Shown piece by piece: positions 1-64,000 of a stretch of DNA of 64,000 nucleotides. The notes under the pieces were generated by a model that was not told the DNA's origin, searched no databases, and saw only the letters and a program-made list of their open reading frames with translations. How positions within the stretch are numbered: the stretch's first letter is position 1; the number at the start of each line of letters is the position of its first letter. The translations under genes were made by a program, and so were the position numbers. The stretch spans positions 2,068,092 through 2,132,091 of the forward strand of contig CP070812.1 in NCBI GenBank assembly GCA_020344015.1, read 5' to 3'. Source of the DNA: Gemmatimonadota bacterium. GTDB lineage: Bacteria; Gemmatimonadota; Gemmatimonadetes; Palauibacterales; KS3-K002.

Positions 1-289
1 CGAGATGGAGAGGGCCCACAGGGCCGCCAGTCTCTTCTTCCTCCTCGTTTTTAGGAAAGACTAAGTCCGCGGGCGGTGCTAAGGGGAAAGGCGCTTTCGG
101 GATTTTGAATCCAGGCCCGCAAGTACAGCTGCGCGCGACGAGGGCTCGCTTTGTGGGGCACTCGGTGCTGCTGCGGGTCCCTTGATGGGTGGTGCGAGCT
201 GCTTAGCGGTCTAGATTGTGATCTGTTAAGCCGCCCAAGGTCTTGCTCCGTGAGCAAGGCTTGCAGTAATTACGTCTGAGGAATGCCAA

Positions 290-805
290 GTGATTGAAGT
301 TGGCATCTTCATTCTGATTTCAATTCTGTTAGTGGCCTTCACGCTGACAAGGCCACACCGGCATCGATTTCCCCGTCTTCTCGCCCTCGAGAGCCTTAGC
401 GCTCTTGTCTTGCTGAATGCTCGCCGATGGTTCGAGAATCCTTTCTCCTTCCGCCAGGTCCTCTCCTGGATACTCTTGGCTAGCTCGCTTGCCTTGGCAA
501 TTCACGGGTTCAGGCTCATTCGGGCAGCTGGTGCGCCAGCGGGTGACATCGAGAATACCACCCGCTTGGTGACGGTAGGAGCGTATCGATTTATCCGTCA
601 TCCGCTTTATTGCACGTTTCTCTTGTGTGGAGTTGGGACAATTCTCAAGGGTGTGTCGGCTCTGGGATTTGGTCTACTGTTGACATTGTTTATCGCAGTG
701 TTCATTACGGCGAAGGTGGAAGAACAGGACAACATCAAGAGATTCGGTGAGGAATATGTTGCTTATAAGGCGGGCACATGGATGTTCGTCCCTTTTGTGA
801 TCTAG
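290..805 (+). CDS. Isoprenylcysteine carboxyl methyltransferase (ICMT)/phospholipid methyltransferase-family membrane protein
   Basis: 171-aa ORF with a GTG start. Multi-TM N-terminus and the ICMT signature 'RLVTVGAYRFIRHPLY' near the C-terminus. Confidence 0.7.
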   Translation: MIEVGIFILISILLVAFTLTRPHRHRFPRLLALESLSALVLLNARRWFENPFSFRQVLSWILLASSLALAIHGFRLIRAAGAPAGDIENTTRLVTVGAYRFIRHPLYCTFLLCGVGTILKGVSALGFGLLLTLFIAVFITAKVEEQDNIKRFGEEYVAYKAGTWMFVPFVI

Positions 806-915
806 TGTGCACTGGAGAATGCGATAGGCGGCGGCTTAATCACTCTTGAAGTGCGTATTAGACAAAACAACGCCCGATATCGATCCAATCCACCTATCGT
901 CTGCTGGAGGGCATC

Positions 916-1425
916 ATGCGACCGAGCACATTTGTACTCTCGAGCTTCCTTGCTGCTGCAGCGGTGGGATGTGCGCCCTTGCCGACTGCTGAGCTGGAGG
1001 CCAACAAGGACCTGGTGCGGCGATTCACCGACGCTCTCAATGCAGCTGACTGGGACGCGCTCGATGAGCTCGCAACTGAGGACTTTACTCGCCATAGTGA
1101 GGCCACTGCCGGACCCCAGGCGAACTCACGAGAGGAGTTCATTCAGCTCCAGGAATCTTTCTTGGTCACCTTCCCCGACCAACGAGTCACGATCGAGAAG
1201 CTCATAGCTGAGGGTGATAATGTGGCGCTGTTGGCCAAGTACTCCGGCACGCAGACTGGTCCGATGGGTGACTACCCGGCCACCGGGAGATCGTTTGAAA
1301 GCACGTTTCTCGCCTTCTTCCGCATCGAGGCCGGCCGCGTCGCCGAGCTTTGGGTGGAGTGGGACAACGTGGCGATGCTTACCCAGTTGGGTTTGTTTCC
1401 GCCGCCGCCGCCCGCCGGCACCTGA
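916..1425 (+). CDS. SnoaL-like (NTF2-fold) lipoprotein, ester-cyclase-like
   Basis: N-terminal lipoprotein signal peptide (…AAAAVGC). 'ANKDLVRRFTDALNAADWDALDEL' and a C-terminal 'GRVAELWVEWDN' are typical of SnoaL/NTF2-like domains. Confidence 0.6.
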   Translation: MRPSTFVLSSFLAAAAVGCAPLPTAELEANKDLVRRFTDALNAADWDALDELATEDFTRHSEATAGPQANSREEFIQLQESFLVTFPDQRVTIEKLIAEGDNVALLAKYSGTQTGPMGDYPATGRSFESTFLAFFRIEAGRVAELWVEWDNVAMLTQLGLFPPPPPAGT

Positions 1426-1616
1426 ACCGATTGGAGCGCCTGGGGGGTAGCTGCGGGGGGACGGGCCGGCGAGCCTGGCCGGCTCGCCCGGCGGTCGAAG
1501 CCTGACCAGCGCCTCAACTGACGCGAGCATCGCCTGCTGTAATGCCTTAGATTCCTGTCTCGTTGGCACCTGGCGGCTGGCGACAGGCAACGTAGACCGA
1601 GTCGGGGTACAACCTC

Positions 1617-2096
1617 ATGCAAATCTTCCAGACAAGCCGTCCGTGGAACGGGGAGCGGCTCAAGACGCTTGTGATCGCATGTTCGGACGGGCGACTTCAG
1701 GAGGAAGTCGACGAGTTCCTCCAGTCCCATTTGACCATCGACCACTACGATCGGCTCTACGTGCCTGGAGGTGCTGGGGCACTGGCGACGAGCGCTGCCG
1801 AGAGCGTCCGCTCGGATCGATTCCGCAGCGAATGTCAATTTCTGATTACAGCGCACGGCGTCGAGCGGATCATATTGATGTTCCACGGGCCGGCAGTGGA
1901 TGGCCCGCCCGAGGCGTTGTGCGGCGACTACAAGCGGCGGCTGCCGGCATCGTCGCCCTCAGCCATCCGTGAGCAGCAGGAGCGGGATGCGGAACAGATC
2001 TGGCGCGATGGACTAGGCGATGGAATTCGCCTGGAGATATATAGGTGCGAGGTGACGCGGGACGGGTTTGTGGGATTCGTCTGGATGTATGACTGA
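1617..2096 (+). CDS. Hypothetical protein (weak beta-carbonic-anhydrase-like 'CSDGR' motif)
   Basis: 159-aa ORF with coding-like codon usage. 'CSDGR…DRLYVPGGAG' resembles the beta-CA CxDSR/GDxFVxRNAGN motifs, but the second Zn-ligand Cys is absent. Confidence 0.4.
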   Translation: MQIFQTSRPWNGERLKTLVIACSDGRLQEEVDEFLQSHLTIDHYDRLYVPGGAGALATSAAESVRSDRFRSECQFLITAHGVERIILMFHGPAVDGPPEALCGDYKRRLPASSPSAIREQQERDAEQIWRDGLGDGIRLEIYRCEVTRDGFVGFVWMYD

Positions 2097-2121
2097 GCTG
2101 GCCATCAGATGGCAATGAAGT

Positions 2122-2658
2122 ATGAGCGCGGAGATTGAGGTGCTTCCCCCAGAGCTTCGAGGTCTTGTTCGGCATATGGAGTGGGCGGACGCGCAGGTCT
2201 GGGGATCGGTGTTGGCGCTGCCGAAGGCGCATAACGATACGCGCATGCGGGAGTGTCTCCACCACGTGCACTTGGTGCAGTGGGCGTATCTTCACATCTG
2301 GCGCGACGAACCGATAAATCTGCCGGACGTGTCGAGCTTCGAAGATCTACGCGCCATGCATGCATGGGGTCGTGAGTATTACAGCCAAGCGCTTGCGTAT
2401 CTCGACAGTCTCGAAGCGGGGACGCTCGAGCGGCGGGTCCAGTTTCCCTGGGCCGAACAAATGGTGGGGCGCTTTGGCAGCGCTGAGTCGGCGACGCTTG
2501 CCGAGACTATCCTTCAGATAGCACTGCATACGACGTATCACCGGGGCCAGGTCAACACGCGACTTCGCGAGCTCGGAGGTGAGCCTCCCTTGACCGACTT
2601 CATTGCCTGGATCTGGATGGGCAAACCTAACGCTGAGTGGGAGGATCATGCTGAGTGA
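2122..2658 (+). CDS. DinB/YfiT-family metal-dependent hydrolase-like protein
   Basis: 'HMEWADAQVW…HHVHLVQWAY…HTTYHRGQ' matches the DinB_2 four-helix His triad. Confidence 0.75.
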   Translation: MSAEIEVLPPELRGLVRHMEWADAQVWGSVLALPKAHNDTRMRECLHHVHLVQWAYLHIWRDEPINLPDVSSFEDLRAMHAWGREYYSQALAYLDSLEAGTLERRVQFPWAEQMVGRFGSAESATLAETILQIALHTTYHRGQVNTRLRELGGEPPLTDFIAWIWMGKPNAEWEDHAE

Positions 2659-3322
2659 GGATCCCACTTACAGAGTTCTGGTCACCGGTGCGAGCGGTCT
2701 CGCCGGCGGCGCCGTTCTGGAGCAGTGTCTGAAGGACCCCCGGATCTCGGCGGTGACTGCAGTCGGCCGCAGGTCGCTGGACGTCGAGCACCCGAAGCTC
2801 ACCCAGGTCGTCCACACCGATTTCGCCGATCAATCGGCCATCGTCAGTCATTACGAGGAGCTGGACGCGGTCTACTATTGTCTGGGCATCTCGCAGAGCG
2901 ATGTTCGTGACGAGAAGCGATATCGTGAGATCACGTACGACTACGCGATGGAGACCGCAGGAAGGCTGAAGGACCGTAGCCCGCGGGCGGTGATCCATTT
3001 CCTCAGCGGCGCAGGTACCAACGCGAACGGCCGCTTCATGTGGGCGCGGATCAAGGGCGAAACCGAGCGTGATCTCTCGGGGATGAGCCTCGGCGGGGCG
3101 GTCCACTACCGGCCGGGATTGATTGTCGGCCATGGATCCATGAAGTCCCGCTATATGGCGGAGAGGTTACTGCGGCCCCTGGAGTTCCTTTACCGGCCCT
3201 TCAAGGGCTTGTCGATCCGCGCCAGTGAATTTGGCCAGGCGATGATCCAGGCCACGATCGATGGTCTCACGGACGCGATACTCGAGAACCGCGATCTCCG
3301 AGCACTGGCCGAGCGCTACTAG
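2648..3322 (+). CDS. NAD(P)H-binding (atypical SDR/epimerase-like) protein
   Basis: 'RVLVTGASGLAGGAV' Rossmann motif directly after the Met at 2648. 'GGGAGGA' RBS upstream. The ORF track starts it earlier, at 2603. Confidence 0.75.
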   Translation: MLSEDPTYRVLVTGASGLAGGAVLEQCLKDPRISAVTAVGRRSLDVEHPKLTQVVHTDFADQSAIVSHYEELDAVYYCLGISQSDVRDEKRYREITYDYAMETAGRLKDRSPRAVIHFLSGAGTNANGRFMWARIKGETERDLSGMSLGGAVHYRPGLIVGHGSMKSRYMAERLLRPLEFLYRPFKGLSIRASEFGQAMIQATIDGLTDAILENRDLRALAERY

Positions 3323-3387
3323 GTGGACGGCGACGGCGGCAAGCAAGGAGAGCGTACGATGATGACCAAACTGATCCACACGTTTGA

Positions 3388-3584
3388 AACCACGCGAATG
3401 AATCTGTTCTGGAGCGGTCGCTGCCGGACGAGATGTTTCCGACGATGGGTCATGTACTCTTGCAGGTGGTCGTAGCACACACTGCCTTCCACGTGGGGCA
3501 ATTAGCCGTGTGGCGCCGAGCCATCGGCAAGCAGTCGGTTGCAGTCATCGTAATACTTGCGCCGCCCTACGGGCATCAGACATG
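3388..3584 (+). pseudogene. DinB-family gene remnant (C-terminal fragment only, no start codon)
   Basis: The frame that opens at 3388 translates to '…LPDEMFPTMGHVLLQVVVAHTAFHVGQLAVWRRAIGKQ'. This is the C-terminal His/GQ helix of DinB proteins. It has no N-terminal half and no plausible start. Confidence 0.5.
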
Positions 3585-3789
3585 ACGAATGGGCAGTCGT
3601 GGACACAGTGAGCCACACGCTGTGGGGTGGCGGTCTGTTCGGCTTTCGAGGGCATCCTTGGATGGCTGTAACGCCCGGGGCGGGGCCGGACCTCGTGCCG
3701 TTCTTGCCCCTGATGACGCTCTTGGTCGCGCGTGGATACCCACCGGATGCGCCGCCGGTTGAGGACGAGTTGTGAAGGAGGACCGAACT

Positions 3790-4293
3790 GTGAGTGATCC
3801 CCGACTCCGTGAGATTCTCAATCTTCTCGACCCGCCCGCCGGCAAGCGTCTGTGGTACGGGGGGGCCACAGTGGCTGGAACCCTTCGCGGTGTCACGCCC
3901 GAGCAAGCCGCGTGGAAGCCGACTCGCGAGCGGCACTCGATCTGGGAGTTAACGCTACACCTGGCGTATTGGAAGTACGCGGTACGCCGCAACCTAGAGG
4001 CCTTGCCACAGGGAACGTTTCCACGATCACCGGCCAATTGGCCGGCCGTGCCCAGGCCGGCGGATGCTTCGCATTGGAAGGCGGACCGCAGCTTGCTGCG
4101 GTCGGAGCACGAACAGTTGGTGGACGCCGTGCGGGCGTTTGATCCACGGAGATTGGACGCGGCGGCGCCGGGCAGTGGGAATTATCGGTTCGTGGACCTG
4201 CTATTTGGTGTTGCGAGCCACGATCTCTACCACGTCGGCCAGATACAGCTATTGAAGCGTTTGTACCAGAGCCGGCGCAGACGGTCGCGTTAG
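3790..4293 (+). CDS. DinB-family protein
   Basis: 'WELTLHLAYWKYAV…ASHDLYHVGQIQLLKRL' are DinB_2 motifs. 'GAAGGAGGA' RBS 7 nt before the GTG at 3790. The ORF track opens at 3772. Confidence 0.75.
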   Translation: MSDPRLREILNLLDPPAGKRLWYGGATVAGTLRGVTPEQAAWKPTRERHSIWELTLHLAYWKYAVRRNLEALPQGTFPRSPANWPAVPRPADASHWKADRSLLRSEHEQLVDAVRAFDPRRLDAAAPGSGNYRFVDLLFGVASHDLYHVGQIQLLKRLYQSRRRRSR

Positions 4294-4359
4294 GGTCGGG
4301 TCGTTGCCTACCGAAGCGACTGAACGGTGGCTTTCGCTCACGTTTGCCGTGGAAAGCTG

Positions 4360-5019
4360 ATGCTTGAATCGTCCAGGCGCCCGCTTACTCCAGCGGAGCA
4401 GCGACTTCTAGGCGCCAAGATCCGCGATCTCGAATCGCGCCTGCGTCGGGGGCCGAAGGTTCTGATCCCAGGCGGGGCGGTCCTCGTGATTCTCTGGGCG
4501 CTGACCCTCATCGTCTCGGGGTCATCGTGGCTGATCGTGACCTCCTTCTGGATTGTCGTTGGCACCGGTATCCTCGTTTGGGTCGGGCACGATCTCAAGA
4601 AGGACCTCGGCATCCTTCGCGACATGTTAGGCGAATACGAGTCTGCACGCCGAAGGAACGAAGCCGAGGTGTTCGAGGTCAAGGCGCGTGCCTTTGCAGA
4701 GTTCGAGGAGCTAGAGGACGAGGGCGCGTGCTACGCTTTCGAGATCGCCGGCAATCGGTTGGTCTTCGTCCTCGGGCAGGAGTTCTACCCGCAGGCAAAG
4801 TTCCCAAGTCACGACTTCTCGCTGGTGTACGTCCTGAACGAGCGAGGAGGGCCGGTCGACATGGTTATCGAAAAGCGAGGGCCGAAGGCGCCTCCAGCCC
4901 GAACGATATCGGCGGCCGCCAAACTAGAGCTCGAGGTTCCAGAGCACCTGGAGGTGTTCAACGGCAAGCTCAGCCGAATTGAAGACCTTCTCAGTTCGGC
5001 TCACCGGGGATCGGGATGA
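4360..5019 (+). CDS. Hypothetical membrane protein
   Basis: Two TM helices after the ATG at 4360 (LIPGGAVLVILWALTLIVSGSSWLIVTSFWIVVGTGILVWV), followed by an acidic soluble domain. No family recognised. Confidence 0.45.
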   Translation: MLESSRRPLTPAEQRLLGAKIRDLESRLRRGPKVLIPGGAVLVILWALTLIVSGSSWLIVTSFWIVVGTGILVWVGHDLKKDLGILRDMLGEYESARRRNEAEVFEVKARAFAEFEELEDEGACYAFEIAGNRLVFVLGQEFYPQAKFPSHDFSLVYVLNERGGPVDMVIEKRGPKAPPARTISAAAKLELEVPEHLEVFNGKLSRIEDLLSSAHRGSG

Positions 5020-5050
5020 CTTCCAGCGTTGCGCCGACCGGGAGGTGCTG

Positions 5051-5326
5051 ATGACCTATATGCTGTGTCGCAATCGAGTTGCGGACTTCGGGCGGTGGAA
5101 GGCTGTGTTCGCATCTCACGCGGAGGCCCACAGAGATGCTGGCTTTCGACTGGTCGGTATCTGGCGCGCTCTCGAGGAGCCCAACAACATCTTCTTCATG
5201 TTCGAGCTTGACAGCGTGGAGAAGGCCAGGGCGTTCGTCGGTGATCCCGAGGCCGCCAGAGCCGGAGAAGCTGCGGGCGTCCTCGACGGCGAGTATCACT
5301 TCGTCGAAGATGCGGGAGAGTGCTGA
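5051..5326 (+). CDS. Hypothetical small cytoplasmic protein (alpha+beta barrel-like)
   Basis: 'GGGAGG' RBS before the ATG at 5051. 91 aa. No confident family. Confidence 0.45.
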   Translation: MTYMLCRNRVADFGRWKAVFASHAEAHRDAGFRLVGIWRALEEPNNIFFMFELDSVEKARAFVGDPEAARAGEAAGVLDGEYHFVEDAGEC

Positions 5327-5333
5327 TTTTGCA

Positions 5334-5359
5334 GAGAGCGCTCTCGAGAGAGCGCTCTC
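5334..5359. repeat. Two tandem copies of the 12-bp palindrome GAGAGCGCTCTC between convergent genes
   Basis: GAGAGCGCTCTC-GA-GAGAGCGCTCTC begins 8 nt after the stop of the 5051-5326 gene. Confidence 0.5.
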
Positions 5360-5393
5360 AGTGGGGGCACCAGCATTGAATGAGCGGGCACCG

Positions 5394-5954
5394 CTAGGAT
5401 GGCCACAGCCATCCGAACGTACCGGCCGTCAGCAGCCCGTAAATCAGCCCGTCGAAGGTTGACTTGACCGTCGTGCTCCAGGCGCGTTTCCACCAGATCG
5501 AGTTCTGCCACAGCGCCAACGCATAGCCGACGAACGCGGTGGCTCCGGCGAAACGGAAAACTGCCAGGTATTCGGCACCCGGCCCCAAGGCGCGCCCGGC
5601 GATGTAGGCGGCGAAGATACTCACCACTACACAGTAGCCGAACCACTGCGCCAGGTTCTTCCCCATCGCCGGCGGCCCGTTCGGCATGACCGTGAAGACG
5701 ACGACCGGCCCCTTATTCATCTTCTCGATGAACTCGGGGTTCTTCATATCCTGCGGGCCGATCCCACGGGGGATCATGTAGTCGCCCGGTGGGATCTCGA
5801 ACTTGCGCAGCGCATCCATAAGGTCGTCCTCAGCCGGTACCTTCTTCACGTCGGTACGGTGATACGGGAGGAACATGTGGATGAGCCAGCTCGCTAGGAA
5901 CACGATGACCGCCGACAGGAAGATCGGCAGCCATAAGGACAGGACGGGGACCAT
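5394..5954 (-). CDS. Hypothetical integral membrane protein
   Basis: 'GAGGAGG' RBS 5 nt upstream of the ATG (complement of 5952-5954). Four predicted TM segments. Confidence 0.55.
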   Translation of the reverse strand: MVPVLSLWLPIFLSAVIVFLASWLIHMFLPYHRTDVKKVPAEDDLMDALRKFEIPPGDYMIPRGIGPQDMKNPEFIEKMNKGPVVVFTVMPNGPPAMGKNLAQWFGYCVVVSIFAAYIAGRALGPGAEYLAVFRFAGATAFVGYALALWQNSIWWKRAWSTTVKSTFDGLIYGLLTAGTFGWLWPS

Positions 5955-6115
5955 CGGCACCTCCTCGCGTTTCGCACGGCCATGGCCGCGCTACTATGGC
6001 GCCGGCCGCTGCCCTGGCGCGCAGCCAGCGGTCGGTATTCGGCTCGTTAGTCCTGCGTAGGAAGACTCGAGAATATAGGACCGGCGCGGTGGCGCGCCAC
6101 CCGGCCCTAGCTCGC

Positions 6116-6898
6116 CTACTTCTGCTTGCGGCGTGCGAACTTGAGGCCCGACCACGTCGCGTCGATCGCGCAGATCTTGTAGTCGACCAGGCCGTTGCCC
6201 AGTCCGATGCGTCGCACGTCGTTCTGGCTGAGGTCGGTGGCGACGCCCGACGCCTGTTTCGGCCAAGCGATCCATATCCCGCCATCGCCGACCTTGGTCG
6301 CCAGCACCCCGATCCGACGCTCCAACTCCGCCCGCGATTTGGTGAACCAGATGATCAGGTCGGCCGCGCCGAGCCGGCGTCGCAGCACGACACCGTCGGG
6401 CAAAGCGCCGAGAGTCTTCACGAAATCCGCCGGCGAACCGACCAACGAGACTCTGTACCCCGCCTTTATCCCCAGCTTCTTGACCAGCGGCGTTCCGGAG
6501 TAGCCAGCCAGGTTCGTGGCAGGTACAGCAGGCTCCGTCGGCGGGTTGGCGATGGCCCGCTTCAGCGAGCTACGTATTCGTCGCCACGTAGTGTACTCCG
6601 CATCCGGCAGCAGTTTCTTGACTCCTGCCACCTTCTTCGCGTCGCCTTCCACGAATACGATCGGTATGTGACGTGTAGTTCTTGAACCGCGGATGGCCAG
6701 CGCCACGTCACGGCCGTGCGACGGGATCCGGGTCAGGTCGATGACCACGGCGTCGGGAGGGTTCCGCCTCAGAGCCCTGAGCGTCTCCGGTGTGACCGGT
6801 GCGTTGTTCACGACGTAGCCGGCGGCTCGCAGCGTCGCCGCCCGGTCGCGCGCCTCTCCGACGTTCCAGTGAACCAGTCGTAATCTTCGCTTGGTCAT
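6116..6898 (-). CDS. Hypothetical two-domain protein (degenerate receiver-like N-terminus plus conserved C-terminal DUF)
   Basis: 260-aa ORF. The N-terminus has a CheY-like beta-alpha pattern ('AVVIDLTRIP…IPIVFVEG') but lacks the canonical acidic pocket. Confidence 0.5.
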   Translation of the reverse strand: MTKRRLRLVHWNVGEARDRAATLRAAGYVVNNAPVTPETLRALRRNPPDAVVIDLTRIPSHGRDVALAIRGSRTTRHIPIVFVEGDAKKVAGVKKLLPDAEYTTWRRIRSSLKRAIANPPTEPAVPATNLAGYSGTPLVKKLGIKAGYRVSLVGSPADFVKTLGALPDGVVLRRRLGAADLIIWFTKSRAELERRIGVLATKVGDGGIWIAWPKQASGVATDLSQNDVRRIGLGNGLVDYKICAIDATWSGLKFARRKQK

Positions 6899-7064
6899 CG
6901 CCTCGTGCCTCGGCCATCATTCTGTAGGGCGCCGACGGGCTGTGCAAGATCGGTGATTCGGGGCTATTGCGTCGAGGCTTTCTCGTGCGCTCCGGCGCCC
7001 TAGATTGTCATCACTCTGAGATGCGCTTTCGAGAAGCTCCCATGGCCAAGGCGACGGTACCGCT

Positions 7065-7448
7065 ATGAAGATCAAGCTGAGCAGTGTCATGGTCGACGAT
7101 CAGGGCAGGGCCCTGAAGTTCTACACGGAGGTCTTGGGTTTCGTGAAGAAGGAGGACATTCCGGTAGGCGAAGCCCGCTGGTTGACCGTCGTCTCGCCGG
7201 AAGCACCGGACGAGGTGGAGTTGTCGCTGGAGCCCAACAGCAATCCCGTTGCCGAGACGTACCAGCGAGCGCTCTTCGAGCAAGGGATACCACTGACGGC
7301 GTTCTGTGTTGAGGACATCCAGAGCGAGTATGAGCGGCTGAGCAAAATGGGTGTCGTGTTTGTCTCGGAACCTACGGATGTTGGGACAGCAACCGTCGCA
7401 GTGTTCAATGACACGTGCGGCAACCTCATACAGCTTTATCAAGTGTAG
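7065..7448 (+). CDS. VOC-family (glyoxalase/bleomycin-resistance fold) protein
   Basis: 'ALKFYTEVLGF' N-terminal VOC motif. The 127-aa size is typical. Confidence 0.75.
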   Translation: MKIKLSSVMVDDQGRALKFYTEVLGFVKKEDIPVGEARWLTVVSPEAPDEVELSLEPNSNPVAETYQRALFEQGIPLTAFCVEDIQSEYERLSKMGVVFVSEPTDVGTATVAVFNDTCGNLIQLYQV

Positions 7449-7463
7449 CCAGAGCGGCCGGCC

Positions 7464-7844
7464 GTGAAAGTCGAGACACCGAAAAAGATCGCCACTGTCG
7501 GCGGGATTCTCCTGTCCGTTAGTGGTGTGGTTAATGCCGTGCTCGGTGCACGAATAGGAGCACTGTTCTACGACGCGTATCCAGGTGGAAGGATGGGCCA
7601 TGTGGGGGTCATCGCCGGCCTCCTGGCGATCGTGATCGGGGTCATCATGGTATTCTTCGTTGTCCCACTGTATGAGCGTCGTAACAGGTGGGTTCTTGCC
7701 CTCGCGGGGATCTTGACGATTGTGCTCGGTCATGCGGGGGCGGTCGCCGGTGCGATCTACGTTGGCACGGCCGGGGTGGCTTTGTGCTACGTAGCAGGGA
7801 TATGGCTGTTGATTGTAGCCGTCAGGGGGATCCCCAATGGCTGA
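7464..7844 (+). CDS. Hypothetical membrane protein
   Basis: GTG start. Four hydrophobic helices rich in Gly/Ala. Confidence 0.45.
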   Translation: MKVETPKKIATVGGILLSVSGVVNAVLGARIGALFYDAYPGGRMGHVGVIAGLLAIVIGVIMVFFVVPLYERRNRWVLALAGILTIVLGHAGAVAGAIYVGTAGVALCYVAGIWLLIVAVRGIPNG

Positions 7845-7874
7845 TCTTATCCTTCACGGGAGAGGCAAGACTAC

Positions 7875-8318
7875 ATGCTCAAGTTGGCGCTAGTCCTGCA
7901 CATTCTGGGCGCCTCGGTTTGGACGGGCGGTCACCTCGTTTTGTCGCTGACGGTCCTTCCGCGAGCGCTGCGCCATCGCGATCCGGATGTAATCCGCAAC
8001 TTCGAAGAGGGCTACGAACGAATCGGACTCCCGTCACTGGCGATCCAAATCGTCACCGGCCTGTGGCTTGCGCACCGACTGATGCCGACGTGGGCAGACT
8101 GGTTTTCCTTCACGACCATTGCGAGTACACACGTGGCGCTGAAACTCCTGTTGCTGCTCCTGACGGTGGCTCTGGCGCTGCACGCTCGCCTGCGGATCAT
8201 TCCGAGGTTGAGCGAGCGAACGCTTCCGATGCTGGCCTGGCACGTGATCGCCGTGACGGTCTTGGCGGTGCTGTTCGTTCTGGTAGGCGTCGGCTTTCGA
8301 ACGGGTGGCCTTTTGTAA
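7875..8318 (+). CDS. Hypothetical membrane protein (CopD/DUF4149-like four-helix)
   Basis: 147 aa with four TM helices. The first helix, 'HILGASVWTGGHLVLSL', is typical of CopD-like proteins. Confidence 0.45.
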   Translation: MLKLALVLHILGASVWTGGHLVLSLTVLPRALRHRDPDVIRNFEEGYERIGLPSLAIQIVTGLWLAHRLMPTWADWFSFTTIASTHVALKLLLLLLTVALALHARLRIIPRLSERTLPMLAWHVIAVTVLAVLFVLVGVGFRTGGLL

Positions 8319-8333
8319 CACGAGATACGCTGC

Positions 8334-8807
8334 ATGAGTGATCTGCAAGTCGACATCGTCAGCGTTCCGCCCATGCGAGTCGCTAGCGTGCGTGTCGTCA
8401 GTGAGACGCCCGAGCGAGATGCCTGGGAGAAGATGCGCGCTTGGGCAGAGTCGAAGCGCCTGCTTACGCAACCTGGCGCCAACCCGGTGTTCGGCTTCAA
8501 CAACCCGCCTCCAGCAGAAGGTCGCAAGGAGTACGGTTACGAGTTCTGGATCCGTGTCGATCCGAATACCGAGGTGGCGGGCGAGCTCGAGGCCAAGGAC
8601 TTTCCCGGAGGGCTCTATGCCGTCACGCGCTGCAGACTCTACGGGGACCCCAAGGGCAATGTCCTTGAAATCTGGAAGCGGCTGTGGGACTGGGTGGTTT
8701 CCAGCGACTATGAGTGGCGCCGAACACACGAGCTGGAGAAGCCTGTAGATCCACTAGCACCTGAGGAGGAGCTAGTCCTGGATCTCTATTTGCCCATCGA
8801 GGGATGA
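8334..8807 (+). CDS. GyrI-like small-molecule-binding domain protein
   Basis: 'VPPMRVASVRVVSE…WEKMRAWAE…YEFWIRVDP…GGLYAVTRC' is the AraC-effector/GyrI-like pattern. Confidence 0.7.
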   Translation: MSDLQVDIVSVPPMRVASVRVVSETPERDAWEKMRAWAESKRLLTQPGANPVFGFNNPPPAEGRKEYGYEFWIRVDPNTEVAGELEAKDFPGGLYAVTRCRLYGDPKGNVLEIWKRLWDWVVSSDYEWRRTHELEKPVDPLAPEEELVLDLYLPIEG

Positions 8808-8873
8808 GTGCGACTGGGTTCCAGCCGCCCAAAAGGCGTCGCAACCGGCGCTGAGCGGAAGGAGCTGGCGGTA

Positions 8874-9776
8874 ATGATCGATCCTGAGCTGACGGGCAGG
8901 GTCGCTTTGGTCACTGGCGGTAACAACCCCTACGGGATCGGGGCGGCTACTGCGCAGGCGCTAGCCGCTCAGGGCGTAGCAGTGTTCGTCCATTACTTTC
9001 GCCAACGGGCGGCCGCAGCCGGTGAGCCGAAAACCGAGACCGATGACCTGGGCGATCCCGGCCTCGAGTTCTACATGGCGATGCAGGCCAAGACTGCAGA
9101 TGAAGTTGTCCGAGCGATTCGAGATCAGGGTGGGCGGGCGGAGTCTTGGGAAGCGGACCTCGGGGATCCGGCAGTAGTCCCTGAGCTCTTCGATCGGGCG
9201 GAGCAGACGTTTGGGCCGGTGGATATACTGGTAAACAACGCTGCGGACTACGAGGCTGATACGTTTCTGCCTCAGACGGGCCCCGAGGGTGACCGAGCCC
9301 TATGGGTTGGGGGGCCCATCACCTCGGCGGTCACGGCGGAAAGCCACGACCGGCACTTTGCGGTAAACACACGAGCGGCGGCTCTGATGACGGCGGAGTT
9401 CGCCCGCAGGCACATCCAAAGCTCGCGCCGCTGGGGCCGCATCATCAACGTGAGCGCGGACTGTTCAAGGGGCTGTCCCGGCGAGATCTCGTACAGGGCG
9501 AGCAAGTATGCGCTGGAGTCGTACAGTCGCAGCGCCGCGGCGGAACTGGGCCCGTTCGGCATCACGGTGAACGTCGTCTCTCCGGGTCCGATCCAGACGG
9601 GCTACATGGCGCCGGCTCTAGAGCTGGAGCTGGTCGCCGATATCCCGCTGCGAAGGGTAGGTCGGCCGGAGGATGTTGCCGACGCGGTCGTCTTTTTTAC
9701 CTCCCAGCAAGCTGGCTGGGTTACCGGTCAATTGCTGCTCGTTCACGGCGGACACCGTATGTCACTAGGCCTTTAG
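8874..9776 (+). CDS. SDR-family oxidoreductase
   Basis: 'VALVTGGNNPYGIGAATA' Gly-rich NAD(P) motif, 'NNAA' and 'YRASKYALE' catalytic Tyr-x3-Lys. 'GGAAGGAG' RBS before the ATG at 8874. Confidence 0.8.
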   Translation: MIDPELTGRVALVTGGNNPYGIGAATAQALAAQGVAVFVHYFRQRAAAAGEPKTETDDLGDPGLEFYMAMQAKTADEVVRAIRDQGGRAESWEADLGDPAVVPELFDRAEQTFGPVDILVNNAADYEADTFLPQTGPEGDRALWVGGPITSAVTAESHDRHFAVNTRAAALMTAEFARRHIQSSRRWGRIINVSADCSRGCPGEISYRASKYALESYSRSAAAELGPFGITVNVVSPGPIQTGYMAPALELELVADIPLRRVGRPEDVADAVVFFTSQQAGWVTGQLLLVHGGHRMSLGL

Positions 9777-9862
9777 GTCCGATGGTCACCGCGAATGCGG
9801 TCGTCGTTCTGATCCTCAAGCTGTCCGGCCAGGGCGACTCGGATTGACACTGCTGGAACACT

Positions 9863-10312
9863 ATGAACATCCCGCCTGGATTGTCGAGCGTATCGCTGAT
9901 CGTGTTGTACTTACTGCTTACGCTCATCGCGGTCTTCGTCGTCGTCGTTCTTTGGGCTCAGATCGGCTGCATCAGGGGTGTGCCCTTCAAGAATCCAGAC
10001 GGAACCACGGACGATTGGAAAGAGCAGAAGATGTTCTACGGGATCGCCTGGGCCGATGTGGCCGTTGCCTGCCCAGCCGCTCTCGTCGGACTCGCGTTGG
10101 CCTTCACTGCAGCGCGCTGGGGCTTCTACCTATTGGCATTGGTGAGCTTCTGGTTTTTGTGGGCCAACGTCATGACGACGGTGACCAGCCTCCGGTTCGA
10201 GAGGCCGAAGATCACGCTGCACTGGTTCATCGTCTTTCCGCTCGGCGCCCTGGTGGGTCTGAGCTACATCGTCTGGACGTTTTGTCACTTCGAGGCCATT
10301 TATGGCCTGTGA
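9863..10312 (+). CDS. Hypothetical membrane protein
   Basis: Four TM helices. No family recognised. Confidence 0.45.
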   Translation: MNIPPGLSSVSLIVLYLLLTLIAVFVVVVLWAQIGCIRGVPFKNPDGTTDDWKEQKMFYGIAWADVAVACPAALVGLALAFTAARWGFYLLALVSFWFLWANVMTTVTSLRFERPKITLHWFIVFPLGALVGLSYIVWTFCHFEAIYGL

Positions 10313-10354
10313 ACCCGCTGGCCGCCCGGCGAGCGACGGATGGAGGTGAGTGAG

Positions 10355-10774
10355 ATGGCTCTGAGCGCGTTTGGCGATAAGTCGAGGACGCCACGGCCCA
10401 CGGAGCTGAAGAAGACGCTCGGTCGGACGAGCGACCTGTGGGATAAGCTGAAGGACCACCTCGAATCACAGTATCAGCCGCTATCCGAGAAGTGGAGTTT
10501 CGCCGGACAGAAGTGGGGGTGGTCGCTGCAGCTGAAGCAGAAAAAGCGGACCATCTTATATATGACCCCACGCGAAGGGTTTTTCTCGACGGGTTTTGTA
10601 CTGGGAGAGAGAGCGGTGAAAGCCGCGCACGCGAGCGATTTGTCGGACTCGGTATTGGCCATGATCGACAGCGCGAAGAAGTACGTCGAGGGGAGGGGCG
10701 TTCGTATCGAGGTCAGGACCAAGAAGGACCTCGACACAACAAAGAAACTCGCCGCTATCAAGATGGCGAAGTAG
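10355..10774 (+). CDS. DUF3788-like hypothetical protein
   Basis: 'GGAGGTGAG' RBS before the ATG at 10355. Basic 139-aa protein. Confidence 0.45.
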   Translation: MALSAFGDKSRTPRPTELKKTLGRTSDLWDKLKDHLESQYQPLSEKWSFAGQKWGWSLQLKQKKRTILYMTPREGFFSTGFVLGERAVKAAHASDLSDSVLAMIDSAKKYVEGRGVRIEVRTKKDLDTTKKLAAIKMAK

Positions 10775-10798
10775 GTACTTTGAAGGGGAGGGACACTC

Positions 10799-11152
10799 AT
10801 GAGCCAGGCGGAACAGGACCGTCGTGTCGACTATATCGAGTTTGGGGTCACGGATATCGGCAAGGCTAAGAGATTCTACTCTGAAATCTTCGGCTGGGAG
10901 TTCACCGATTACGGTCCGGATTACACGAGCTTCCATGATGGCAGACTTGCCGGCGGTTTTCGCGCAGCACCGGAAGTCACACCAGGCGGCCCACTGGTCG
11001 TACTCTACGCCACGAACCTGGAAGACATCGAAGCGAGAATCAAAGAATCCGGAGGCCGGATCGTTCAGGAGACGTTCGAGTTTCCGGGCGGCCGGCGCTT
11101 TCACTTCACCGACCCGAGCGGAAATGAGCTGGCGGTCTGGTCGGATCGTTGA
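10799..11152 (+). CDS. VOC-family (glyoxalase) protein
   Basis: 'VDYIEFGVTDIGKAKRFYSEIFGWEF' VOC N-terminal motif. 117 aa. Confidence 0.75.
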   Translation: MSQAEQDRRVDYIEFGVTDIGKAKRFYSEIFGWEFTDYGPDYTSFHDGRLAGGFRAAPEVTPGGPLVVLYATNLEDIEARIKESGGRIVQETFEFPGGRRFHFTDPSGNELAVWSDR

Positions 11153-12051
11153 GTCAGAAGATTGAACGGGTGCGGTTTACCATGAACTGGGAGGGAGCGT
11201 TACCGGTTCTCGTCGCGCTGGCGGTTGGCATCTCGCCGCAGGCGCGTGCTCAGGAAAGTACTGCCGTAGTCGGGCCGGTCGAGCATGTCTACGCGTCGCC
11301 CGGAGGTCTGGACCTGAAGGCCTACGTGTTCGCGCCCGCAAACGAGGACGGTAGGGCGCCGCGGTCCGCTATAGTAGTCTTTCACGGTGGCGGTTGGCAC
11401 ATCGGGTCCGCGGAGTGGGCCTTCGGGAGGGCGACGCACTTTGCCGAACTTGGCATGGTCGCCATCGCTGCTCAGTACCGTCTGTCGGACCAGAAGTCGA
11501 TCACGCCGCTGGAGGCGATGGCCGATGCGCGGGCGGTGATTCGCTGGGTACGCTCGAACGCCGACCGCTTAGGGATCGCATCGGATCGTATCGCCGCCTA
11601 CGGCTGGTCGGCTGGCGCACACTTGGCGGCCTGTGCCGCGATCTTCGAGGACTCTCTCCCCAACGTGACCGTCAGCAACGCACCCAATGCGTTGGTCTTC
11701 GTCTCGCCGGCCGTTTCACTGGAGGGAGACAGCTGGCCCCAGCGACTTCTGGGCGAACGGGCGAGCGTCGATGAGATCTCGCCGGACATGCACGTTCGCG
11801 AGGGGTTGCCGCCCACGATCATCCTTCAAGGGCGCACGGACACGGTGACACCGCTGGCGGGCGTACAGCGTTTCTGCGACCGGATGCGCGAGGCAGGCAA
11901 TCGTTGTGACCTTCATGTCTATGACGGAGTCGGCCACCTGTTTACCCCGTCGACTGAGCCGGACGACGGATTGCCGAATCCAGATCCGGAAGTGCAGGCG
12001 GAGGCATACCAGAGGGCGGACGAGTTCTTGCGGTCGCTCGGATTCTTGTGA
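11149..12051 (+). CDS. Alpha/beta hydrolase (esterase/lipase, HGGG type) with signal peptide
   Basis: 'VVFHGGGWHIGS' oxyanion motif, 'GWSAGAHLA' nucleophile elbow, and a C-terminal 'DGVGHLF' His. Confidence 0.75.
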   Translation: MSQKIERVRFTMNWEGALPVLVALAVGISPQARAQESTAVVGPVEHVYASPGGLDLKAYVFAPANEDGRAPRSAIVVFHGGGWHIGSAEWAFGRATHFAELGMVAIAAQYRLSDQKSITPLEAMADARAVIRWVRSNADRLGIASDRIAAYGWSAGAHLAACAAIFEDSLPNVTVSNAPNALVFVSPAVSLEGDSWPQRLLGERASVDEISPDMHVREGLPPTIILQGRTDTVTPLAGVQRFCDRMREAGNRCDLHVYDGVGHLFTPSTEPDDGLPNPDPEVQAEAYQRADEFLRSLGFL

Positions 12052-12132
12052 GCGGTCTGTCTCGCGTCGGACTGAGAACGTCTCTATGGGGCTCCCGATC
12101 TAGTTCCAAGACGTCCGAGAGGAGGAAGGATC

Positions 12133-12302
12133 GTGACGTTGATAAGGCTCGGAAACTCGGATCTGGAGATCACGCCGATCGGGTTGGGCGTGCCGACCAG
12201 GTGGATGGGTTCGTCGGTGCCAATGACTTTCGGTTGAGCGAGAGTGAGATCGCTGAGATCGAGGCCAGTCTACCGGAATCGATCGACCTGGTGAGCCTCG
12301 AC
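12133..12302 (+). pseudogene. Aldo/keto reductase remnant (N-terminal ~30 codons joined out of frame to C-terminal ~25 codons)
   Basis: Frame 1 reads 'VTLIRLGNSDLEITPIGLGVPTRWMG', the AKR N-terminal signature. Frame 0 reads '…FRLSESEIAEIEASLPES', the AKR C-terminal tail. The roughly 250 codons in between are missing. Confidence 0.5.
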
Positions 12303-12338
12303 TGAGAGCCCGTGAACTGAAGCTACCGGGGGTGAAGC

Positions 12339-12821
12339 GTGCACAGGCCATCACGCGTAGTTGTGACCGCCCTAGCTCTTGTGATGTTCGGCATTTCGTG
12401 CGGCGACCCGAATCAGCGGCCGCGGTCCGATATCACTCACTTGAGCTCACCGGAAATGGCGGCGCTGAACCTGCCGTTCTCGGAGGCGGTTCGCGTCGGG
12501 GAAATGCTTTACCTCTCCGGTCAGATCGGGGTCCTTCCCGGCACGACGGAGCTGGTGCCTGGTGGCATCACGGAGGAGACGAGACAGACCCTTGAGAACG
12601 TACGCGCGGTACTCGAGCGCCACGGCTCGGGCCTGGATAGGGTCGTGAAATGCACGATCTTCCTGGCCGACATCGGCGAGTGGCCGAGAATGAACGAGGT
12701 GTACGTCACGTTCTTCGGTGACAAGAAGCCGGCCCGTAGTGCAGTGGCCGGCAGTGGGCTCGCCCTCGGTGCCCGAGTCGAGATCGATTGTATTGCAGTG
12801 ATAGTTGAAAGCGAGAGTTGA
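12339..12821 (+). CDS. RidA/YjgF-family (reactive intermediate deaminase) lipoprotein
   Basis: Lipobox 'ISCGD'. 'LYLSGQIG…TRQTLENVRAVLE…VVKCTIFLADI…PARSAV' are RidA motifs. Confidence 0.75.
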   Translation: MHRPSRVVVTALALVMFGISCGDPNQRPRSDITHLSSPEMAALNLPFSEAVRVGEMLYLSGQIGVLPGTTELVPGGITEETRQTLENVRAVLERHGSGLDRVVKCTIFLADIGEWPRMNEVYVTFFGDKKPARSAVAGSGLALGARVEIDCIAVIVESES

Positions 12822-12858
12822 TGCGCAAGCCGGTCCTCCGGATCCGGAGAATCCAGTC

Positions 12859-13470
12859 ATGACTAAGAAATCAGATCGAGTGGTGGCCCCGCCAACCAGA
12901 GGCATACGGATTCGCTGGCCGCGGTGGTATGACGCCGTAAACCGAATCCACTTCCTCGGTCGGGAGGATCGGTTCCGGGAATGGACCGTTGATCTCGCCG
13001 AAATCAAACCTGGTCAGGCCGTACTCGATGTTGGCTGCGGGACGGGCAACCTCACGATGGCCGCGAAGGTCCGTGCCGGAGCGGACGGCGAGGTCCATGG
13101 AATCGACGCCGCACCGGAGATGATCCTGGAGGCAGAGCGGAAGGCGGCCGAGAAAGGGCTGGATATCCAATACCAGGTTGGCCTGATCGAGAATATTCCG
13201 CTCCCGGATGGCAGATTCGACGTCGTGCTCAGCAGCCTGATGCTCCATCACCTTCCCAGGGACCTCAAGCGGCGCGGGGTAGCCGAGATCGCGCGGGTCT
13301 TGAAGCCCGGTGGGCGATTCGTGGCGGTGGACATAGACCCGGCACTGATGGGCAACCTACGGACTGTCGCCGAAGCAATGGAGGCCAAAGGCTTCAAGGA
13401 AATGAGACGCGGGAAGACGGGATTCAGGACGATGTTCATCCCGATGCATTACTTGAGCGGGACGCACTAA
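12859..13470 (+). CDS. Class I SAM-dependent methyltransferase (Methyltransf_11/UbiE-like)
   Basis: 'VLDVGCGTGNLT' motif I, 'FDVVLSSLMLHHL' and 'LKPGGRFVAVD'. Confidence 0.8.
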   Translation: MTKKSDRVVAPPTRGIRIRWPRWYDAVNRIHFLGREDRFREWTVDLAEIKPGQAVLDVGCGTGNLTMAAKVRAGADGEVHGIDAAPEMILEAERKAAEKGLDIQYQVGLIENIPLPDGRFDVVLSSLMLHHLPRDLKRRGVAEIARVLKPGGRFVAVDIDPALMGNLRTVAEAMEAKGFKEMRRGKTGFRTMFIPMHYLSGTH

Positions 13471-13509
13471 TCCCTGATGCGGATGGGTTTCGAGCTCTAG
13501 GAGGAGGAA

Positions 13510-13896
13510 ATGGCTGAGTCAGTCTCAGGTATCGTCTCGGTGTTCATCTTGGTAGTAGGCCTTTCGTATCTGATTCAGGCCGACGAATGGGTTCGATGGA
13601 TAGAGGAGACAACTAGTAACCCACAGCGGCTCATGACGCTGGGTCTGCTGTTGCTGGTCATGGGGCTGGCCTTGGTCAGCGCTCACAACCTCTGGGTTGC
13701 AGACTGGCGGGTGGTCATCACGGTCTTCAGTTGGGGGGCCGCGGTGAAGGGCGCTCTCTTGCTTCTGTTTCCCCAGCTGGGGAGGAAGTTCCACCGCTGG
13801 TCCGAGAGCTTCCTTCGGCGCTATATGAGAGTGGCTGGAGGGTTGTGGGCCGTCCTGGGCGCGTGGCTGTGCTACGAGGTATGGTTCGCCGCATAA
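13510..13896 (+). CDS. Hypothetical membrane protein
   Basis: 'AGGAGGA' RBS. Four hydrophobic helices. Confidence 0.45.
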   Translation: MAESVSGIVSVFILVVGLSYLIQADEWVRWIEETTSNPQRLMTLGLLLLVMGLALVSAHNLWVADWRVVITVFSWGAAVKGALLLLFPQLGRKFHRWSESFLRRYMRVAGGLWAVLGAWLCYEVWFAA

Positions 13897-13927
13897 GCAG
13901 AGCGGTCGGCTCGAGGAGGGTAGCTGG

Positions 13928-14230
13928 ATGAAGTTTCAATCAGAAGGTCGAGAGCTACAGAAGATCCCTGGTGTGGGGCCGAGTCTCGCTAGCGATCTGC
14001 ACGACCTGGGTGTCCGGCGTGTGGATGACCTGCGTGGAGCCGATCCCGAGGACCTGTATCGCAGGCTGTGTGCGATTCGTGATGCGCCAGTCGATCGATG
14101 CGTTCTCTACGTCTTTCGATGTGCCGTGTACTATGCGGGTCATCGCGAGCACGATGCGGAGCTCCTCAAGTGGTGGAACTGGAAAGACCTCGCGGACGAT
14201 GATAGGCAAGCACCGGGAACATGTAGCTGA
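13928..14230 (+). CDS. Helix-hairpin-helix protein (Cdd1/'pathogenicity locus' PF11731-like)
   Basis: 'LQKIPGVGPSLASDLHDLGVRRVDDL…DLYRRLC' HhH pattern in a 100-aa protein. Overlaps the start of the next gene by 32 nt. Confidence 0.55.
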   Translation: MKFQSEGRELQKIPGVGPSLASDLHDLGVRRVDDLRGADPEDLYRRLCAIRDAPVDRCVLYVFRCAVYYAGHREHDAELLKWWNWKDLADDDRQAPGTCS

Positions 14231-14828
14231 GACCATCGAGCACATAGCCGCGCGATGGGCAGAGCCGGATCTGAGACTGCTCAGGCAGGTTTTTCCCCTC
14301 CTTGCAGTAGGCCAGCCGGTTGCTGTGGATCGCATCGCGCAAGTCACTGGATCGGACCCTCATGAGGTGGAACGAGCGCTGCTGCTTGGGCGGACTGGGC
14401 GAGACGAAGAGGGACGCGTGACAGAACTGTTTGGCGTCATGCTGGCTCCGACGGTGCACCGGGTGGAAGTCGACGAAGCAGCGTTATTCTGCTGCTGTGC
14501 GTTGACAGCGCATCTCGTGCCGATCCTGACGCGGGAAACAGCAAAGGTGGAATCCGTCGACCCGGTCAGCCGCAGACTTGTGAGGTTGACAATTAGCCCG
14601 AGCGGTGTTCGATCGGTGGAACCTGAAACCGCGGTGGGCACGCTGATCAGGACAGATCGCGAGGGTGTACTGGGAGATGTCGGAGCCAATTTCTGCGGTC
14701 ACGTGCAACATTTCGCGTCCTCCGAGTCCGCTGCAGAGTTCGTCGCCCGCGTTCCGGGTCGTTATGTACTGGCGATGGATGAGTATCACGAATCGGCCCG
14801 GGGGCTCTACAGCGCGATCTGGTCGTAA
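14199..14828 (+). CDS. merB: Organomercurial (alkylmercury) lyase MerB-like
   Basis: 209 aa. 'ALFCCCALTAHLVPIL' corresponds to the MerB 'YAWCALDTLIFPAL' Cys96 region. 'NFCGHVQHFASSESAAEFV' corresponds to 'SFCCHVHFFASVPTAEDW' (Cys159, Asp). Length matches MerB. Confidence 0.65.
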   Translation: MIGKHREHVAETIEHIAARWAEPDLRLLRQVFPLLAVGQPVAVDRIAQVTGSDPHEVERALLLGRTGRDEEGRVTELFGVMLAPTVHRVEVDEAALFCCCALTAHLVPILTRETAKVESVDPVSRRLVRLTISPSGVRSVEPETAVGTLIRTDREGVLGDVGANFCGHVQHFASSESAAEFVARVPGRYVLAMDEYHESARGLYSAIWS

Positions 14829-14888
14829 TTATGCAAGCACTGCAGTCCTAACGACGCACTCGTTGTGGTCCAAGAAGGAAGGCCCTCA

Positions 14889-16049
14889 ATGCTAAGGCAC
14901 ATCTGTCCTCTGTTCTTGGCGTTTCTTGTCGTGGCCGTGAACGGCGCGAGCGCTCAATCGGTGCGGGCTCGGGATCTCGGAATTCCGTTCGACGGAGAGC
15001 CGGGCCCCCTGAACGCGATCACCGACGTGGCGGGCGTGGAAGTGGGACACGTGACGCTGGTCGAAGGGGAAGGCGCTTTGCAGGTGGGACGGGGGCCGAT
15101 TCGAACCGGGGTCACCGCCATACTGCCGCGTGGGAGTGAGGTCACACCGGTTTTCGCGGGTTGGTATTCGTTGAATGGTAACGGGGAGATGACGGGCACG
15201 ACCTGGGTGGAGGAATCGGGTTTCCTGGAGGGCCCTGTCATGATCACCAACACACACAGCGTGGGAGTGGTTCACGACGCGGTGATCGAGTGGATGCGGG
15301 ATCGCCGGGCCTACGACCGGCTCGGCCGCAGGGTCTGGTGGTCTCTGCCGGTCGTCGCCGAGACCTGGGACGGAACGCTGAACGACATCAACGGGTTCCA
15401 CGTTAGGAAAGAGCATGCCTTTCAAGCGCTGGAGGGGGCCACGGCGGGTCCTGTGCCGGAAGGAAACGTGGGTGGGGGCACCGGAATGATCTGCCACCGG
15501 TTCAAGGGAGGGATCGGGACGTCCTCGCGACGTATCGGCTCTCACACGGTTGGTGTATTGGTGCAGTGCAACTACGGAGGGCGGCGCGGCCTGAGGATCG
15601 CCGGGGTGCCGGTAGGGACGGAGATCACCGACCTCATGCCGGAGTATGGTGGAGCGGGCGACGCCGGAGATGCCGGCTCGATCATCGTCGTGGTGGCTAC
15701 GGATGCTCCGCTGCTGCCGCATCAACTTAAGCGGCTGGCGCGCCGGGTACCCATGGGCATAGGGCGGGTGGGCGGAATCGCGAGCAACGGGTCGGGCGAC
15801 ATCTTTGTCACGTTCTCGACGGCCAACGAAGGGGGGTGGCACGATAGCGAGGTGACGACGGTCGAGATGTACCCGAACTCGAGGATGACGCCGTTCTTCG
15901 AGGCGACGGTCGCGGCGGTAGAAGAGGCTATCGTCAACGCCATGGTCACCGCGCGAACGATGAAGGGGATCAACGGCAACCGCGTCCACGCGATCCCCCA
16001 CGAGCGGCTGCAGACGATTCTCGAGCGATACGGCCGGCTGGAGAGATAG
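14889..16049 (+). CDS. P1/S58-family peptidase (DmpA/L-aminopeptidase-D-Ala-esterase-like), secreted
   Basis: 'GAAGGAAGG' RBS before the ATG at 14889. Signal peptide. 'GVTAILP…NGNGEMTGT…GTGMICHRFKGGIGTSSR' is the DmpA/ArgJ-like autoproteolytic fold. Confidence 0.75.
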   Translation: MLRHICPLFLAFLVVAVNGASAQSVRARDLGIPFDGEPGPLNAITDVAGVEVGHVTLVEGEGALQVGRGPIRTGVTAILPRGSEVTPVFAGWYSLNGNGEMTGTTWVEESGFLEGPVMITNTHSVGVVHDAVIEWMRDRRAYDRLGRRVWWSLPVVAETWDGTLNDINGFHVRKEHAFQALEGATAGPVPEGNVGGGTGMICHRFKGGIGTSSRRIGSHTVGVLVQCNYGGRRGLRIAGVPVGTEITDLMPEYGGAGDAGDAGSIIVVVATDAPLLPHQLKRLARRVPMGIGRVGGIASNGSGDIFVTFSTANEGGWHDSEVTTVEMYPNSRMTPFFEATVAAVEEAIVNAMVTARTMKGINGNRVHAIPHERLQTILERYGRLER

Positions 16050-16091
16050 CGCGTGGCGGCGTAACGATCTATGACAGGAGGCAGAGCAGCC

Positions 16092-16529
16092 ATGACGTTT
16101 GACGACCTACGTAGAACTTCGGATAATAGAACAGCAGGCTTAGTCCGATTGTTTCTTGCGTTGCTCTTCTTGATGACCGGTGTCATGAAGCTCGCGGTGC
16201 CTATGCTGGCCGACGCCTTCTCCGGTCAGCTGCTGGCAGCAGGACTTCCGCTCTATGAACCCAGTCTCTGGATCGTGCCGATTCTCGAGATGCTCCTCGG
16301 GTTCGTTCTCGCCGTCGGTCTACTCGTACGGCCTGCGGCCGTGGCTGTCGTGGGTCTAATGTGCGTCGCAACGTACGTTCACCTGGTCGTTGACGATCCA
16401 TCGCTTTTTCCACTGCAACCGAGTGAGCCGATCATACCGCTCGTCGTGATCGTGATGAGTGGGTACCTGCTGTGGCGAGGGAGCGGGGCCTGGAGCCTCG
16501 ATCTGAGGGCTACGGATCGCGCTTACTAG
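16092..16529 (+). CDS. DoxX-family membrane protein
   Basis: 'RLFLALLFLMTGVMKL' DoxX N-terminal helix. Four TM segments. 'GGAGG' RBS before the ATG at 16092. Confidence 0.6.
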   Translation: MTFDDLRRTSDNRTAGLVRLFLALLFLMTGVMKLAVPMLADAFSGQLLAAGLPLYEPSLWIVPILEMLLGFVLAVGLLVRPAAVAVVGLMCVATYVHLVVDDPSLFPLQPSEPIIPLVVIVMSGYLLWRGSGAWSLDLRATDRAY

Positions 16530-16655
16530 CTGGCTTTTGCGGCTATGGCGCGTCTGGAACGCACCGCGCATCTTAGCCGGGTCCTCGATAAGCGAAGCCT
16601 CTCCACCCGGGCGTGTGCCGCGTCCGGGGGCTAACGATTTTGGAGGGAGCCAGAA

Positions 16656-17153
16656 ATGCACGAGCAGAGCATCGTCCTACTGAACCGGGCGGTCGCCGAG
16701 GAAATGTCGGCCGTTCACCAGTATATGTATTTCCATTTTCACTGCGACGATCAGGGTTATGACCTGCTGGCTGGCCTGTTCAAGCGGACTGCGATCGAGG
16801 AGATGATACACATCGAGCGGGCGGCTGAACGGATTCTCTTCCTCAAAGGCGAGGTGAAACTAGAGGCGTCAGAGGCGGTTCAGGAAATCCACGAGGTCCG
16901 TAAGATGCTGGAGCGTGCCGCCGCGATGGAAGAACAGAGCGCGAAATCGTACAACGAGTGGGCCAACGAATCCGGGGCGAACGCCGATTCGGCGACCAAG
17001 CGCCTGTTCGAGGATCTCGTCGCCGATGAGGAGAGGCATCACGATCAGTACACGACGGAGATGGAGAATATCGAAAAGTTCGGCGAGGGTTACTTGGCTC
17101 TGCAGTCCATCGAGCGCAGCAAGGGTTTGTCGGCGGGAACGGGAGCAGAGTAG
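16656..17153 (+). CDS. Bacterioferritin/ferritin-like di-iron protein
   Basis: 'GGAGGGAG' RBS. 'LLNRAVAEEMSAVHQYMYFHFH…EEMIHIERAAERI…EERHHDQ' ferritin-like E/H ligand pattern. Confidence 0.65.
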   Translation: MHEQSIVLLNRAVAEEMSAVHQYMYFHFHCDDQGYDLLAGLFKRTAIEEMIHIERAAERILFLKGEVKLEASEAVQEIHEVRKMLERAAAMEEQSAKSYNEWANESGANADSATKRLFEDLVADEERHHDQYTTEMENIEKFGEGYLALQSIERSKGLSAGTGAE

Positions 17154-17185
17154 AACCCGGCTCGAACTGAACGGCACAGTATACG

Positions 17186-18088
17186 ATGAGCCGTTACCGA
17201 CTCTATCAGGTCGACTCGTTTACGACCGAGAGGTTCCAGGGTAATCCCGCGGGAGTCGTACCGAACGCCGAGGGGCTTACCGGGATCCAGATGCAGGCGA
17301 TCGCCCGTGAGCTCAACAACTCAGAGACGGCGTTCATTCACCCACCCGACGGACCCGATCATGATGTAGTAGTACGATTCTTCACGCCAACGACCGAAGT
17401 GCCTTCCTGCGGGCACGCGACGATCGCTGCCCACTACGTGCGGGCGGTCGAGAAGGGCCTGCCCTCGTGTACCGTAGTGCAGAAGATCGGAGCGGGCATC
17501 CTGCCGGTAGAGGTTGTTCGCGATGGCTCGGGCTACCGGATCGTGATGACGCAGGGGGCTATCGAGTTCGGCGAGCCGTTCGACTCCGAGCTGGTGGTTG
17601 AGATCGCCCAGGCGCTGGGCCTGGCTGCCGGCTCGCTGGACGATCGATGTCCTGTCCAGATCGTCTCGACCGGCCATTCCAAGGTCCTAGTGGGGATCGA
17701 TTCGCGGGATACGCTCAACTCGCTCGCACCCGATCTGGCCCGACTGTCCGAGCTCAGCGGCCGCATCGGCTGTAACGGCTACTTCGTGTTCGCGCTGACC
17801 GCGGACGCTTCCGAGATCCGTGCCCACGGGCGCATGTTCGCCCCGGCGATCGGGATTCCCGAGGATCCGGTGACCGGGAACGCGAATGGGCCGCTGGGTG
17901 CGTATCTGGTAAAGCACGGCCTGGCGGTTGCCGAGGGCGGGACGTTGACGTTTCGTGCCCGGCAGGGTGAAGCGCTCGGCCGCCCGGGGGTCGTGGAGGT
18001 CATCGTGGAAGCCGAGGGGACGAGTCCTAAACTGGTCCGTGTGGCGGGCCGTGCGATTATCGCCTTTCAGTCGGAACTGGAACTGTAG
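17186..18088 (+). CDS. PhzF-family isomerase
   Basis: 'YQVDSFTTERFQGNPAGVV…SETAFI' PhzF N-terminal motif. Two-domain DapF-like fold, 300 aa. Confidence 0.8.
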   Translation: MSRYRLYQVDSFTTERFQGNPAGVVPNAEGLTGIQMQAIARELNNSETAFIHPPDGPDHDVVVRFFTPTTEVPSCGHATIAAHYVRAVEKGLPSCTVVQKIGAGILPVEVVRDGSGYRIVMTQGAIEFGEPFDSELVVEIAQALGLAAGSLDDRCPVQIVSTGHSKVLVGIDSRDTLNSLAPDLARLSELSGRIGCNGYFVFALTADASEIRAHGRMFAPAIGIPEDPVTGNANGPLGAYLVKHGLAVAEGGTLTFRARQGEALGRPGVVEVIVEAEGTSPKLVRVAGRAIIAFQSELEL

Positions 18089-18120
18089 TGCCCTAGGAGT
18101 GCTGCGGAGATGATGCTGTC

Positions 18121-18459
18121 ATGGCAAGTCTAGAGGACATCTCTCGGAAACGTAAAGCGGCGCACAAGAAGCTTCTCGACCTCGACTCGAAGGTCTATCG
18201 CGCGTTTCTGGATATGGAGCGGGCGGCGTTCGCGGACGGCGCCCTGCCGAAGAAGACCAAGGAGCTGATCGCCGTCGGGATCTCGGTGGTAATAGACTGC
18301 GAGTCGTGCATGCAGTGGCACATCGAGCAGGCACGGGACGCGGGTGCCGGCGAGCGCGAGGTGCTCGAGGCCGTTGAGGTCGGCATGGAGATGGGTGGTG
18401 GCCCGGCGACGGTCTCGGCCCGCTTCGCCCTCGAGGCTATCGAGGCGGCCTACAGCTGA
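18121..18459 (+). CDS. Carboxymuconolactone decarboxylase (CMD/AhpD-like) family protein
   Basis: 'KELIAVGISVVIDCESCMQWHIEQA' is the AhpD-like CxxC…H core. 112 aa. Confidence 0.7.
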   Translation: MASLEDISRKRKAAHKKLLDLDSKVYRAFLDMERAAFADGALPKKTKELIAVGISVVIDCESCMQWHIEQARDAGAGEREVLEAVEVGMEMGGGPATVSARFALEAIEAAYS

Positions 18460-18474
18460 TCAGAGAGACTATCG

Positions 18475-18942
18475 ATGAGAACCGTTCGTTTGGAGCCCCT
18501 GACGACCCCCGGCGTTGCGTGGGTGAACCTTGCCCTCGCCCTGGCACTGCACGTGCTGGACGAGGCGGTGCACGGGTTCCTGTCGTACTGGAATCCGGCC
18601 GCCCAGGCGATCCGCGAGCGGCTGTCGTTCGTGGGCCCGCCGACTTTCTCCTTCGAGGTCTGGCTGACCGGCCTGATACTCGGCGTCATCCTTCTTCTAG
18701 CGCTGTCTCCTTTGGCCTTCCGGCGCGCGCGTCCGATGAGACCTCTGGCACTCGCACTATCGGTCCTCATGGTCTTAAATGCCGGCACCCACTTCACCTG
18801 GTCGCTGGCACGGGGCGAAGCGGTGCCCGGCACCTATTCTTCGCCCGTTCTCCTTGCAGCAGCCCTGCTACTACTGGTAGCCGCGGTAAGGAATTGGAAG
18901 CCATCGAATTCGCGCCGTTCGCCGGATGCAGGCCCGGTCTGA
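18475..18942 (+). CDS. Hypothetical membrane protein
   Basis: Four TM helices. No family recognised. Confidence 0.4.
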   Translation: MRTVRLEPLTTPGVAWVNLALALALHVLDEAVHGFLSYWNPAAQAIRERLSFVGPPTFSFEVWLTGLILGVILLLALSPLAFRRARPMRPLALALSVLMVLNAGTHFTWSLARGEAVPGTYSSPVLLAAALLLLVAAVRNWKPSNSRRSPDAGPV

Positions 18943-19430
18943 TCTTCGATCTGTTGTCCGAGAGCTACGCTCCGTTGCTGGGGCAACTTCCTGACACGAA
19001 GGTCTCAGAACTGCTTCGAGACTGGCGGGAGTACGACGCGGCCGTCTTCGGCGAGCCCGACACGGTGGGTGCTAGCGGTTTTGTGACTCGCCTGGAGGAT
19101 AAGATCATCGGGTTTGCGTCGTGGAATCCGACAAACTGGCCGGCCGTCGGGGTCATAGGTCACAACTGCATAACGCCGGCACACGCCTGCAGGGGTTACG
19201 GTCGTAGGCAGATCGTGGAGATCTTGCGCCGCTTCACCGAGGCGGGCTTCGAAACGGCGAGCGTTCGGACGGACGAGCACCCCTTTTTCGAGCCGGCGCG
19301 GCGTATGTACCTGAGCTGTGGTTTCGAGGAGGTGGCCCGTTACCCTGGCGTGCTGCTCGACGAGTACGAGATGATTGAGTACGAGCGCCGCTTACATAGT
19401 CCCCTAGACGAGGAAGTCGACCATGCTTGA
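18899..19430 (+). CDS. GNAT-family N-acetyltransferase (start uncertain)
   Basis: 'GFASWNPTN…RGYGRRQIVEILRRFTEAGFETASVRTDEH…ARRMYLSCGFEEV' are acetyl-CoA-binding motifs A/B. There is no in-frame ATG, so a TTG near 18899 that overlaps the upstream gene was chosen. Confidence 0.55.
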
Positions 19431-19602
19431 CATCCAGGAACGTGATGAGGTACAGCCAATCTGTCCGCATTGTGAACGGGCACTGAGAACCGTCTGGTAC
19501 CGCCAGCTCAGGGGGATATTGGGCAGGCGCTACGTCTATTTCTGCTCAGACTGTCACAAGGTGCTGGGCATCTCGCATCGCAAGGGATTCTGGATGGGCT
19601 AG
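19423..19602 (+). CDS. Small zinc-ribbon protein (CxxC…CxxC), 59 aa
   Basis: 'MLDIQERDEVQPICPHCERALRTVWYRQLRGILGRRYVYFCSDCHKVLGISHRKGFWMG'. Two CxxC pairs. Overlaps the GNAT stop by 8 nt and ends 3 nt before the next ATG. Below the ORF-track length cutoff. Confidence 0.35.
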   Translation: MLDIQERDEVQPICPHCERALRTVWYRQLRGILGRRYVYFCSDCHKVLGISHRKGFWMG

Positions 19603-19605
19603 ACC

Positions 19606-20217
19606 ATGCGCGTCAGCAAGTGCGTTCGTTGTGAGGCATTTCCGTGCGCCGACGTAAGGCACGAGTGCTATGTCGTTCCCGGCGCAGAGGTCGAGCCCAA
19701 GAAGATCGCGATCGCGATGATTGCCGAGGCCGCTCCGGCCGATCCCGGCGACTACTACTATGCGAAGGGCAAGCCGCTATTTCAGGAGACCACGGTGCAG
19801 GCGTTCCGTGACGCCGGTGCGGATGTCTCTTCGGTTCGGGACATAGTCAAACTCGGTGTCTACCTCACAACGGCCGTGAAGTGCGGCAAGACAGTGTACG
19901 GTATCAAGGCCGGGACCGTCCAAGAGTGCTCTCTGCTGCTCGAGCAGGAGCTCGCTCTCTTCCCGAAGCTGAAAGCGATCATGTTGATGGGAGATGTGGC
20001 GATCAAGGCGATGAATTACATCGCCAAGAGGGCGGGCGCCGGTAGGGTGATCCCGGCGGGATCCACCTACAAAATCCGTGGCGGATGTTACTGTTACCGG
20101 GGAATACAAGTATACCCCTCCTACCTTCAGGCCGGCCCCAGCTTCTTCATCGAGAAGAGCAAGCGCAAGATGATCGCGGAAGACATCGGAAACGCCCTGA
20201 CGTTGTTGACGCACTAG
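19606..20217 (+). CDS. Uracil-DNA glycosylase superfamily protein (divergent, N-terminal Cys cluster)
   Basis: 'IAEAAPADPG' corresponds to UDG motif A (GEAPG). 'LTTAVKCGK' and 'VYPSYL' correspond to motif B (HPS). N-terminal 'CVRCEAFPC'. Confidence 0.55.
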   Translation: MRVSKCVRCEAFPCADVRHECYVVPGAEVEPKKIAIAMIAEAAPADPGDYYYAKGKPLFQETTVQAFRDAGADVSSVRDIVKLGVYLTTAVKCGKTVYGIKAGTVQECSLLLEQELALFPKLKAIMLMGDVAIKAMNYIAKRAGAGRVIPAGSTYKIRGGCYCYRGIQVYPSYLQAGPSFFIEKSKRKMIAEDIGNALTLLTH

Positions 20218-20229
20218 ATTAGGGTCACT

Positions 20230-20496
20230 GTGAGAAGGACAAAGGTCATTACCGTATTGGCGATCATCATGTTCGCGATCGCAGTCGGGGGCACCGTTTT
20301 CACAGTTCTCTTCACGGCGTTCTATGAGACGGCGCGGCCAAGCTACCAGCTGACGCTTGCGGGTGCAGGTTACGCGGTATCGGCCCTCGTCGCCGGCGTA
20401 GGGCTCTGGCGCGTAGCACGCTGGCGGTGGGCAGTTCTTATCGTCTGGGCCGTCTTCGCTCTCGCGCTAACGGTACTGGTAGGCGCCGGGGTATAG
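20230..20496 (+). CDS. Hypothetical small membrane protein
   Basis: 88 aa, three hydrophobic helices. Confidence 0.35.
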   Translation: MRRTKVITVLAIIMFAIAVGGTVFTVLFTAFYETARPSYQLTLAGAGYAVSALVAGVGLWRVARWRWAVLIVWAVFALALTVLVGAGV

Positions 20497-20595
20497 TGAG
20501 CATGCTGTGGCAGCGGTGCTGGCCTTAACGTCACTCCTGGGACTAAGTTTCATATAGCAGAGTCCGATTTACCCCCGCAGCCGTCGTACAGAGCG

Positions 20596-21192
20596 TTGAG
20601 CCAGGACGTCAGTACAGGTCGAGCGGAAGCCGGCCCCGCGCCGGAGCTGAGCGGCGAGGACAAGCAGAACTTGCTTCGCCTCGCACGGCAGACCCTCGAC
20701 GAATACCTCGGTATAGGTAAGCTGCCCGAGATCCACACCGATTCGCCTGCGTTGCTTGAGCGGCGCGCGGCTTTCGTGACGCTCTGGAGTCGAGGTTCTG
20801 GCGAGCTGCGTGGCTGCCGCGGCGAAGCGTACCCGCGCGTGTCGCTGATCGAGTCGGTGGTGCAGATGGCGATTGCCGCGGCGACGGACGACCCTCGTTT
20901 CCCTCCAGTCACCGCCGAAGAGGTTCCGCACCTACGAATCGAGATCAACGCCCTCACACCGATGGAACCGATCCGCCCGGATGAGGTCGTGGTGGGCCGC
21001 CACGGTCTGAGAATCGTATGCGGCGGCGCCACCGGACTGCTGCTTCCGGAGGTACCGGTACGGTACGGTTGGGACCGCGCAGAATTCCTGCGCTGGGTGT
21101 GCAAGAAAGCGGGACTGGCACCCGATGCGTGGCAGGGTGAGGACGTCCAGCTGTACTGCTTCGAGAGTGAGGCGTGGGGCGAGGAAGAATAG
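20596..21192 (+). CDS. AMMECR1-domain protein (AmmeMemoRadiSam system protein A-like)
   Basis: 'AAFVTLWSRGSGELRGCRGEAYP' matches the AMMECR1 LRGCIG core. 198-aa length and the C-terminal 'GLLLPEVP' match. Confidence 0.75.
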   Translation: MSQDVSTGRAEAGPAPELSGEDKQNLLRLARQTLDEYLGIGKLPEIHTDSPALLERRAAFVTLWSRGSGELRGCRGEAYPRVSLIESVVQMAIAAATDDPRFPPVTAEEVPHLRIEINALTPMEPIRPDEVVVGRHGLRIVCGGATGLLLPEVPVRYGWDRAEFLRWVCKKAGLAPDAWQGEDVQLYCFESEAWGEEE

Positions 21193-21227
21193 CGGTACCC
21201 GGCGCCGCAGGTCCGGAGAACACCAAG

Positions 21228-21542
21228 ATGCAATACAGAATCGACTTCGAGTCCGCCCCGTGGGATACTCCTATGCCGGGGCTCCGCCACAAGGTTGTCG
21301 AGCACGGAGGAAGGCGGTTACGCCTGGTCGAGTACACGGATGAGATGGAGCCACACTGGTGTGAGAAAGGGCACATCGGCTTCGTCCTGCAGGGGCGGTT
21401 CGAGATCGGGTTCGCCGATAGGACGTACGTGTTTGGGCCCGGCGAGGGGGTGTTCATCCCGTCGGGCAAAGAGCACAGACACATGGGGCGTGTTTTGGCG
21501 AGTCCAGTGCGCGCGCTGTTCGTTGAGGACGCAGACGAGTGA
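21228..21542 (+). CDS. Cupin-domain protein
   Basis: 'EPHWCEKGHIGFVLQGRFEI…GEGVFIPSGKEHRH' two-motif cupin signature. Confidence 0.6.
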   Translation: MQYRIDFESAPWDTPMPGLRHKVVEHGGRRLRLVEYTDEMEPHWCEKGHIGFVLQGRFEIGFADRTYVFGPGEGVFIPSGKEHRHMGRVLASPVRALFVEDADE

Positions 21543-21602
21543 AGCAGCCGCGGCTGCTTGGGTCGAACAACTCGAGGAAGTGACCGCGCGGAGGATTCGC
21601 CG

Positions 21603-22271
21603 ATGGGCTTCGAACTCGATCACGTTTTCGTCGCGACCGCGCCGGGCGGCTCGGAGATCGCGGCCCTGGTGTCGAGAGGTTTCGCCGAAGGCCGGACGAA
21701 TACACACCCCGGCCAGGGGACGGCCAGCCGGGGGATCTTCTTCGAGAACGCGTACCTCGAGTTCATCTGGCTCGTCGACCCGGCGGAGGCGGCGTCGGGG
21801 GCCATCCGGCGAACAGGTCTGCGAGAGCGAACCGATCCGGGGCACCCGGCGAGTCCGTTCGGCGTCGGGATGCGGTCGCCGGGTGCTGCGGTGGACCTTC
21901 CGCCGGGGGCGGACCTTCCGTTCGGGACCTGGGATTACGCTCCGCCGTACCTGCAGAGCGGTGTCGTCATCCCGGTAGGCCTGAACTCCGAGCGTCTCGA
22001 CGAGCCCTTCCTGTTCTTTCTTCCCTGGAGCCGCGGGCCCGCGTGGGATATCCCTGAACATCCAAACGGCACGCGGGCGATCACGGGTGTCTCGCTCGTC
22101 ATTCCTGAGGCGGGGGGGTCGTCATCGCCGGAGCTCGATGCGTTCTCGGGGCTCGAGGTCGCAGCGGTCGAGCGAGGAGCCGAGCCGCTGATGCAGATCG
22201 AGTTGGACGGAGGTGCGAGGGGTGACTGCGTCGATCTCCGTCCTGCCGTGCCGCTTCTCGTCCGCTGGTAG
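21603..22271 (+). CDS. Glyoxalase-like (VOC superfamily) domain protein
   Basis: 'ELDHVFVATAPGGSE' N-terminus and the overall beta-alpha-beta3 pattern. 222 aa. Confidence 0.5.
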   Translation: MGFELDHVFVATAPGGSEIAALVSRGFAEGRTNTHPGQGTASRGIFFENAYLEFIWLVDPAEAASGAIRRTGLRERTDPGHPASPFGVGMRSPGAAVDLPPGADLPFGTWDYAPPYLQSGVVIPVGLNSERLDEPFLFFLPWSRGPAWDIPEHPNGTRAITGVSLVIPEAGGSSSPELDAFSGLEVAAVERGAEPLMQIELDGGARGDCVDLRPAVPLLVRW

Positions 22272-22417
22272 AGTCAGCGAGCAGGCTTGCTGGCCCGAGG
22301 CGCAGGTCTCATCTATAGAGTATTAGAAAAGCCGCCCACGCCGAGCCCGTGCTTCAGGAGTGGCGGTGCCGGTAGGCATCGAGGTACCGAGCACGGGCGC
22401 CGCCACGAGGAGGAGCG

Positions 22418-22831
22418 ATGGCCAGCAAAGTCCGCCGAGTCAGCTACTTCCACACCGCGGTCCAGGACCGACCCGGTGAGGCGTACAAGCTATTGTCCCA
22501 GTTGGCGGAGTTCGGCATCAACCTGCATGCAGTGACCGCCATACCCATGGGTCCTCTGCGGACGCAGCTGACGCTGTTCCCGGAAGACGTATCGAAGATG
22601 GAGAGTGAGGGAAAGAAGGCGGGGCTCAGCCTCGATGGACCATACCCCGCCTTGCTCATCCAGGGCGATGACGAGCCGGGTGCCCTGGTGGGCGTCCACG
22701 AGCGGCTCTTCCAGGCGAACGTCAATGTGGCTGCCGCCACGGGTGTGGCGGATGGCGGAGGGCACTACGGTTACGTCCTCTATTTCAGGCCTGAGGACTT
22801 CGAGAAAGCGGCTGCGGCTCTCGAGGTGTGA
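22418..22831 (+). CDS. Hypothetical protein (possible tandem ACT-like fold)
   Basis: 137-aa ORF. 'GAGGAGGAG' RBS. Two repeated beta-alpha-beta-beta-alpha-beta-like halves. Confidence 0.45.
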   Translation: MASKVRRVSYFHTAVQDRPGEAYKLLSQLAEFGINLHAVTAIPMGPLRTQLTLFPEDVSKMESEGKKAGLSLDGPYPALLIQGDDEPGALVGVHERLFQANVNVAAATGVADGGGHYGYVLYFRPEDFEKAAAALEV

Positions 22832-22837
22832 GTCAGT

Positions 22838-23305
22838 ATGGGAAGATTCGTGCTGGGTTTCGTGCTGGGCGTAGTCGCCGGGGTCGTGCTGACGGTGGTG
22901 TTCTTCGTGGCGGTGGCGACCCAGGATGGGCTGTCCCTGGTATCGACGATCTACGCACCGGAAGAGGTCCAAGTCGGTGAGCCGTTCGCGTTGCGGATCG
23001 TCGCGTACAACCCTCACCCGGAAGAAGTACAGCTGCACAGTATCGACATAGACGAGTCGTTCATCGGTGCGTTCGAGGTGCTGGCGATAGAGCCGCGACC
23101 GACCGATTCGACGCGCGTCCCGTTCCTGGACCAGAAGAGCTGGTTCTTCGAGCGCGATGTAGGACCGGGTGACAGCCTGGAGGTCACCTTCACGCTGAGT
23201 CCGCTGCAGGTAGGAGTGCCGGTGGGAAACGTCGAGATCTGCAACACCGCGGTGGACTGCACGCCGCAGAGCCCTAGGCTCGAGGTCATCGGCAGATCGC
23301 CATAG
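22838..23305 (+). CDS. Hypothetical secreted/membrane-anchored protein
   Basis: N-terminal TM helix followed by a beta-rich domain. Confidence 0.45.
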   Translation: MGRFVLGFVLGVVAGVVLTVVFFVAVATQDGLSLVSTIYAPEEVQVGEPFALRIVAYNPHPEEVQLHSIDIDESFIGAFEVLAIEPRPTDSTRVPFLDQKSWFFERDVGPGDSLEVTFTLSPLQVGVPVGNVEICNTAVDCTPQSPRLEVIGRSP

Positions 23306-23341
23306 CTGCGGCCATGTAACCAGAACACAAGAGAGGACGGC

Positions 23342-23542
23342 ATGAGCGACAGCCCCAACCCGAAGACATGCCTCGCCTGCAAGAGGGGGGCCGACGTGAC
23401 ACCGCTGATCCCTTTAGAGTACCGAGACTCTACGATCTGGATCTGCCCGCAACATCTGCCCGTGCTGATCCACGATCCGGCACAGTTGATCGGTATACTA
23501 CCCGGCGCTGAGGGTCTGAGCCCGGCGGACCACAAGGACTGA
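23342..23542 (+). CDS. Hypothetical small Cys-containing protein
   Basis: 66 aa with 'CLACKRG…ICPQH'. 'AGAGGA' RBS. Confidence 0.35.
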   Translation: MSDSPNPKTCLACKRGADVTPLIPLEYRDSTIWICPQHLPVLIHDPAQLIGILPGAEGLSPADHKD

Positions 23543-23633
23543 GGCGAATCAGTGTATCCGCTAGTCTCGTCTGCGGCAGCGCGGTATGTTGAAGCAACCC
23601 TATCCTGCGATGAAATGTGATAGGAGGTGCGCT

Positions 23634-24233
23634 GTGAGACTGAACGCTCCCCTCAGGATCGCGCCGACCGTGGCGCTGCTGGTGTTCCTCCTTGCCCCGC
23701 CAGGACTGTTCGCCCAGAGCGCGCGGTTCGAGCAGTTCGCCGAGACCAAGCCGACGGCAGGTGAGATCGCTCCCGACTTCACGCTGGAGACTTTGGACGG
23801 CGAAGGTTTCACTCTCAGTGAGGTCTACGCCGAGCAACCCGTCGTAATCGAGTTCGGCTCGTACACTTGACCCCCATTCCGTCGGCGGTCCGCCGACGTC
23901 GAGAAGATACGTGAGGAGTTCGAGAGCCAAGTCAAGTTCATTATCCTCTATCAACGTGAAGCGCACGCCGGCCAGATGATGTTCAGCGAGATCGAGCAGC
24001 CCGAGACGTACGAGCAACGCAAGGCACTGGCCGAGAAGACGTGCGATGAGCTTCATATCGCGACGACCGTCGTGATCGACGACATGGAGAACACGGTTCG
24101 CGAGGCTTACGGTGGATTGCCGAACAGCGCGTACATCATCGACAGGGGAGGGGTGATCGTTCACAAGGAGGCCTGGGCGCGACCGACTGAGTGGCCGGAC
24201 GTGCTTCGCGGTCTAGTGGAGGAAGAGAGCTAG
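23634..24233 (+). CDS. Iodothyronine-deiodinase-like thioredoxin-fold selenoprotein (in-frame UGA = Sec at 23868-23870), secreted
   Basis: 'AGGAGG' RBS 5 nt before the GTG at 23634. Signal peptide (…LFAQS). 'PVVIEFGSYT-U-PPF…FIILYQREAH' matches the deiodinase 'PLVLNFGSCTUPPF…FLIIYIEEAH' motifs. The two ORF-track pieces (23586-23870 and 23976-24233) are in the same frame and are joined by a single TGA. SECIS-like hairpin directly downstream. Confidence 0.75.
23880..23898 (+). promoter_or_regulatory. Bacterial SECIS-like hairpin starting 10 nt 3' of the UGA
   Basis: cgtcggc-GGUCC-gccgacg. 7-bp perfect GC-rich stem with a G/U-containing apical loop, positioned like the fdhF SECIS relative to the UGA. 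Confidence 0.55.
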
Positions 24234-24256
24234 GCGGGGAGTACGGCGCGCGAGTT

Positions 24257-24298
24257 GGCCCAGCGGGAAGCTCATCTTCCGCTGGGCCATTGTTTGTC
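24257..24298 (+). terminator. Intrinsic terminator after the selenoprotein gene
   Basis: ggcccagcggga…cccgctgggcc 12-bp stem (one G.U) with an 8-nt loop, followed by ATTGTTTGT. Confidence 0.5.
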
Positions 24299-24369
24299 GG
24301 CCCCACCCCCACCACCCTTCATAACCGCTGTGGCCGAACACTAGCCTACCTATTATAGGAGGTTCCGTC

Positions 24370-25209
24370 GTGTCGAAGACCGTGGCAGGACTTGTCGCGG
24401 CGATCCTCGCCGGATGGGGAGGGGCGTGGGCGCAAACGCCGGGTGCCTATCTCGGCGAGCTCAGCTGGCCGGAGGCAGAAGCGCGGCTGCGCGCGGCGCC
24501 GCTGGTCATCCTGCCGTTCGGTGCTGGCGCGAAAGAACACGGCCCGCACCTGCCAATGAACGCGGATCAAAAGGTCATGGAGTACCTGTGCCGGCAGGCG
24601 GTGGACTCGCTGCCGGTGCTGGTGGCGCCGCCGATCCTGCATGGCTGGTTCCCGGCTTTTCGTGACTATCCAGGCACTGAAGTGAGTGACCCCGAGGTTT
24701 TCTCGCAGTATGTGTTAGAGGTGGCCCGCTCGTTGGTCGAGCACGGCGCCCAACGCATCGTCTTTCTCAATACCGGCATCAGGAACGCTACAGGCCTGCC
24801 GATCGCCATCGCGGCGCGGGAGATCCGGGTTACCACCGGCACACCGGCGCTGGTGATCTCATGGGATGATCTCGAGACACCGGAGATCGATGCATTGCAG
24901 GAACAGATGGTAGGCGGCCACGCGGGCGAGATCGAGACGTCCATCAACCTGTTCCTGCAGCCGGAGCTGGTAAGCGACGACCTTCCGCCGGCCGACTACG
25001 GGGAGGGTCGAGCGAAGGATTATCCCGGCTACCAGCCCGGGCTCTTCTCGCGCGACCGCGACGATCCGGCGTACTCCGAGACGGGCTACTTCGGCGATCC
25101 GAGCCTGGCGAGCGCGGAGAAAGGCGAGTCAGCGTTGGCGATCCTGACGCGCCAGTGGCTGGCGGCGCTAAGAGGGTTCTCGACGGCGCCACTCGGCGCC
25201 CAGCCGTAA
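24370..25209 (+). CDS. Creatininase-family (creatinine amidohydrolase-like) protein
   Basis: 'LPFGAGAKEHGPHLPMNADQ…GGHAGEIETS' creatininase metal-binding motifs. GTG start with 'AGGAGG' RBS. Confidence 0.75.
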   Translation: MSKTVAGLVAAILAGWGGAWAQTPGAYLGELSWPEAEARLRAAPLVILPFGAGAKEHGPHLPMNADQKVMEYLCRQAVDSLPVLVAPPILHGWFPAFRDYPGTEVSDPEVFSQYVLEVARSLVEHGAQRIVFLNTGIRNATGLPIAIAAREIRVTTGTPALVISWDDLETPEIDALQEQMVGGHAGEIETSINLFLQPELVSDDLPPADYGEGRAKDYPGYQPGLFSRDRDDPAYSETGYFGDPSLASAEKGESALAILTRQWLAALRGFSTAPLGAQP

Positions 25210-25260
25210 ACCTGGCATGGAGAAGAGTCGATGATCTGGCAAGCTCAGGGGAGGTGCTCT

Positions 25261-26589
<1,329 letters not shown>

Positions 26590-26607
26590 CTCGAGCGGAG
26601 TGAACAT

Positions 26608-27588
26608 ATGAGGACATTGGCGATCTTGATCTTAGGGCTAGCTGTCGCGCCGGCGATCTCTTCGGCGCAGGATTACATCTCGGCGGAGGGCAAGTTGAAA
26701 GTCGCACTGGTGAAGATGCCGTACTCCGGCTCGCGCAACGTCCCCGAGCTGTCGGGCGTGCCGGACTACCTGGCTGAAGGCGGTATCGAGGCCCGGCTGG
26801 CAGGACTGAACGTCGAGCTCAAGCCGATGAATACCGTGGAGCTTACGCCGGACGAGCGGCGCGAGTACGGCGAGTGGCACCGGTTGGGGCTGGCCAACGG
26901 ACACCTGGCCGAGATCGTCGCGGCCGACCGGCGCGACGGTTATCTACCGGTGGGCCTCTTGGCCAACTGCAACGCGCTGATGGGGATGCTGGGTGGGTTA
27001 CAGCACTCGGGCCCATCGAGCCGTCCGCTCAAGGTAGGGCTCTTATGGATCGACGCCCACGGTGACTTCAATACGCCCGAGACGACTCTGAGCGGTATGC
27101 TCGGCGGCATGCCGGTGGCCGTGTCCGCCGGTCTGGCGCTGACCAACCTACGGCTCAAGTCGGGGCTCGATCCTGCGTTGCCGACCCGCTACATCGTCAT
27201 GGCCGCGGTGCGGGACACCGACCCGCTGGAGCAGGAGCTAATCGACCGCTCCGACATCGAGCACATCACGGTCGAGGATATCCGGACGCTGTCGGAGAAC
27301 ATCGGTCATCAGATGGAGCGGTTGTCGCGGCTGACCGACGTGATCTACGTGCACATCGACATGGATGTGCTGGATCCGCGTGAGGTAGAGGGCCACTCGC
27401 TGACCGTCGCCGACGGACCAACCAGCGTGGAGCTGGCTGCGGAGTTGGCCGAGATGTTCCGCTACGAGAAGGTCGCGGCCCTCGGGATCGCCTCGACGCC
27501 GGCGGGGGAACGGGATCCGGATGGCCTTTCGCGAGAGGCTGCGTACCGGTTGATCGAGGGGGCGCTGGAGGGGGTCAAGCGTCGCTAA
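26608..27588 (+). CDS. Arginase/agmatinase/formiminoglutamase-family ureohydrolase, secreted
   Basis: 'LLWIDAHGDFNTPETTLSG…GGMPVA' and 'YVHIDMDVLDP' are Mn-binding arginase-fold motifs. Signal peptide. Confidence 0.75.
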   Translation: MRTLAILILGLAVAPAISSAQDYISAEGKLKVALVKMPYSGSRNVPELSGVPDYLAEGGIEARLAGLNVELKPMNTVELTPDERREYGEWHRLGLANGHLAEIVAADRRDGYLPVGLLANCNALMGMLGGLQHSGPSSRPLKVGLLWIDAHGDFNTPETTLSGMLGGMPVAVSAGLALTNLRLKSGLDPALPTRYIVMAAVRDTDPLEQELIDRSDIEHITVEDIRTLSENIGHQMERLSRLTDVIYVHIDMDVLDPREVEGHSLTVADGPTSVELAAELAEMFRYEKVAALGIASTPAGERDPDGLSREAAYRLIEGALEGVKRR

Positions 27589-27614
27589 CGCCGTTCGATG
27601 GGAGAGGGCCAAAG

Positions 27615-28070
27615 ATGAGACGCACTATGATAGTAGTCTTGCTGCTCGGCTGGTCTGGTACGCTGGCCGCTCAGGGCCCCGCTACAGCCGAGCGTGACGC
27701 GGAAGAAGTCAAGGCTACTCTCGTCGCTATGTGGGCGGCGATCGAGGACGGCCACATCGAGCGCTACGCGAGTTACATCCATCCCGAGATCACGGTGTTC
27801 GGTGAGAACGATGTGTACCTGGCCGAGGGCAAGGAGCTGGAGGTGCGCGGCGTCGCCGACTGGGTAGAACGTGCGCCAGGCGTGCACACGGAGCTGCACC
27901 AGCCGCAGGTGACGGTCCGGGGTGACGTGGCGTGGATCACCTACTACTGGACCGACTCGGGAGTCCAGGACGGCGAGCGGTTCAGCACGCGCGGCAAGTC
28001 GACGCGCATTTTCGTCAGGGAGGGCGGTCGCTGGCTGTGCATCCACGCACACTTCACCGCCGTTCCCTGA
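27615..28070 (+). CDS. SnoaL-like/DUF4440 (NTF2-fold) protein with signal peptide
   Basis: 'EVKATLVAMWAAIEDGHIERYASYIHPEITVF…WITYYWT…GGRWLCIHAHFT'. Confidence 0.6.
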   Translation: MRRTMIVVLLLGWSGTLAAQGPATAERDAEEVKATLVAMWAAIEDGHIERYASYIHPEITVFGENDVYLAEGKELEVRGVADWVERAPGVHTELHQPQVTVRGDVAWITYYWTDSGVQDGERFSTRGKSTRIFVREGGRWLCIHAHFTAVP

Positions 28071-28097
28071 CGCCGGGCGTCGAAAGGAGAAACGACC

Positions 28098-28334
28098 ATG
28101 GCCTGGAAGACGGTCGACAAGTACCGGTTGGGCTACAACGTGCAGAAGAGGGCCTTCTACTTCTCCTATCGGCTCGAGGGTGACAATACCGTCTATCAGC
28201 TCTATCCATCGCCGGCGGAATTCACGGCGCTGGCCGACATGTTCAGGAACGAAGGACCGATTCACTTCAACACCGATGGGAAGTACTTTGTGACGGAGGC
28301 CGAGGAGGTGGGTGAGGAGGAGAGCGCCCCCTAG
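28098..28334 (+). CDS. Hypothetical small protein
   Basis: 78 aa, 'AAAGGAGAA' RBS, acidic C-terminus. Confidence 0.4.
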   Translation: MAWKTVDKYRLGYNVQKRAFYFSYRLEGDNTVYQLYPSPAEFTALADMFRNEGPIHFNTDGKYFVTEAEEVGEEESAP

Positions 28335-28356
28335 TCTCTAGCTTGGTGTCTCCGCT

Positions 28357-30603
28357 ATGACGGAGCACTCAGACCGTTTGCGTTCAGCCCTGGCCGACCG
28401 CTACGCCATCGAACACGAGCTGGGTAGCGGCGGTATGGCCGTCGTATACCTCGCCGGCGATCTTCGGCACGACCGCCAGGTAGCTGTGAAAGTCCTCCGT
28501 CCCGAGCTCGCCGCCGCCATGGGTGGGGATCGCTTCCTGCGCGAGATCAAGCTCACCGCGAAGCTCAATCACCCGCACATCCTGCCGTTGCTCGATTCCG
28601 GGGAAGCCGACGGGTTCCTCTACTACGTGATGCCGTACGTGGCGGGCGAGTCGCTGCGGGGACGACTGGAGCGCGAGACCCAGCTCCCTGTGGACGAGGC
28701 GCTGCGCATCACGCAACAGGTGGCCTCGGCCCTGGACTTCGCCCATCGCCAGGACGTGATCCACCGGGACATCAAGCCGGAGAACATCCTGCTCCATGAA
28801 GGCGAAGCGATGGTGGCGGACTTCGGGATCGCGCTGGCGGTGAGCGCGGCGAGAGGCCAGCGGCTGACGGAGACGGGTGTCTCGGTGGGTACGCCGGAGT
28901 ACATGAGCCCAGAGCAGGCGCTGGGCGAGGGGGAGCCGGACGCGCGGAGCGACATCTACAGTCTGGGTTGTGTGCTGTACGAGACGCTGGTGGGCGAGCC
29001 GCCGTACACGGGTCCGACGGCGATGGCGGTGTTGGCGAAGCGGTTGAGCGATCCGGTGCCGAGCGCGCGGCGGTTGCGGGCGGCGATCCCGGAGCCGATG
29101 GACGCGGCGCTGCTGCGGGCGCTGGCGAAGGAGCGTGCCGACCGGTTCGGGAGTGCGGGTGAGTTCGCGGAGGCGTTGGCCGCGGAGGCGGCTGAGGAGA
29201 CGGAGGCGGTGAAGTCGATTGTGGTATTGCCGTTCGAGAATCTGAGCCCCGATCCGGACAACGCGTTCTTCGCAGATGGACTGACGGAGGAGCTGATTGC
29301 CGACCTCTCGAAGCTCCGGGCGCTGCGTGTGATCTCGCGAACCTCGGCGATGGCGTTCAAAGGCACGAGCAAGAAGGTCCCGGAGATCGCGGAGGAGTTA
29401 AACGTTCGGTACGTGTTGGAGGGGAGCGTTCGGCGTGCGGCGAATAGTGTGCGTATCACCGCCCAGCTAATCGAGGCGGCGACGGATGCGCACCTCTGGG
29501 CCGAGAAGTACAGCGGCACGCTGGACGCCGTCTTCGACATGCAGGAGCAGGTGTCCCGAGCGATCGTCGACGCGCTAGAACTGGAATTGACGGGAGTCGA
29601 GGACCGACAGATCGCTAAGCGACCGATCGCAGACGCGCGGGCGTACGACTGCTATCTGAGAGCTCGAGCTGCGATCTGGCATGTTGCGGAGGGAGGTCTT
29701 GATGAGGCCGCGCGAAATTTCGAGGAGGGTCTCGCGATTGTCGGTGATAATGCGCTGCTCTACGCCGGTCTAGCCCATGTCTGGCTCGAGTACGTACGCA
29801 CTTGGATCAAGCACGAAGATGAGCTTGCGAGGGCAGAAGACTATGCCAACAGGGCGCTGAGTCTCGATCCCGACACGGCGCTGGCGTGCGTCGTGTTGGG
29901 AGTCGTCGAGTACCTGCGCGGGAAGGGGAAGGAGGGTCTGCCCTGGCTCAAGCGGGCGCATATTCTGGATCCGAATGACCACGAGATCCACCACTGGTCG
30001 GGCTGGGCTTACATACTAGCGGGAAGGACGTCCAGCGCCTTCCCGCTCGCCCAACGCATGATCGAGCTGGATCCACTCAACCCTCTTAATGTCTTCCTGG
30101 GAATCGTACACTTCTACGCGGGTCAGTTCAACGAGGCCGTCGAGTTGGCGAGCAAGTTCGAGTCGCCGGCGGCACTGGACCTGCCGTGGTATCGATGGTG
30201 GGCAGCCTATTTCCTGGTCTATGCCGAACGCCCGGAAGAAGCGCTGGACCTCCTGGAGCCGATTGAGCGGACGACCGCAACGGACCTTTTCACCCAGAAC
30301 GCTCGATTCTTGCGGTACGCGCTGCGGGGAGAGAGGGATCGGATCCCCGAGTTATTGACCGATACTTTCGTGGCGCAGGAGCGGAGAGACGCGGCGGTGT
30401 CTTGTTGGGCCGCAACGTGCTACGCGATGCTCGACGACTACCAGCAGGCGCTCGACTGGCTCGAGAACGCCGTGGACCGCGGGTTTCTCAACTACCCCTA
30501 TCTCGCCGAGCACGACCCTTTCCTGGCCAAGTTCCGCGATGAACCGCAGTTCAAGGAACTAATGGTCCGCGTGAAACGCGAATGGGAGCAGCTTGAGGTT
30601 TAG
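28357..30603 (+). CDS. Ser/Thr protein kinase with C-terminal TPR/tetratricopeptide-like domain
   Basis: 'LGSGGMAVVYLA…AVKVL', 'HRDIKPENILL', 'DFGIA', 'GTPEYMSPEQ' Hanks subdomains. 748 aa with a TPR-like tail. Confidence 0.85.
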   Translation: MTEHSDRLRSALADRYAIEHELGSGGMAVVYLAGDLRHDRQVAVKVLRPELAAAMGGDRFLREIKLTAKLNHPHILPLLDSGEADGFLYYVMPYVAGESLRGRLERETQLPVDEALRITQQVASALDFAHRQDVIHRDIKPENILLHEGEAMVADFGIALAVSAARGQRLTETGVSVGTPEYMSPEQALGEGEPDARSDIYSLGCVLYETLVGEPPYTGPTAMAVLAKRLSDPVPSARRLRAAIPEPMDAALLRALAKERADRFGSAGEFAEALAAEAAEETEAVKSIVVLPFENLSPDPDNAFFADGLTEELIADLSKLRALRVISRTSAMAFKGTSKKVPEIAEELNVRYVLEGSVRRAANSVRITAQLIEAATDAHLWAEKYSGTLDAVFDMQEQVSRAIVDALELELTGVEDRQIAKRPIADARAYDCYLRARAAIWHVAEGGLDEAARNFEEGLAIVGDNALLYAGLAHVWLEYVRTWIKHEDELARAEDYANRALSLDPDTALACVVLGVVEYLRGKGKEGLPWLKRAHILDPNDHEIHHWSGWAYILAGRTSSAFPLAQRMIELDPLNPLNVFLGIVHFYAGQFNEAVELASKFESPAALDLPWYRWWAAYFLVYAERPEEALDLLEPIERTTATDLFTQNARFLRYALRGERDRIPELLTDTFVAQERRDAAVSCWAATCYAMLDDYQQALDWLENAVDRGFLNYPYLAEHDPFLAKFRDEPQFKELMVRVKREWEQLEV

Positions 30604-30607
30604 AGCG

Positions 30608-32068
30608 ATGACTACGCCACCGGAACGGGACCAAACGATAGAACGTCGCGGCGAGCGGGCGCTGCTGGTGGCGGTAGAAGGCCAGAAAGGGACGGCGCGG
30701 TTCGTCGGAAACTGCCGCATCGGTCGCGCGCCGGATAACGACCTTGTCATCGAGTCGCGCTCGGTGAGCCTCTACCACGCCGAGGCCGTGCTTGAGGGCG
30801 GAAGCTGGCAGCTGCGTGACTTGGGCAGCACGAACGGAACCGTAGTCTCCGGCCAGCGGATCGATCGCATCACTCTGGGTGGGCCGACGCGCGTGCACCT
30901 AGGTTTCGAGGGCCCGAGGCTGACGCTGACGCCCGAGGGCCTGGAGGGGATGGCGGAAGCCGAGCCGACGCTCGTGCCGTCGGAGAGCGCCATCGTGAGG
31001 CGCTACTTCGCGCCGCGTGCGCCGAAGAACATTGGGACTCATACTGCGGCGCTGCGCCGAGCGTTCGCCAATATACAGAGACGACGCACTCATAAGTACG
31101 CGGCAGCGCTCCTGGCCGTCGCGACGTTCGGTCTGGCCGCCGGCAGCTACGCCTACCTACTACACAAACGGATGCAGAGGCAACGCTCCGCGGCGGAGAG
31201 CTTGTTCTATGCCTCGAAGGACATCGAACTCGCGCTCGCCAAATTGGAGGGCAGCGGGGACGAGCGGCAGGCTCAGCAGGCACGCCACGCCGAGTTCGAA
31301 AAACAGTATCAGGACTTTCTGAAAGAACTCGGCATCTACAGTGACGCGACACCGGAAGAAGTGCAGCTGGTCTACCGGGTGGCGCACCGGTTCGGCGAGT
31401 CGGAGGTCAACGTTCCGCAGGATTTCGTGGACGCGGTTCTCACCTACGTCAGACTTTGGAAGACATCGCCGCGGCTTGAGGATGCCATGGAGCGGGCGCA
31501 GCGCAACGGCTACGGCCAGCGGATCGCCAAAACGATGCTGGAGCACGGCCTGCCACCCGAGTTCTTCTACCTCGCATTGCAGGAAAGCGATCTACGAGTG
31601 GAGGCGACGGGTCCCGAGACGCGGTACGGGATCGCCAAAGGGATGTGGCAGTTCGTGCCGGGGACCGCGCGCGACTACGGTCTCAAGACGGGTCCTCTGG
31701 TGGGAGTCAGACGGCCTGATTCCCTGGACGAGCGGCACGACTTCGAGAAGTCGACGCGGGCGGCGGCGCGCTACCTGCGGCGGATCTACACGACCGACGC
31801 TCAAGCATCGGGCCTTCTGGTGATCGCGTCGTACAACTGGGGCGAATCGAACATCCTGCGGCTGGTCCGCTCGCTGCCCGAGAACCCGCATGAGCGTAAC
31901 TTCTGGCGACTGCTCGACAAGTACCGCGAGCAAATTCCGCAGGAGACCTACGACTATGTCTTCAGCATAGTCTCGGCCGCGGTCATCGGCGAGGACCCGG
32001 AGCTTTTCGGGTTCGATTTCGACCCGCCCTACGACCGTCCTGAGATCGTAGCGGCCAGCGGAGACTAG
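30608..32068 (+). CDS. FHA domain - TM - lytic transglycosylase (SLT) domain protein
   Basis: N-terminal FHA ('GRAPDNDLVI…LRDLGSTNGTVVSGQRI'). One TM helix. C-terminal SLT domain ('ETRYGIAKGMWQFVPGTARDYGL', 'SYNWGESNI'). Starts 5 nt after the kinase stop. Confidence 0.75.
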   Translation: MTTPPERDQTIERRGERALLVAVEGQKGTARFVGNCRIGRAPDNDLVIESRSVSLYHAEAVLEGGSWQLRDLGSTNGTVVSGQRIDRITLGGPTRVHLGFEGPRLTLTPEGLEGMAEAEPTLVPSESAIVRRYFAPRAPKNIGTHTAALRRAFANIQRRRTHKYAAALLAVATFGLAAGSYAYLLHKRMQRQRSAAESLFYASKDIELALAKLEGSGDERQAQQARHAEFEKQYQDFLKELGIYSDATPEEVQLVYRVAHRFGESEVNVPQDFVDAVLTYVRLWKTSPRLEDAMERAQRNGYGQRIAKTMLEHGLPPEFFYLALQESDLRVEATGPETRYGIAKGMWQFVPGTARDYGLKTGPLVGVRRPDSLDERHDFEKSTRAAARYLRRIYTTDAQASGLLVIASYNWGESNILRLVRSLPENPHERNFWRLLDKYREQIPQETYDYVFSIVSAAVIGEDPELFGFDFDPPYDRPEIVAASGD

Positions 32069-32089
32069 GCCGACCGCACTGACCCTTGT

Positions 32090-34747
32090 CTATAGCGACT
32101 CGAAGCGTCCCTGGAAGAAGCGCAACTTCGATGGCTCGTAGACGAACTTGAGTCCCTTGATCTCCTCTCTGCGGTCGTAAACGCGTCGGATCCCTTCCGC
32201 CACCGCCTTCATGTGATCGTTGGTGTAGACGCGACGCGGGATGGTAAGCCGCACCAGCTCGAGCGCCGGCCGGTAGTTGGCGCCGGTTTCGGGATTGCGG
32301 CCCTTCGACACGTTGCCGCGCTCCATCGCCCGCACCCCGGTCTCGACGTAGATCTCCGCCGCCAGCCGCTGGGCGGGGAACTCGTCCTGGTCGATCTGGG
32401 GCAGGAAACGCTTTGCGTCGAGGAAGATGGCGTGGCTGCCCGGGGGCGTGACGATGGGGATGCCCAGCTCGAGCAGCAGCTCGCCGAGATACTGGGTCTG
32501 CTCGACGCGTGAGCGGATGTAGCGGTCGTCGACCATCTCTTCTATCCCGCGTGCGATGGCCGCCAGGTCGGCGGTGGATAGGCCGCCGTCGGAGATGTTG
32601 CCCTCGTAGATGCGGAGCAGCTCGTGGGCCTTCTGGGCCAGGTCCGCGTTTTCCCGGAAACAAAGCACACCGCCGATGTTGATCAGGAAATCCTTCTTGC
32701 CGCTGACCGTGCAGCCGTCGCCGTAGAGCATCATCTCGCGGATGATGTCCTTTACCTTGGTCTTGTGGTAGCGGGCATCACGGCTCTGGATCATGTAGGC
32801 GTTTTCGGCGAAGCGGGTAGCGTCGAAGAACACCGGGATGCCCACCGCACTGCAGTACTCGTAGACTTCCTTCATGTTGTCCATGCTGGCCGGCTGACCG
32901 CCGGCCATGTTGACAGAATGCTCGAACGAGAGGTAGGCGATCTTCTGGGCGCCGTGCTCGTCGACCAGCGCTCTGAGCTTGTCGAGGTCGATGTTCCCCT
33001 TCCATTGGAACTCGCTCTCCGGGTTGTGCGCATCGTCGACGATGACGTCGACGAAGACGCCGCCGGCCATCTCCTGGTGCAGCTTGGTGGTCGTGAAGTA
33101 CATGTTGCCCGGCACCAGCTGGCCGTCCTTGATGCAGATCTGGCTGAGGATGTGCTCGGCGGCCCGTCCCTGGTGCGTGGGAATGATGTGATCGTAGCCG
33201 GTAACGTCCTGGAGGACCTCGACCAGGCGGCGGTACTCAGCGCTCATGGTCGTGCTGGCGCGCACGCCCTCGTAGGCGGCCCACTGGTCGGTGCTCATCG
33301 CCGATGTGCCCGAGTCGGTGAGCAGGTCGATGGCGACGTCGGCCGAGCGCAGCAGGAACGTGTTGTACCCGGCGGCGCGGATCGCCTTCTCGCGGTGGCC
33401 GCGGGTGAGTGCACCCACCTTCTCGATCGTGTGGATCGTGTAAGGGAAGGTGTCGAAGGAGAAGGGCTCGAGTGTGGGATAGACCCAGGTGTACTGCATC
33501 TGGTCGCGCCAGCTGCCGATGACCGACGCCTGTAGCCCGGTCACTTTATCGCGCTGTGCGAAGAGGCTGATGATGGCGTCGGCCACCTGATCAAGCTGAT
33601 CGGTGGTCATCGCCTGACGCGGGAGCTGCACCGGCAGCAAGTTGTCGCGACCAACCAGCCCCTGCGCGGTAGCTCGCACACCCGACATCAGGTAGAGGGC
33701 GGCTGACAACGTGTCCTGCTGGTGGACTTTCACGTGGGGCAGGAATTCGTCGGCCATGATGTAGGCGCCGTCGCAGCCGCGCTCGAGCGGCACGCCGCCG
33801 TCTCGCAGCCGCTGCGTGAAGCGCTCGGTCTGATACATGTCCCAGTGCACCTCGTCCTCGTCGCACATCTCCATGATGCCGCGGGCGAGGACCTCCATCG
33901 TGCGGCCGGCCATGCCGCCGTAGGTGTGCAGGCCCTCGAAGACGACGACCTCGTTCATGAATTTCTCGTGGTCGTCGGGGTTGTCGGTGACGAGGATGCC
34001 GCCGGTGTTGCACTTGGGATCCTGGGCGCCGTCCATCAAGAAGATGTGGCAGGTCTTGGCTATCTGTTTCACGAGGTCGGCGATCGAGCGGTCGGCCTGA
34101 CCCGGCTCGTGCTGCTGGATGTACCAGGCGTTCTCGATGACGCGCGAGCCGTCGCAGATCAACCGCTTGCCGTACTTATCTGCCAGAGCTCGGACGCCGC
34201 GCAGGTTCTCGAGGCTGAACGGGTGCTGCCCGTCGGCGAAGGCCTGGATGCCGACGAACGCCACGCTATGTGCCTTGAGGGTCTGTTCCAGCTTACCCAG
34301 GTCCATGTCGCCGGTGAAGACGGGCTGCTCGCGGTCCCGCGTGTCGGGGTACTGGATGCCTAGAGGATCCAAAACATCCAGTTTGGTGCGGGCGTTGCTC
34401 GGCACGACAGATCCAAGCGGCACCATGGTCGTAACGATCAGCTTGACCGAGCCCAGGTTGTTGTGTGTGGGACATACGTAGGTGTGACCGAGAACCTCGC
34501 GGACCGCCGTCTCGAGCGCCTCGAAGTTCCGGGAACCGGCGTAGGCCTCGTCGCCGATGAACTGGCCGGCCAGCTGTTCCTGGCTGAGTGCATTGGTACC
34601 CAGCGAGCACATGTCGAACGTGACCTGCCCGGGCGTCAGGTTCCAGACGTTGAAGTCGGCTTCGGCAAGGTATTTCTTTCGCTCGTCGAGCTTTGGCCAG
34701 GACAAGAGGCGGACGGTCTTGATCTTGTGCGGTTCGTGATTCGCCAT
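32090..34747 (-). CDS. Tandem-fused beta-eliminating lyase (tryptophanase/tyrosine phenol-lyase family), 885 aa
   Basis: The C-terminal half (aa ~430-885) aligns along its full length with TnaA/Tpl ('FLLRSADVAIDLLTDSGT', 'IPTHQGRAAE', 'NMAGGQP', 'VSGKKDFLINIGGVLC', 'RLTIPRRVYT'). The N-terminal half is a diverged second copy ('CPTHNNLGS', 'MDGAQDPKCNTGGIL') in which the PLP-Lys position appears substituted. Confidence 0.75.
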   Translation of the reverse strand: MANHEPHKIKTVRLLSWPKLDERKKYLAEADFNVWNLTPGQVTFDMCSLGTNALSQEQLAGQFIGDEAYAGSRNFEALETAVREVLGHTYVCPTHNNLGSVKLIVTTMVPLGSVVPSNARTKLDVLDPLGIQYPDTRDREQPVFTGDMDLGKLEQTLKAHSVAFVGIQAFADGQHPFSLENLRGVRALADKYGKRLICDGSRVIENAWYIQQHEPGQADRSIADLVKQIAKTCHIFLMDGAQDPKCNTGGILVTDNPDDHEKFMNEVVVFEGLHTYGGMAGRTMEVLARGIMEMCDEDEVHWDMYQTERFTQRLRDGGVPLERGCDGAYIMADEFLPHVKVHQQDTLSAALYLMSGVRATAQGLVGRDNLLPVQLPRQAMTTDQLDQVADAIISLFAQRDKVTGLQASVIGSWRDQMQYTWVYPTLEPFSFDTFPYTIHTIEKVGALTRGHREKAIRAAGYNTFLLRSADVAIDLLTDSGTSAMSTDQWAAYEGVRASTTMSAEYRRLVEVLQDVTGYDHIIPTHQGRAAEHILSQICIKDGQLVPGNMYFTTTKLHQEMAGGVFVDVIVDDAHNPESEFQWKGNIDLDKLRALVDEHGAQKIAYLSFEHSVNMAGGQPASMDNMKEVYEYCSAVGIPVFFDATRFAENAYMIQSRDARYHKTKVKDIIREMMLYGDGCTVSGKKDFLINIGGVLCFRENADLAQKAHELLRIYEGNISDGGLSTADLAAIARGIEEMVDDRYIRSRVEQTQYLGELLLELGIPIVTPPGSHAIFLDAKRFLPQIDQDEFPAQRLAAEIYVETGVRAMERGNVSKGRNPETGANYRPALELVRLTIPRRVYTNDHMKAVAEGIRRVYDRREEIKGLKFVYEPSKLRFFQGRFESL

Positions 34748-34968
34748 TGATCCCCCCTGGGGGCGGTGATTGTCTCTGCGTCAGGGGCCGCGCCGGACGC
34801 GGTCCGTCTCTTCGGTGTGTGCGGTCCCTCAACCTATCCGAGCGTGGCCACCTACAAAAGAGCGTTTCTGGCCTGGTCCGAAGGAGCGACGTATCTTCCT
34901 CGGGCCGCTTCCGGCGGTATGGATTGCCGCCTCCCCATTCGGTTATAGCAACACCAGAGGAGGGATAG

Positions 34969-36207
34969 ATGCAGCAGTCACTGACTATGGGTGGGAACAC
35001 TCTTCCGCGGTTTCTCAGCTTCTTATCCGGCATTGGCATGGCGGTCTTCTCGATAATGACGATCGACCACTATTATTCCGCCAACTATCCGGAGTCGATC
35101 TTCGAGGGCTCGTTCTGCGATATAAGCGCTTTCTTCAACTGTGACAGCTCGGCCTACGCGGCAATTTCTGCGATCGGAGGTGTGCCGCTCGGCTACTTCG
35201 GCCTGGTCGTCGGAGCGCTGGTGGCACTGGGCGTGGTTCTGCCGTCGCTGAGCTTCGAGAGAACGAACAAGGCGATCTCGCTGCTCAACGCGGTCGGCGT
35301 TGTCGCCCTCTTCATCTATACGGTCTTCTTCCTGGGCAGCCTTTGCCTGCTATGCACTGGATTCTACGTGTTCTCCCTAGTCAGCTTCTTCCTGTTCTGG
35401 AAGCACGGTGTCGACAGAGAGTTGGGATTCCTGGCCGACTGGTTCCGACCGTCGGTCAAGTTACTGGCGACGTTCGCCGCGCTGGGTCTGTTCGGGGCCT
35501 ACGCCTTCACGTTCTACACCGATGCGAGGCAACTCGCACAGTCGGGCGGGGTGGCGACGCGGGCCGTAAAGGAGTTCTACAATCTGGAGCCAGTGGAATG
35601 GCCGAGCTTCATCTCGCCGCTCTGGACGGCGCAGTCGACCGAGCACTTCGAGGACGCACCGATCCGGATCGTGGAATACGGGGATCTGCTCTGCTCCGAT
35701 TGTCTGATACTGTATAGGCAACTGAACGAGCTGAAAGCCGAGTTCGAGGGGAAGATCAACATCGCCTTCCAAATGTTCCCGCTCGAGGCCCAGTGCAACG
35801 ACGTTGTGGAGAAGGACCTGCACCCCGGCGCCTGCGATGTGTCGTACATGGCGGCGTACGATCCGGACAAGTTCGTGGCGATCCACGATGAGATCTTCGA
35901 GAACCTCCGGCTGGCGAAGCGGCAGGCGGAATGGCGGGCCGATCTGGCCCGGCGTTTCGACGTGGAGGCAGCGCTCACCGACTCGGCGACCATCGCTCTG
36001 GTCGACCGCATGATCCAGACCGGCCGCGAATACGAGAAGACGCACGAGCGCTTCTCGTATGGCATCAGGTCAACGCCGACGATGATCGTCAACAACCGGA
36101 TGATCATCGGAACGCTGCCGATCGAGCAGTTGCGCGCCGTATTCCAGGCGCTGGTCGATGAGCACGAGTCCGGCGAGCGTCGGTTTATCGAGAACTGGGA
36201 AGAGTAG
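34969..36207 (+). CDS. Vitamin K epoxide reductase (VKOR)-DsbA/thioredoxin-like fusion protein
   Basis: N-terminal five-TM VKOR domain with 'CDISAFFNC' loop cysteines and 'CLLC' in a TM helix. C-terminal thioredoxin-fold domain with 'CSDC'. Confidence 0.75.
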   Translation: MQQSLTMGGNTLPRFLSFLSGIGMAVFSIMTIDHYYSANYPESIFEGSFCDISAFFNCDSSAYAAISAIGGVPLGYFGLVVGALVALGVVLPSLSFERTNKAISLLNAVGVVALFIYTVFFLGSLCLLCTGFYVFSLVSFFLFWKHGVDRELGFLADWFRPSVKLLATFAALGLFGAYAFTFYTDARQLAQSGGVATRAVKEFYNLEPVEWPSFISPLWTAQSTEHFEDAPIRIVEYGDLLCSDCLILYRQLNELKAEFEGKINIAFQMFPLEAQCNDVVEKDLHPGACDVSYMAAYDPDKFVAIHDEIFENLRLAKRQAEWRADLARRFDVEAALTDSATIALVDRMIQTGREYEKTHERFSYGIRSTPTMIVNNRMIIGTLPIEQLRAVFQALVDEHESGERRFIENWEE

Positions 36208-36224
36208 GGCTAACGGAGGTGGGT

Positions 36225-36638
36225 ATGATCGACGGAGTTGGCGGCGCGTTTGTCTTTTCGAACGATGCGGGACGACTGGCCGACTGGTACTGCCACTACC
36301 TCGGGATGGAGTTCGAGGGATCGGGCGAGGCCTTTTACATAATGTACTGGGGGCTCGACCCGGAAGATCACTCGCGGAAGCTCGATACCACGTTCTCGAT
36401 TATGCAGGCGAAGGTGGAACTGCCGCAGCGCGGCGACGGCAGCGAACCGGATGACATGTACGGCGACCAGCCGTTCATGGTGAACCTGCGGGTGCGTGAC
36501 ATAGATGCGGTCCTGGAGCATCTGGCGAAAAACGGTGTCGAGCCGATAAAGCGGGAAGAGTACGATTACGGTCGCTTCGCCTGGATCCGCGATCTGGATG
36601 GTAACCGCGTAGAGCTGTACCAGCCGCTGCACAGTTGA
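36225..36638 (+). CDS. VOC-family (glyoxalase) protein
   Basis: 'GAFVFSNDAGRLADWY' and 'MVNLRVRDIDAVLEHL' VOC motifs. Confidence 0.7.
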   Translation: MIDGVGGAFVFSNDAGRLADWYCHYLGMEFEGSGEAFYIMYWGLDPEDHSRKLDTTFSIMQAKVELPQRGDGSEPDDMYGDQPFMVNLRVRDIDAVLEHLAKNGVEPIKREEYDYGRFAWIRDLDGNRVELYQPLHS

Positions 36639-38035
36639 TGATGCCGGACTGGGCCCTCGCCGTACTCGATCCCCTCGCGGTCGCGGTCGGCCTGGGTTTC
36701 TTCATGGCTCTGGCCTATGCTGGGCTGGTCTCGGCGCGTGAGAAAGAGCCACGCGCCGTCTTCGTCTCGTCGTTGCTCGCCGTGATCCTTTCGGCTCCAT
36801 ATCTGTTGCTGGGACTCTCCGATCTGGAAGGAAGGTCGGGCGTCAGTGTAGGGCTCCTGCTGTTGACCGGCGCGGCCGGGCTGGCGCTGGTAATCCCATC
36901 GGGAAAGAAGCGCATCACCGAGGACGACACGCCGAGGGGCCGAATCGACGAGCGTGACATCATGTTCTCGAGGAACTTGTTGGAGCCGGGCACAGCGCGG
37001 TTCGAGGAGTACTACGCGGCCAATCCAGAGAAGCGGGCGGTGGACGATGCGTTCAGAGCGCTGCCGGGCCTCTTGGCGGAAGGGTCGACTATGTACGACC
37101 CGTACGCCTACGCGGCCGCCGGAGCGACGGAGGCGACGGTCGAGTATCTGAGGCCGCTGGTGGAGGGAGGGGTCGCGACCGAGCCTACCGTTACCGATCC
37201 GGTGGAGATCATGGGGTTCATCAAAGGCTGGACGCTCAAGCAGGGGGCCATATCGGTCGGTGTGACGGAGCTCAGGGATTACCACACGTACAGCACGGTG
37301 GGGCGCGGAGATGATTACGGCCGGCCGGTCGAGCTGGATCACGACTACGCCATTGCGTTCACGACCGAGATGTCGAGAGAGATGGTTGCCGGCGCGCCCA
37401 AAGCCTCCATCGTGATGGAGTCGTACCAACAGTACCTGGCCACGGGCGCCATTGCGATACAGTTGGCGAAGCTGATCCGCGGCTTGGGCTACTCCGCCAG
37501 GGCGCACGTGGATGGCAACTATCGTGTCGTGTGCCCGCTGGTTGCCCGGGACGCCGGTCTGGGCGAGATCGGTCGCATGGGCCTGCTGATGACTCCGGAG
37601 CTGGGCCCGCGTGTGCGGCTCGCCGTTGTCACCACCGAGATGCCGTTGGTGGCCGACGAGCGAAGCTTGGACTACACGATGATCGACTTCTGCGCGCGCT
37701 GTAAGAAATGCGCGGAGATTTGCCCCGCCCAAGCGATCCCGTCAGGTGATCGCGAGATGATCGACGGGGTACGTCGCTGGCAGATCGATCAGGAGGCCTG
37801 CTTCACTCTGTGGTGCCAGATCGGTACGGACTGCGGCCGTTGCGTCTCCGTGTGTCCCTACTCACACCCGAACAACCTGCTTCACAACCTGGTCCGGCTG
37901 GGAGTGCGCAACTCGTCTCTGTTCCGCAGGCTGGCGATAAAGGCGGATGACCTGTTCTACGGGAAGCGACCGCCAAGCGCGGAGCTGCCGGATTGGATGC
38001 GGATGAACCCGATCGCCGAGGATTCGTCTAGTTAG
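36635..38035 (+). CDS. Reductive-dehalogenase/QueG-superfamily Fe-S protein with N-terminal three-helix membrane anchor
   Basis: 'ARDAGLGEIGRMGLLMTPELGPRVRLAVVTTEMPL' is the RdhA/QueG conserved core. Two ferredoxin-type clusters 'CARCKKCAEICP' and 'CFTLWCQIGTDCGRCVSVCP'. Three N-terminal TM helices. No Tat signal. Confidence 0.7.
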   Translation: MMMPDWALAVLDPLAVAVGLGFFMALAYAGLVSAREKEPRAVFVSSLLAVILSAPYLLLGLSDLEGRSGVSVGLLLLTGAAGLALVIPSGKKRITEDDTPRGRIDERDIMFSRNLLEPGTARFEEYYAANPEKRAVDDAFRALPGLLAEGSTMYDPYAYAAAGATEATVEYLRPLVEGGVATEPTVTDPVEIMGFIKGWTLKQGAISVGVTELRDYHTYSTVGRGDDYGRPVELDHDYAIAFTTEMSREMVAGAPKASIVMESYQQYLATGAIAIQLAKLIRGLGYSARAHVDGNYRVVCPLVARDAGLGEIGRMGLLMTPELGPRVRLAVVTTEMPLVADERSLDYTMIDFCARCKKCAEICPAQAIPSGDREMIDGVRRWQIDQEACFTLWCQIGTDCGRCVSVCPYSHPNNLLHNLVRLGVRNSSLFRRLAIKADDLFYGKRPPSAELPDWMRMNPIAEDSSS

Positions 38036-39494
38036 GTCTCCACTCGGGGTTCGGCGTCGGCATCCGGGCGCCGACGCTCCGACGCCAATCCTCGAGAATC
38101 TCGTGCAGCTCGGCGGTCAGCTCGGGCCTCTCCCCGGCCAGATCCCGCGACTCGCCGATATCAGCGCTCAAGTCGTAGAGTTCGATCTTACCATCCTCGA
38201 ACCACTCGAAAAGTTTGTAGTCGCCGATCCGCGCGGCGCCCGACGGCCTGTTGCCCGAGCCGTGGTAGTGGGGGAAGTGGAAAAACAGCCGCTGACGATC
38301 AAGCGCACCCGTGCCGAGCATAGGATGTACGAGGCTCAGCCCGTCGGTATGCTGGTCCGGCTGAGCCGGCAGTCCGGCGATCTCCAGCAGAGTCGGGTAG
38401 AGGTCCATAGTGATCGCCGGTTGGTCGATCACGCGCCCGTCCTCGACAGCGCCGGGCCATTTGATGATCAGCGGCACGCGGACGCCACCCTCGTAAAGCC
38501 AGCCCTTCCCGGCCCGCAGCGGCAGAACCGCCGTGGGTATACCGCGGCTTCGCCTGAGCGTGCTCAGGCCGCCATTGTCCGAGACGAAGACCACGACCGT
38601 GCGGTCGGCGAGCTCCAGACTGTCGAGCAGCGCGAGAACCCGGCCGACGCTCTGGTCGGTACTCTCGATCATGCCCGCGTATACGGCGTGGTCCTGACGC
38701 TGTTTTGTAATCGCGTTCGTTCCCTCCGGGAGAAACGCTGGCGCGTCTGTGGCGGCCAGGCCCTGCGCTTTGGACTCGTACTTTGCGGTAAGCTCCGCCT
38801 TAGACTGCAGCGGTGTGTGTACGGCGTAATGCGAGAAGACGAGGAAGAACGTGGTATCGCTCTGCGCCTCGATGAACTGCAGCGCCGCGTCGGTGAGGCG
38901 ATCGGTCAGGTAGTCGCCCTCCTCGCCGTCCTCGAGGTCCGGAACGTTCGTCACCGGCCAGTTCGGGTTCTCGTAGGGATAGAAGTACGAGCCGGGCTGG
39001 CCCGCGTGGTTTACGGCGAAGGAGTAGTCGAACCCCTGGTCCGGCGGCAGGAATCCTTCTGCGCCGAGGTGCCACTTGCCGATGTACCCCGTGGCGTAGC
39101 CGGCCTCCTTGAACGCTTCGCCGAGCGTTATCTCCTCCAGCGGCAACTGTCGCAGGTACTCGGCCTGAATCAGCATGGCACGACCTTCGCCGCCGATCCA
39201 GTTGGTGATGTGGAGGCGCGCCGGGTCCTTGCCGGTCATTATGCTCGCTCGGGTCGGCGAGCATACCGGACTGGCCGAGTAGAACTGGGTGAAGCGGGCG
39301 CCCTCGCGGGCCAGGCGATCGATGTTCGGTGTCTCGTAGAACGTACTGCCATAGACGCCGGTGTCGACCCAGCCGAGGTCATCTATAAGAAAGAACACGA
39401 AGTTGGGGTGTTCGGCAATCGGGCGGTTGCATCCCCAAGCGCACGCGAGGAAGACCAGCGTGAGACGCATCCAGTAGCGGCAGCGGCTTCTCAA
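38028..39494 (-). CDS. Arylsulfatase-family sulfatase (formylglycine-dependent), secreted
   Basis: 'CSPTRASIMTG' C-x-P-x-R motif, 'GKWHLG' and 'DNGG' sulfatase motifs. Signal peptide. Confidence 0.8.
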   Translation of the reverse strand: MRSRCRYWMRLTLVFLACAWGCNRPIAEHPNFVFFLIDDLGWVDTGVYGSTFYETPNIDRLAREGARFTQFYSASPVCSPTRASIMTGKDPARLHITNWIGGEGRAMLIQAEYLRQLPLEEITLGEAFKEAGYATGYIGKWHLGAEGFLPPDQGFDYSFAVNHAGQPGSYFYPYENPNWPVTNVPDLEDGEEGDYLTDRLTDAALQFIEAQSDTTFFLVFSHYAVHTPLQSKAELTAKYESKAQGLAATDAPAFLPEGTNAITKQRQDHAVYAGMIESTDQSVGRVLALLDSLELADRTVVVFVSDNGGLSTLRRSRGIPTAVLPLRAGKGWLYEGGVRVPLIIKWPGAVEDGRVIDQPAITMDLYPTLLEIAGLPAQPDQHTDGLSLVHPMLGTGALDRQRLFFHFPHYHGSGNRPSGAARIGDYKLFEWFEDGKIELYDLSADIGESRDLAGERPELTAELHEILEDWRRSVGARMPTPNPEWRPN

Positions 39495-39584
39495 TGCGGT
39501 CCCTGTGCTGAGGGGAGTGTGCGGTGGCAGGGTCGAGGGCAGCGGCTGGCCCGACGCCCTCGACCCTGCCGCGAGACGGCTGTG

Positions 39585-40355
39585 CTACTCTTTTTTGGAC
39601 GAGTGGATCGCGAAGGCCGCTCCCTGCGGATCCATGCACTGCGCGATCCAGTCGCCGCCGGGCACCTCCATCGGTTCGACGAGCACCTGGCCGCCCAATT
39701 CCTTGACCTTCTCGGCGGAGGCATGCACGTCGGCAACCGTAGTGTAAAACAGCCAGAACGGCGGTCCGGGTATCTCTGCCGGCTTGTTGAACATACCGCC
39801 CAGCGTCGTGCCGCTCACACCGTACATCTGATAGATGCCCATATCGCCCATGTCGCTGGCGTCTGTCTTCTCCCAGCCGAAGAGTTCGCCGTAGAAGTTG
39901 AGGGCTGCTTCGTAGTCCGAGGTCGCCAGCTCGTGCCATGAGAACTCGCCTACCTGCGGCGGTCCCTCCTTGGCCGGCGTTTCCTCCTTGGATGTGAAGA
40001 CGGCGAACACCGCGCCCTGTGGGTCGGCCAGCACGGCAAAACTGCCGACCGTCGGGATCGTGACGGGACCATGCAGCACCCGGCCGCCAAGTTCCGTCGC
40101 CTTCTTCGCAACCGCCTCTGTGTCGGCCACATCGACGTAGGCCAGCCAATGAGACGGCGCACCCGCGGCCCTGGCGTCTTGCGGCAGGTCCATGACGCCG
40201 CCGATCGGCGTCTCGCGATTAGTCCACAAAGTGTAGGGCGCGGGTCCACCCTCCCAAGGGGCAGTGCCCCAGCCGATCAGCTCTGAATAGAAGGTTTTCG
40301 CGGCCTGGGGGTCCGAGGTCATCAGGTCGTACCAGACGAATCGTCCGCGGGGCAC
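39585..40355 (-). CDS. Two-domain VOC-family (glyoxalase-like) protein
   Basis: Two repeats of 'F.WYDL.TSD…A..FY..L.GW' VOC modules. 'AAGGAGGA' RBS before the ATG (complement of 40353-40355). The ORF-track upstream extension is low-complexity. Confidence 0.7.
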   Translation of the reverse strand: MPRGRFVWYDLMTSDPQAAKTFYSELIGWGTAPWEGGPAPYTLWTNRETPIGGVMDLPQDARAAGAPSHWLAYVDVADTEAVAKKATELGGRVLHGPVTIPTVGSFAVLADPQGAVFAVFTSKEETPAKEGPPQVGEFSWHELATSDYEAALNFYGELFGWEKTDASDMGDMGIYQMYGVSGTTLGGMFNKPAEIPGPPFWLFYTTVADVHASAEKVKELGGQVLVEPMEVPGGDWIAQCMDPQGAAFAIHSSKKE

Positions 40356-40470
40356 ATCGGACATGGGGTCCTCCTTACTTGCTAGCGCGTCACGCGCGCG
40401 ACTGCGGTCATCGACGAGGAAAGCCCCAATATGGACCTCTCGGAGTGCTGAGTCTAGGTTGTGCTGACGT

Positions 40471-41007
40471 ATGGCTGCGCGACCCAACTTGAGGATCATT
40501 CCGGAGCCGCCCGCCGCGACGCTCGTCTTCGTGGTCGAGGCGCGAGTGATCGAAGACGATACGCACATGGTACTCGGCGCCGATCCGGTGCCACGCGAAA
40601 CGCATGAGGAACCGGAGCAGCTGCTGGAGAATGCAAGGGCGAGCATTGGGCCGGCACCAGGCACGCTGGTTGTACGAGGCGGTCACCCCATCCGCCTGCA
40701 CGCCATCGTCCACGACCTGGATGGTGAGCCGTCGTGGAGAGAGGAGTGGGTGGCGAGCGCGCTACGCGAGGTTCTTCGGGAGGTAGAGGCCAGAGAGCTG
40801 CGCTCGCTGTCGCTGCCGCTCCTGGGGTGTGTTCACGGGCCGCTGGCGCCCGACCGCTTCGCCGAATTGTTGAGAGACGCTCTGACGGAAGCGAATGTTG
40901 AGCCTCTGGAGGAAGTGTGGGTGACCGTGCCGCCCGAAATCGCCGCCGAGATGGCGACTCGGTTTCGGGCGTTCGGGATGGAAGTCACGGAGAGAGGACA
41001 AGAGTGA
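40471..41007 (+). CDS. Hypothetical protein (possibly macro-domain-like)
   Basis: 178 aa. 'LRSLSLPLLGCVHGPLAPDRFAELL' weakly resembles the macro-domain 'SIAFPAISTGIYGYP' strand-loop. Confidence 0.4.
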   Translation: MAARPNLRIIPEPPAATLVFVVEARVIEDDTHMVLGADPVPRETHEEPEQLLENARASIGPAPGTLVVRGGHPIRLHAIVHDLDGEPSWREEWVASALREVLREVEARELRSLSLPLLGCVHGPLAPDRFAELLRDALTEANVEPLEEVWVTVPPEIAAEMATRFRAFGMEVTERGQE

Positions 41008-41137
41008 GACGAAATGCCGGCGATGAGCGAACCGGTGGAGAGGTTCCTGGCGCAGAATGCGCTGGGTCCTGAATGTCACCGGCGGCCTGCCCAAAGAGGC
41101 CTAGTCGCCACCCGGGGAAGGCCGCCGCTCGCCGCGC

Positions 41138-41347
41138 TCAGCAGTTGTCGTCGGGACAGGTACTGACGCCGAACAGCTTGTAGCCGGGGCAAAAGCCTGC
41201 CACCCCGGTCAGCAGCGGCAGGATACCCAGGAACCCCCAAGGCGTCTTCGGACCGACAAAGGCCACCGCCAGCAGGCCTAAGCCCACCACTATGCGAAGG
41301 ATACGGTCGATGGCGTGCTCGTTTCGGGGCACGACCTTGGACTGCAT
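41138..41347 (-). CDS. DUF2892 (YgaP-like) small inner-membrane protein
   Basis: 'DRILRIVVGLGLLAVAFVG…LGILPLLTGVAGFCPGYKLFGVSTC' is the DUF2892 pattern. Confidence 0.55.
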   Translation of the reverse strand: MQSKVVPRNEHAIDRILRIVVGLGLLAVAFVGPKTPWGFLGILPLLTGVAGFCPGYKLFGVSTCPDDNC

Positions 41348-41603
41348 GGTCTCACCCTCCTGGCAAAAATCGGCTATGTAAACAGATGTGCCCGCCCCAC
41401 TATCCTAAGCCATCCGGGCGCCCGGCGGAAGTACTTCACTTTCGGGCCCTCTGATCGGCTCCCGACCCCCAACCCCGCCGTCGCCAGAGCACTGGTGGGA
41501 AGCTGTCCGTCCCGATTGGCGTTTAGGCTGCACCCGCCGCAGCCATTACGCCGCAACGGCGCTGCTGGTCAAGCGCCGATAGGGACCCTATCTTGAGAAT
41601 CGT

Positions 41604-41637
41604 GCGGGGCCGGGCAGTGGACGGCCCCGTTTTCTTT
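41604..41637 (+). terminator. Intrinsic terminator (+ strand) with no annotated gene upstream
   Basis: ggggccg-ggcagtgga-cggcccc hairpin followed by TTTTCTTT. Confidence 0.45.
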
Positions 41638-41706
41638 AGGCGCGGTCGTAGCCGCGCAGGTGAAAAGCCAATCCGTTAGACTGCATTGAAATCGGAGGTC
41701 TTCGTC

Positions 41707-42030
41707 GTGATTAGTCGGGTCTGGCACGGTTGGACGAGGTCTGCGGACGCACCGGTTTACCAGCGGCTTCTCCAAACGGAGATTCTGCCCGGGATTGAGG
41801 CGAAAAACCTGCCGGGGTATCACGGGGCGCATCTGTTGCGGCGCGACCTCGATGGCGAGGTCGAGTTCGTGACTATTCTGTGGTTCGAATCCTTGGACGG
41901 AGTACGTGCCCTGTCGGGCGAGGATTATGAGGTGGCCTGTGTCCCGCCCCAGGCGCGAGCGGTTCTGTCGCGCTTCGATGCGAGGTCGCAGCATTATGAT
42001 ACGCTGTTGACACCCAACGCTAATCCGTAG
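41707..42030 (+). CDS. Antibiotic-biosynthesis-monooxygenase (ABM)-like protein
   Basis: 'GGAGG' RBS 9 nt before the GTG at 41707. 'FVTILWFESLDGVRALSGEDYEV' ABM-like ferredoxin fold. Confidence 0.55.
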   Translation: MISRVWHGWTRSADAPVYQRLLQTEILPGIEAKNLPGYHGAHLLRRDLDGEVEFVTILWFESLDGVRALSGEDYEVACVPPQARAVLSRFDARSQHYDTLLTPNANP

Positions 42031-42074
42031 GTGGCGCCTGTTAGGAGTGGACGCTAGAGGAACTAAGAATTCCG

Positions 42075-42695
42075 GTGACGCTGCAAGAGCACCGGATAGA
42101 TGCGCGCGGGCTGGCCCTCGAGGGCTTGGTAATCGTTGCCAGCATCCTCGCCGCGTTCGCGCTCGACAGGTGGTGGGACGATCGACGGGAGCGAGTCGAG
42201 GAACGGGTGACCCTGGCAGCACTGCAGGACGAGTTCCTGCAGGCGAGGGCAGAGCTGGAGTTGTACCTTCGCGTTCACCGGCGGATCGAAGGATCCGTCA
42301 GATCAACGGTCGACGCCCTGCGGAGCGGGCTCGATCGCGGAGTTTCCTTCGTTTCGATCCCAGACACCGCGCTGGCGTGGGCCTACATCCCACCCACGAC
42401 CCAACTAAGTCTTGGCACACTCAGCGGTCTTCTTCAGTCGGGTCGGCTGGGCATTCTCCAAGATCCGGAGCTGCGAACCGCTCTTTCGGGCTGGGCGGGT
42501 ATGTTAGGCGATCTGACAGAAGAAGAGACGCGTTCGCTCGAGTACGTCCAGTATCAGCTCGATCCCGTGCTCCGAAAGCGCGTAGACGTGACCGCCTTCG
42601 TGTCCAACAAACTCATCGGTGACCTTGCCGCAGGGAACCTTCCCCAGGCGGTAGTGGATGGGGAGAGCAGGATACCCGTCGACCTTGAAACTTAG
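42075..42695 (+). CDS. Hypothetical protein with N-terminal TM helix
   Basis: 206-aa ORF with one TM helix and coding-like composition. No family recognised. Confidence 0.4.
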   Translation: MTLQEHRIDARGLALEGLVIVASILAAFALDRWWDDRRERVEERVTLAALQDEFLQARAELELYLRVHRRIEGSVRSTVDALRSGLDRGVSFVSIPDTALAWAYIPPTTQLSLGTLSGLLQSGRLGILQDPELRTALSGWAGMLGDLTEEETRSLEYVQYQLDPVLRKRVDVTAFVSNKLIGDLAAGNLPQAVVDGESRIPVDLET

Positions 42696-43160
42696 GGGTC
42701 TTCGCTAGCCGGCTGGCAATCCTCCAGCACGGGATCGATGAGTTCTCGCCGGTTCAGAACGAGGCCGACCGGATCCTGAGCCTGATTGGGCGGTCACTGG
42801 AACGGTGATGGCCAGCTGTTAGACGCGGGAGCCGCGAGGCAGTAAATTGGGTACAGAGGAAGAAAGCCAATGCTGAAGCGATCCGCAGCCGGCGCCGTAG
42901 GCATCCCGCTGCCTCCCATGAAGCTCCTGCCCCGAGAGGCGCGGCCTGGCATCTTTGCACCCCCCAACAATTGACCCACTAGCGCGGTAGGGTTGCCGGC
43001 CCGCCCGGGGACCCGCGCGAGCCGATCTCGCTACCCCGATATCCGTGCCGGCGACGCCTGGTCGGGGCATTTTGCGTCCCCGCCTCCTCCGCCCGCGCCA
43101 ACTCCGCGTCGTGCCGGTATGAGCTTGTGAAAGGGATAGTACATACGACTGGAGATAACG

Positions 43161-44465
43161 ATGTCTGAAATAACCGTACCATCCGACGCCGTCTTTCCGA
43201 TACTGAAAGAGAACATCCTGGTAGACGGCTTCCATATCGTGATCGATCTGCAGAAGTCGCACGGATCGGTCATTGTAGATGCGCTGGAGGGCAAGGAATA
43301 CCTGGATTGCTACGGGTACTTCGCTACCCTGCCGATCGGGCACAACCACACGAAGCTGGAGGACGAAGGTTTCCGTCGCTCGCTGATGACGGCGGCGCTC
43401 GCCAACCCGGCGAACAGCGATATTTACTCACGTGAGTTCGCGGCGTTCGTGAGGACGTTCCGCGAGATCGCCGTACCTGATGAGTTCCGCTATCTGTTTT
43501 TCATCGCCGGAGGCGCGCTGGCCGTCGAAAACGCGATGAAGGTGGCCTTCGACTGGAAACGCCAGAAGAATCGCGCACAGGGGGTCGAGGGCGGCGGCGA
43601 TAAGATCATGCACTTCGTCGACGCGTTCCATGGGCGGAGCGGCTACACGCTTTCCGTTACGAACACGGACCCGACCAAAACCCGGGACTTCCCGAAATTC
43701 GATTGGCCGCGCATCTCAAATCCGACGATCCAGTTTCCGGTAAACGAGGCGGAAGCCGCGGCGGCCGAGGCGAAGGCGTATGCGGAGATCGAAGCGGCCT
43801 TTGCGAACGATCCGCACGGGATAGCCGCGATCATGATCGAGCCGATCCAGGGTGAGGGTGGTGACAATCACTTCCGACCGGAGTTCATGCAGCGTCTACG
43901 CAAGTACGCGGATGAGAACGATGCGCTGTTAATCTTCGACGAGGTGCAGACCGGGATGGGGGTGACCGGAAAGATGTGGGCGTATCAACACTTCGGCGCG
44001 ACGCCTGATATCATCGCCTTCGGTAAGAAGACGCAGGTTTGCGGCATAATGAGCACGAGGCGCGTTGATGACGTGAAGGACAACGTTTTCCACGTCTCGT
44101 CGCGCATCAATTCGACCTGGGGCGGCAACCTCGTGGATATGGTTCGCTGCGCCCGCTACCTGCAGATCATACAAGAGGACGGCCTGGTGGAGAATGCGGC
44201 GCGCGTCGGCGCCATCTTCAAAGAAGGTTTGGAAAAATTGCAGGCCGACTTCCCGGCGGTCACCAACGTGCGCGGCCTTGGCCTGATGCTGGCCTTCGAT
44301 CTGCCCGACGGCGCGACGCGCGACAAGGTACGTCAGGATTGCTGGGATCGGGGGTTCGCTTCATTGCCGTGTGGGCCCCGCTCGCTGCGATTCCGGCCCC
44401 CGCTGGTGTTCAGCGAAGCGGAGGCGGAGCGGTCGCTGGCCACGATTAGGGAGGTGCTCGGGTAG
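43161..44465 (+). CDS. lat: L-lysine 6-(epsilon)-aminotransferase, class III PLP aminotransferase
   Basis: Near-collinear similarity to mycobacterial LAT: 'FFIAGGALAVENAMKVAFDWK', 'FHGRSGYTLSVTNT', 'FDWPRI', 'EPIQGEGGD', 'LIFDEVQTGMG', 'FGKKTQVCG', 'NSTWGGNL'. Confidence 0.85.
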   Translation: MSEITVPSDAVFPILKENILVDGFHIVIDLQKSHGSVIVDALEGKEYLDCYGYFATLPIGHNHTKLEDEGFRRSLMTAALANPANSDIYSREFAAFVRTFREIAVPDEFRYLFFIAGGALAVENAMKVAFDWKRQKNRAQGVEGGGDKIMHFVDAFHGRSGYTLSVTNTDPTKTRDFPKFDWPRISNPTIQFPVNEAEAAAAEAKAYAEIEAAFANDPHGIAAIMIEPIQGEGGDNHFRPEFMQRLRKYADENDALLIFDEVQTGMGVTGKMWAYQHFGATPDIIAFGKKTQVCGIMSTRRVDDVKDNVFHVSSRINSTWGGNLVDMVRCARYLQIIQEDGLVENAARVGAIFKEGLEKLQADFPAVTNVRGLGLMLAFDLPDGATRDKVRQDCWDRGFASLPCGPRSLRFRPPLVFSEAEAERSLATIREVLG

Positions 44466-44514
44466 GCTGCTGGAACTGCTTCGTTGCGAACCCCGTAACC
44501 AGGGAGCGCGAGAC

Positions 44515-46563
44515 ATGATTCGGTACGTGACGTTGTCCCTAGTCTTCGCCGTGATGGCGAGCTCGGCCGCGCTGGCCCAGGACTACGCGCCGCTGCTCGA
44601 TGCGGGTAGGCGCAACCTGCTGCACGAGGAGTTGAGCGGTGATATCGCTAAGGATCACGTCATCCAGATTACCCGCCACCATCGGATCCAGGGTTCCCGC
44701 GGCTACCGAGACGCTGCGCAGTATGTGCTGGAGCAGTTACGCGCCTACGGGTTCGATGAGGACGAGGCTTGGATCGAGTCGTACCCGTCCGACGGAAAGA
44801 TCCATTACGGGACCTGGCAGGCGCCGTCGGGCTGGGACATCGACTTCGCGGCATTACGGATGGTCGAGCCTTACGACTGGCGGATCGTCGGCTATCCCGA
44901 GGTCGCGATGAGCCTGATCACTTACTCCAACCCCGGCGACGTGACGGCCGAACTGGTTTGGGTGGGCTCGGGCACCCGCGACTCGGACTACGAAGGCAAG
45001 GACGTACGCGGGAAGTTCGTGCTGGCGACGGGCTACGGCGGCAGCGTCCATCGGCTGGCGGTGGTCAAGTACGGCGCGGCGGCTGTGGTCTGTTACCTGG
45101 ACGACGACCGGGCCAAGGAATACCCCGACATGCTGGCGTACACCGGTATGTGGCCGCTACCCGAGGAGCTGGAGCACGTCACCTTCGGGTTCAACCTGAC
45201 CAACCGCCAGGGCGAGCGGCTGCGGGGGATGCTGGAAGCGGGGCAGCGCGTGGTACTGCACGGCCGCGCGTCGGGGATCGGGCTCGAGCCGTACTACATG
45301 GACGTGGTGGTGGCGCGGGTCGCGGGCTCGGAGGCGCCGGACGAAGAGCTGGTCATCGCCGCGCACCTCGATCACCCGAAGGAGTCGGCGAACGACAACG
45401 CCAGTGGCTCCGCCGCCCAGCTGGACATGGCTCGGGCGTTGAACACTTTGATCGATGGGGGGCGGCTGCCGCGGCCGAAGCGCTCGCTGCGTTTCCTCTG
45501 GGTGCCCGAGTGGCACGGGACGATGGCCTATATCGAGGAGCACCCGGAGATGGTCGGGCCGGCGCTGGGCGGCACCTACCTGGCCCACATCAACCTCGAC
45601 ATGGTCGGCGAGCATCTGGAGCTGCTCCACTCGCGGATGAACATCACGAGCACGCCGTGGTCGGCCCCGTCGGCATTGAACGATGTCGTGGAGAACATGG
45701 CGCAGATGACGGCTCGGTTGAACGTACGGTCGCCGCGGGGCAGCCTCTCGATGATGAACTTCCAGCTGACGCCGTACGGTGGCGGCAGCGATCATATGAT
45801 GTTCATCGATCGGGATATCCCGGGGATGATGATCGGGCACTCCGACTACACGCATCACACCTCGGAGGACACGCCGGATAAGGTCGACCCCGTGGAGCTG
45901 GAGCGCAGCGAGATCATCGCGATGGCTTCGCTGCTATACCTGTCGGATCTAACGGAGTCCGAGGCGCTCGATCTGGCTTACCTGGTGGGTGCCAACGCCG
46001 CCGGTCGGCTGGGTGCAGCGGCGCGGCGGGCGCGGCGACAGATGGTCGCCGCCCTCGAGGATACACCCGACGTCGCCTGGTTCGAGGCCCGCAACACGGT
46101 CGCGGAGGCGGCGGCAACGGAGCGCGAGGCGGTAAGCTCTATACTGCACTTCAACGGCGCGGAATCGGTGCGGGGTGTGGTGCGTACGATCCAGGAGCAG
46201 ATCGATGCGCGGGAGCTGGCTTTGATCGCGGCGTTGGACCGGGAAGCAATATCACTGGGTGGCACGAGTCCAACGCGCGGCGAAGAGATAGACGCACGCA
46301 TTCCGCTGCGCCTGACTCGGGGGCCGCTCGATTTCGCGCTGCCGGCGAGCAAGCTGTCGGAAGGCGAAGCGGCGTGGTACTCGTCGCGCCAGTTCACGCT
46401 CTCGGGGAACGCCCGCTTCGAGCTGGTCAACTTCATCGATGGTACGCGCTCGGTGACAGCGATCCGCGACGCTATAAGCGCCGAGTTCCGGCCGGTATCG
46501 ACCGCGGTAGTGGCGCGGTACCTGGATGACCTCGTGAAGGTCGGGCTAGTCGACTGGAAGTGA
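44515..46563 (+). CDS. M28-family zinc peptidase (PA/M28 with C-terminal extension), secreted
   Basis: Signal peptide after the ATG at 44515. 'AAHLDHP…DNASGSAAQLDMARAL' and 'NLDMVG' M28 metal-binding motifs. Confidence 0.75.
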   Translation: MIRYVTLSLVFAVMASSAALAQDYAPLLDAGRRNLLHEELSGDIAKDHVIQITRHHRIQGSRGYRDAAQYVLEQLRAYGFDEDEAWIESYPSDGKIHYGTWQAPSGWDIDFAALRMVEPYDWRIVGYPEVAMSLITYSNPGDVTAELVWVGSGTRDSDYEGKDVRGKFVLATGYGGSVHRLAVVKYGAAAVVCYLDDDRAKEYPDMLAYTGMWPLPEELEHVTFGFNLTNRQGERLRGMLEAGQRVVLHGRASGIGLEPYYMDVVVARVAGSEAPDEELVIAAHLDHPKESANDNASGSAAQLDMARALNTLIDGGRLPRPKRSLRFLWVPEWHGTMAYIEEHPEMVGPALGGTYLAHINLDMVGEHLELLHSRMNITSTPWSAPSALNDVVENMAQMTARLNVRSPRGSLSMMNFQLTPYGGGSDHMMFIDRDIPGMMIGHSDYTHHTSEDTPDKVDPVELERSEIIAMASLLYLSDLTESEALDLAYLVGANAAGRLGAAARRARRQMVAALEDTPDVAWFEARNTVAEAAATEREAVSSILHFNGAESVRGVVRTIQEQIDARELALIAALDREAISLGGTSPTRGEEIDARIPLRLTRGPLDFALPASKLSEGEAAWYSSRQFTLSGNARFELVNFIDGTRSVTAIRDAISAEFRPVSTAVVARYLDDLVKVGLVDWK

Positions 46564-46593
46564 CGTGACGAACCAACAGACTGGGTGACTCTA

Positions 46594-49158
46594 ATGTCTC
46601 GCATCCTAATCTCCATCGGATTGTGCCTGTGCAACTTCACCACAGGCGGCTACGCGCAGCAGCATCTCGTGGCACTCTACGATTCGGCGTACTACGCCTG
46701 GGACGCCGGCGACTACCACGACGCGCTGGAACGCCTCGAGCGCTTGTTGAGCGACCCGGCCGGAGCCGAGTTCGTTGAACGGGTCGCGCTGCTCACGGGC
46801 GAACTGTACCGGGTTGAAGAGCTCGCCGCGGACGGCCGAGCGGTACGCTGGAGTCCCGATGGACGGTTCGCCGTCTACGAGACGGGGGTGGGAGCGGAGA
46901 CCGTGACGCACATCCTCGCGGTGGGCGAGGAGGGCGTGCGCCGGCTGGCAGAGGTGAGTGGGCGCGGTCTGGCTTTTGCGCCGGGCGGAGATCGTGTGGC
47001 CTACCTTGTGGTCGAGGAGTCGCCCGAGCTCGAGGCAGCGCGCGCGGAGCTGCGCGGCAGCCTCGAGGTCCGCGACTACGCGAGCTACAGGCGGCTGCGC
47101 AGCGAGCTGGTGCGGCTCGATGCGGAGCACTCGAGAGTCGTTCTCCGGGACCTGGGGACGGGCGTAGAACAGGAAGTGGCGGCGCCGGGGCTGGGGAAGT
47201 CCGAGGTCATTTTCGGCCCCGACGGCGCATCGCTCTACCTGACGGGCAACGAGGTCGGCGAGCGCGAGCGAACCGACATATATGAAGTGCGTCCCGGGTC
47301 GGAACCGGTAGCGATCACGACGGGCCCGGGCCTGAAGGAGCGTCCCGTACTCGTACTGGGCGGCGAAGCGCTCGCCTATCAGAGCGGTGGCAACCTGGCG
47401 CTCGTCGACCTTGATGGGCGGTCGACGCGAACGATCGCGGCGCCGGCGCCGGCGATCTCGGCGGATGGCTCGACGATCGCGTATCTCAGCGCGGACGGTG
47501 ACATGACGGTACTCAACGTGCTGTCGTTGTCGCCCGGAGCTGAGCCGGCCGCAGCTGTGCGGACAGGGTACAGGCTGGCGGCCAGCGTGAGCAGTGCTTG
47601 CGCGGTGTGTCCGGAGCTACGGAGCTACGCGCTGTCGCCGGACGGGGGTCGTGTAGCCTTCCAGATGATGACTCGCGAGGATTGGGAGCTCTATGTGACG
47701 GAGGTCGCCGGGGCTGGTGAAGTGCGTCTCACGCACGGGATCGAGCACGATCTGTTCCCGCAGTTCTTGGATGAGGAAAGGATCATAGGGCTGGCCGGCG
47801 AAGGACGCCATCGCAGGGCTTACCTGTACAACACGAGCACGGGAGAGCGAACGCGCGTCTTCCACAACAACACCGTTCGCACGATCGCTCCGCAATACGA
47901 ATGGGCGGTGAGTCCGGACGGTTCCAAGATGTTGATCGTGGCCGAGCGGGATGGAAACACGGTGTCGCCGGAGCGGGGCGTCTACCTGGTCGACCTGGAG
48001 CGCAGGGTCTCGTTGCAAGATGTGTTGGAGCGGGTCCGCGCCAACCTGGCTGCCGAGCGCGAGCTGCGCCGGCGCGGGCAAGAGATGTTCGCCCCGGTGG
48101 CCGACGTGGTGGGGCTTGCCGTGGCGGACGTCAGTACCGCCCGGATCTACGAGTACGAGCGAGAGCTGTTCCGCTTCGGATCCAAGCACATAACGCGGCC
48201 GGGTAACGCACAGGCCATCGAGTATCTGACCGCGCAGCTCCGCTCGTTCGGGTACGAACCGGAGCTTCAGTGGTTCGAGCCGCGTCCCGGTACGCGGTCG
48301 GCGAACGTGGTGGCGGTACTCGAGGGGAGCGTGAATCGGGACGTCAAGTACGTTGTCAGCAGTCACTTCGACTCGTCGACCCGAGGGCCCGGCGCCGATG
48401 ACAACACGTCGGGTACGGTGGCGCTACTGGAGGCGGCGCGGGTGCTGGCGGAGCGCCCGCAGTCGGCGACCATCCAGTTCGCGTTTCTCACAGGCGAAGA
48501 GGCGGGGCTGCTCGGCAGCCGCGAGTATGTGCGGCGAGCGGCGGAGGCGGGCGGCCAAATCGTTGGAGTGCTAAACAACGACATGGTGGGCTTCGCCGAC
48601 GATCACCGGCTCGACAACACGATCCGCTACTCGAACGCCGGTCTGCGTGACCTGCAGCATGCGGCGGCTTTTCTGTTCACCGAGCTGATCACCTACGATG
48701 CGGAGTACTTCAGGGGAACGGACGCGCACTCGTTCTACGACGCGTTCGGCGATATTACAGGCGGCATAGGCTCGTACCCGGTCCTGTCGAGCCCGCACTA
48801 TCACCAGGTGCACGACGTGCTGGAGACGGTCAACCATCAGCTGATAACGGAGGTGAGCAAGACGACGGTAGCTTCCGTCATGCTGATGGCTTCGAGCCCG
48901 TCGCGGGTCAGGGATCTCGAGCTGGTGTCGCGGGCCGGTTCGAGCGTGGAGTTGCGCTGGGCGCCTGCCTTGGAGCGGGACGTGGAGTCGTATGTTGTCT
49001 ACAGTGGCCCGTCGCTGGGCGAGCTGCAGTTGGTGCGCAGCGTGAGCGTGCCGGGTGTGTCGCTGAGCGATGCAGAGCGGGGAACGGTGGTGGCCGTGAA
49101 GGCGGTGAACGGGCGCGGTCTGGCGGGCTGGGATTGGGCCTGGCTGGCCGTGGAATAA
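46594..49158 (+). CDS. PD40/TolB-like beta-propeller - M28 peptidase - Fn3-like multidomain protein, secreted
   Basis: 'SPDGRFAVYE' and 'SPDGSKMLIV' PD40 repeats. 'SSHFDS…DDNTSGTVALLEAARVLAE…FAFLTGEEAGLLGS' M28 core. A beta-sandwich C-terminal tail. Confidence 0.7.
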   Translation: MSRILISIGLCLCNFTTGGYAQQHLVALYDSAYYAWDAGDYHDALERLERLLSDPAGAEFVERVALLTGELYRVEELAADGRAVRWSPDGRFAVYETGVGAETVTHILAVGEEGVRRLAEVSGRGLAFAPGGDRVAYLVVEESPELEAARAELRGSLEVRDYASYRRLRSELVRLDAEHSRVVLRDLGTGVEQEVAAPGLGKSEVIFGPDGASLYLTGNEVGERERTDIYEVRPGSEPVAITTGPGLKERPVLVLGGEALAYQSGGNLALVDLDGRSTRTIAAPAPAISADGSTIAYLSADGDMTVLNVLSLSPGAEPAAAVRTGYRLAASVSSACAVCPELRSYALSPDGGRVAFQMMTREDWELYVTEVAGAGEVRLTHGIEHDLFPQFLDEERIIGLAGEGRHRRAYLYNTSTGERTRVFHNNTVRTIAPQYEWAVSPDGSKMLIVAERDGNTVSPERGVYLVDLERRVSLQDVLERVRANLAAERELRRRGQEMFAPVADVVGLAVADVSTARIYEYERELFRFGSKHITRPGNAQAIEYLTAQLRSFGYEPELQWFEPRPGTRSANVVAVLEGSVNRDVKYVVSSHFDSSTRGPGADDNTSGTVALLEAARVLAERPQSATIQFAFLTGEEAGLLGSREYVRRAAEAGGQIVGVLNNDMVGFADDHRLDNTIRYSNAGLRDLQHAAAFLFTELITYDAEYFRGTDAHSFYDAFGDITGGIGSYPVLSSPHYHQVHDVLETVNHQLITEVSKTTVASVMLMASSPSRVRDLELVSRAGSSVELRWAPALERDVESYVVYSGPSLGELQLVRSVSVPGVSLSDAERGTVVAVKAVNGRGLAGWDWAWLAVE

Positions 49159-49197
49159 AGGGGAAACACACTGGCGCAAGCTACCCGACACTGTTAA

Positions 49198-52100
49198 TTG
49201 AGAAGTATGAGGTTGCTCCATCTCTATCGAGCGCCTGGGCTGTCGGCAGCGGTGCAGGCGGCGCTTCTGCAGATGGCGCGGCAGCGCGTCTCCCCCGACA
49301 TCCAGGCGATCGAGACCGAGTACTGCTTCAACATCGCGGCGGCGGATGAGCTGACGGCGGGCGAGTTCCAGACCCTCAGCTGGTTGCTCAGCGAGACCTT
49401 CGAGCCCGAGCGGTTCGGCGGACTGAGCTTCCTGGACCCGGGTGACGGGGTCCTGCTGGAGGTGGGCCCGCGGATGAACTTCAGTACCGCCTGGTCGACC
49501 AACGCCGTCTCGGTCTGCCACGCCTGCGGGCTGACGAAGATCCTGCGGATCGAACGCTCGCGGCGCTACCTACTGAAGGGAATCTCGAAGCTCAGCGATG
49601 AGAAGGCCTGGGCCTTCCTGTCGGAGGTCCACGACCGGATGACCGAGACCCCGTATCAAGAGCCGTTGCGCAGTTTCGAGAGCGGGGTGAGGCCGGAGCC
49701 GGTGCAGGAGATTCCGGTGCTGGAGGAGGGGCGGGCGGCCCTCGAGCGAGTCAACCGTGAGATGGGGCTCGCCTTCGACGATTGGGACCTGGAGTACTAC
49801 ACCGACCTGTTCGCCAACCGAGTCGGACGTAATCCCACCAACGTCGAATGCTTCGACATCGCTCAGTCGAACAGCGAGCACTCGCGGCACTGGTTCTTCA
49901 AGGGTCGGCTGGTCATCGACAGGGAGCCGATCGCGGCCAAGCATCTCATCGCGCTGATTAAGAGCCCGCTGGAGGCGAACCCGAACAACAGCGTGATCGC
50001 CTTCAAGGACAACTCGAGCGCGATCCGCGGCTACCCGATCCGCACGATCATACCGTCGCGGCCCGGCGAGCCGTCGGCGTTCATCGCCAGCGATCTCGAC
50101 TATCACATCATCTTCACCGCCGAGACCCACAACTTCCCATCCGGTGTGGCGCCGTTCCCCGGCGCCGAGACGGGGACCGGCGGCCGCATTAGAGACGTGC
50201 ACGCCACCGGCCAGGGCTCGCTCTACATCGCCGGCACCGCCGCATACTGCGTGGGCAACCTCCGGATCCCGGGCTACGAGCTGCCTTGGGAGAGCCCGGA
50301 CTTCGCCTATCCGGGGAACCTGGCGTCGCCGCTCGAGATCGAGATCGAGGCATCGAACGGCGCCTCCGATTACGGCAACAAGTTCGGGGAGCCGGTGATC
50401 CAGGGGTATACGCGCTCGTTCGGCATGCGGCTAACCAACGGCGAGCGACGTGAGTGGCTCAAGCCGATCATGTTCACCGGCGGCATCGGCCAGATGGACG
50501 CGCGGCACGTCGAAAAGGGCGGTCCCGAGAAAGAGATGTGGGTCGTCAAGATCGGCGGCCCGGCCTACCGGATCGGCATGGGCGGCGGCGCCGCGTCCAG
50601 CATGGTGCAGGGCGAAAACATCGAGGAGCTCGACTTCAACGCGGTACAGCGTGGCGACGCCGAGATGGAGCAGAAGGTGAACCGAGTGATCCGCGCCTGC
50701 GTCGAGCTTGGCGACCGCAACCCGATCGTCAGCATCCACGACCAGGGTGCCGGCGGTAACTGCAATGTATTGAAAGAGATAGTCGAGCCGGCGGGCGCGC
50801 GGATCGAGATCCGCGAGATACCGTTGGGCGACGAGACGCTGTCCGTGCTGGAGATCTGGGGCGCCGAGTACCAGGAGAATGACGCTCTGCTTTTGAGGCC
50901 CGAGCACGCGGACATGTTCCGTGCGTTCTGCGAGCGTGAAAAGGTCACGTACGCGTTCGTCGGCCGCATCACCGGCGACGGGAAGATCGTCGTCCACGAC
51001 GAGATCGATAACTCGAGCCCGGTGAACCTCGACCTGGACGCCGTGCTGGGCGACATGCCGCAGAAGACGTTCGAGTTCGAGCGGGTTCCGCCCAAGCTGG
51101 AGCCGCTGAAGCTGCCCGACGGCCTCAGTGTGAGGGCGGCCCTCGATCGAGTTCTGCGCCTGCTGTCGGTGGGGTCGAAGCGCTTCCTTACCACCAAAGT
51201 CGACCGGAGCGTTACCGGCCTCATCGCGCGACAGCAGTGCGCCGGCCCGCTGCAGGTAACGGTCGCTGACGTCGCCGTCATCGCCCAGAGCCACTTGGGC
51301 ACGACGGGCGCCGCCACCGCCATCGGCGAACAGCCAATCAAGGGTTTCCTGGACATGGGGGCGATGGCGCGGCTCAGCGTCGGCGAGGCGCTGACCAATC
51401 TCGTCTGGGCACAGGTGAGCGCGCTGGAGGACGTTCGCTGTTCGGGTAACTGGATGTGGGCGGCGAAACTGCCGGGCGAAGGCGCCGCGCTACACGACGC
51501 CGCGGCCGCGATGAGCGAGATGATGAAGGAGCTCGGCATAGCCGTGGACGGCGGCAAGGACAGCATCTCGATGGCCGCGCACGCGCCGGACGCATCCGGT
51601 GCGGACGAGACCGTAAAAGCGCCGGGCGAGCTGGTGATCTCCGCCTATGTGACATGTCCGGACATAACGAAGACGGTGACCCCGGATCTCAAGCTGCCTG
51701 GTGAGGGGCGTCTTCTGTATGTCGATCTGGGCGGTGGGGCTCACCGGCTGGGTGGCTCGTCGCTGGCGCACGTATACGATCAGATCGGTGAGGCGGCGCC
51801 GGATGTGGAAGACGTCGCTTTGCTGAAGCGGACCTTTAACGCCGTACAGGAGTTGATCGCGGGCGAAAAGATTTCGGCTGGCCACGATCGCAGCGACGGC
51901 GGACTGATCACGACGATCCTGGAGATGGGGTTCGCCGGCAACCACGGCGCAGAGATCGCGTTCGAGGACTCGAGTGACGCCGGCGCGATCCCGTTCCTGT
52001 TCTCCGAGGAGTTGGGGCTGGTTCTCGAGGTGAGGGCTACCGACGAAGCCGACGTTCTCGAGACCTTCCGTCGTGCGGAAGTGCCGTGTGTGGCGATCGG

Positions 52101-53148
52101 CACTACCCGCGCTGACGCGGCCGTGGTAGTGCGCTACAACGACCGCGAAGTTCTGAGCGACAACGTTCGCGACTTGAGGGACGTTTGGGAGGAGACGAGC
52201 TTCCAGCTCGACCGCTTGCAAGCCAACCCGGAATGCGTTGAGCAGGAGCGGTTGGGTCTCCGCGAGCGGACAGGTCCCAAGTTCAAGGTTCCGTTCACGC
52301 CGCAGCCGACGCCGGCGGCGATCCTGGAGGGCAAGGAGAAGATCCCCGTCGCCATCCTGCGCGAGGAGGGAAGCAACGGCGACCGCGAGATGACGTCGGC
52401 TTTCTATGCGGCGGGCTTCGAGCCCTGGGACGTGGTGATGTCGGACCTGCTCGCCGGGCGTGTCGACCTGCGGCGCTTCCGCGGCGTCGTCGGCGTCGGC
52501 GGTTTCAGTTATGCCGATGTGCTCGACTCGGCGAAAGGCTGGGCCGGCGTCATCCGGTTCAACGAAAGTCTTTGGCAGCAATTCCAGGAATTCTACGAGC
52601 GGCCTGACACGTTCAGCCTCGGGATCTGTAACGGCTGCCAGCTGCTGGCGCTACTGGGGTGGGTGCCGTGGCAGGGGATCCCGGACGAGCGGCAGCCGCG
52701 CTTCATCCAGAATGCTTCCGGTCGGTTCGAGTCGCGCTTCGTGGCGCTCAAGCTCCAGAAGAGCCCGGCGATTATGCTGCGGGGGATGGAGGGTTCGACG
52801 CTGGGCGTCTGGGTCGCGCACGGCGAAGGTCGGGCGTTCTTCCCGGACGGATCGATCCTCGAGCGCGTCCTCGAGGAAGGGCTGGCCCCGGTCCGCTTCG
52901 TCGACGACGAGGACCGGGTCACCGAAGCCTACCCGTTCAACCCCAACGGCTCGCCCCACGGTATCGCCGGCCTCACTTCGCCGGATGGCCGACACCTGGT
53001 GATGATGCCGCACCCCGAGCGCGCTTTCCTCAAGTGGCAGTGGGGTTGGATGCCGGAAGCGCTGAGGCGCGACTTGGAGGCCTCGCCCTGGCTGACGATG
53101 TTTCAGAACGCCAGGGAGTGGGCGGAGTCGGTGGCCGGGGGCCAGTAG
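49198..53148 (+). CDS. purL: Phosphoribosylformylglycinamidine synthase, single-chain large type
   Basis: 1316 aa. 'FTAETHNFPSGVAPFPGAETGTGGRIRD', 'AIGEQPIK' and a C-terminal glutaminase domain 'GICNGCQLL' with the Cys-His-Glu triad. Confidence 0.9.
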   Translation: MRSMRLLHLYRAPGLSAAVQAALLQMARQRVSPDIQAIETEYCFNIAAADELTAGEFQTLSWLLSETFEPERFGGLSFLDPGDGVLLEVGPRMNFSTAWSTNAVSVCHACGLTKILRIERSRRYLLKGISKLSDEKAWAFLSEVHDRMTETPYQEPLRSFESGVRPEPVQEIPVLEEGRAALERVNREMGLAFDDWDLEYYTDLFANRVGRNPTNVECFDIAQSNSEHSRHWFFKGRLVIDREPIAAKHLIALIKSPLEANPNNSVIAFKDNSSAIRGYPIRTIIPSRPGEPSAFIASDLDYHIIFTAETHNFPSGVAPFPGAETGTGGRIRDVHATGQGSLYIAGTAAYCVGNLRIPGYELPWESPDFAYPGNLASPLEIEIEASNGASDYGNKFGEPVIQGYTRSFGMRLTNGERREWLKPIMFTGGIGQMDARHVEKGGPEKEMWVVKIGGPAYRIGMGGGAASSMVQGENIEELDFNAVQRGDAEMEQKVNRVIRACVELGDRNPIVSIHDQGAGGNCNVLKEIVEPAGARIEIREIPLGDETLSVLEIWGAEYQENDALLLRPEHADMFRAFCEREKVTYAFVGRITGDGKIVVHDEIDNSSPVNLDLDAVLGDMPQKTFEFERVPPKLEPLKLPDGLSVRAALDRVLRLLSVGSKRFLTTKVDRSVTGLIARQQCAGPLQVTVADVAVIAQSHLGTTGAATAIGEQPIKGFLDMGAMARLSVGEALTNLVWAQVSALEDVRCSGNWMWAAKLPGEGAALHDAAAAMSEMMKELGIAVDGGKDSISMAAHAPDASGADETVKAPGELVISAYVTCPDITKTVTPDLKLPGEGRLLYVDLGGGAHRLGGSSLAHVYDQIGEAAPDVEDVALLKRTFNAVQELIAGEKISAGHDRSDGGLITTILEMGFAGNHGAEIAFEDSSDAGAIPFLFSEELGLVLEVRATDEADVLETFRRAEVPCVAIGTTRADAAVVVRYNDREVLSDNVRDLRDVWEETSFQLDRLQANPECVEQERLGLRERTGPKFKVPFTPQPTPAAILEGKEKIPVAILREEGSNGDREMTSAFYAAGFEPWDVVMSDLLAGRVDLRRFRGVVGVGGFSYADVLDSAKGWAGVIRFNESLWQQFQEFYERPDTFSLGICNGCQLLALLGWVPWQGIPDERQPRFIQNASGRFESRFVALKLQKSPAIMLRGMEGSTLGVWVAHGEGRAFFPDGSILERVLEEGLAPVRFVDDEDRVTEAYPFNPNGSPHGIAGLTSPDGRHLVMMPHPERAFLKWQWGWMPEALRRDLEASPWLTMFQNAREWAESVAGGQ

Positions 53149-53180
53149 CCGGAGGCCGGTGGTTGGTGGGCGGCACCTTC

Positions 53181-55841
53181 CTATTCGTAGCGCAGGGCTT
53201 CCATCGGGTCGACGCTGGCGGCGCGCCTGGCGGGGAGGTAGCAGGCAGGCAGCGCGACCGCGATGGTGAAAGCGACGACGGCGACAAACGTCGTCGGGTC
53301 GTTCGCACTCACCCCGTATAGCAACCCGGAGAGCACGCGACTCAGAGCCAACGCCCCGGCCGTGCCGATGGCGACACCGACGAGGACGAGCGTCATACCC
53401 TGGCGTGTTACGAGGCCGAGGACGGTCGGTTTTCCTGCCCCCATCGCCAGCCTAATTCCCAATTCGTGGGTGCGTTGGCTGACGGTATATGAAAGGACGC
53501 CGTAGATCCCCACGGCGGCGAGCAGTAGGGCGACAGCGGCGAAGATGCTGAGGAGCAGCAGCCAAGAGCGCTGGGAGGCCAGCGAGTCGCTCATGATCTG
53601 CTCCATCGTTGCAACCTCGTAGAGTGGCAGATCTGGGTCGAGTCTCCACACAGCCTGGCGCACGCTGGGAACCAGGCCCAGTGGGGATGTGCCGGCAGTC
53701 CGGATGACGATGGCCATCGATTCCGGCGTTTGGATCTGCGGGTTCGGCAGGTACATCGTCGGATCGACGTCCGCGTCGAGGCCGAACGCCCGGATGTCAC
53801 CAACGACTCCGACGATCTCCAGATCCTCCGCCTGAGTAGGCCCGTCCCAGGCGATGTGCATGCCGACTGCGTTCACGCCGGGAAAGATGCGGCGCGCGAG
53901 TGTTTCGTTCACGATGATCACCCGCGGCGCATCCGCTGCGTCGGTGTCTCGCACGTCGCGCCCAGCCAGCAGTGGTATTCCCAGCGCCCTGAAATACCCG
54001 GGAGTGAGATGCCGACGTTGGACTCTGTAATCCTCATCGGGGCGACCGGGAACGGTGACCGTGGTACCGTGGAACCAGGTGAGGGGGATCCCCTCGATCG
54101 CCGCTACGGCTCCAATTCCCGGCATCCGCTGGATGTCGTTCACCAACTCTGCGAAGAAGGCCGCGCGTTCTCGTTGAGTCTCGTACTTCGATGTGGGCAG
54201 CGATACGCGAGCCGTTAGCACCCTCTCGTGGCTGAACCCAGGGCCCACGTGTGCCAACCGCCAGAAGCTGTTAAGCAGCAGGCCGGCACCGATCACGAGC
54301 ATCAGCGACAGTGCTACCTCGGCGACGACCAGAGCGCCACGTAATCTGCGGCGGCCCAGGCCGGCTAACCCTTTGAGACCACCCTCCTTGAGCGCTGAGA
54401 GCAGATCGACGCGGACCCCCTGCGTGGCGGGAATCAGCCCGACCAGGATGCCGGCGAGCAGTGTGACCAGCATCGTGAAGAGGAGGACCGGCCAACTGAT
54501 GTTGACTTCGGCCGCCCGTGGAAGCTGACTCCCGATGCTCGCCAGGAGTACCTCGGTCCCGGCGACGGCCAGCCCGAATCCCAGGACGCCGCCGATGACC
54601 GCAAGGACGATGCTCTCGGTGAGCAACTGCTTGATCAGTCGGCTCCGACCGGCCCCGATGGCGGCGCGGACGGCGATCTCACGACCGCGGGACTCCGCGC
54701 GAGCCAGCGAGAGGTTCGCCACGTTGGCACAGGCTACGAGGAGAACGAACCCGACCGCTCCGAGCAGCATCAGGAGCGGTGTTCGCGCTCCGCCCACGAT
54801 TTCGCGGCGCATCGGCGCCGCTACCCACCGCCACCCCACGTTGGTCTCCGGGTACGCTTCGGCGAGGCCGCGCGCGATCGCCTCCAGCTCTTCGCCGGCC
54901 ACCTCGAGTGCGACCCCCAGCCTTAGGCGACCCAGGACCCGTAGGAAGTGCCGTCCCCGTAGGCTCACGTCACGGACGCTGAACTCTTGAGGGAGCCAGA
55001 GTTCGGGCGTATCGGGGCCGAACCGCAAGGTCGGCGGCGCGATGCCGACGACGGTTCGCGGCACATCGCTCAGGATGATCGTCCGACCGAGAACCTCCCT
55101 GTCCCCGCCGAAGCGGCGCTGCCACACGCCGTGACTCAGGATTACCACCGGCTCGGCGCCGGTCAGCTCTTCCTCGGGAAGAAACGAGCGGCCGAGTTGC
55201 AGCGGCGTTCCGAGCAGCTCGAAGAACCCGGTCGACACTCTCATCGCCGCCAGTCGCTCGGGATCTCCTTCGCCGATGAGCGTAACCGAAGTCTCCCGAT
55301 AGGCGGCGACATCCTCGAGCAACGTCGTCTCGTCTCGGAGGCTCATGAAGTTGGGCGGAGAGAAGGTGAACCACCAACCGCCCCGCGGCTCGATCTCGAA
55401 GATCCGGACAAGGCGATCGGGATCTTGATACGGTAGCGGCCTTAACAGCACACCGTTTACAACGCTGAAGATCGCCGTGTTGGCTCCGATGCCCAGCGCC
55501 AGCGTCAGCACCGCCACGGTCGTGAAACCCGGGTTGTTCCGGAGTGAGCGGAATGTGTAACGAATGTCCTGTGCGGTCGCGGCTGCTCGTTGGAGCAGAG
55601 CCGTGACTACGACGCTCCAGAGTTCGCGGACGACGAAGGTGATGACCGCTCCCTTCGCTCCAGCCCGCGCTTCGTCATATCGCTCGTTGAACATCTGGAC
55701 CATGCCCGGGCCGTACGCGTCGCGGAACGAGGTTGGGTACCAGCGAAGCCAGCGCTGGTAGAACCTCGACAGCGACCGGTCGACTTCGGTGCCTGTGCCT
55801 GTCTCAGCCATCTCGGGTGCCTCCGACCCCGGCCGCGCCAT
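53181..55841 (-). CDS. ADOP-family ABC permease (duplicated FtsX/MacB-like domains)
   Basis: 886 aa. Two repeats of MacB_PCD plus four-TM FtsX modules. The start ATG shares one nucleotide with the PadR stop (ATGA… TGATG overlap). Confidence 0.8.
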   Translation of the reverse strand: MARPGSEAPEMAETGTGTEVDRSLSRFYQRWLRWYPTSFRDAYGPGMVQMFNERYDEARAGAKGAVITFVVRELWSVVVTALLQRAAATAQDIRYTFRSLRNNPGFTTVAVLTLALGIGANTAIFSVVNGVLLRPLPYQDPDRLVRIFEIEPRGGWWFTFSPPNFMSLRDETTLLEDVAAYRETSVTLIGEGDPERLAAMRVSTGFFELLGTPLQLGRSFLPEEELTGAEPVVILSHGVWQRRFGGDREVLGRTIILSDVPRTVVGIAPPTLRFGPDTPELWLPQEFSVRDVSLRGRHFLRVLGRLRLGVALEVAGEELEAIARGLAEAYPETNVGWRWVAAPMRREIVGGARTPLLMLLGAVGFVLLVACANVANLSLARAESRGREIAVRAAIGAGRSRLIKQLLTESIVLAVIGGVLGFGLAVAGTEVLLASIGSQLPRAAEVNISWPVLLFTMLVTLLAGILVGLIPATQGVRVDLLSALKEGGLKGLAGLGRRRLRGALVVAEVALSLMLVIGAGLLLNSFWRLAHVGPGFSHERVLTARVSLPTSKYETQRERAAFFAELVNDIQRMPGIGAVAAIEGIPLTWFHGTTVTVPGRPDEDYRVQRRHLTPGYFRALGIPLLAGRDVRDTDAADAPRVIIVNETLARRIFPGVNAVGMHIAWDGPTQAEDLEIVGVVGDIRAFGLDADVDPTMYLPNPQIQTPESMAIVIRTAGTSPLGLVPSVRQAVWRLDPDLPLYEVATMEQIMSDSLASQRSWLLLLSIFAAVALLLAAVGIYGVLSYTVSQRTHELGIRLAMGAGKPTVLGLVTRQGMTLVLVGVAIGTAGALALSRVLSGLLYGVSANDPTTFVAVVAFTIAVALPACYLPARRAASVDPMEALRYE

Positions 55842-56194
55842 CAGGCCGGCAGGAGTCTCATCTCACGTGCCGCCGACAAGAGAGCCTCGAGCCGTCGCGC
55901 CTCCGCGGCGAAGACGCGCCGGCCGAACGGTGTCAGCTGGAAGTACTGGCGACGCGCATCGACCACTGCGATCCGTCGAGGTCGTTCGCTTTCCTCGATT
56001 AGCCCGTCGCGGTGCAGCCCCCGCAACGCCTGATAAAGGCTGCCCGTCGCCGGGCTGAGTCGGCCGCCGGAGCGGCGCTCGATCTCCTTGCCAACGGCAT
56101 AGCCGTGGGACGGCCCCGCGCCCAGCGCCAAGAGGACGTGGAAGGACAGGTCGCTGAGAGGCAGGAATTCGGCGGGGTTGCGGGTCTCGCTCAT
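55841..56194 (-). CDS. PadR-family transcriptional regulator
   Basis: 'LSFHVLLALGAGPSHGYAVGKEIERRSGGRLSPATGSLYQALRGLHRDGLIE' winged-helix PadR signature. 117 aa. Confidence 0.75.
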   Translation of the reverse strand: MSETRNPAEFLPLSDLSFHVLLALGAGPSHGYAVGKEIERRSGGRLSPATGSLYQALRGLHRDGLIEESERPRRIAVVDARRQYFQLTPFGRRVFAAEARRLEALLSAAREMRLLPA

Positions 56195-56584
56195 GTGGCG
56201 ATGTCCTTTCTGGGGAAGCGGAACCAGCGGGACCGCCGCCGTCGCTTCTATAGTGGAAACAACTATAGTGATATTACGAATAATGCGGTGAACGGGTTTC
56301 AACCGCAAGCTTCTCCGATGGCGGGACGCATGAGGGCCTGAGAAACCCAAGAGGGGCCCGGGCCGTAGGGTGTTCTGGAGAACCAGACTAGCCGATAACT
56401 CCTATCCCGACATCAAGTCTCGCGGCAGGTGGGGCACGCAGGGGCGCTGTGATGGTGTCGTGTGTCCTGACCCTGTCACGTCGCGAGGCGGCGCGAATAA
56501 AGGCGCCGCCGCCCGTGTAGTCTAGACAGAACACCGCGATTGCCCCGTGCGAAGGCCACTTTGGCCGAGGTACGTGAAGGGTCG

Positions 56585-56812
56585 ATGAACGCGGTCGAGC
56601 TACGCAACGTAACCAAGAGCTTCGGCAAGACCATCGCAGTTGAAGGTCTGTCGCTGGACGTTCCGCTGGGGAAGGTTTACGGGTCCATCGGTCCTAACGG
56701 ATCCGGCAAGACGACGACGCTGCGGATGATCATGAACATCTATAATCCGGACGGTGGCACGATTCGACTGTTTGGCGATGAGTTGCGCGGCGCCTGCACG
56801 AGCGTTGATTAG
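56585..56812 (+). pseudogene. Truncated ABC-transporter ATP-binding protein (N-terminal ~75 aa with Walker A only)
   Basis: 'VELRNVTKSFGKTIAVEGLSLDVPLGKVYGSIGPNGSGKTTTLRMI…'. The frame ends at a TAG after 75 codons. Q-loop, signature and Walker B are absent. Confidence 0.55.
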
Positions 56813-56845
56813 ATGAACCGCAACGAGGAATGGAGGCTATCGAGA

Positions 56846-58105
56846 ATGAGAGCAAACCGAGTAGTCGGTTTCGTGGTCGTGGTCCTGGTAGCCACCGCCT
56901 GCGCGAGCGACGGTGGAGGCCGGTGGGCCGGCAGCGTGACCGATAGCGCCGGGGTGGAGATAGTATCCAACGCCGGCCAGGGCATGTGGACGGAAGCTGA
57001 TGCCTGGACAGTGGAGGAAGAGCTGAAGATCGGTACGCTCGAGGGCGACACGGACTACATGTTCGGTCAGGTCGGCTTCCTTGCGGTCGACTCGAACGGT
57101 CGGATCTTCGTCCTCGACGCGCAGGCTCAGCAGGTCAAGGTATACTCCGCCGACGGTGCCTACGAGCAGACGATCGGCGGCCGGGGCAGTGGGCCGGGGG
57201 AGCTGTTGGGTGCGACTTTCGTACTGATGGCGCCGGGCGACACGCTGGTTGTACCCGACCTCCAGAACTTGCGGATCAGCCGCTTCGCGCCGGACGGCTC
57301 CAGTCTGGGGAGTTCGCCGATAAACCTGCAGCAGCACGGGGTACCCCTGGTCTTCGCCGGCACGGCCTCGGGGGTGCTCATCAGACAGGAACGCCAGTTC
57401 TCATTCCCCGGCCAGCCCGAGATCGAGAACCCGCTGGATGCGATCGTCACCTTCGCGGCCGACGGCACGGTTTTGGACACGCTGAAGACGTTCCCGGCCG
57501 GCGAAACGATCCGGCTGTCGGGCGGTGCGCCGGAGTTCAACTTCTTCTCGCCGGAACCGGTCTGGGCCGTGAGCGATGACATGAAGCTGTTCTACGCCGT
57601 GAACGACGACTACCGGGTCGGCGTCTACTCCGCCGCCGGCGCGCTGGAGCGCGTGATCAAGATGCCGTTCGAGCGTGAGCTGGTGGGGGAACGTGATCAG
57701 GAAGCGCTGATGACGTTCCTGGAACGGGCGTGGGCGGACGCCGGCGTTCCGCCGGAGGCGATCGCCCAGTTGAGCTCACGGGTCAGCTTCGGAGAGTTCT
57801 TCCCGGCGTTCGCCAGTATGAGAGCAGGGCCTGAGGGCACCCTCTGGGTCCAGCACGGCCAGGCGCCGTCCGAGCTCAGCGAAGAGGAATTCGAGAGCTA
57901 TAACCCGCTGGAGGACGCCGGCGGACCCGATTGGGACGTCTTCGACGGCGCGGGACGCTACCTCGGTGTCGTGACCCTGCCGGCGCGTTTCGCTCCGCGT
58001 CTGGTCCTCGGCGACAAGATCTACGGCGTCTGGCGCGACGAGCTCGACGTCCAGTATGTGATGAGGATGCGGGTCATCGGGATCCGCGAGTACCGGGAAG
58101 GCTAA
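56846..58105 (+). CDS. Beta-propeller (NHL/6-bladed-like) lipoprotein
   Basis: 'GGAGG' RBS. Lipobox '…VATACAS'. Repeated 'G..G.GPGE' and 'VVPD' strands. Confidence 0.5.
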   Translation: MRANRVVGFVVVVLVATACASDGGGRWAGSVTDSAGVEIVSNAGQGMWTEADAWTVEEELKIGTLEGDTDYMFGQVGFLAVDSNGRIFVLDAQAQQVKVYSADGAYEQTIGGRGSGPGELLGATFVLMAPGDTLVVPDLQNLRISRFAPDGSSLGSSPINLQQHGVPLVFAGTASGVLIRQERQFSFPGQPEIENPLDAIVTFAADGTVLDTLKTFPAGETIRLSGGAPEFNFFSPEPVWAVSDDMKLFYAVNDDYRVGVYSAAGALERVIKMPFERELVGERDQEALMTFLERAWADAGVPPEAIAQLSSRVSFGEFFPAFASMRAGPEGTLWVQHGQAPSELSEEEFESYNPLEDAGGPDWDVFDGAGRYLGVVTLPARFAPRLVLGDKIYGVWRDELDVQYVMRMRVIGIREYREG

Positions 58106-58262
58106 TTACCGGTGGTCGGTGGCCGGTCGTCGGTGGGTTTAGTAACGGCGACCGACCGCCGGCTGCCCCGACCGTCATCCTGCTTTTCTTTCGTGAGTTG
58201 GGATCGCGGCATAGCTTGGTAGTGCGGCCGATTCAGCAGGGTTCGCTGGCCGATACACTACG

Positions 58263-58841
58263 GTGTGCGCGGTGGCTCGCTCCAACTTCTCCCATGTCGT
58301 AGGCTTCGACGACGGTCCTTTCGACAAGTACCGGCACGCGGACGTGCCTGTTGTGGGTGCCGTGTTCTCCGATCTGCGGCTCGAGGGCGTGCTGACCGGC
58401 CGAGTGCGGACCGACGGCGCGAACTCGACGCGCGTTCTGGCCGAAATGGTCATGGCGTCCAAGTTCGCGCCGCAACTGCAGCTCGTCTTGTTGCAGGGGA
58501 TCGCGCTGGGTGGGTTCAACGTGATCGATCTGCACGGCCTGCACGAGCGGCTGGGGATCCCGGTGATGGTGGTGGCGCGACGGCAGCCACGGCTGGACAG
58601 GATCCGCAAGGCGCTGCTGACTCGAGTGCCGGGCGGCGCGCGCAAGTGGTCGTTGATCGAGGGCCTTGGTCCGATGGAGCCGGTCGCGGGTGTCTACGTG
58701 CAGCGACTTGGGCTGTCGCCGGGAGAGGCGGAGGAAGTGATCGGCCGGCTTGCGGTGCATAGCAACATCCCTGAGCCGTTGCGGACCGCGCACCTGATCG
58801 CCGGTGGGATCGCAACGGGCCAGAGCCGGGGCCGTCCTTGA
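58263..58841 (+). CDS. DUF99 (UPF0215)-family protein
   Basis: 'HVVGFDDGPF…VPVVGAVF' corresponds to the DUF99 'V.G.DDG.F' N-terminal motif. GTG start. Confidence 0.45.
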   Translation: MCAVARSNFSHVVGFDDGPFDKYRHADVPVVGAVFSDLRLEGVLTGRVRTDGANSTRVLAEMVMASKFAPQLQLVLLQGIALGGFNVIDLHGLHERLGIPVMVVARRQPRLDRIRKALLTRVPGGARKWSLIEGLGPMEPVAGVYVQRLGLSPGEAEEVIGRLAVHSNIPEPLRTAHLIAGGIATGQSRGRP

Positions 58842-59057
58842 CTCCCCATCGCCATCGGCATCGTTATCGTCATCGAGAGTGGGGTGGGATCGGGGGCCGG
58901 TTCGCACACGAAGGTTGAGTACAGCTATACGTACGAAGGCGAGGGTTACTGTGGCAGCTACCCGAAGGGGAGCCGTTTCGAGCCGGGCCAGAGGATCACC
59001 GTCGTCGTCGACCCGAACGCACCCAAGAACTCGCTGATAAGGGAGGTGTTCGTGTAA
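58842..59057 (+). pseudogene. DUF3592-like C-terminal remnant, in frame after the DUF99 stop
   Basis: '…VEYSYTYEGEGYCGSYPKGSRFEPGQRITVVVDPNAPKNSLI' is the DUF3592 C-terminal beta-domain pattern. There is no start codon or N-terminal TM. Confidence 0.3.
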
Positions 59058-59131
59058 ATAGGTGTGTGGCGGCTGGTGCGACGGCGCGGCGGAGCCTAGG
59101 ATGGTCGTAAGGCGATAACGAATCAGCATCG

Positions 59132-59968
59132 GTGACAGTCATGGACACACAGGATCTGCGGCCGACCGCGGTGGCCGGTCGCTTCTATCCGGCGGAGCGG
59201 GACAAGCTGACGAGCATGATCGAGTCCTTTCTTCGGGACGTCGAGGAGGAGCCGCGTCCGGTACGGGCGGTTATCGCACCGCACGCCGGACTCGTCTATT
59301 CCGGCCAGTGCGCGGCGCACGTGTTCGGGCGCGTGTCGATCCCCCCAGTGGTCGTCATCCTGGCGCCGAACCACTCGGGGCTGTGGAGGTCGCCGGGTGG
59401 TGCCAGCCTCTGGGCGCGGGGCGCGTTCGAGACTCCACTCGGTCGGGTGGCTGTGGCGGAGAAGTTCGCGAGCGAGCTCGAAGCACGCTGTCCGCTGGTA
59501 GCGCACGACCCGCTGGCGCATGGAGATGAGCACGCGGTCGAGATCGAGTTGCCGTTCCTGGCGAAGCTGGCACCCGAGTCGGCCATCGTGCCGATCGTCA
59601 TCGCCTTCGACGATTGGGAGCGCACCCGTGAGCTCGCCGACGCGCTCGCGGGGCTGATCGCGGAATGGCCGGATGAGGTGCTGGTGGTCGCTTCCTCGGA
59701 CATGACGCACTTCGAGTCAGCCGATCGTGCGGCGGAAAAGGACAGGATCGCGCTTGCCGCTGTGGAGCGGCTCGACGGCGAGGAGTTGTTGAACGCCTGC
59801 GATCGCGAGCGGATAACGATGTGCGGGCGGGCGCCGGCGGCCGTGGCCGTGGAGGCGGCGCGGCAACTGGGGGCGACGCGCGCCGAGGTCGTCGACTATC
59901 GTCACAGCGGTTGGGTGACGGGTGATAACTCGAGCGTTGTCGCGTACGCCGGGGTCACCATCACCTGA
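59132..59968 (+). CDS. MEMO1-family protein (AmmeMemoRadiSam system protein B-like)
   Basis: 'AGRFYPAE…AVIAPHAGLVYSGQCAAHVF…VILAPNH…SSDMTHF' are MEMO1/dioxygenase-like motifs. The GTG at 59132 or the ATG at 59141 could be the start. Confidence 0.75.
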   Translation: MTVMDTQDLRPTAVAGRFYPAERDKLTSMIESFLRDVEEEPRPVRAVIAPHAGLVYSGQCAAHVFGRVSIPPVVVILAPNHSGLWRSPGGASLWARGAFETPLGRVAVAEKFASELEARCPLVAHDPLAHGDEHAVEIELPFLAKLAPESAIVPIVIAFDDWERTRELADALAGLIAEWPDEVLVVASSDMTHFESADRAAEKDRIALAAVERLDGEELLNACDRERITMCGRAPAAVAVEAARQLGATRAEVVDYRHSGWVTGDNSSVVAYAGVTIT

Positions 59969-59987
59969 AGTCCTGCGTTAGGCGATC

Positions 59988-60093
59988 GGGCACGGCGGGG
60001 ACCCCTCGCTTCATGTCGCGCGGCTCGATTGCAGGAAGGGCGGCTGCGCCGCCCCGCGCTCCAAATGTCCGCTCGTGGGTCCCCGCCGTGCCC
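59988..60093. repeat. 17/18-bp inverted repeat (gggcacggcggggacccc … gggtccccgccgtgccc) flanking a 71-bp GC-rich spacer
   Basis: The arms at 59988-60005 and 60077-60093 are reverse complements with a single mismatch. Located between the MEMO1-like and MFS genes. Confidence 0.5.
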
Positions 60094-60161
60094 TCCCTCC
60101 CACACCGACCACCGGGCGACCTCACCCTCGCGCGGTGCCCCGGCGATCGCTAATCTTCCGC

Positions 60162-61355
60162 ATGCCCGAGGACACGACGGCGTCCAGCCAAAGCGAGGCA
60201 CTTCTCCTCCGAGATCCTAACCTGCACGTCATATTCGGGGTCACGCTGATGGCGGTGCTCGGCGTATCGAGCATCACGCCGGCGTTCCCTCAGATCGCCG
60301 ATGAACTGAATCTCAGCCCCGGCGCGGTGGGGATGCTGGTCGCCATCTTCACGCTGCCGGGCGCGACGCTCACGCCTGTGATCGGCGTGCTGGGCGATCG
60401 GATCGGGCGGAAGCGCGTCCTCATCCCTTCGCTGTTCTTGTTTGCGGTGGCCGGGACGGCATGCGGCTTTGCCAGGGACTTCGAGACGCTCCTCTGGCTT
60501 CGCCTGCTTCAAGGTGTGGGCGCGGCGGCGCTGGGAGCGCTCAACATAACGATCGTGGGTGACCTCTATTCGGGCTGGAAGCGCGCCACGGTCATGGGAT
60601 ACAACGCCAGTGTGCTCAGCATCGGTACGGCGTTGTATCCTGCGATCGGCGGTGCGCTGGCCCTGATCGGATGGTTCTACCCGTTCTTCCTTCCCATCCT
60701 CGCGGTTCCGGTCGCGCTGCTGGTGATCTGGCGGCTGAAGAATCCGGAGCCGTCGATGGACGAGAAGCTGAGCACCTACCTGCGCAACACGCTGATCAGC
60801 GTGCGGAACCCGCGGGCACTGGGCCTGTTCCTGGCGAGCCTGGTCATCTTCGTTGTTCTCTACGGCGCCTATCTCACGTATCTGCCGTTTCTGTTGCGGC
60901 TGACGTTTGATGCATCGCCGTTGCTCATCGGGCTCATGTTCTCCGCCACGTCGCTGGCTACGGCGGTGACGTCGTGGCGTCTGGGGCGCCTGGCGCGGAG
61001 ATTCTCGGAGCGCAACCTGGTGAGGTTCGGGTTCGCGTTCTACGCTGTCGCGATGATCGCGATACCGCTGGCACCGAGCGTGGGACTGCTGCTTCTACCC
61101 GCGTTGTTGTTCGGCGCCACGAACGGGATCAGCATTCCCAGCATCTTATCGATGCTGACGGGGCTGGCGCCCGCCGAGTACCGTGCCGCCTTCATGTCGG
61201 TGAACGCGATGACGCTGCGCTTGGGCCAGACGCTGGGGCCAGTGGTCGCCGGGCTGATGCTACAGGTCGGGGGCCTCGCAGGTATTTACTACGGGAACGC
61301 GATACTGTCGGTGGCGACGTTAGGGGTCGTCAGCGTTGTAGTGAAGAAAAGCTAA
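60162..61355 (+). CDS. MFS transporter
   Basis: 12 TM helices. 'GVLGDRIGRKRVL' MFS motif A in the loop between TM2 and TM3. Confidence 0.75.
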   Translation: MPEDTTASSQSEALLLRDPNLHVIFGVTLMAVLGVSSITPAFPQIADELNLSPGAVGMLVAIFTLPGATLTPVIGVLGDRIGRKRVLIPSLFLFAVAGTACGFARDFETLLWLRLLQGVGAAALGALNITIVGDLYSGWKRATVMGYNASVLSIGTALYPAIGGALALIGWFYPFFLPILAVPVALLVIWRLKNPEPSMDEKLSTYLRNTLISVRNPRALGLFLASLVIFVVLYGAYLTYLPFLLRLTFDASPLLIGLMFSATSLATAVTSWRLGRLARRFSERNLVRFGFAFYAVAMIAIPLAPSVGLLLLPALLFGATNGISIPSILSMLTGLAPAEYRAAFMSVNAMTLRLGQTLGPVVAGLMLQVGGLAGIYYGNAILSVATLGVVSVVVKKS

Positions 61356-61373
61356 CAACAAGGCGAGTCTTCC

Positions 61374-62246
61374 GTGCAAGAGACATTTGTGGGGACCCCC
61401 GACGGGGTCAAGCTCTACTGCCGGACGGTGGGTGCGGGGGAAGAGACGCTCATCATTCCGCTGGCGACCTACCATGCGGATCGCTTCGATCCGCTGGCGC
61501 GCAGCCGGCGCTTGGTTTTGTACGATCCTCGTGGCCGCGGCCGGTCGGATGCCGTCGGCACGTCGGCGGTATCGCTCGAGTACCAATTGCGCGACCTGGA
61601 GGCGGTGCGAGAAGCTTTCGGGGCAGAGAAGCTCGCGCTCGTCGGCTGGTCGAGCTTGGGGATGGAGCTGTTTGTCTACGCCTTCAAGTATCCCGACCAG
61701 GTTACGCGGCTCGTGCAGCTGGCGCCTCTCCCACCGCGCCGCACGCCGTACATGGACCAGATCATCGAGGACCGTGAGCGGCGGACGGATTCCCAGGCGA
61801 TGCAGGCGCTGCAGGGCCGGCAGCAGGTGGGCGAGTTCGATGACGACCCGGCCCGCCTGTGCCGCGAGATCAACTATCTCAGCTGGGGCGCCACGTTTGC
61901 CGACCCGGTAGCGGCGCTGGAGGTGCCTGACGTCTGTGTACACGAGAACGAATGGCCGACCAATCTGGGCCCCTACCTAGAGGTTCTGCAGGGGTCGTAT
62001 GGCGACTACGATTGGCGGCCCGAGTTGAGGGTGGTAACCGCTCCGCGGCTCGTGATCCACGGTATCGAGGACAACATCCCACTGGAAGGAAGTAAGGAGT
62101 GGGCGGCGGGCCAGCCACACGCACGCCTGCTGGTCCTTCAGGATACGGGGCACTGGCCGCACTATGAGAACAGGGGAGTGGTCATCGAAGCGATCGAGAG
62201 CTTTCTGTCGGGTGGATGGCCGCCGGGCGCGCTGGTCGTCAGCTGA
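61374..62246 (+). CDS. Alpha/beta hydrolase (prolyl-aminopeptidase/epoxide-hydrolase-like)
   Basis: 'LVLYDPRGRGRSD', 'LVGWSSLG' nucleophile elbow and a C-terminal 'GHWPH'. Confidence 0.7.
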   Translation: MQETFVGTPDGVKLYCRTVGAGEETLIIPLATYHADRFDPLARSRRLVLYDPRGRGRSDAVGTSAVSLEYQLRDLEAVREAFGAEKLALVGWSSLGMELFVYAFKYPDQVTRLVQLAPLPPRRTPYMDQIIEDRERRTDSQAMQALQGRQQVGEFDDDPARLCREINYLSWGATFADPVAALEVPDVCVHENEWPTNLGPYLEVLQGSYGDYDWRPELRVVTAPRLVIHGIEDNIPLEGSKEWAAGQPHARLLVLQDTGHWPHYENRGVVIEAIESFLSGGWPPGALVVS

Positions 62247-62288
62247 GTAGTTTCTGAATGCGGATCTCGGTGGGAACTAGTGAGTCCG

Positions 62289-62394
62289 TGACTAATTGAC
62301 TAATTGAGCAACTGGCTCACGACTTGAGAGGTGAATGCCGAGCTAAGGAATTGCAGCAAGTCTAAACTCGAGTATTCAGTTGGTCTATTAGTCA
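62289..62394. promoter_or_regulatory. Low-GC promoter region with two direct TGACTAAT 8-mers and one inverted copy
   Basis: TGACTAAT is repeated directly at 62289-62296 and 62297-62304. The reverse complement ATTAGTCA lies at 62387-62394. This is an AT-rich island upstream of the M64 peptidase gene. Confidence 0.35.
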
Positions 62395-62443
62395 AGTACT
62401 CATGGAGTCCCATTCCCAAGCACCAGGCTAGGAGGGTGATAGC

Positions 62444-63892
62444 ATGACTGCACGCATTCCTGCGACGGCCGGTCCGTTCGTTCTCTTGGCTGCCGCGCTC
62501 GTCGGGTTCGCGGCGGTCGCGGGCGACGACCCTGAGTTCGACCGCTACTTCACGGACAAGACGATGCGCGTCGACTACTACCACACGGGCGACGCGACGC
62601 ACGAAGTTCTGAGTCTCGAGCGTGTGGTCTCGGACGGTCCCTGGGCGGGACCGCGCATGAACCTGATCGACGACACCAACTTCGGGAAGTACTTCTACGA
62701 GGTTTACGATCTGGATAGCGGTGCTCTGCTGTTCACGCGCGGCTTCGCGACGATCTATGGGGAGTGGGAGACGACCGGCGAGGCGCGAACGACCCACCGG
62801 ACGTTCCACGAGTCGGTGCGTTTCCCCTGGCCGAAGGGTCCGGTAAAGGTAGTCGTCAAGAAGCGCGACGACCTGACGACGTTCCATCTGATCGGCGAGT
62901 TCGAGATCGATCCGGAATCACGGTCGGTCAACCCGGCCGACCCGCCGTCGCTCGGGAATGTGTGGACGCTGTTCGAGCATGGGCCGCCTTCCGATAAGGT
63001 CGACATCGTGTTGCTGGGCGAAGGGTACACGGCGGAGGAGACGGAGAAGTTTCACGCCGACGCGCGAAGGTTGGCCGAAGAGCTGTTCTCGTGGGAACCG
63101 TTCAAGAGTCGCAGATCCGACTTCAACATTCGGGCGATAGATCTGCCCGCGGCGCAGTCGGGCGTGACGCGAGCGCACTCCGAGCGGTACCGCAGGAACC
63201 TAGTGGGGACGCAATACGGGATATTCGACTCGGAGCGGTACATGTTGACGTACGACAACCGTACGCTGCGAGATGTGCTGTCGGCGGCGCCCTACGATTT
63301 CATGGGGATCCTGGTGAACGAGAAGCAGTACGGCGGCGGCGGCATCTACAGGACCCAGATGGCGACGGCGGTCGACTCGGATTTCTCCGACTACATCTTC
63401 GTACACGAGTTCGGGCACCACTTCGCCGGGCTGGCCGACGAGTACTACACGTCGGACGTGGCCTACGAGACGGGTGCGGTGGAACAGCCGGAGCCATGGG
63501 AGGCGAACGTCACGGCGCTGCACGATCCGGCGGCTTTGAAGTGGGCCGACCTGGTGGAGCCGGGCACCCCGATTCCGACGCCGTGGGCGAAGCTTGCCTT
63601 CGAGGAGCACTCACAGCAGATCCGCGCCCGGCGCGCCCAATTGATCGAGCAGCAGGCGCCGGAGTCGGAATTCGACGCGCTATTCCACGAGCAACGTGAG
63701 ATCGAGGCCCGGATGCTCGCCACTCAAGAGTACTCGACCGCCGTCGGTGCCTTCGAGGGGGCGATGTACGAGCCGACGGGACTCTACCGGTCCTCGATCG
63801 ATTGCATAATGTTCACCCGGGACGAGGTCGGATTCTGTCGCGTCTGCCGGCGAGCGATCGAGCGGGTTATCGATCTGTACGCCGGGCGGTAG
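62444..63892 (+). CDS. M64-family (IgA-peptidase-like) zinc metallopeptidase, secreted
   Basis: Signal peptide. 'VHEFGHHFAGLADEY' HExxH…E zinc motif within an M64-like architecture. Confidence 0.7.
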   Translation: MTARIPATAGPFVLLAAALVGFAAVAGDDPEFDRYFTDKTMRVDYYHTGDATHEVLSLERVVSDGPWAGPRMNLIDDTNFGKYFYEVYDLDSGALLFTRGFATIYGEWETTGEARTTHRTFHESVRFPWPKGPVKVVVKKRDDLTTFHLIGEFEIDPESRSVNPADPPSLGNVWTLFEHGPPSDKVDIVLLGEGYTAEETEKFHADARRLAEELFSWEPFKSRRSDFNIRAIDLPAAQSGVTRAHSERYRRNLVGTQYGIFDSERYMLTYDNRTLRDVLSAAPYDFMGILVNEKQYGGGGIYRTQMATAVDSDFSDYIFVHEFGHHFAGLADEYYTSDVAYETGAVEQPEPWEANVTALHDPAALKWADLVEPGTPIPTPWAKLAFEEHSQQIRARRAQLIEQQAPESEFDALFHEQREIEARMLATQEYSTAVGAFEGAMYEPTGLYRSSIDCIMFTRDEVGFCRVCRRAIERVIDLYAGR

Positions 63893-63924
63893 GAGGCGGC
63901 GATTAGAAGGCAGGGCGGGCTGCG

Positions 63925-64000
63925 AGTGCGCAAGGGTCGTTCGGACGTCTATACGCGCATCTATGAGGTCGTGAAGCGCATTCCGCGCGGCCGAGTCGCG
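63925..64000 (+). CDS. Partial: MGMT-family DNA-binding domain protein (runs off the window end)
   Basis: 'VYTRIYEVVKRIPRGRVA' matches the N-terminal helix of 6-O-methylguanine-DNA methyltransferase-like DNA-binding domains. GTG start is tentative. Confidence 0.3.

What the first reader, a model, noticed from the sequence alone, without database searches (positions are those of the whole stretch)
36635..38035. Membrane-anchored reductive-dehalogenase/QueG-superfamily enzyme next to a VKOR-DsbA fusion and overlapping a sulfatase gene
The 466-aa protein carries the RdhA/QueG conserved core (AGLGEIGRMGLLMTPELGPRVRLAVVTTEMPL) and two C-terminal Fe-S motifs. In place of a Tat signal it has three N-terminal TM helices. 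It is longer than QueG, which is about 350-400 aa and soluble. This type of non-respiratory, membrane-tethered RdhA homologue is poorly understood. It lies 12 kb from the Sec-deiodinase-like gene, which points to the same chemistry (reductive carbon-halogen cleavage), and next to a disulfide-generating VKOR-DsbA module (34969-36207). Its 3' end overlaps the convergent arylsulfatase gene by 8 bp. Together these suggest a halogenated/sulfated-aromatic processing neighbourhood.
Basis: partly seen in the sequence, partly recalled or inferred. Interest (0 to 1): 0.6.

Follow-up and report, generated by a model that had tools for sequence, protein, structure and literature searches.

The report
Membrane-anchored reductive dehalogenase homologue, known class
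This gene encodes a vitamin-B12/iron-sulfur enzyme of the reductive-dehalogenase family that is fused to its own three-helix membrane anchor; it belongs to a widespread class already described from genomes, but nobody has yet shown what that class does.

Summary
It is an RdhA-family protein and not QueG: RDH model 154.9 bits against QueG 38 bits, and the best structures are DhPceA, SmPceA and NpRdhA. It has three N-terminal TM helices, no Tat signal and two complete Fe-S motifs.

It is not new. It belongs to the "hybrid RdhA-RdhB" or "transmembrane respiratory RdhA" class (Atashgahi 2019; Han 2025), is 52-53% identical to the listed Marinifilum breve protein, and carries the class's EXE motif (E36-K-E38).

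This analysis adds four points:
- The catalytic Tyr and Arg (Y267, R328) are essentially invariant.
- The menaquinone-pocket residues of DhPceA (H495, R499, D515) are conserved as H417, R421 and D438, and they tend to be lost in TM-less relatives.
- Charge bias places the catalytic domain in the cytoplasm in 77 of 77 sequences.
- The family is unusually conserved (50-60% identity across phyla) and has no conserved partner gene.

The neighbourhood of VKOR-DsbA, VOC, sulfatase, tyrosine phenol-lyase and the DIO-like selenoprotein occurs only in one Gemmatimonadota lineage and is functionally mixed. It does not establish a halo-aromatic pathway.

The most likely mechanism is a single-polypeptide, quinol-driven, cytoplasm-facing cobamide reductase. 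The substrate is unknown.

The parts
36635..38035 (+). TM-RdhA gene ('hybrid' or 'transmembrane' reductive dehalogenase homologue). The longest ORF is 466 aa from TTG; the likely start is ATG 36638 or 36641.
36647..36892 (+). N-terminal membrane module: three TM helices (residues 5-35, 39-61, 67-86). Predicted topology is N-terminus outside and C-terminus inside.
   Evidence: hydropathy; AlphaFold DSSP; positive-inside bias in 77 of 77 sequences
36740..36748 (+). EXE motif (E36-K37-E38) in the cytoplasmic TM1-TM2 loop. E38 is invariant and E36 is at least 90% conserved in close homologues.
   Evidence: motif defined in PMC6797604
36941..36973 (+). Family-specific juxtamembrane motif R-I-D-E-R-D-I-M-F-S-R (residues 103-113), nearly invariant. 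It marks the start of the soluble domain.
37433..37435 (+). Codon for Y267. It aligns with the catalytic Tyr of NpRdhA (Y426), SmPceA (Y246) and DhPceA (Y337).
   Evidence: alignments; invariant; 74 of 75 and 27 of 27
37553..37648 (+). Conserved RdhA core AGLGEIGRMGLLMTPELGPRVRLAVVTTEMPL (residues 307-338). It includes R328, which aligns with SmPceA R305, DhPceA R396 and NpRdhA K488.
37691..37726 (+). Fe-S motif 1: CxxCxxCxxxCP (C353, C356, C359, C363, P364)
37799..37858 (+). Fe-S motif 2: C389 ... C400xxC403xxxC407-P408
37865..37963 (+). C-terminal helices (415-426 and 428-442) carrying H411, H417, R421, D438 and Y442. These align with the menaquinone-pocket residues K489, H495, R499, D515 and (one position off) Y520 of DhPceA helices alpha17 and alpha18.
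   Evidence: alignment, counted against PMC10624902 numbering; conservation; DSSP
36219..36638 (+). VOC/glyoxalase-fold gene (139 aa) immediately upstream. Its stop codon overlaps the RdhA start, so the two are probably translationally coupled. It is present in only some close relatives.
34969..36207 (+). VKOR-DsbA/thioredoxin fusion, probably the first gene of the same transcription unit (11-nt gap to the VOC gene). It is linked to the RdhA only in the closest Gemmatimonadota lineage. Lineage-specific context, not a family feature.
38028..39494 (-). Cys-type sulfatase with a signal or lipoprotein leader. It is convergent and overlaps the RdhA 3' end by 8 bp. Context only.
32090..34747 (-). 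Tandem (885-aa) tyrosine phenol-lyase, transcribed divergently from the VKOR-VOC-RdhA unit. Context only.
23610..24233 (+). Deiodinase-like selenoprotein ORF (TGA at 23868-23870), 12.4 kb upstream. Context only; no functional link has been shown.

Best explanation
The gene encodes a member of the already described 'hybrid RdhA-RdhB' or 'transmembrane RdhA' class. This is a single polypeptide in which a three-helix membrane module carrying an EXE loop is fused to a cobamide- and 2x[4Fe-4S]-type reductive-dehalogenase domain.

The catalytic domain stays in the cytoplasm, tethered to the inner face of the membrane. The most likely mechanism runs as follows:
1. Quinol from the membrane pool binds in a pocket formed by the two C-terminal amphipathic helices (H411, H417, R421, D438, Y442) and the EXE-bearing TM hairpin, as in the PceA2B2 menaquinol:organohalide oxidoreductase.
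2. Electrons pass through the distal and proximal Fe-S clusters to the corrinoid.
3. Co(I) then reductively removes a halogen (or a comparable leaving group) from a substrate. Y267 acts as proton donor, positioned by R328.

Basis for each step:
- Shown: family membership, architecture, conserved residues, and fold.
- Inferred: topology, corrinoid binding, and quinol as the electron donor.
- Unknown: the substrate.

Because the quinol site and the active site would both face the cytoplasm, the enzyme itself should be electroneutral. It is as likely to serve detoxification, scavenging or electron disposal as classical organohalide respiration.
For: - Family: TIGR02486 RDH scores E 4e-45 (154.9 bits) and QueG only 38 bits.
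- Sequence matches to structures: NpRdhA 1.9e-44, SmPceA 1e-33, DhPceA 4e-26.
- Model: AlphaFold pLDDT 85, pTM 0.83. The Foldseek top hit is the membrane-bound DhPceA 8q4h_A at 8e-15; QueG reaches only about 1e-3.
- Conserved residues: all 8 cluster Cys, Y267 and R328 are invariant in 77 homologues.
- Quinone pocket: Y267/R328 and H417/R421/D438/H411 align residue for residue with DhPceA Y337/R396 and H495/R499/D515/K489 (residue roles from PMC10624902).
- Co-variation with the anchor: in 150 divergent representatives, TM-bearing proteins keep H417 in 68 of 75 and R421 in 59 of 75. TM-less relatives keep them in 15 of 27 and 9 of 27, while both groups keep the catalytic Tyr.
- Topology: K/R bias is cytoplasmic in 77 of 77 sequences, there is no Tat motif in the window protein, and no conserved His or Cys in the TM helices.
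- Class identity: 52-53% identity to Marinifilum breve, which is in Table 1 of PMC6797604. The EXE motif is present.
Against: - No member of this class has been assayed, so dehalogenation, corrinoid content and quinol dependence are all inferences.
- The protein scores just below the curated RDH cutoff (154.9 against 160.35) and below the PF13486 cutoff.
- The N-terminal module shows no significant sequence homology to PceB (hhalign probability 1.5%; no PDB hit).
- NpRdhA R552 is not conserved (Thr here).
- Very high cross-phylum conservation and the absence of rdh accessory genes or regulators are unlike known organohalide-respiration loci.
- The Fisher tests treat sequences as independent, and the TM-less set contains gene fragments.
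Confidence: 0.55

Rival explanations
1. The family is not a dehalogenase in vivo. Instead it is a conserved 'housekeeping' cobamide/Fe-S reductase acting on one common, possibly membrane-associated or endogenous, non-xenobiotic substrate. This would parallel QueG, which reduces an epoxide.
For: - Identity is 50-60% between phyla, and even to a contig binned as archaeal. A near-invariant family-specific motif, RIDERDIMFSR, is present.
- The gene stands alone, with unrelated neighbours in 10 lineages and no rdhB/C/K/T genes.
- At least 563 species-representative genomes carry it, and there are 396 50%-identity clusters at E<=1e-30.
- Hosts include fermenters not known to respire organohalides (PMC6797604).
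Against: - The catalytic Tyr/Arg dyad typical of dehalogenases is invariant.
- Several MAGs carry two paralogues only 55-57% identical, which suggests substrate diversification.
- No candidate substrate emerges from the gene context.
Confidence: 0.22
2. The RdhA is one step of a dedicated halogenated/sulfated-aromatic pathway (for example halotyrosine) together with the tyrosine phenol-lyase, sulfatase, VOC proteins, VKOR-DsbA and the DIO-like selenoprotein.
For: - In the closest Gemmatimonadota lineage these genes remain clustered despite local rearrangements. In L012 the order is DIO-like, TPL, VKOR-DsbA, a 140-aa ORF, RdhA. In L021 it is TPL, VOC, sulfatase, VKOR-DsbA, RdhA.
- VKOR-DsbA, VOC and RdhA are packed as an apparent operon.
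- A tandem-VOC gene is near the RdhA in 13 Gemmatimonadota loci, in varying positions.
- A Planctomycetota homologue sits beside an aromatic ammonia-lyase and BCR/HGD-type genes.
- NpRdhA, an ortho-bromophenol dehalogenase, is the best sequence hit.
Against: - The association is confined to one lineage in which the whole region is syntenic, so it is not independent evidence.
- The block is interspersed with unrelated genes.
- VOC and sulfatase are each absent in some close relatives.
- The DIO-like gene was seen in only 2 of the fetched loci.
- There is no such context in about 65 other loci.
- The sulfatase and the DsbA domain act outside the cytoplasm, whereas the RdhA domain is inside.
Confidence: 0.1
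3. It is a genuine respiratory terminal reductase that supports growth by organohalide respiration, as the literature label 'transmembrane respiratory RdhA' implies.
For: - It has a membrane anchor and PceA-like quinone-pocket residues.
- Transcripts of this class have been detected in cold-seep sediments (PMC12219181).
Against: - The active site and the putative quinol site both face the cytoplasm, and there are no haem ligands in the TM helices. The enzyme therefore cannot itself form a redox loop.
- There are no accessory or regulatory rdh genes.
- No cultured carrier has been shown to respire organohalides.
Confidence: 0.1
4. It is epoxyqueuosine reductase QueG, a tRNA-modification enzyme.
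For: It shares the superfamily core and the Fe-S motifs. There is a weak QueG hit (38 bits; 5d6s 5e-5).
Against: - TIGR00276 scores 38 bits against a 200-bit cutoff, matching only about 80 residues.
- Foldseek to QueG gives E about 1e-3 and TMq 0.23, against 1e-14 for PceA.
- It has a membrane anchor, and there is no tRNA-modification context.
Confidence: 0.02

Closest known systems
Hybrid RdhA-RdhB / 'transmembrane respiratory' RdhA class (Jochum 2018; Atashgahi 2019, PMC6797604; Han et al. 2025, PMC12219181)
   Same: - No Tat signal, three N-terminal TM helices, and an EXE motif in a short loop.
- Two Fe-S motifs, a length of about 450-470 aa, and no adjacent rdhB.
- 52-53% identity to the listed Marinifilum breve protein.
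- The class is reported across 33 phyla.
   Different: Nothing essential; this is a Gemmatimonadota member of the class. Local peculiarities are the apparent operon with VKOR-DsbA and a VOC gene, and the convergent overlap with a sulfatase gene.
PceA2B2 menaquinol:organohalide oxidoreductase of Desulfitobacterium hafniense (PDB 8q4h; PMC10624902)
   Same: - It is the best structural match.
- The catalytic Tyr/Arg are conserved.
- C-terminal helices carry the same His/Arg/Asp quinone-pocket residues.
- An EXE-bearing TM hairpin lies on the same side of the membrane as the catalytic domain.
   Different: - One polypeptide here, against two subunits in PceA2B2.
- No Tat export, so the catalytic domain is cytoplasmic rather than on the P-side.
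- The EXE motif lies in the TM1-TM2 loop, not the TMH2-TMH3 loop. The anchor therefore cannot be a simple head-to-tail RdhB-RdhA fusion.
- There is no detectable sequence homology to PceB.
- Only about 19-25% identity.
Catabolic NpRdhA / BhbA-type reductive dehalogenases (PDB 4ras, 6zy1)
   Same: - It is the best sequence match (1.9e-44).
- Both are cytoplasmic and Tat-less.
- The catalytic Tyr is conserved.
   Different: - The window protein has no vestigial cobalamin-binding domain or fused NAD(P)H reductase domain.
- It is membrane-anchored.
- K488 is replaced by Arg, as in PceA.
- R552 is not conserved.
- It keeps quinone-pocket residues that NpRdhA lacks (R and E at the H417 and R421 positions).
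Epoxyqueuosine reductase QueG
   Same: It belongs to the same cobalamin/2x[4Fe-4S] superfamily core.
   Different: Similarity is very weak (38 bits; TM 0.23), the architecture differs, and there is no tRNA-modification context.

Membership tests
Hybrid / transmembrane RdhA class (Atashgahi 2019) | Absence of an N-terminal Tat (RRxFxK) signal | tested here: met
   There is no RR motif in residues 1-40 of the window protein. A loose RRxF pattern was found in only 6 of 77 homologues.
Hybrid / transmembrane RdhA class (Atashgahi 2019) | One to three (typically three) N-terminal transmembrane helices fused to the RdhA domain | tested here: met
   Three hydrophobic segments. AlphaFold places helices at 5-35, 39-61 and 67-86.
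Hybrid / transmembrane RdhA class (Atashgahi 2019) | EXE motif in a short inter-helix loop | tested here: met
   E36-K-E38 lies in the TM1-TM2 loop. E38 is invariant and E36 at least 90% conserved. Among divergent representatives, E36 is kept in 69 of 75 and E38 in 53 of 75.
Hybrid / transmembrane RdhA class (Atashgahi 2019) | No adjacent rdhB gene | tested here: met
   The neighbours are a VOC gene and a sulfatase gene. No small 3-TM gene is adjacent.
Hybrid / transmembrane RdhA class (Atashgahi 2019) | Sequence relationship to listed members | tested here: met
   52-53% identity to the Marinifilum breve locus L076. M. breve is in Table 1 of PMC6797604.
RdhA superfamily (reductive dehalogenase catalytic subunit) | Curated model score (TIGR02486 cutoff 160.35; PF13486 cutoff 24.3) | tested here: inconclusive
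   TIGR02486 scores 154.9 bits (E 4e-45), 5.5 bits below its cutoff, covering model positions 87-311 of 314. PF13486 scores 15.8 bits, below its cutoff.
RdhA superfamily (reductive dehalogenase catalytic subunit) | Two Fe-S binding motifs (CxxCxxCxxxCP and CxxCxxxCP plus a remote Cys) | tested here: met
   C353/356/359/363 and C389/400/403/407 are all invariant.
RdhA superfamily (reductive dehalogenase catalytic subunit) | Active-site Tyr plus Arg/Lys dyad | tested here: met
   Y267 and R328 align with SmPceA Y246/R305, DhPceA Y337/R396 and NpRdhA Y426/K488. Both are invariant.
RdhA superfamily (reductive dehalogenase catalytic subunit) | RdhA fold | tested here: met
   Foldseek gives 8q4h_A 8e-15, 4ur3 2e-14 and 6zy0 2e-12.
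RdhA superfamily (reductive dehalogenase catalytic subunit) | Bound corrinoid and reductive dehalogenation activity | not testable with these tools
   This needs biochemistry. No member of the TM class has been assayed.
Prototypical respiratory RdhAB | Tat signal, periplasmic location and a separate RdhB anchor | tested here: not met
   There is no Tat motif and no rdhB gene, and the charge bias puts the domain in the cytoplasm.
PceAB-type menaquinol:organohalide oxidoreductase (works-like comparison) | Quinone-pocket residues on the two C-terminal helices (K489, H495, R499, D515, Y520) | tested here: met
   H411, H417, R421 and D438 align exactly, and Y442 is one position off. They are conserved and depleted in TM-less relatives.
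PceAB-type menaquinol:organohalide oxidoreductase (works-like comparison) | Anchor homologous to PceB | tested here: inconclusive
   hhalign probability is 1.5%, with only the EXE loops aligned. There is no PDB hit for the N-terminus.
Catabolic NpRdhA/BhbA type | Soluble enzyme with a vestigial B12-binding domain and/or a fused NAD(P)H reductase; substrate-binding Arg552 | tested here: not met
   The protein is 466 aa with only Fer4 domains plus the TM module. The R552 position is Thr.
QueG (epoxyqueuosine reductase) | TIGR00276 equivalog score of at least 200, and the QueG fold | tested here: not met
   38.3 bits. Foldseek gives E about 1e-3 and TMq 0.23.

The most novel reading that the evidence does not exclude
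The whole TM-RdhA family, including this gene, may not be an organohalide-respiration enzyme. It could instead be a conserved, quinol-driven, cytoplasm-facing cobamide reductase with one common physiological substrate, present in hundreds of species across more than 30 phyla. That would make it a widespread B12 enzyme of unknown core function. In this Gemmatimonadota lineage it would be wired to a quinone-reducing VKOR-DsbA module in the same operon, so that periplasmic thiol oxidation feeds the quinol it consumes.
Probability: 0.15. Interest if true: 0.8.

Novelty: new member of a known kind. Interest (0 to 1): 0.35.

Why it matters
TM-RdhAs are reported as the most widespread RdhA class in marine sediments (PMC12219181), yet no member has a demonstrated activity, cofactor or electron donor.

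This locus does not change that. The analysis does sharpen what can be tested:
- The fused enzymes keep the PceA menaquinone-pocket residues, and these co-vary with the membrane anchor. That predicts direct quinol dependence.
- Their active site should face the cytoplasm, which argues against a simple 'respiratory' label.
- Their unusual conservation and stand-alone genomic context raise the possibility of a single conserved substrate.

If the enzyme is a dehalogenase, it would extend natural halogen cycling to Gemmatimonadota and many non-organohalide-respiring phyla.

Tried and rejected
- Exact-protein context look-up for the window protein found nothing on record. Homologues were used instead.
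- A PDB sequence search with the N-terminal 150 aa returned only chance hits.
- A profile comparison of the TM module with PceB was not significant. PceB was recalled from memory and verified as identical to 8q4h_C over residues 1-89. The 'RdhB fusion' idea therefore remains a topological analogy.
- The promoter/terminator scan of 34.6-39.7 kb found no more sites than shuffled controls.
- The Rfam scan and the tRNA scan of the window found no cobalamin riboswitch, SECIS family or tRNA-Sec.
- De novo clustering of about 1000 neighbouring ORFs from 80 loci found no family-wide partner. The top clusters were Ser/Thr kinases and ABC ATPases, which are background.
- Pfam annotation of the immediate neighbours in 10 other lineages gave unrelated functions.
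- Model coordinates were not exposed to the sandbox, so distances between the TM helices, C-terminal helices and clusters could not be measured.
- QueG identity was considered and rejected.
- A periplasmic orientation was considered, because TMHMM calls in PMC6797604 are mixed. It was rejected on uniform charge bias and the lack of a Tat signal.
Full report
**Observation**

The ORF 36635..38035 (+) is present as described: 466 aa from TTG. Its composition is coding-like, with GC3 0.81 against GC2 0.47. The sequence around the start reads ...CAC AGT TGA TG ATG CCG....
- The upstream VOC gene ends with TGA at 36636-36638, overlapping the ATG at 36638.
- The NCBI record for the identical protein (P0001, 'MAG: Gemmatimonadota bacterium', 4.8-Mb contig) is 465 aa. 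The nearest homologues are 464 aa and begin M-P/S-x-W.
- The real start is therefore ATG 36638 or 36641, and translation is probably coupled to the VOC gene.

Hydropathy shows exactly three hydrophobic segments, at about 6-32, 41-61 and 69-87. The Fe-S motifs are complete: C353/356/359/363-P and C389...C400/403/407-P. Three further details hold:
- The 8-bp convergent overlap with a sulfatase gene is correct.
- The VKOR-DsbA fusion at 34969-36207 is correct.
- The upstream deiodinase-like selenoprotein ORF is real: 23610..24233, TGA at 23868-70 within FGSYT-U-PPF, PF00837 6e-19.

One correction is needed. VKOR-DsbA is one gene removed from the RdhA, with a 139-aa VOC/glyoxalase-fold gene (36219..36638) in between.

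**What it is**

The protein is RdhA-family and not QueG.
- NCBIfam's RDH model TIGR02486 gives E 4e-45 (154.9 bits, just under the 160.35 cutoff). QueG TIGR00276 gives only 38 bits against a cutoff of 200.
- Pfam sees the Fer4 dicluster domain and a sub-threshold PF13486 match.
- Among solved structures the best sequence matches are NpRdhA (1.9e-44), S. multivorans PceA (1e-33) and D. hafniense PceA (4e-26). QueG is at 5e-5.
- An AlphaFold model built on 77 homologues is confident, with pLDDT 85.3 and pTM 0.83.
- Its best Foldseek hit is the membrane-bound DhPceA of the PceA2B2 complex (8q4h_A, 8e-15), followed by SmPceA and NpRdhA. QueG follows at E about 1e-3 and TM 0.23.

**Already known as a class**

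Atashgahi (2019, PMC6797604) described 'hybrid' putative RDases. They lack Tat and rdhB, carry three N-terminal TM helices with an EXE motif, and are about 450-490 aa. They occur in Marinilabiliales, Deltaproteobacteria, Caldithrix and many candidate phyla.

Han et al. (2025, PMC12219181) call them 'transmembrane respiratory RdhA'. They were the most widespread class in cold seeps (1963 sequences, 33 phyla).

The window protein has the EXE motif (E36-K-E38) in the TM1-TM2 loop. It is 52-53% identical to the Marinifilum breve locus (L076), and M. breve is in Atashgahi's Table 1.

No paper that I found reports an activity, a cofactor analysis or a phenotype for any member. The PceAB structure paper says explicitly that their function 'remains to be assessed'.

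**Family properties**

- Size: more than 4696 proteins match at E<=1e-5 in the word-indexed search.
- Hosts: Gemmatimonadota, Acidobacteriota, Anaerolineae, Latescibacterota, Bacteroidota, Chlorobiota, Ignavibacteria, KSB1, Calditrichota, Fibrobacterota, Akkermansiaceae, and one contig binned as Methanosarcinales.
- Conservation: identity stays at 50-60% across phyla. Paralogues within single MAGs are 55-57% identical.
- Invariant positions: the eight cluster cysteines, Y267, R326/R328, the AGLGE..GR.GLL..P..GPR core, and a family-specific juxtamembrane motif R-I-D-E-R-D-I-M-F-S-R at residues 103-113.

**Mechanistic inference**

I counted through the phmmer alignments and checked the numbering against the residue numbers in PMC10624902. 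The 8q4h chain numbering plus 48 gives the paper's numbering.
- Catalytic residues: Y267 aligns with DhPceA Y337, SmPceA Y246 and NpRdhA Y426. R328 aligns with DhPceA R396, SmPceA R305 and NpRdhA K488.
- Quinone pocket: the residues on PceA helices alpha17 and alpha18 also align. K489 corresponds to H411, H495 to H417, R499 to R421 and D515 to D438. Y520 is one position off, at Y442.
- These lie on model helices 415-426 and 428-442.
- NpRdhA, which is cytosolic and NADPH-dependent, has R and E at the H417 and R421 positions.

I then compared 150 divergent representatives.

| Residue | TM-bearing (n=75) | TM-less (n=27) | Fisher p |
|---|---|---|---|
| H417 | 68 | 15 | 2e-4 |
| R421 | 59 (plus 7 Lys) | 9 | 4e-5 |
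| D438 | 68 (plus 4 Glu) | 19 | 0.02 |
| Y442 | 72 | 19 | 9e-4 |
| Y267 (catalytic) | 74 | 27 | 1.0 |

The tests do not correct for shared ancestry, and some TM-less entries are gene fragments. With that caveat, the putative quinone-pocket residues track the membrane anchor while the catalytic residues do not. This supports direct quinol use, as in PceA2B2.

**Topology**

Every one of the 77 homologues has more Lys+Arg in the TM1-TM2 loop and the post-TM3 segment than in the N-terminus and the TM2-TM3 loop. This predicts that the N-terminus is outside and the catalytic domain is in the cytoplasm. The absence of a Tat signal is consistent, because a domain loaded with cofactors could not be exported without one. 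The mixed 'cytoplasmic/exoplasmic' TMHMM calls in PMC6797604 are therefore probably prediction noise. No His or Cys is conserved in the TM helices, so there is no haem-mediated transmembrane electron transfer. The quinol site and the active site should both lie at the cytoplasmic face, which makes the enzyme itself electroneutral.

**Relation to RdhB**

In the cryo-EM structure the PceB EXE residues (E61, E63) sit in the TMH2-TMH3 loop on the PceA side, and the PceB C-terminus is on the opposite side. In the fused proteins the EXE motif sits in the TM1-TM2 loop, on the same side as the catalytic domain.
- Relative to the catalytic domain, the fused TM1-EXE-TM2 hairpin therefore corresponds to PceB TMH2-EXE-TMH3, and TM3 is a connecting helix.
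- A plain head-to-tail RdhB-RdhA fusion would put the domain on the wrong side of the membrane. This is my inference.
- A profile of the N-terminal module against PceB aligns only these two loops (SAREKEPRA against SFSEREYQA), at 1.5% probability. The PceB sequence was verified against 8q4h_C.
- Homology is therefore not demonstrable.

**Neighbourhood**

In close Gemmatimonadota relatives (RdhA identity 62-91%) the region is syntenic: tandem TPL on the minus strand, then VKOR-DsbA, an optional VOC gene, RdhA, and an optional sulfatase.
- Some local rearrangements keep these genes near each other. In L021 the order is TPL, VOC, sulfatase, VKOR-DsbA, RdhA. In L012 it is DIO-like, TPL, VKOR-DsbA, a 140-aa ORF, RdhA.
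- The Sec codon of the DIO-like gene is conserved in L010 and L012.
- All of these loci belong to one lineage. The single 'Acidobacteriota' contig, L017, is 4 kb long and looks the same.
- The block also contains unrelated genes: creatininase, fucosidase, arginase, a SnoaL-like protein, a Ser/Thr kinase, FHA-SLT, a PhoD-like phosphatase, an amidohydrolase, a methyltransferase, DoxX and a flavin reductase.
- Outside that lineage, de novo clustering of neighbours found no partner in more than 16 of about 80 loci, and the top clusters are generic kinases and ABC ATPases.
- Immediate neighbours in ten other lineages are unrelated to one another and include no rdhB/C/K/T genes.
- A Planctomycetota homologue sits beside BCR/HGD-type genes and an aromatic ammonia-lyase.

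The 'halo/sulfo-aromatic neighbourhood' therefore remains an untested lineage-specific lead and is not established by these data.

**Verdict**

The identification as a membrane-tethered RdhA homologue is correct, but the class is already described, so this is a new member of a known kind.

The best-supported mechanism is a self-anchored, quinol-driven, cytoplasm-facing cobamide reductive dehalogenase of unknown substrate (confidence about 0.55). The main rival is a conserved non-xenobiotic reductase function (about 0.2). That rival is suggested by the unusual sequence conservation and the stand-alone genomic context.

Noticed in passing
window 32090-34747 (-): This is an 885-aa tandem-duplicated tyrosine phenol-lyase. 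The C-terminal half is a full TPL (TIGR02618, 865 bits) with the PLP motif SGKKD at residue 682. The N-terminal half is only about 25% identical and lacks the PLP lysine (it aligns as DGAQD), so it is probably a degenerate pseudo-enzyme domain. The 885-aa form is conserved in 8 related Gemmatimonadota loci.
   Followed up: partly
window 23610-24233 (+); also L010:1302-1868 and L012:4020-4634: This is a deiodinase-like (PF00837) secreted selenoprotein with an in-frame TGA in FGSYT-U-PPF. The Sec codon is conserved in two related genomes, and in L012 the gene lies directly next to the TPL gene. No SECIS family or tRNA-Sec was detected in the window.
   Followed up: partly
window 39585-40664 (-): A two-domain VOC/glyoxalase-fold protein (homologues are about 259 aa, so the real start is probably internal to this ORF) recurs near TM-RdhA in 13 Gemmatimonadota loci. 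Its distance and orientation vary, which makes it more widespread than the VKOR-DsbA linkage. Its function is unknown; there is a weak KbpA-like hit.
   Followed up: partly
L038, L055, L057, L059, L067 (immediately upstream of RdhA): In another Gemmatimonadota sub-clade an M3-family oligopeptidase gene ends 11-39 nt before the TM-RdhA start on the same strand. This is a different apparent operon partner.
   Followed up: no
representative proteins P0199, P0228, P0234, P0240, P0244, P0259: These relatives are about 345-360 aa and begin exactly at the RIDERDIMF motif, with no TM module. They have lost H417 and R421. They may be genuine cytosolic versions, or may partner with a separately encoded anchor. 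Some other TM-less hits are clearly gene fragments.
   Followed up: partly
L039 (JAIWHF010000239.1, 2.4-kb contig binned as Methanosarcinales): This TM-RdhA is 59% identical to the Gemmatimonadota proteins but sits in an archaeal bin. It could be horizontal transfer or mis-binning; the contig is too short to tell.
   Followed up: no
window 34969-36207 (+): The thioredoxin-like domain of the VKOR-DsbA fusion gives a weak hit to the Rcas_1661 family of thioredoxin-like (seleno)lipoproteins (NF041057, 38 bits, below cutoff). Here the redox motif is C-S-D-C, with no Sec.
   Followed up: no
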